Of a stretch of DNA of 20,000 nucleotides, positions 1-20,000 are shown one piece after another. Location: IMG/VR virus record IMGVR_UViG_3300006213_000874; one strand, 5' to 3'. Each line of letters begins with the position of its first letter. The stretch's first letter is position 1. Origin of the DNA: an uncultured virus (IMG/VR IMGVR_UViG_3300006213_000874). Lineage: Duplodnaviria; Heunggongvirae; Uroviricota; Caudoviricetes. Below the pieces are notes generated by a model. The model searched no databases and was not told where the DNA came from. It worked only from the letters and a program-made list of their open reading frames with translations. Position numbers and translations under genes: made by a program.

Positions 1-1
1 C

Positions 2-79
2 AAGGAAGTGAGTAAAGGGGAAACTTCATATTATACAACTGTTACAAGGACTTGCGCGGATTGCGGTTCTGCATTTTGA
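2..79 (+). CDS. 3' end of an upstream ORF (partial), ending in a CxxC motif
   Basis: Frame 2 reads KEVSKGETSYYTTVTRTCADCGSAF* with TGA at 77-79; the start lies outside the window. Confidence 0.4.
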   Translation, partial: KEVSKGETSYYTTVTRTCADCGSAF

Positions 80-146
80 TCATATTCTCATGTTGACAGG
101 AGTTTATCTTGGATGTTTGTTGTGAGGTTTTTAACATCAATATTGA

Positions 147-175
147 ATGACAAATAAAATATGCTGTGATATAAT
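147..175 (+). promoter_or_regulatory. SigA-type promoter for the 205..783 gene
   Basis: ATGACA (147-152), 17-bp spacer, TATAAT (170-175), with extended -10 TG at 167-168; RBS AAAGGAGG at 188-195. Confidence 0.65.
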
Positions 176-204
176 GAATGAAAATGCAAAGGAGGATTTT
201 ATCA

Positions 205-783
205 ATGAAATCAAAAACAAAGAAATTTCTTTCCGCAATTTTAACCCTGGCCGTTTTGTTTTCCGCGCTTATTCCGATTCATGCACGGGCGGCGAAAGAA
301 GATGGAAGCAAAAAGAATCCGTATTCTGCATACAAGTCATGCAAAACGGAAGTGTATGGCGCTTCGTATGCGGGAAAGTTTAAGATCAGGCTTGTTGATT
401 ATAAAGACGGAAAAGAAGCGCTGAAATTTCTAAAAGAAAACGGGGTCAAAAAGAACCCGGGGAAGTCAAAGGAATATGTATACCTGAAATTCAAAATCAA
501 ATGCATATCAGCCGATGAAGAAGTTCCGGCAGACTTGATTTTGAATGAATATTCGAGTTTCTTTGACTCAAAATGCAAGAAACAGTTAAAAGCAGAATTG
601 ATTCCGGTTGGCGATGGGAACAAAGAACTTTCATATAATACGATGATTTCGCCCGGCGAAACTGTTATTTGCTCAATTGCACTTTCGGTTAAATCTGGAA
701 GCACGCCGATTACATACAGAATTTCAGCCGGATATGATGAAGATTATAATGAAATAGAGAAATGGTTTACAACAAAGAAGTAA
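205..783 (+). CDS. Exported protein with signal peptide, likely beta-sandwich fold (accessory/moron gene)
   Basis: ATG 205 follows AAAGGAGG; N-terminus MKSKTKKFLSAILTLAVLFSALIPIHARA is a basic-hydrophobic-AxA signal peptide; has its own promoter and terminator. Confidence 0.8.
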   Translation: MKSKTKKFLSAILTLAVLFSALIPIHARAAKEDGSKKNPYSAYKSCKTEVYGASYAGKFKIRLVDYKDGKEALKFLKENGVKKNPGKSKEYVYLKFKIKCISADEEVPADLILNEYSSFFDSKCKKQLKAELIPVGDGNKELSYNTMISPGETVICSIALSVKSGSTPITYRISAGYDEDYNEIEKWFTTKK

Positions 784-813
784 TAAGCGATTGGATTCTT
801 TGTAAATTAATTT

Positions 814-840
814 GGCGGGGAGAAAACCCCGCCGTCTTTA
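814..840 (+). terminator. Intrinsic terminator hairpin
   Basis: GGCGGGG-AGAAAA-CCCCGCC (814-833) followed by GTCTTTA, 30 bp after the stop at 783. Confidence 0.65.
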
Positions 841-921
841 TAAATTTTATTTTGCAACATTAAATGAATATCTTTTTCTTTGTTGTACAACAGAAACAAA
901 CTATAAAGGAGAAGCTCTAAA

Positions 922-2100
922 ATGAACAAAAAATTTTACGAAAGAACATGGTTTGTCGTGATGTGCTGCATAATCTTTCCGCCTGCCGGAATATTTCTGA
1001 TATGGAAAAACAAAAAGCCAGACAGGAAAAACTCCAGAATCTTTATCAGCGCGATTCTTTGCTTGTGGACGTTGGCTATTGTTATGGGCGGTTCGGATGG
1101 AGAAAATTTGTCTAACGAAAGCAGAGAACAGCAAGAAGAAACCACAAAGACCGAAGCAGAAAACGAGAAAAGCGACAGACAGGAAGTAAAAGAAAAAGGC
1201 AAAAAGGCAAGGGAAAACAGGGGCAGAAAGGCAAAAAAAGAAAAGCCGAACAAAAAATTAAAGCGCGCAATAGAATCTATCGGAATGGACTATTCGCGTG
1301 TAAAGAATATAAAGAATCTAAGCGACTGGTCGTCTGGCAAACGATATAGTTTCGTATATGACGGATTCAGATACATAGTATATGAACTTGGGAACGGCGA
1401 GATAGAATCCGTAAATACAGACGTTAAAAGGGCAAAAATTTACGAGAGAGGATATAAGTCGCTAAACTATAAAGATTTTGAGCCAGATGCAAACGTTGTA
1501 GAACCCTTGCAGACAGATGCTATTGAAAGGCTTTCTAAATACATCAAGGGAGAAACTTCCATAAAAAGCAAAATAGGCTCAATGATGTATTCCAGAATAT
1601 ATGATTACTATTCGATTTCTGGGGAAGTTAAGGCGAAAAATGCTGTCAGTAAAAAGGATTTTACTTTTACGGTTGACTATATCGTAAAAAACGGAAGTTA
1701 TGAGTGCGTGTATTTGGCGATTGACGGAGAGGTTGCTTTTGGTTCAGACCAGACACCAGAACTTCCTAAAGAGGAATTGGAGCAGGAGGACAGTTCGAAA
1801 AACGCAGAATCAATCATACTATCCGATGGGAAAGAGGGGAAATACGGTCAATACGATTCGTTTGACGGAGAACCATATTTGAGGTATCATGTTCCGGTTG
1901 GAAATTATAAGGTCAAGTGCAATATTCGAGGCGGATTTTACATTGAAACCATTGAACTTCACAAAGAAGATGGATGGGACACAGCAACCACTATACAGCA
2001 GATAAATATGTCAGAGGGAGAAGTAACGGAGATTGTAATAGAGGACGGTCAGTGCATTAGCCTTATTATAAACACAGAGATAGAACTGATTAAACAATAA
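922..2100 (+). CDS. Membrane-anchored surface protein: two N-terminal TM helices, charged linker, extracellular domains (accessory gene)
   Basis: RBS AAAGGAG before ATG 922; N-terminus KKFYERTWFVVMCCIIFPPAGIFLIWK...IFISAILCLWTLAIVMG, then a Glu/Lys-rich linker; 392 aa. Confidence 0.85.
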   Translation: MNKKFYERTWFVVMCCIIFPPAGIFLIWKNKKPDRKNSRIFISAILCLWTLAIVMGGSDGENLSNESREQQEETTKTEAENEKSDRQEVKEKGKKARENRGRKAKKEKPNKKLKRAIESIGMDYSRVKNIKNLSDWSSGKRYSFVYDGFRYIVYELGNGEIESVNTDVKRAKIYERGYKSLNYKDFEPDANVVEPLQTDAIERLSKYIKGETSIKSKIGSMMYSRIYDYYSISGEVKAKNAVSKKDFTFTVDYIVKNGSYECVYLAIDGEVAFGSDQTPELPKEELEQEDSSKNAESIILSDGKEGKYGQYDSFDGEPYLRYHVPVGNYKVKCNIRGGFYIETIELHKEDGWDTATTIQQINMSEGEVTEIVIEDGQCISLIINTEIELIKQ

Positions 2101-2108
2101 GATGCATT

Positions 2109-2140
2109 AAGGGATAGCGATTTTGCTGTCCCTTTTAAAA
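2109..2140 (+). terminator. Intrinsic terminator
   Basis: AAGGGATAGC / GCTGTCCCTT stem (one G-U pair) followed by T-rich sequence, just after the stop at 2100. Confidence 0.7.
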
Positions 2141-2155
2141 TTTTTAATTTTCCTC

Positions 2156-2198
2156 TTGACTTTTGTTTAAACAGATGTTATATTTTGTTTATACAAAA
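2156..2198 (+). promoter_or_regulatory. SigA promoter overlapped by two palindromic operator-like sites
   Basis: TTGACT (2156-2161), 17 bp, TGnTATATT (-10 at 2179-2184); palindrome TGTTTAAACA at 2164-2173 and near-palindrome TTTTGTTTATACAAAA at 2183-2198. Confidence 0.75.
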
Positions 2199-2214
2199 GA
2201 AAGGAGATGATAAG

Positions 2215-2391
2215 TTGTCGCCTAGAACTGGCAGACCAACAAACAATCCCAAAGAAAATTATACAGGGATTAGGTTATCTGACGATGAACTTAAAAAGTT
2301 GAAGTTTTGCATGGAAAAAACTGGAATGACAAAAACAGGCGTGATACGTGCGGGGATTGAACTTGTTTATGAACAGATAACAAAGAAATAA
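2215..2391 (+). CDS. Small ribbon-helix-helix (Arc/CopG-like) DNA-binding protein
   Basis: RBS AAAGGAG then TTG 2215; MSPRTGRPTNNPK..TGIRLSDDELKKLKFCMEKTGMTKTGVIRAGIELVY gives a GRP arm plus strand-helix-helix pattern; 58 aa. Confidence 0.75.
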   Translation: MSPRTGRPTNNPKENYTGIRLSDDELKKLKFCMEKTGMTKTGVIRAGIELVYEQITKK

Positions 2392-2453
2392 AGCGGTAAC
2401 GCTCCGACCAAAGAACATACCGCTTTAAACCAAAACTCCCATAAGAAGCTGAC
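2380..2453 (-). ncRNA. Candidate ~70-nt antisense RNA in the antirepressor leader (Sar-like)
   Basis: Lies between a minus-strand promoter (2488-2460) and a 10-bp hairpin (2389-2398 / 2418-2427) followed by a U-rich tail on the minus strand. Ends are estimates. Confidence 0.45.
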
Positions 2454-2459
2454 GCATAC

Positions 2460-2488
2460 AGTATAACAGCCTCTTGTGGGAATGTCAA
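2460..2488 (-). promoter_or_regulatory. Antisense SigA promoter
   Basis: Minus strand reads TTGACA-ttcccacaagaggctgt(17 bp)-TATACT with extended -10 TG. Confidence 0.7.
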
Positions 2489-2511
2489 ACATTTTCATAG
2501 GAGGTTTTTAT

Positions 2512-3123
2512 ATGGATGATTTAATGATTAAAAATGTGGATGTATTTGGCGATAGCATAATGGCTGTAAAAGACAAAGACGGGAACATATGGGCCGGTGT
2601 TAGCTACTTTTGTCGTGCGCTTGGAATGGATAAAAAGCAGAAAGACAATCAGGTAGAGAGAGTGCAGCAAGACGACGTATTAAAGAGGGGTGCCGGTAAA
2701 TTTCCGGCAGGGGTATTCGACCCAGCAAATGAAGCAGTTGCGCTTCGCATTGACTTCGTTCCAATATGGCTTACAAAAATTAGAATAACTCCAAAAATGA
2801 AAAATGAACGCCCGGAACTTGCGGAGAAACTACTGAATTACCAATTGAAAGCCAAAGACATCCTTGCCGACGCTTTCCTCCCAAACAGGGAGCCGGAACA
2901 AACCCAGGTATGCAATCCATCCGAAATCCAGTTAGGAGAACTTGCAAGCTATCTTAAAATCATGGACAAGGTAGCGAACCGCCAGAATCTCGCATCTTAT
3001 AAGATTGCAGAGAACTTCAAGAGAGTGTCGGAGCAGTTCGGCGTACAGCTTTCAGATGATTTTGTGAACGTGCCGGAATATGTGCAGCAGACCCTTAAAC
3101 TTGAGGGAGGTGCGGCAAAATGA
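2512..3123 (+). CDS. Phage antirepressor with a P22 Ant N-terminal-like domain
   Basis: RBS AGGAGG before ATG 2512; IKNVDVFGDSIMAVK..IWAGVSYFCRALGM..Q..RVQQDDVL...LRIDFVPIWLTKI...LLNYQLKAKDILADAF matches the P22_AR_N pattern from memory. Confidence 0.75.
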   Translation: MDDLMIKNVDVFGDSIMAVKDKDGNIWAGVSYFCRALGMDKKQKDNQVERVQQDDVLKRGAGKFPAGVFDPANEAVALRIDFVPIWLTKIRITPKMKNERPELAEKLLNYQLKAKDILADAFLPNREPEQTQVCNPSEIQLGELASYLKIMDKVANRQNLASYKIAENFKRVSEQFGVQLSDDFVNVPEYVQQTLKLEGGAAK

Positions 3124-3299
3124 CCGAAAAACAGAAAAAGGAATACGCAGACGCTCTGAAAGACAGAACAAAGGAGTTTTTAGACCGCATAGGCACTGAC
3201 GACGATGAGGGGCAGCGCATTATCAAGCTGATTTACTTCTTTGCCCGCAGCGGATTTAAGGAGTATGGGGCTGGAAGAAAGGCGGTGCAGCATGAGTAA
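3120..3299 (+). CDS. Small hypothetical protein, 59 aa (not in the ORF track)
   Basis: ATGA overlap with the antirepressor stop, RBS GGAGGTG; MTEKQKKEYADALKDRTKEFLDRIGTDDDEGQRIIKLIYFFARSGFKEYGAGRKAVQHE*. Confidence 0.7.
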   Translation: MTEKQKKEYADALKDRTKEFLDRIGTDDDEGQRIIKLIYFFARSGFKEYGAGRKAVQHE

Positions 3300-3540
3300 A
3301 ATCAAAGAAACCATAACCGCCGTGTCTGCCGGGAATGAACCGGGAGCGGTCAGGATCAAGAGAGAAGAACAAGAACGGATGCCAGAATGGTATTTTGCTA
3401 CGGCTATGAAATGCGCTGTTGTAATCGCCGCGATAGCTGCCGCAACTGCAATTATCATATTTGCAGACTTATGGAAAGTTCTTGCTTTGATTGTAGCTGG
3501 GATTTTTTATACTTTGATTTACTTTGCGTTGCAGAATTAG
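3292..3540 (+). CDS. Small membrane protein with two C-terminal TM helices
   Basis: RBS AAGGCGGTG, ATG 3292 overlaps the upstream gene end; hydrophobic CAVVIAAIAAATAIIIFADLWKVLALIVAGIFYTLIYFAL. Confidence 0.65.
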   Translation: MSKIKETITAVSAGNEPGAVRIKREEQERMPEWYFATAMKCAVVIAAIAAATAIIIFADLWKVLALIVAGIFYTLIYFALQN

Positions 3541-3547
3541 GGGGGGG

Positions 3548-3718
3548 GTGCACAGAGCGAAACAAATAGAGAGCGAACATACAATGAAATGGAGAAAAGA
3601 GCAGATTAAGAATATGGTGTATGGGATGAACGCAAACTGTTGCGTCATAAACATGATATACGGATTTGCCAGAAAATGTTTTGAGATATCCAGAGAAAAG
3701 GCAAAAGAAAAATTATAA
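3548..3718 (+). CDS. Small hypothetical protein, likely paralogue of 3120..3299; start uncertain (GTG 3548 or ATG 3584)
   Basis: VINMIYGFARKCFE resembles IIKLIYFFARSGFK of the 3120 ORF; ends just before a terminator. Confidence 0.55.
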   Translation: MHRAKQIESEHTMKWRKEQIKNMVYGMNANCCVINMIYGFARKCFEISREKAKEKL

Positions 3719-3733
3719 AGTGGTTATTGCAAA

Positions 3734-3763
3734 AGGCGTCTTCTTGGGAAGACGTCTTTTTTA
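3734..3763 (+). terminator. Intrinsic terminator
   Basis: AGGCGTCTTC-TTGG-GAAGACGTCT followed by a T run. Confidence 0.8.
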
Positions 3764-3812
3764 TGCCCATTTTTAAATTATCGAAATAAAAATCATAGAG
3801 GAGGAAAATGAT

Positions 3813-4460
3813 ATGTTGGTAGAAATGAGGAAGCTCAACAAAAGAGAAATCAATGTTGTCACAAGCCTTGATGTGGCTGAAACATTTGAAAAGGAACATA
3901 AGAACGTATTGAGGGATATAAGAGAATTACCTTGTAGCGAAGAATTTCGACTGCTCAATTTTGTGCCGTCGGAATATCTAAATCAGCAGAACCACAAGCA
4001 GCCAATGTATTACATTACAAGAGACGGATTTACTCTTTTAGTCATGGGTTACACCGGCGAAAAGGCTATGAAATTTAAGGAGGCTTACATAAGACAGTTC
4101 AATGCTATGGAGGCTACACTGCAAGGAAAGCTGATTGAGCGAGAAAAAGGAATCGTAGTCCGGCAAGCATTTACGAAAGCGTTAAAAGAAAGCGGAGAGA
4201 ACGAAAGAACGCACGGACACGCTTATTCGCTTTACACGGACTTGATTTACAAGGCAGTTTTCGGGAAGAACGCCAAACAGCTAAGAGAGGAATATGGAAT
4301 AGCAAAACAGGACAATCTAATAGATTGCTTTGCCCAGGAAGAACTCGCAAAGGTAAAATCTGTTGAAATGGTTGTCAGCGGTCTTGTAGATTGTGGTTGG
4401 GGATATGATGATGTGAAGGGTTTTATAACCAACAGCACAAGAAAGTTGATTGCAGCTTAA
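3813..4460 (+). CDS. rha: Rha-family phage regulatory protein
   Basis: Signature VTSLDVAETFEKEHKNVLRDI...PMYYITRDGFTLLVMGYTGEKAMKFKEAYIRQFNAME; RBS GAGGAGG. Confidence 0.9.
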   Translation: MLVEMRKLNKREINVVTSLDVAETFEKEHKNVLRDIRELPCSEEFRLLNFVPSEYLNQQNHKQPMYYITRDGFTLLVMGYTGEKAMKFKEAYIRQFNAMEATLQGKLIEREKGIVVRQAFTKALKESGENERTHGHAYSLYTDLIYKAVFGKNAKQLREEYGIAKQDNLIDCFAQEELAKVKSVEMVVSGLVDCGWGYDDVKGFITNSTRKLIAA

Positions 4461-4523
4461 TATATAATATTGAAAAAAGGATTCTTTTTTTGCGCCCATT
4501 TTTAAAAATCGGAGGTATTGACC

Positions 4524-4655
4524 ATGAAAAGTGAAAGAAAAAATAAAGAAGAACGACTTGAGGATGCATTGCTGGAATACATTGAACGCCACGACAAAGA
4601 TGCGCGGCCAGACACATTAGAAACAATCCCGGCTGCGGCAATGGCGTTTGTTTAG
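4524..4655 (+). CDS. Small hypothetical protein, 43 aa (not in the ORF track)
   Basis: RBS GGAGGT then ATG 4524; MKSERKNKEERLEDALLEYIERHDKDARPDTLETIPAAAMAFV*. Confidence 0.55.
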   Translation: MKSERKNKEERLEDALLEYIERHDKDARPDTLETIPAAAMAFV

Positions 4656-4665
4656 CTTTGGAAAA

Positions 4666-4830
4666 TTATTTAGTTTTCTGCTCGTTTAATTCAGATAATT
4701 TGTCATAGACATTTTGCATAAATTTTGCCACGTCTTTTCTGTTTTGGTCATTTGCTGCATGTGGCCAGCTTTGCGGTTTTGCGACGGTAATGTCCTTGAC
4801 ATATTCGAGCAATACAGAATTATCAATCAC
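4666..4830 (-). CDS. Small reverse-strand helical protein, 54 aa
   Basis: Minus strand: extended -10 TGTGGTATAAT, RBS AAAGGAGGTGA, GTG start at 4830; MIDNSVLLEYVKDITVAK...VAKFMQNVYDKLSEL. Confidence 0.7.
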   Translation of the reverse strand: MIDNSVLLEYVKDITVAKPQSWPHAANDQNRKDVAKFMQNVYDKLSELNEQKTK

Positions 4831-4873
4831 GGTATCACCTCCTTTGGGAGAATTATACCACAAACAACAGGTA

Positions 4874-4900
4874 AGCACCCAATCTATGGGTGCTATTTTT
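4874..4900 (+). terminator. Intrinsic terminator immediately upstream of the tape measure gene
   Basis: AGCACCCA-ATCTA-TGGGTGCT followed by ATTTTT. Confidence 0.7.
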
Positions 4901-4927
4901 ATTATGCTTTGTAAAGGCGGTGAAGGC

Positions 4928-7900
4928 ATGGCAGAAATAGATTCCCTTGAGATTCAAATAACAGCGAGCAGCAGAGCGGCGGCAACGGCAATAGATGCGC
5001 TCAACAGAAAGCTTGGGACGCTTGCAAACTCCCTTAATTTTGATGCGCCTGGTCTGGAAAAACTGGATAAAATCCACGGAGACAACATAAAAAACCTTGG
5101 AACAGGTCTAAACGCACTCGGAAAAGGACTGCAAAGCATACAGTCCATCCGAAGGATAGATTTCGGAAAAATTGCAACCGATGTGCGAAGGCTGTCAAAC
5201 ATCCAGTCCGGGAATCTCCAAACACTCGGAAACGCTATGCGCCCGCTTGCAGATGGAATCAATGCGCTGTCAAAAGCAAAGGTTGACAATTCCAACCTTA
5301 CCAATCTGATAAACAGCCTTACAAGACTGTCAAATGCGAACCTAAGCAACCTTAACGGGGCAAACTTCACGCAGCTTGGAACTTCCATAAAGGATTTTGC
5401 AAATGCCGTATCGGGCGCAAACAAGGTGGAGCAATCCACAATCGCTATGACAAACGCGGTTGCAAAGCTGGCAGCAGCCGGAAAAAACATAGGAAAAGTC
5501 ACCGGAGCATTGCCGCACCTTGCAAACAGCCTGAAAGCCTTTATGAACACCATGCATGAAGCGCCGCAGGTAGCAAATGAGACAATCACATTTGCACAGG
5601 CAATCGGGACACTGGCAAGTGCAGGGGACAAAACCAAGGCAACCGCAAGCAATTTAAAACAGCTTGGTACGGAACTGAAAAACTTTATGCAGACCATGTC
5701 CGCGGCACCGAATGTCAGCGACAGTGTTATCAGAATGACAACCGCACTTTCTGGACTTGTTAATCAGGGCGGGAGGGTGACGCTTTCGTCAAACTCCCTA
5801 AGCAGCAGCTTTAGCCGGGTATCTGGAATGTCTGGAAGGCTCAGGACAAACTTTCGGAATCTGACAGGCTCCATGTCCGGTCTGAGCGGAGCGACCTCAA
5901 AAACGGCGTCCAGCCTTAAAGGATTTTTACGGCAGCTCATGTCAGCAACCGGTGTGTATTTCAGCATATACGGCGCAATCCGGGGACTGAAATCTGCAAT
6001 CGATATTTCGTCCGACCTGACAGAAGTACAGAACGTTGTGGACGTGGCGTTTGGAGATATGGCATACAAAGTCGAGGAATTTGCAAAGGTTTCCGTAAAA
6101 GATTTTGGAATGTCGGAACTTACCACAAAAGAAATAGCCGGACGGTTCCAGGCAATGTCAACCGCAATCGGTGTAAGTGCAGATAAAATCGGACAGGCAA
6201 ACACGTTTTTAAGCGGGCAGACAAAAGGATATGTTGCGGTTTCCGATTCGATGGCAGACGTTTCTATTAACCTGACGAAGTTAGCCGCTGATATGGCATC
6301 GTTTTACAACGTCGAACAGACCGACGTAGCCAAAAGCCTTGAATCCATATTCACGGGAACCACGGCCCCGCTGCGAAAATATGGTCTTGACCTGACACAG
6401 GCAACTCTTTCCGAGTGGGCATTGAAACAGGGACTTGACGCTGATATAAGTTCCATGTCTCAGGCCGAAAAGACCATGCTGCGGTATCAGTATGTCCTGT
6501 CAAATACAAAAGCAGCACAGGGCGACTTCGCGCGTACAGCAGACTCGTGGGCTAATCAAACACGTGTTCTGGCACAGCAGTTTGAAATACTGGCTTCTGT
6601 AATCGGCGGCGTTTTTATTAACGCTTTTAAGCCGGTTGTCAAGACACTAAATGCCGTTATGGCAAAAGTAATATCATTTGCAAAAACCGTAGCAGACGCA
6701 CTTGGCACAATTTTCGGCTGGACATTTGAGGTAAATCCAGGCGGAATAACAAATGATTTTGGCGACATGTCATCTGGTATCGAAGATGTTGCAGACAGTG
6801 CAGGAGATGCGGCAGATAAAGTAAAAGACACGACAGACGAAGTAAAAGACCTGAAAGCGAATTTGCAGGGAATTGATAAGCTACATGTCATAAGCCTTGA
6901 TAAAGACAAAGACAAAGGAAAGGACAAGGGAACCGGAAAAGACAAGGACAAGGGAGACGGAATTGGCGGAATAGGCGGCTTAGATACAAACCTGTTTGAA
7001 ACCAAGAGTGTATTGAAAAAATATAAAAGCAGCATTGACACACTGTACAAACTGGGAGAGTACATAGGAAAAACTCTGACAAAAGCATTAAACAGCATAA
7101 ACTGGGATAAAGTATACGCTGCGGCAGACAATTTCGGGATTGGTCTGGCGCAGTTTTTAAATGGGCTGATTTCGCCAGAACTGTTTGCTGCGGTTGGTCG
7201 GACGATAGCCGGGGCGTTGAATACCGCACTCCATGTGCTTGACAATTTCGGAGCAACTTTTGACTGGAAAAATCTTGGAGATTCGCTTTCTGCTGGACTG
7301 GTTGCGTTCTTGAAAGGCATTGACTGGGAAACCGCGCTGTCCGCTGCTGCAAACTGGGGAACCGGAATTGCGACGACTCTGAATAGTTTTATATCTCCAG
7401 AATCATTCGGGCTTGTCGGAGAATCAATAGCAAAGGCTTTAAACACAGCGGTGCAATTCGCGCTTAGTTTCGGACAAGAATTTGACTGGACAAATTTTGG
7501 AGAATCTCTTGCTACGGGAGTAAACGAATTCTTTAGAAACTTTAATTTTGAAAATCTGGCAGAGGCAATTAACGTGTGGGCAAAAGGAATTCTTGACACC
7601 ATGATAACATTTCTGGACAAAACAGAATGGTACATGATTGGAGAAAGAATTGGAACATTTCTTGCGGAATTAGACTTTGCAGAAATAGGAGGGAAAATCG
7701 GGCAAGCAATATGGAAAGCTATAAACGCGGGGATAGAGCTGTTTAAGGGGATGTTTTCCAAAGCACCGATAGAAGCGGCAATAATAGCCGCTTTTGCAGC
7801 ACTAAAATTAACGGGAGCAGGCTCGATTATAGCAGGAGGGATAGCAAAGGCGCTATCTTCCACGAAAGCAAAAATATCCACAGCAATAACAAAAGTGTTA

Positions 7901-10900
7901 AAAACAGCACTGTTGAAACCTATATCAAAATTTTTTACGGCAACCCTGATTCCGTCTATTACGGGACTTTTTTCAACGGTCGGAAGTGCATTTGGACTTT
8001 CTGGAAGTGCGGCGGTAGCGGCAGGTGGAGGAGTCGTTGTTGCCGGAATCGTCACGGCTGTTGCGACGATAAAAGACCTCTGGGGCACGTCCGAAATTTT
8101 CAGAAAATCTGTATTGGATGCCTTCGATAAAATAAAGAAAAGCGTTTCTGATGCTTTTGAAAAAGTATCGGGAGCGGTAAAACCTCTGATTGATGCATTT
8201 GGAGAACTTGGAAAAGCACTTTCAGACTTTTATCAGAAAGGCCCTTTAAAACCGATAGTTGAGCTGCTTGCAAGCCTTGCCGTAACGCTGGGTGGTGCAG
8301 TAATATCAACAGCGATAGACGTTATATCTGATGCGTTTTCCGCCCTTGCAAACGTTCTGACGGGGGCTGTTGAAGTTATAACAGGCGTCTTGGAGGCACT
8401 TAACGGAATTATTCATCTTGATTTTGACATGGCAATAAGCGGAGCCGCAAAAGCCGCGAAAGGAATACTTGATGCGTTTTCTGGAATTTTAGGAGGAATA
8501 ATAAACGCCGGAGTTGATATTGTAAAAGGTCTGCTGAAAGGAATTTTAAGTGGATTTTCCAATATTGGCAGCTGGCTTAAAAAGAATATATTTGACCCGT
8601 TTATTAATGCGTTCAAGAATATTTTCGGAATCCATTCTCCATCAACAGTAATGGCAGAACAAGGCAGATTTTTAATACAAGGCCTGCTAAATGGAATATC
8701 CGGCATGATTGGCAAAGTTACCAAGCTGTTTGCAGATATAAAAAACAGTATCGCAAGAGTATGGGGCGAAGCAAAAAAGAACACAACCGAAGCGTGGAAC
8801 ACAATATCAAACAAAGTCAGCGAAACGTGGGGAAACATGAAGTCCTGGGCGTCGGAAAAGTTTTCTGCTATAAAAAATTCGGTTACGGGCGCATGGGACA
8901 AGGCAAAAGAAAAAACCGTAAGCGCATGGACAACAATATCAAATAAGATAAGCGAAACCTGGAACAACATAAAGTCTTGGGCGTCGGAAAAGTTCAATGC
9001 GGCAAAGAAATCCATAAGCGATGCATGGGAAAGCGCGAAGTCCAAGACAACAAGCACGTGGAGCACGATTTCTTCAAAGTTGAGCAGTACATGGAACAAC
9101 ATAAAAACATGGGCATCTGATAAGTTTTCAAGTGCAAAAAATTCAATAGTAAATGCATGGAATACCGCAAAAACAAAGACACAGAGTACATGGGACACAA
9201 TCAAAAACAAAATATCGAGCGTCTGGAAAAACATAAAGTCAACCATATCGGGGGCGCTGACCGGAGAAGGAGGCATAGCAGGAAAACTGTCATCCGCATG
9301 GTCGAACATCAAAAGCACGGCATCAAAAATGTGGAAACAGATTGCTGACAGCATCTTAAGCCCGATTAAAAAAGCAATAGACGGTGTGAAAAATGGGATT
9401 AACTGGGTTCTGGAAAAGGTCGGGGCTAAAAAGAGCGTGATTAAAGGAAGCCCGAAATATGCTAAAGGCTCCAATGGAATCCCAGAAGACACGTTTGGCA
9501 TAGTCAACGACCAGAAAGGCTCCACATACCGCGAACTAATCGTACCGCCGCACGGAAAGCCGTTCATCCCAAAAGGACGAAACGTCATGCTTCCGCTTGA
9601 AAAAGGAACAAAAATCATGCCCGCAATGGAAACCAAGCGTTTTATTGGCGGGCTTCCTCATTTTGAGGGCGGAATAGGCGATTTTATCGGCGGCGCATGG
9701 GAGAAAGTAAAAAACTTTACTGGACAGATATGGGATTATATTTCAGAGCCGAAAAAGATTGTCCAGATTGCCATAGATAAATTCACGAGCATGACGGGCA
9801 TTTTGGAACCTATGCTATCAATCGCAAAAGGGGCAGTAAGCACGATCGCGGACGGAGCGACCAGTTTTGTCAAGAAAATATTTGACGAAGAACTAAAGGT
9901 TGACTACAAAGTCGGCGCAGGCGTGCAGCAATGGGCTGGACTTGCAGCAAAAGCCTTGCAGATAACAGGACAGTATTCAGCCGCCAACCTCTCCTATCTT
10001 TTGCAGCAGATGCAACATGAGTCAAGTGGAAATCCGATGTCCATAAACCTATGGGATTCAAATGCAAAAAAGGGAACTCCATCCAAGGGATTGATGCAGG
10101 TGATTGACCCCACATTCCAGTCTTACGCAAAACCTCCATATAACAAGAACATTTATGATCCGTTATCGAACATTATTGCTTCTATAAGGTATTCGTTGGC
10201 AAAATACGGAAGTCTTTATAACGCATGGGCCAAAAGAGGATTTATAGGATATGAGTCCGGAATTGGAAAAATAACCATATCGGATATCATACCGGGATAC
10301 GCAAACGGCGGGTTCCCAGAATCCGGGCAACTATTTATGGCAAGGGAAAACGGATCGCCGGAAATGGTAGGAAAAATCGGGAGCCGGACGGTGGTGGCAA
10401 ACAACGAACAGATTACGGACGCGGTGGCAAAGGCAATTGCGGAAAAGATGAATGAAACAACGGACGAATTTGGAAAGATCATGAACCAACTTTTGAAAAA
10501 GATGGAAAAAATCTTTCTATCCGCGTCCGAACAAAAAGGTGTTGACCGAAAGTCTTTATACTTTGTGGCAGACAGACTTATTGCCAACATCAAAGATTCC
10601 TTTTCTTCGATAACAAATGAGTTTTTAAAAACCGGAACAATTTCTGACAACGAAGTACAATCGTTACTAGAAAAAACCGCGCAAATAATAGAAAAAGGCA
10701 GGCAAGACAACCAAGAAAACGCCGACGCGCTGAGTTTGATATACAAAAGCATATCATCAAATTCGGTGGATGCATTTAACGCTATGAATGAAGCTGCAAG
10801 CGCATATAGAAAATATGCAGAAAGCGCGAAAAAAGAAACAAAAAGAAAAGAAGAAATAGATATAGAAATAAATACAGACGTAAAAGAAGAAAGTGTTTAC

Positions 10901-11803
10901 GATGCGGCAAAAAGCGTCATGGATGGAATGCGAGACGGAATGGATAAATATGTTTCAGAAATGGAACAATGGGTAAATTCTGTTAGAGAATCAACGCAAG
11001 AATGGTTTTCGATGGTTGGAGATGGAATTTATGTTTATGGGCAGGAGGCTTCTGACGGATATGGAGATGGGATATATGACGGATATGAAGATGTGGTAAA
11101 TTCGGCGGAATCAGTTGCAAGCGGAGCAGAAAGTGCGTTTTCTGGAACAGAAGAGGAGGTTCAAATAGATGGCGTGAATATTGTTTCTGGACTTCAAAGT
11201 GGAATGGAAGAAAGGTGGGGAGAGCTTTTAGAATGGATCGCTGAAAAAAAAGAAGAATTAACGCTAAGTCTTTCGGAATTAGAAGAAGCAATGATGCCGG
11301 TTGGCGAGGGGATTATCAACGGACTGGCGCATGGCATGGAATCGATGTGGTATTCCGTAGAAGAGTGGGCAAAGAAAATAGAAGATACATTTTCTTCTGC
11401 CAAAAGCACGGAAAAGAATATGGAATACTTGCAAAGTGTAGCAACAAAAATTGCAGATAGCGCAGAAATTACAGGAAAAGATAAAACGGGATCTTTGGAT
11501 AAACAAAAGTACAAAATAGCGGACCTTACACAAATTACAAAAAATAATAGCGTCGGGAAAGTCGTAGATCTTCGTGAGTACAACAAGAAAACAAATTATT
11601 CTGGAACAGACGTAAAAAACCAGAACGCAAGGGACATGTCTGTGAGCATGATTACAGCAATAAACCAGGCAATTGTGCCTGCGCTACAAAAGATAGGAAA
11701 TACGACCGTTGAATTAAAAGGGGATGCAAAAGGGTTGTTTGATGCGGTAGTAAAAGAAAACAGCAAATATAAAACGATAACCGGAGCATCCGCAATGCGG
11801 TAA
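4928..11803 (+). CDS. Phage tail tape measure protein (2291 aa) with a lytic transglycosylase (SLT) domain
   Basis: RBS AAGGCGGTG and ATG 4928 (MAEIDSLEIQITA); TMP core SDLTEVQNVVDVAFG..LAADMASFYN..PLRKYG..DFART; hydrophobic middle; HSPS motif; 11-residue Trp periodicity; SLT motifs QHESSGN..GTPSKGLMQVIDPTF..DPLSNIIASIRY. Confidence 0.95.
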   Translation: MAEIDSLEIQITASSRAAATAIDALNRKLGTLANSLNFDAPGLEKLDKIHGDNIKNLGTGLNALGKGLQSIQSIRRIDFGKIATDVRRLSNIQSGNLQTLGNAMRPLADGINALSKAKVDNSNLTNLINSLTRLSNANLSNLNGANFTQLGTSIKDFANAVSGANKVEQSTIAMTNAVAKLAAAGKNIGKVTGALPHLANSLKAFMNTMHEAPQVANETITFAQAIGTLASAGDKTKATASNLKQLGTELKNFMQTMSAAPNVSDSVIRMTTALSGLVNQGGRVTLSSNSLSSSFSRVSGMSGRLRTNFRNLTGSMSGLSGATSKTASSLKGFLRQLMSATGVYFSIYGAIRGLKSAIDISSDLTEVQNVVDVAFGDMAYKVEEFAKVSVKDFGMSELTTKEIAGRFQAMSTAIGVSADKIGQANTFLSGQTKGYVAVSDSMADVSINLTKLAADMASFYNVEQTDVAKSLESIFTGTTAPLRKYGLDLTQATLSEWALKQGLDADISSMSQAEKTMLRYQYVLSNTKAAQGDFARTADSWANQTRVLAQQFEILASVIGGVFINAFKPVVKTLNAVMAKVISFAKTVADALGTIFGWTFEVNPGGITNDFGDMSSGIEDVADSAGDAADKVKDTTDEVKDLKANLQGIDKLHVISLDKDKDKGKDKGTGKDKDKGDGIGGIGGLDTNLFETKSVLKKYKSSIDTLYKLGEYIGKTLTKALNSINWDKVYAAADNFGIGLAQFLNGLISPELFAAVGRTIAGALNTALHVLDNFGATFDWKNLGDSLSAGLVAFLKGIDWETALSAAANWGTGIATTLNSFISPESFGLVGESIAKALNTAVQFALSFGQEFDWTNFGESLATGVNEFFRNFNFENLAEAINVWAKGILDTMITFLDKTEWYMIGERIGTFLAELDFAEIGGKIGQAIWKAINAGIELFKGMFSKAPIEAAIIAAFAALKLTGAGSIIAGGIAKALSSTKAKISTAITKVLKTALLKPISKFFTATLIPSITGLFSTVGSAFGLSGSAAVAAGGGVVVAGIVTAVATIKDLWGTSEIFRKSVLDAFDKIKKSVSDAFEKVSGAVKPLIDAFGELGKALSDFYQKGPLKPIVELLASLAVTLGGAVISTAIDVISDAFSALANVLTGAVEVITGVLEALNGIIHLDFDMAISGAAKAAKGILDAFSGILGGIINAGVDIVKGLLKGILSGFSNIGSWLKKNIFDPFINAFKNIFGIHSPSTVMAEQGRFLIQGLLNGISGMIGKVTKLFADIKNSIARVWGEAKKNTTEAWNTISNKVSETWGNMKSWASEKFSAIKNSVTGAWDKAKEKTVSAWTTISNKISETWNNIKSWASEKFNAAKKSISDAWESAKSKTTSTWSTISSKLSSTWNNIKTWASDKFSSAKNSIVNAWNTAKTKTQSTWDTIKNKISSVWKNIKSTISGALTGEGGIAGKLSSAWSNIKSTASKMWKQIADSILSPIKKAIDGVKNGINWVLEKVGAKKSVIKGSPKYAKGSNGIPEDTFGIVNDQKGSTYRELIVPPHGKPFIPKGRNVMLPLEKGTKIMPAMETKRFIGGLPHFEGGIGDFIGGAWEKVKNFTGQIWDYISEPKKIVQIAIDKFTSMTGILEPMLSIAKGAVSTIADGATSFVKKIFDEELKVDYKVGAGVQQWAGLAAKALQITGQYSAANLSYLLQQMQHESSGNPMSINLWDSNAKKGTPSKGLMQVIDPTFQSYAKPPYNKNIYDPLSNIIASIRYSLAKYGSLYNAWAKRGFIGYESGIGKITISDIIPGYANGGFPESGQLFMARENGSPEMVGKIGSRTVVANNEQITDAVAKAIAEKMNETTDEFGKIMNQLLKKMEKIFLSASEQKGVDRKSLYFVADRLIANIKDSFSSITNEFLKTGTISDNEVQSLLEKTAQIIEKGRQDNQENADALSLIYKSISSNSVDAFNAMNEAASAYRKYAESAKKETKRKEEIDIEINTDVKEESVYDAAKSVMDGMRDGMDKYVSEMEQWVNSVRESTQEWFSMVGDGIYVYGQEASDGYGDGIYDGYEDVVNSAESVASGAESAFSGTEEEVQIDGVNIVSGLQSGMEERWGELLEWIAEKKEELTLSLSELEEAMMPVGEGIINGLAHGMESMWYSVEEWAKKIEDTFSSAKSTEKNMEYLQSVATKIADSAEITGKDKTGSLDKQKYKIADLTQITKNNSVGKVVDLREYNKKTNYSGTDVKNQNARDMSVSMITAINQAIVPALQKIGNTTVELKGDAKGLFDAVVKENSKYKTITGASAMR
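8760..9340 (+). repeat. 132-bp (44-aa, 4x11) degenerate tandem repeats in the TMP
   Basis: (E/S)TWxN(I/M)KxWASxKF units start at 8822, 8954 and 9086. Confidence 0.85.
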
Positions 11804-11809
11804 AAAGGG

Positions 11810-12223
11810 GTGATGCGATTGCCGGGAAAATACAAAGGCTGGGACATTAAAATGCCGAAAGGCATTGTCCCAGCCAAATTTATTATGGGATTCAAAGAAA
11901 CACCTGACGCTCTTATGGATTTAGACCCACGACGGACAGGGGAGGGACTTTTGATTAGAAATGTGCTTCCTTATGTGGCAACCACAATAGATATAACGTT
12001 TGTCCCAATGTCCATGTCGGAAAAAATGGAGCTGCAAGAATATTTTCCGCCGTCTGTATATGTAAAAGCTCCGGTAACATACTGGAACGAAAAGCACAAC
12101 GATTATTTTACAGGAGATTTTTATATACCGGAAATACCGTGGGAAAGATATGTGGACTGCTATAACGAACCTATCTACATAGCTACTCCAATACAGCTCA
12201 TAGGGTATGGTGAAAAACGATGA
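11810..12223 (+). CDS. Putative distal tail (Dit-like) protein
   Basis: Directly follows the TMP; 137 aa; ..RTGEGLLIRNVL..VTYWNE..YFTGDFY..IQLIGY pattern typical of this position. Confidence 0.65.
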   Translation: MMRLPGKYKGWDIKMPKGIVPAKFIMGFKETPDALMDLDPRRTGEGLLIRNVLPYVATTIDITFVPMSMSEKMELQEYFPPSVYVKAPVTYWNEKHNDYFTGDFYIPEIPWERYVDCYNEPIYIATPIQLIGYGEKR

Positions 12224-14673
12224 TTAATGTAAGCGATAAAGTCAGGGAACTGTACAAGACGGACAGAGTCCCGATACGCAAAGAGCCGATCACAAAAAAA
12301 CTGTATATCAGGATTCTGGAAACCGGAACCGTCATAAGCGACGCGGACATGGAACTGGAAAACTTTACGCTTGAGGAAAGTATATGTAGCGCAGGCGAAA
12401 TAGTTTTCGGTTCCTGTGAAGCGTCGTTCGTTTCGTTCGCTGTATACCAGACAGTCGAGGATTTGTCCAGTAAGACCGTCCGTATCTGGCAGACTATAAA
12501 CGGAAATGAGGTTCCGTTTGGAACATACAAGGTTGCAACAGTGACAAAACGGGACGGCGACCCAAGGTGGAAAGACATAACCGCCTACGACAGAATGCCC
12601 GAACTTGACCGGGACGCTACGGCGTGGTTTACGGATTTCTGGAACAGGCATACGGTATCTACGATAAAAGAGTTCCGGCTGTCGTTTTTTGGGTTTATGG
12701 GGTTCGATATAGTGGAACAGACGCTTATAAACGACCACATGGAGATTAAAAAGACCATAGACCCGGAATTTATAAAGGCAAGATACATTGCCCAGAAGAT
12801 CGGCGAGATCAATGCGAGTTTCGGTCATTTTACAAGAGAGAATAAATTTAAGTACATTGATATAGGATCTCTTGCTCTATATCCAGCGGAAGACCTGTAC
12901 CCGTCAGAAGATTTATTCCCGTCTGAGTCAACCGAAATTTTGTCCGGGGATTCTGCTATGCTGTATTTTGCGGACGAGAGCCATTACGAAGATTACTATG
13001 TGCGAGCGATAGATAGCGTGCAGATTAAGGATTCTGATGGGAGCGCGGGAATTATAGTTGGAGAGGAAAATAAAAACCCTTACATTATACACAGCAATTT
13101 CTTTGCATTTGGAAAAAGCGAACAGGAATTAAGGAATATTGCGAAAACATTTCTTTGGTCAGTTAAACGAAAGTTTTATATACCAAACACGACAAGCATG
13201 ATCGGCCTGCCTTATTTAGAGGTTGGGGATTCTGTAACTATCATGTTAGAACAAGACGCAATAGAGTCGTTTATATTTCAGAGACGAATGACTGGGATAC
13301 ATGCATTAAAAGATGAAATCACGGCAAAGGGAAACGAATATAGGAAAAACGATATAGACGACGGCGCGGAACTGATGCAGCTAAAATCCAAGATGGACAA
13401 TGTAGTGGCAGACACAGATCAAAAACTGGAAGATCTTTCGGATGATATGGATGGCAAACTGGAAGATCTGTCTGATGATGTGGACGGAAAAATAGGAGAT
13501 GTAAATGTAAAAATAGGAGATTTGAAAATTTCTTTGCAACAAACCAACGAGGGACTTTCTGCAGAAATTACAAGAGCAAAGGGAGAAGAAGCAAAACTAA
13601 GCAGCCAAATCATTATGACTGTAAACGAAATCAAACTTGCAGTCAGCGAGACATATCAGACGAAGTCGGATGCAAGCAGCCAATATGCGCACCTTGAATC
13701 CTCCATACAACTGACAGCCCAGGACATTACATCTACGGTCAGCGCAACATATGAAACTAAGAGCGCTGCAAGCGCAAGCTACGCAAACCTGTCTTCTCAG
13801 ATTGTACAGACAGCAAACAGTATTACATCTACGGTCAGCGCAACATATGAGACAAAAAGCAATGCAGGAAGTTATTATCAGAGTTTTCAGTCGCAGATAA
13901 CACAGACAGCCGACCAGATCAGCACAAAGGTTTCTGCTGGAGATGTGCAAAGTTTGATTGAGCAAAATGCAGATTCAATAAGGCTTAAGGCGGGGAAAAT
14001 TGTTGTAGACTCCACTTATTTTAAGGTGGACATGTACGGGAACATAGATGCAAAAAGCGGGAAAATTGCTGGATTTACCATAGACAATGGCGGATTTTCG
14101 TCTCCAAATGGAAGCACAACAATATACCACAACATAGTATATACGAGTGAATTAAGGCCGGGGAGTGGGATTAGTGATTTTATTATAGGAAATTACGGAA
14201 CCTTAACCAGCATATACGGAAGCAATGTAAAACTGACCGGGAATGTATACATGCCAACGGTATATTCAAATAACACGACAGCAGATCCAAACATGCACAT
14301 AACAAGCACAGGATACTTAAATACAAAGGGTGGATCTTCCAGAAAATGGAAACACGGAATAGGGGAAATAAAATCAGAAGAGATACATCATCACAAAATA
14401 TATAAAACTCGAACATGTGAGTTTATATATAATGATGATTATATATCTATTCAGGATTGCCGAAGAGGGAAGAAAATACCAGGGTTCGTAATTGAAGATC
14501 TTGAAGAAGACTATCCGATAGCGGTTGATTATGATGAAAACGGAAATCTTTCCACATGGTCGCCTAGCATGTTCATTGCTCCGTTTGTAGAACTTCATAA
14601 AGAGCATCATGCAGATATAGAAGAAATAAAAAATATATTAAATAAAATTATCAAAAAAATAGGAGGTGTTTAA
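12220..14673 (+). CDS. Tail tip/spike protein: baseplate hub N-terminus, coiled-coil repeats, C-terminal intramolecular-chaperone (peptidase S74-like) domain
   Basis: ATGA overlap; GLPYLEVGD hub motif; LYPAEDLYPSEDLFP; repeated SQIxQTAxxIxSxV; C-terminal SSRKWKHGI..F.Y..GFVIEDLEE.YP.AV followed by a coiled coil. Confidence 0.8.
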   Translation: MINVSDKVRELYKTDRVPIRKEPITKKLYIRILETGTVISDADMELENFTLEESICSAGEIVFGSCEASFVSFAVYQTVEDLSSKTVRIWQTINGNEVPFGTYKVATVTKRDGDPRWKDITAYDRMPELDRDATAWFTDFWNRHTVSTIKEFRLSFFGFMGFDIVEQTLINDHMEIKKTIDPEFIKARYIAQKIGEINASFGHFTRENKFKYIDIGSLALYPAEDLYPSEDLFPSESTEILSGDSAMLYFADESHYEDYYVRAIDSVQIKDSDGSAGIIVGEENKNPYIIHSNFFAFGKSEQELRNIAKTFLWSVKRKFYIPNTTSMIGLPYLEVGDSVTIMLEQDAIESFIFQRRMTGIHALKDEITAKGNEYRKNDIDDGAELMQLKSKMDNVVADTDQKLEDLSDDMDGKLEDLSDDVDGKIGDVNVKIGDLKISLQQTNEGLSAEITRAKGEEAKLSSQIIMTVNEIKLAVSETYQTKSDASSQYAHLESSIQLTAQDITSTVSATYETKSAASASYANLSSQIVQTANSITSTVSATYETKSNAGSYYQSFQSQITQTADQISTKVSAGDVQSLIEQNADSIRLKAGKIVVDSTYFKVDMYGNIDAKSGKIAGFTIDNGGFSSPNGSTTIYHNIVYTSELRPGSGISDFIIGNYGTLTSIYGSNVKLTGNVYMPTVYSNNTTADPNMHITSTGYLNTKGGSSRKWKHGIGEIKSEEIHHHKIYKTRTCEFIYNDDYISIQDCRRGKKIPGFVIEDLEEDYPIAVDYDENGNLSTWSPSMFIAPFVELHKEHHADIEEIKNILNKIIKKIGGV
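13600..13935 (+). repeat. 96-bp (32-aa) tandem repeats in the tail protein
   Basis: ATTACATCTACGGTCAGCGCAACATATGA is identical at 13726-13754 and 13822-13850; about 3.5 degenerate units. Confidence 0.85.
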
Positions 14674-14675
14674 AT

Positions 14676-14969
14676 ATGCTAGATAATGTTGTTATTTCAA
14701 TTAACGTGTCTGCAAAATCTATTAGAAAAAACGAATCCGGAGAGCGGGAAGAGTGCGCAAGGTTCGGATCAAGCATAGCGATAGATGGGAGTTGGAACAC
14801 GAACAAGTCTGTCAATCCGGAAGCGTATCAATCAAATAAGGAAGAAACTAGATCTGATTTTGCGAAGTTTGAAGAAAGCGTGGAGGAGTTTTCGGGGGAT
14901 ATTTTCCCGGCACTAAACTCATTGGTGGAAAAATTCAAAAAAGAGCTTGAACGGGAAATTGCCAAATAG
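14676..14969 (+). CDS. Small hypothetical tail-module protein
   Basis: RBS AGGAGGTG; 97 aa; tightly packed between tail genes. Confidence 0.75.
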   Translation: MLDNVVISINVSAKSIRKNESGEREECARFGSSIAIDGSWNTNKSVNPEAYQSNKEETRSDFAKFEESVEEFSGDIFPALNSLVEKFKKELEREIAK

Positions 14970-14985
14970 ATAGGAGTTGGTTTTT

Positions 14986-16095
14986 ATGGACAAGGCTTAC
15001 ACAAGGATACATTGGGAAAATAGCCCAAGCACAAAAACGGCTCTTGGAGCAATGAACCTGAATCGAACGGACTATGCTATAGACGAGATTGACAACCGGG
15101 TTATGCGTCACGACAACGAAAAGGCGGACAAAACCGAAATCCTGAACCTTGTCAACGGCTGGACAATGGACGAACAGACCGGAATCATAACGGTCACGAA
15201 AGTCAATGGGGAAAGATTGATATTCGACCTGAATATCGAGAAAATACCAGTCAACTTTGAACTGTCTCCAGAGGGAATCCTAACCATGACAACCGCTGAT
15301 GGAACACGGTTTACGGCAAATATCGGCGCGATGATTCCGATGCTTGAGTTTGAAAGCACCGATACGATTGCAGTTTCTGTAACGGGAGAGGGGGTCAACA
15401 AGACATATTCCTTTTTCGTAAAAGACGGGAGCATAACAGAGGATAAGCTGCAGCCGAACTTTCTTGCGGATGTTACTGTACAGGCGGAAAACGCGTCCGC
15501 AGCAGCAACGGCGGCGGCAGATTCGGCAAGGGCAGCAAAAGATTCTGAAACCAATGCGGCACGGTCGGCGGCAGATGCAGCAGCGTCTGCACTGGCGGCA
15601 CAGGAGTCAAAGGTTGCGGCGGCAGAATCAGAAGCAGCAGCAAAGCGTTCCGAAGAAGCATCGGAAGTTTCACAACAGGCGGCAGCGGCGTCGGAAGTGG
15701 CGGCAAAGGAATCGGAAGAAGCCGCAAAACTGTCCGAAACCAATGCAGCAGAGTCCGAAACCAATGCGGCGGCATCCGAACGAACGGCACTGGAAAAAGC
15801 GGAAGAAGCGTCGGACAGCGCAGACCTGTCAAAGTCCTATGCGGTCGGAGGAACTGGAACGAGACCCGGGGAAGACACAGATAACTCGGAGTATTACAGC
15901 AATCAATCGAAAGAGTATTTAAATAAGGTAGAAACTGCTGGCGAAAACGCCCTTGAAACGATTAAAAACGCTTTAAAAGCAGCAAAACCGGAATTTGTGA
16001 CAAACGTACAGAACGGCCACCTTTATTACAAGGGCGGGCGTTTTTTCTTTCTGGTTGATGAAAACGGGCATTTGAGATGGAGGGTGATGATTTGA
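14986..16095 (+). CDS. Upper tail fibre protein with Ala/Ser/Glu coiled-coil repeats
   Basis: RBS AGGAG, ATG 14986; YTRIHWENSPSTKTALGAMNLN N-terminus; SETNAAxSE repeats at about 15480-15830; SKSYAVGGTGTRPGEDTDNSEYY motif. Confidence 0.8.
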   Translation: MDKAYTRIHWENSPSTKTALGAMNLNRTDYAIDEIDNRVMRHDNEKADKTEILNLVNGWTMDEQTGIITVTKVNGERLIFDLNIEKIPVNFELSPEGILTMTTADGTRFTANIGAMIPMLEFESTDTIAVSVTGEGVNKTYSFFVKDGSITEDKLQPNFLADVTVQAENASAAATAAADSARAAKDSETNAARSAADAAASALAAQESKVAAAESEAAAKRSEEASEVSQQAAAASEVAAKESEEAAKLSETNAAESETNAAASERTALEKAEEASDSADLSKSYAVGGTGTRPGEDTDNSEYYSNQSKEYLNKVETAGENALETIKNALKAAKPEFVTNVQNGHLYYKGGRFFFLVDENGHLRWRVMI

Positions 16096-17627
16096 ACGAG
16101 GAAAAAATGGATGAGCTGCTTCGTCTGATGCGGGCCATTGTTCCTGACACGTCCGATATGAGTGACGCCGGAAAAGTTGGGTTTGTATATAAATTTGATT
16201 ATGACCCGGCAGCGCCTTATGAAAAGCTTGATGTAGTTAAATACGGAATGTCCTTATGGACGCCAAAAACGGACACGATCGGGAACCCGCCGCCCGATCA
16301 GTCACAATACGGTCAAGAAGATGCGCAAGAGAATGATTTTTGGGTTTTGTTCCTACCTGGCGCCCTTGGAAGCGAATATGTTAAAAAGACCGATATATCC
16401 GCCCCTCCTACCGAAACCGAATCAGGAAAGCCCGGGGTAAATTATCCGGACGGCAAGACAATTACAATTGACGAAAACGGGATGCTTACGGGGGCGCCTA
16501 CAGGCAGGTCGCTTACAAAAGAAGAAATGAACACACAGCTTTCAGATGGAACGTTGGAAGACGGGAGCGCAGTGTACCTTTCCGGTAATGAGCAGGACGG
16601 CGACCGCGGGAATATGGTGGGGCTTATCATAGACGGGCAGTTTGTCCCGTATGGTATGGTAGGACTGCGCGACGGGGTTCCGGTATACCTGTTCAACACC
16701 TATGAGGAATACGAAGCGGCAAAGCCTAACCTGGTAGACCCATGCGTGTTCATTACGCTTGACGACCTTGATACGGGCGGCTGGACGTTTGATGATGCGC
16801 TTGATCCGGAGTCTGAGAATGCGGTGCAGAACAAGGCTTTGTATGCTTATATAAGTGGGATCATGACAATGGAAGATCCTATATCATTTAATGGAGGCGC
16901 CGGATATCACAATTCGATTTTTCGAGGAAAATATCTTGGTGATACACTGACGCAAGAGCAGGTAGCAGAAATTGAAGCTGGAACATTCAAGGATATGTTT
17001 GTTGGTGACTACTGGACAATCGGTGGGGTGAATTACCGCATTGCCCATCTTGATTACTGGCTGCGGTGCGGGGATGCAGAATGCACGAAGCACCATGCCG
17101 TCATAGTTCCTGACACCTGCCTGTATAATGCACAGATGCATAACACTGCATCCGGGCAGTATGAGGGCGGAGCAGCCAACACAACAGAGGGCGGCTATAT
17201 CGGTTCTGATATGTATAAAACGGGGCTTAACCAGGCAAAAACTATAATCAATAACGCTTTCGGCTCGGCGCATATATTGTCACACAGGGAACTGTTGGTA
17301 AATGCCGTCACAAATGGCAGGCCGAGCAACAATGTATGGTATGACAGCACCGTGGAATTAATGAATGAGCCTATGGTATACGGCAGCTATATTTTTACTC
17401 CGGCGCATGATGGCACGGTGATTTCATACCGTTACACCATTGACAAGTCACAGTTGGCGTTATTCGCATTGCGCCCGGATTTAATCTGTAACCGTGTGGG
17501 CTGGTGGTTGCGTGACGTTGTTTCGGGCGCTCATTTTGCCAATGTGTACTGGCACGGCCATGCGGACTGCTACTACGCTTCCAACGCTTTTGGCGTGCGC
17601 CCGGCTTTCGGGGTTTGCGGATCTTGA
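16092..17627 (+). CDS. Tail fibre / receptor-binding protein with a C-terminal CLec-like (DGR-target-type) domain
   Basis: RBS GGAGGGTG, TTG 16092 overlapping the upstream stop (alternative ATG 16077); HNSIFRGKYLG..GTFKDMFVGDYW..YRIAHLDY..HAVIVPD; ends WWLRDVVSGAHFANVYWHGHADCYYASNAFGVRPAF. Confidence 0.8.
   Translation: MNEEKMDELLRLMRAIVPDTSDMSDAGKVGFVYKFDYDPAAPYEKLDVVKYGMSLWTPKTDTIGNPPPDQSQYGQEDAQENDFWVLFLPGALGSEYVKKTDISAPPTETESGKPGVNYPDGKTITIDENGMLTGAPTGRSLTKEEMNTQLSDGTLEDGSAVYLSGNEQDGDRGNMVGLIIDGQFVPYGMVGLRDGVPVYLFNTYEEYEAAKPNLVDPCVFITLDDLDTGGWTFDDALDPESENAVQNKALYAYISGIMTMEDPISFNGGAGYHNSIFRGKYLGDTLTQEQVAEIEAGTFKDMFVGDYWTIGGVNYRIAHLDYWLRCGDAECTKHHAVIVPDTCLYNAQMHNTASGQYEGGAANTTEGGYIGSDMYKTGLNQAKTIINNAFGSAHILSHRELLVNAVTNGRPSNNVWYDSTVELMNEPMVYGSYIFTPAHDGTVISYRYTIDKSQLALFALRPDLICNRVGWWLRDVVSGAHFANVYWHGHADCYYASNAFGVRPAFGVCGS
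17490..17609 (+). other. Candidate DGR variable region (VR)
   Basis: Positions expected to vary use NNY codons (GGC, CAT, TAC, CAC, CAT, GAC, TGC, TAC, TAC, TTT) reachable from AAY by adenine mutagenesis; ends in GC-rich GGCGTGCGCCCGGC. No TR or RT in the window. Confidence 0.55.
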
Positions 17628-17716
17628 AAATATGAAGCATTTGGATATTTACTATAAATATTAAAATAAATTTTTTCGATATAGTCAAGTATCGCTTGAT
17701 ATAGGATAGGAGGCAT

Positions 17717-18223
17717 ATGAGCATTTCAATACTAGAAAATGGCACACGGCACAAAATCCAAACTTGGTCTTTGCCGGACGAAAAAATAGATAAAAACAGC
17801 AAAAATGCTGTTTCGAATAATGCAGTAGCGAAAGCGCTAGAACAGATGAAAGACGGAGTCGCGGAACAGGCCGAGTCTTTGGATGCTAAAATTCGGGCCA
17901 ATTCACATAATGTGTCTGAGATTAGCAAGCTTATACAAAAGTTTACGCGATATGATGGCAGGACGGATATGTATGTAGGCGACCTGGATGATTTAAGGGA
18001 AAACAGCATCTACAACTGCAATGAAAGCACGCTGCATGCACCAAAAAAGTTCACAAACTGGTTTTTTGTTGTTACTTTTGTCCACACACCAAATAATGAT
18101 TATGTTGCTCAGGTTGCGATACACATGAATGGCCCGGGCGGAAGCACGCCAATCGCAATCCGGAACTGTGGCAGCGGAGTTTGGGGAAGATGGCGTTATA
18201 TAGCAGTGCAAGAGGAGGAGTAA
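17717..18223 (+). CDS. Short tail-fibre protein with pyocin-knob-like C-terminus (intact, no poly-G)
   Basis: RBS AGGAGG; DLDDLRENSIYNC..HAP..WFFVVTF..YVAQVA..IRN..VWGRWR knob pattern; leader MSISILENGTRHKI resembles the downstream leaders. Confidence 0.75.
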   Translation: MSISILENGTRHKIQTWSLPDEKIDKNSKNAVSNNAVAKALEQMKDGVAEQAESLDAKIRANSHNVSEISKLIQKFTRYDGRTDMYVGDLDDLRENSIYNCNESTLHAPKKFTNWFFVVTFVHTPNNDYVAQVAIHMNGPGGSTPIAIRNCGSGVWGRWRYIAVQEEE

Positions 18224-18225
18224 CA

Positions 18226-18736
18226 ATGGGAATATACATGCAAAATAACAATGTAGTTCATCGGCTGGACGGAAATGGCGGGGGGGGGCATTCTTGAAAG
18301 AATAGAAAAAATTGAAGAAAAAATAAAGCAAATGAATTTTGAAATGTCCGAAAAACTTCCTATTAATATGGTAACAAATAGAACAGATATAACGGAAGCT
18401 GGGTATGCAGCAGACGCACGGCAGTTGAATCCGGCGCTGCCAGAAACACTTTCCGCAAAATTGCAAGATATTTTAAAATACCCACGGATCCGGAAGATTG
18501 TCGAAATTGCAGCCGCTTCCGGAAAGCCATTAGATTCAGGAAGTTATATATCAGTAAATGTAGATTTAACGCCATATGGATTTCTAAAGAAGCCATATGC
18601 GTTCTTAAAGCATACAACGTGGCTTGCGGTTCATTCCATCATCGTAACAAATGTGAATGCACATGTTACGCTTACAAATCCATACAATGATGCACATGAC
18701 GATTCGGCATCGTTTATATTGATAGAATTTTTATGA
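18226..18736 (+). CDS. Poly-G-interrupted tail-fibre/RBP gene A (out of frame at G9; G8 gives 169 aa)
   Basis: RBS GAGGAGGAG, ATG 18226; MGIYMQNNNVVHRLDGNGGGGHS* stops at 18297; the +1 frame continues ILERIEKIEE..ITEAGYAADARQLN to 18736. Confidence 0.75.
18280..18288 (+). repeat. G9 homopolymer, candidate phase-variation tract A
   Basis: AATGGC-GGGGGGGGG-CATTC. Confidence 0.9.
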
Positions 18737-18748
18737 AAGGGGATAACA

Positions 18749-19295
18749 ATGGGGTTATACATACACCAAAACAACACCGCAACCCCGATCGGGGGGGGGC
18801 GTAAGCAAAATAATATTAGACCGAATAACGGCATTAGAATCAGGCCTTGAAACGGTAAACCATGCATTGTCTTTAAAACTTGACTTGGACAAGGTAACAC
18901 AAAGCGATTCCATAACAGAACGTGGCTATGCGGTTGATGCAAGAGAATTAAACGCTTCGCTTAGCGGAACGGTTGCGAATAAAACGGAAAGAATTAATGA
19001 ATCTCTTTCCGGATGCAGCAGGCTTTTTGGGGGCCAGATGATAAACAGAGGATCGGATTTAAATGATTATTTAAGTCCTGGAAATTATTATTGCAGTTCG
19101 AATGCGATCGCAGGAACGTTGAAAAACTCTCCTATAGTCGATGCATTTACAATGAAAGTGGAATTTGCTACAGGTGTGGCATATCCATGTCAAACCTTGC
19201 GGGATTTTATTATCGGAACATTGTATTACAGGGTTTTTAATCCTTTTAAAAACCAGTGGACGGCATGGAAAAAAATAGATCTGGTTCCGATTTAG
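18749..19295 (+). CDS. Poly-G-interrupted tail-fibre/RBP gene B with pyocin-knob-like domain (out of frame at G9; G8 gives 181 aa)
   Basis: RBS AAGGGGA, ATG 18749; MGLYIHQNNTATPIGGG then stop at 18850; the +1 frame reads VSKIILDRITALESGL..ITERGYAVDARELN..DLNDYLSPGNYYC..WTAWKKI. Confidence 0.8.
18791..18799 (+). repeat. G9 homopolymer, candidate phase-variation tract B
   Basis: CCGATC-GGGGGGGGG-CGTAAG. Confidence 0.9.
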
Positions 19296-19313
19296 AACAG
19301 AAAGAGAGGAAAA

Positions 19314-19876
19314 ATGGGATTATATGTAAAAAATAACGGATCAGAAAAGAAAATCGGGGGGGGGCAGGACAGGCCGTACTAAACCGCATTGCGGCGCTGG
19401 AATCGGGGCTTGAAAGCGTAAGGCGGTCCCTGGCAGGCAAGCTGGATTTAAATAATGTGACACAGGGAACATCTATAACGGAGGCCGGATGGGCCGCGGA
19501 TGCGCGGCAGATGAACTCTGCTTATCCAGGCAGCATCGCAGAAAAGGTGGAAGGGAATGCCGGCAGGATATCGGCACTTTCATTCCGGTTTGCATTAAAG
19601 GCTGAAGTGGCAGGGAATGGGGAGACAACGGATATAACACTGCCGTCATACGGCGTGTATATCCTGATTTCGCATCATGGCGGCGTATGGACGACACTGG
19701 AGGGGATGGCATATATTTCCTGCAGCCCGTACCAGGATGCATATGTGGCTGAAAAAATATTTGGGCGTTATGACTTTGACGCTATGGAAATGTCTATAGA
19801 CACAGGGACAAGGGTTTTATCGGTTAAAAACCATTGCGCATCCGGATCCAATATTTATTTATATCAAATACTATAG
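19314..19876 (+). CDS. Poly-G-interrupted tail-fibre/RBP gene C (out of frame at G9; G10 gives 187 aa)
   Basis: RBS GAGAGGA, ATG 19314; MGLYVKNNGSEKKIGGGQDRPY* stops at 19382; the -1 frame reads AGQAVLNRIAALESGL..ITEAGWAADARQMN to 19876. Confidence 0.8.
19356..19364 (+). repeat. G9 homopolymer, candidate phase-variation tract C
   Basis: AAAATC-GGGGGGGGG-CAGGAC. Confidence 0.9.
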
Positions 19877-19894
19877 ACGGAAAGGGGCGGCAAT

Positions 19895-20000
19895 ATGAAT
19901 TTGTATATACAAAAAAACGGAAAGGCGGGCGAAATTGGGGGGGGGTAATAAAAACCCTTATAGACCGTATGGCGGCACTTGAGTCAGGTCTTGCAGGCCT
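19895..20000 (+). CDS. Poly-G-interrupted tail-fibre/RBP gene D, partial (out of frame at G9; G10 restores the frame)
   Basis: RBS AAAGGGG, ATG 19895; MNLYIQKNGKAGEIGGG* stops at 19948; the -1 frame reads VIKTLIDRMAALESGLAG to the window edge. Confidence 0.75.
19937..19945 (+). repeat. G9 homopolymer, candidate phase-variation tract D
   Basis: GAAATT-GGGGGGGGG-TAATAA. Confidence 0.9.

Follow-up and report, generated by a model that had tools for sequence, protein, structure and literature searches.

Hypermutable poly-G tracts have been described in receptor-binding protein (RBP) genes of Campylobacter Fletchervirus phages (10.1101/2025.10.21.683753; PMC10877375), and poly-G contingency loci are also found in the surface-structure genes of Campylobacter jejuni (PMC10877375). 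Contingency loci have further been reported in coliphages T2 and T4 (Gomez, Barrick and Waters, bioRxiv 10.1101/2025.10.21.683753), while in the 41 BASEL coliphages of the same study repeats of at least 6 bp were under-represented in tail-fibre genes. Another route to tail-fibre variation is the G segment of phage Mu, an invertible tail-fibre segment (cited in PMC12823448). Experimentally, poly-G phase variation of RBPs has been worked out only in lytic Campylobacter phages.

The DNA studied here, a stretch of 20,000 nucleotides (the window), belongs to a temperate phage of 108,939 bp that has terminal repeats (record G001). The two records differ over the 20,000 bases at a single place, a tract at position 3540 that has eight Gs in G001 and nine in the window. 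This is the tract length difference read directly from DNA; tract lengths in relatives, discussed below, were inferred from protein N-termini. The source is a mouse-gut phage of 109 kb that is temperate and siphovirus-like and encodes an integrase with a domain of the Tn916 type. A reading of the letters alone (the sequence-only reading) had assigned it to a Firmicutes siphophage; Firmicutes is only hinted at by the Tn916-type integrase domain and one Butyribacter prophage relative. The host is probably Gram-positive. Genes follow the order tape measure, DUF6711 protein, 817-aa tail protein, fibres, array and amidase endolysin; the array closes the tail module and lysis genes come directly after it. 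A serine invertase gene lies approximately 58 kb away from the array in G001. A scan of 114 of the 167 ORFs predicted in G001 turned up no DNA polymerase, so any slipping would be done by the host replisome. A Logan contig that may come from the source sample (X1; 47,507 nt, depth 46) shows no differences over positions 17000-20000; the low-depth runs X3, X6 and X7 leave portions of it without contigs.

The array consists of four tandem genes on the plus strand, starting at ATG 18226, 18749, 19314 and 19895. As the sequence-only reading had described, each has a conserved leader, a run of exactly nine Gs and a body that is out of frame with the leader. The runs, at 18280-88, 18791-99, 19356-64 and 19937-45, all lie within the reading frames of their genes and are G9 in both the window and G001. 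The leader ORFs stop after 23, 33, 22 and 17 aa (genes A, B, C and D), which agrees with the peptides predicted earlier, and the claim of good ribosome-binding sites just past the previous stops is borne out by purine-rich Shine-Dalgarno-like stretches in front of leader ATGs that lie 2-18 nt after the preceding stop. The leader peptide, MG[ILV]Y[IMV]..., is kept across diverged DNA, and in a BLASTP match of A to an in-frame relative of C (E 1e-20) it falls inside the aligned region. Judged from the sequence, the leader is coding. There is no excess of promoters or terminators within the array.

Gene A (18226..18736) has its leader at 18226-18279 (MGIYMQNNNVVHRLDGN), its G9 at 18280-18288 and its body at 18289-18736, and would yield a 169-aa product when in frame. 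Gene B (18749..19295; leader 18749-18790, G9 18791-18799, body 18800-19295) would yield 181 aa with a C-terminal knob domain, and gene C (19314..19876; leader 19314-19355, G9 19356-19364, body 19365-19876) 186 or 187 aa. The full-length frame is open at G8 or G11 in A and B and at G7 or G10 in C and D, so that a change of one unit toggles the ORF. This frame logic accounts for the mis-starting of array genes by gene callers. The earlier remark that the ORF track misses the true starts needs one correction: gene callers begin A at ATG 18275, which at G9 already reads in the frame of the body.

Gene D (19895..20000 in the window; leader 19895-19936, G9 19937-19945) has a body that extends past the window to the equivalent of position 20052. 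With the continuation taken from G001, D is a stub of approximately 52 aa in frame (G7 or G10), approximately 35 residues of which follow the tract; it has the start of a coiled coil, without collar and without tip. Because D is a stub, at most three full tips are switchable, and the earlier figure of at least 2^4 states has to be lowered. The sequence-only reading had suggested looking beyond position 20000 for further members; G001 has no tract-bearing gene downstream of D, and the array ends there.

Long G runs stand out in this genome. The window has 10 overlapping matches to G8 against 0.54 expected, a number reached in none of 200 shuffles. In G001 the spectrum of G runs is bimodal (34 G5, one G6, no G7, one G8 and five G9); every long G run is on the coding strand, and C runs do not exceed 5. 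Four of the six long tracts are in tip genes and the other two, one G8 and one G9, are non-coding. The G8 is the tract at 3540, which in the window is the fifth G9 (3540..3548, plus strand); it shares bases with the TAG stop codon of a 99-aa membrane ORF, and an ATG at 3584 follows 36 nt later. It was considered as a promoter spacer, and no promoter-like site was found across it.

The array is preceded by two tail-fibre genes (372 and 516 aa; 14977..17627, plus strand) with PHROG tail-fibre matches; in the Butyribacter prophage, a collar and tip are fused to a tail fibre of such a type. Directly upstream of gene A is a gene for a 168-aa protein (17717..18223, plus strand) that lacks a G tract. 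It begins MSISILENG..., similar to the MSIS-type leaders found in the in-frame relatives described below, and it may be a constitutive tip. The profile comparison with the tip family was not significant (hhalign E 0.05) and gave no support to the protein being a clear paralogue.

Public protein clusters contain natural length variants of three of the gene types. The richest series is that of a C-like allele, 90% identical to C, for which G7, G8, G9, G10 and G11 are all inferred with identical 170-aa bodies; one back-translated leader DNA accounts for all three upstream reading frames in this length assignment. Its ON forms are P0166 (two contigs, G7) and P0170 (one contig, G10), and its OFF forms are P0163 and P0172 (12 and one contigs, G8), P0165 and P0027 (nine and two, G9) and P0168 (one, G11), the body of P0172 being one residue off the others. 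An A-like allele is found ON as P0159 (169 aa, one contig, G8) and OFF as P0034 (11 contigs, G9) with identical 148-aa bodies; P0157 is a further OFF form, and the bodies of the A-like forms are identical or nearly so. In a B-like allele, 75% identical to B, P0161 (ON, four contigs, G8) and P0004 (OFF, nine contigs, G9) have identical 166-aa bodies. Diverged A-like and C-like alleles are also found at G9. Homologues vary in tract length (G7-G11 in the C-like allele, G8 and G9 in the A-like and B-like ones, all inferred), and the scenario of homologues with mixed GGN codons and no such variation, which the sequence-only reading had named as a refutation, did not materialize. Its proposal of poly-G ON/OFF phase variation gains support from identical alleles at in-frame and out-of-frame lengths in three gene types. 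A leader followed by two or three Gly residues and then the coiled coil is fused in frame in P0023, P0028 and P0043, which identifies the leader-Gly-coiled-coil fusion as the functional architecture. On the other side of the balance, ON forms account for 8 of the 64 readable contig counts (A-type 1/22, B-like 4/13, C-like 3/29) and OFF forms for 56, which counts against slippage. A collection of 15 billion proteins does not contain the exact ON products that the A and B alleles of the window would give, which weighs on the same side.

The bodies of A, B and C, as well as the ON forms, have no match in Pfam. Structural comparison was informative for B: in Foldseek its model matched the fibre knobs of R1/R2 pyocins (6cl6, E 1.1e-5; also 6ct8 and 6cl5), with E values from 1.1e-5 to 1.4e-4 over 87-92 aligned columns at 21-24% sequence identity, and, more weakly, baseplate or RBP chains of phi812, Pa193, phi11 and 80alpha. 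The fold of the B tip is like that of knobs on R-pyocin and staphylococcal phage fibres. Tips A and C have domains other than the knob of B, without an assigned fold; for A, the protein atlas gave only leads below 0.9, and no relatives were found outside its own cluster. When P0161 was modelled as a homotrimer it scored 0.87, against 0.00 for the best of three controls. Among pairs with a solved complex, 20 of 30 reached the mark used, as did one of 23 proteins solved as single chains; this calibration is only rough for P0161, which was run in three copies with a custom alignment and whose score may be lifted by memory of solved fibre trimers. At least 95% of contacts agreed between runs, partner pLDDT was 90, and the interface residues begin at about residue 21, past the linker. 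In these models, the array products look like trimeric fibre-tip proteins. A role as putative receptor-binding tips fits the location of the array where the tail module ends, the predicted knob fold of B and the trimer model.

Searches for a homologous array also covered nucleotide collections. Neither blastn of positions 16000-20000 nor tblastn of P0165 matched any of 50,697 phage records. Scans of IMG/VR with the B body, alignment A2 and P0170 found no relative, and a scan with alignment A3 found one locus (L067); a scan for the leader followed by G8 or longer gave 11 stretches, none with a body, all of which were set aside as chance matches. With A2, a search of genome contigs found none, whereas A3 gave two loci, of which only the Butyribacter fibre collar was relevant. 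In metagenome contigs, A2 found four loci with the B-type knob only and no G run of seven or more, and knob-only matches were also seen in four of 401 genomes of the family of G002. The 49 IMG/VR relatives of the 516-aa fibre gave no tblastn hits to the A-D bodies or to the 168-aa protein; these loci (722,807 bases) have eight G/C runs of at least seven, in seven loci, and no array homologue.

We consider it quite probable that the four genes are contingency loci in which slipped strands at the poly-G tracts gate alternative tips for receptor binding, and that the phage thereby varies its host-binding tips at random. Each tip protein would consist of an N-terminal leader of approximately 15 residues (the presumed docking piece), a Gly linker encoded by the G run, a trimeric coiled coil with a conserved collar (motif ITExGYAxDARxLN) and a C-terminal tip that varies. 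As the DNA is replicated, slipped-strand mispairing would change the run by one G at a time and so bring the body into or out of the leader frame. The sequenced genotype would be all OFF at G9; the loss of one G would turn A or B on, and the gain of one G would turn on C or D. Slippage would be frequent and reversible within one population, and a lysate or a lysogen population should contain minorities showing extra tips, which the leader would dock to the fibre or baseplate and which would alter host range. At depth 46, X1 has a single G9 path at all four tracts, which counts against slippage, although contigs drop rare variants. The G9 at all four tracts in both the window and G001, the stub form of D and the isolation of the A tip within its own cluster weigh on the same side. 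A more elaborate version of the slippage proposal is possible but doubtful: a two-way switchboard around an all-OFF G9 hub, where contraction would give A or B and expansion C (plus the stub D). The direction of slippage would then pick the class of tip displayed beside a constitutive one, providing a temperate gut phage of a Gram-positive anaerobe with heritable, reversible bet-hedging of host range, and the two non-coding G8/G9 tracts would extend switching to regulation.

The simplest objection is that homopolymers are prone to sequencing or assembly error and that the true lengths are fixed and in frame. Low-depth contig pieces do end at or near the tracts, at 18287 (X3), 18800 (X6) and 18783 and 19340 (X7). 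However, two assemblies concur on G9 at all four tracts, one of them at depth 46 with no differences over 3,001 bases, so G9 does not come from one assembler, and X3 spans tract B with G9. The fixed lengths G8, G8, G10 and G10 that the sequence-only reading had named for this case do not appear; X1 and G001 keep G9. Error would also have to run in opposite directions in A/B and C/D, and each of the length variants is carried by several contigs (12, 9, 9, 4 and so on), which come from Logan, ENA, NCBI and JGI. We therefore regard error as very improbable. Hardly more credible is that the genes are decaying spare cassettes, frameshifted prophage pseudogenes whose tract variation is neutral noise without a role. 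On the one hand, D is truncated, most copies are OFF, tail genes of a temperate element with an integrase are seldom under selection, and the C-like spectrum from G7 to G11 (2, 13, 11, 1 and 1 contigs) is roughly symmetric, as under neutral drift. On the other hand, bodies of 148-170 codons are stop-free and identical across length variants, the leaders retain strong ribosome-binding sites and a conserved peptide, every disruption in the four genes lies exactly at the G run and at the same structural joint, and G6/G7 runs are nearly absent from the genome while G8/G9 are in excess.

Programmed recoding, with G9 as the state under selection, low-level production of tips from a fixed template through RNA-polymerase slippage or -1/+1 slippage of ribosomes, and incidental DNA variants, is somewhat better placed and yet unlikely. 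A G run allows perfect re-pairing of tRNA-Gly in either direction, five of the six long tracts in G001 are exactly G9, the array tracts are G9 in both records, the diverged A-like and C-like alleles are at G9 as well, and OFF forms predominate (56/64). Nevertheless, G9 is not fixed, as C-like G8 is as common (13 versus 11 contigs), and in-frame DNA variants exist for three gene types (P0159, P0161, P0166 and P0170), so the out-of-frame layout is not universal. The 90 nt past tracts A, B and C are not folded more stably than shuffled sequence (z +1.57, +1.24 and +0.15), and no downstream RNA structure that could stimulate -1 frameshifting was found there; the stretch folded for D began 46 nt beyond its tract and carries little weight. 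To our knowledge, bacterial transcriptional slippage is documented for A/T runs and not for G runs.

If the array does work by slippage at its G runs, poly-G switching of tips is not a new principle. The sequence-only reading knew of no such array in this group; systems of this kind are already on record from Campylobacter phages. With C. jejuni contingency loci the array would share slipped-strand mispairing at coding homopolymers, a three-periodic ON/OFF logic and many loci per genome; its loci differ in belonging to a phage structural module, and the slipping would be the work of the host replisome. With T2 and T4 it would share phage-borne hypermutable repeats for bet-hedging, and, in contrast to what the preprint reports for the BASEL coliphages, the long tracts are concentrated in tip genes (four of the six in G001). 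The Mu G segment and diversity-generating retroelements likewise let the end of a fibre that binds the receptor be chosen or varied at random, but through site-specific inversion and mutagenic retrohoming, respectively, rather than homopolymer slippage. The R-type pyocin knobs (6cl6, 6ct8 and 6cl5) have a fold in common with the C-terminal domain of B; however, the pyocin knob ends a long fibre, whereas B would be a small free-standing tip.

The same logic now appears in an unrelated temperate gut phage and in an unusually clean, modular form, in which a presumed docking leader, a linker encoded by the G run and a predicted trimeric tip that can be exchanged are repeated in tandem. Public data already contain natural variants in both the ON and the OFF state. 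Host-range variation driven by slippage may therefore be commoner in gut phages than published work indicates, and the array lends itself to tests of bet-hedging in phage adsorption. The closest parallel is Fletchervirus, with which the array shares G runs of 7-11 in phage RBP genes (putative here), up to four such genes per phage and frameshifts that would create ON and OFF sub-populations. Fletchervirus is a lytic Campylobacter myovirus, whereas the phage described here is temperate and siphovirus-like, from the gut, and probably infects a Gram-positive host. The switched genes here would be a tandem row of small paralogous tip cassettes, in which the tract is always placed at the Gly linker, between a short presumed docking leader and a body predicted to be trimeric.

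Re-reading nucleotides 17900–20000 placed four ATG starts, each followed by a G9 tract, exactly where the sequence-only reading had put them: 18226 with tract 18280–18288 (gene A), 18749 with 18791–18799 (gene B), 19314 with 19356–19364 (gene C), and 19895 with 19937–19945 (gene D). Each start lies 2–18 nt past the preceding stop, with a purine-rich ribosome-binding stretch upstream, and each leader runs for 14–18 codons before its tract. The frame check bore out the leader-frame ORFs of 23, 33, 22, and 17 aa, respectively, and their restoration by a change in tract length: opening (ON, leader in frame with the body after the tract) requires G8 or G11 in A and B and G7 or G10 in C and D. Overlapping G8 matches number 10 in the window where 0.54 would be expected, and 0 of 200 shuffles gave as many. 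Gene callers do miss the true starts, as had been claimed: for A, they use an internal ATG at 18275, directly before the tract and in the body frame at G9 (MAGGGILERI...). The OFF state could therefore still give a leaderless A body, provided that initiation occurs at this ATG. The earlier reading had counted at least four genes and left the region beyond 20000 to be checked. The four tracts stand; however, in G001, a near-identical virus record that contains the window sequence, gene D has only ~35 residues after its tract (stop at window-equivalent 20052), making it a stub and not a full-length tip, and no further long G run lies downstream, so the array ends at D.

Homologous leaders and bodies with different C-terminal domains had been proposed, and the family alignment confirms this plan: a leader, a Gly linker encoded by the G tract, an L-x-R-I-x-x-L-E coiled coil, an ITExGYAxDARxLN collar, and then differing tips. 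BLASTP aligns A with a C-like ON form across both leader and body (E = 1e-20). In a Butyribacter intestini prophage (locus L065, 4888–6423), a 511-aa tail fiber carries the collar (TTEEGYVADARQLN) and the tip at its C-terminus; thus, the tip module is fused into the fiber there, whereas in the window it is encoded by separate small genes. The model of the B body (mean pLDDT 71, about 88 across the tip) matches R2 and R1 pyocin fiber knobs (E = 1.1e-5 to 1.4e-4), with weaker similarity to baseplate or receptor-binding protein (RBP) chains of phi812, Pa193, NF5, phi11, and 80alpha. The B-type knob is widespread, with up to seven copies in proteins of 650–2650 aa (P0010, P0011, P0013, P0014), and no Pfam family was found for this repeat module. 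For the A tip, no relatives were found beyond its own cluster, the atlas giving weak leads only. When three copies of P0161, a B-like ON protein, were modeled as a trimer, the score was 0.87, whereas the best of three controls scored 0.00; contacts were in at least 95% agreement between runs, pLDDT was 90, and named contacts began at about residue 21. In a calibration done with two copies rather than three, the mark was reached for 20 of the 30 pairs with a solved complex and for 1 of the 23 proteins whose solved form is a single chain. The model supports a predicted trimeric assembly, although its score may draw on solved fiber trimers.

Seven proteins matched the read-through B product in a word-based search, six of them other than the window's own and none with the leader; an exhaustive profile search gave 2963 matches. 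Some small relatives begin at the Gly run (P0034, MAGGG...; P0012, MGGG...; P0004, MWGG...), the last two sharing the body-frame start seen at ATG 18275, and P0023, P0028, and P0043 have an MSIS-type leader in frame, then 2–3 Gly, then the coiled coil. Natural variants were tabulated from 90% protein clusters, with tract lengths inferred from proteins and not read from DNA. A-like forms comprise P0034 and P0157, the window's own allele (both OFF, G9; 11 and 10 contigs), and P0159 (ON, G8; 1 contig), whose leader is that of the window's A. B-like forms, whose lengths assume G at third codon positions, are P0004 (OFF, G9; 9 contigs) and P0161 (ON, G8; 4 contigs). C-like forms span all three upstream frames: ON at G7 (P0166, 2 contigs) and G10 (P0170, 1 contig), and OFF at G8 (P0163 and P0172, 12 + 1 contigs), G9 (P0165 and P0027, 9 + 2 contigs), and G11 (P0168, 1 contig); back-translating their leader under the three frames leaves a single DNA solution, which gives these lengths. 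One further C-like OFF form (P0169, 1 contig, no length assigned) has Val inside the Gly run (..RRVGAGQ..), which suggests a base substitution that breaks the tract and would stabilize an OFF frame. ON forms thus account for 8 of 64 contig counts. Outside the 64 are P0158 (a fragment, 1 contig), P0012 and P0162 (2 + 1 contigs), and the window's own alleles called from internal starts, out of frame and with unreadable length, for B (P0003 and P0160, 2 + 12 contigs) and C (P0164, P0167, P0171, and P0173, 11 + 2 + 1 + 1 contigs). The protein collection searched contains no exact match to the ON product of the window's A or B. Homologues keep the tract position while its inferred length varies, from G7 to G11 in C-like and between G8 and G9 in A- and B-like forms, as the earlier reading had proposed to check. 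Bodies are identical in the A-like pair (148 aa), in the B-like pair (166 aa), and, bar one residue in P0172, across the C-like G7–G11 forms (170 aa).

The best reading of these data is that slipped-strand mispairing in DNA varies the length of coding poly-G tracts and would thereby gate alternative trimeric tips; in the sequenced genotype all four genes are OFF. Under a rival reading, programmed recoding at a fixed G9, leader and body would instead be joined without any change in DNA. Against this speak the in-frame DNA variants, the occurrence of G8 as often as G9 in the C-like allele, and the lack of RNA structure downstream of tracts A, B, and C (z = +1.57, +1.24, and +0.15; the D fold began 46 nt downstream of its tract). 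A sequencing or assembly artifact is likewise weakened, since assemblies are concordant and variants recur from several sources. A contig from run X1, possibly the window's source sample (Logan, 47,507 nt, depth 46), shows 0 differences over 17000–20000, and run X3 spans tract B at G9 (depth 3.6). Several low-depth contig pieces stop at or close to tracts; being assembled, each contig reports one tract length, so that rare within-sample variants are not visible. Over 20,000 bases, the sole difference between the window and G001 is the tract at 3540, G9 in the former and G8 in the latter.

Neutral decay, in which the genes would be frameshifted pseudogenes, is weakened by bodies that are stop-free and identical, by the G-run spectrum, and by the position of every disruption at one shared joint. 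G001 has 191 runs of G4, 34 of G5, 1 of G6, 0 of G7, 1 of G8, and 5 of G9, a gap followed by an excess, and all six runs of at least 8 lie on the coding strand. The fifth G9 tract (window 3540–3548) overlaps the TAG stop of a 99-aa membrane ORF, 36 nt before an ATG at 3584, and no promoter-like site was found across it. The sixth (G001 reverse strand 89324–89332; about 19608–19616 in the G001 stretch L070) lies in ~1 kb without a long ORF, flanked by a small-terminase-like ORF, so assigned from sequence reading, and a serine invertase gene (reverse strand 90117–90689).

Upstream of the array are, in this order, genes for a 2337-aa tape-measure protein (SLT domain), a DUF6711 protein, an 817-aa tail protein, tail-fiber proteins of 372 and 516 aa, and a 168-aa protein that has an MSIS-type start in common with the family (profile comparison not significant, E = 0.05). 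Downstream of D, G001 encodes a 130-aa protein and a small protein, possibly XkdW/XkdX-like, and an Amidase_2 endolysin. With tail genes before it and the endolysin soon after, the array is the last element of the tail module. Inside it, no excess of promoters or terminators was found. A 16,427-nt X3 contig (depth 42) is 85% identical to 17000–17611 (91 differences) and diverges thereafter; thus, a related phage of the same study differs downstream of the 516-aa fiber gene. G001, which shares all sampled words with the window, is a record rated complete, 108,939 bp long and with direct terminal repeats. Its gene products include RecT, a tyrosine integrase (Tn916-type DNA-binding domain), a serine invertase, a MazF-like protein, and many Ant/Rha paralogues. 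Of its 167 predicted ORFs, 114 were scanned, and none of these proved to be a DNA polymerase. The MazF-like ORF, three HNH endonucleases, and six or more Ant/Rha-type anti-repressor paralogues are scattered over this 109-kb temperate phage; two anti-repressor genes (window 2476–4460) separate the virion genes from that for the tape measure.

Full-text searches of a limited library returned no report of such tracts in phages that infect Gram-positive gut bacteria. The original paper on poly-G RBP tracts in Fletchervirus is reportedly that of Sorensen 2021. Poly-G-gated phage RBP genes are already known in kind, and the window array is a further probable case. Campylobacter Fletchervirus phages are described as having tracts of 7–11 G in RBP genes, with up to four RBPs (10.1101/2025.10.21.683753; PMC10877375), and the first of these sources also reports T2 and T4 contingency loci and notes polyG tracts in BPP-1 and PB1-like phages (10.1101/2025.10.21.683753).
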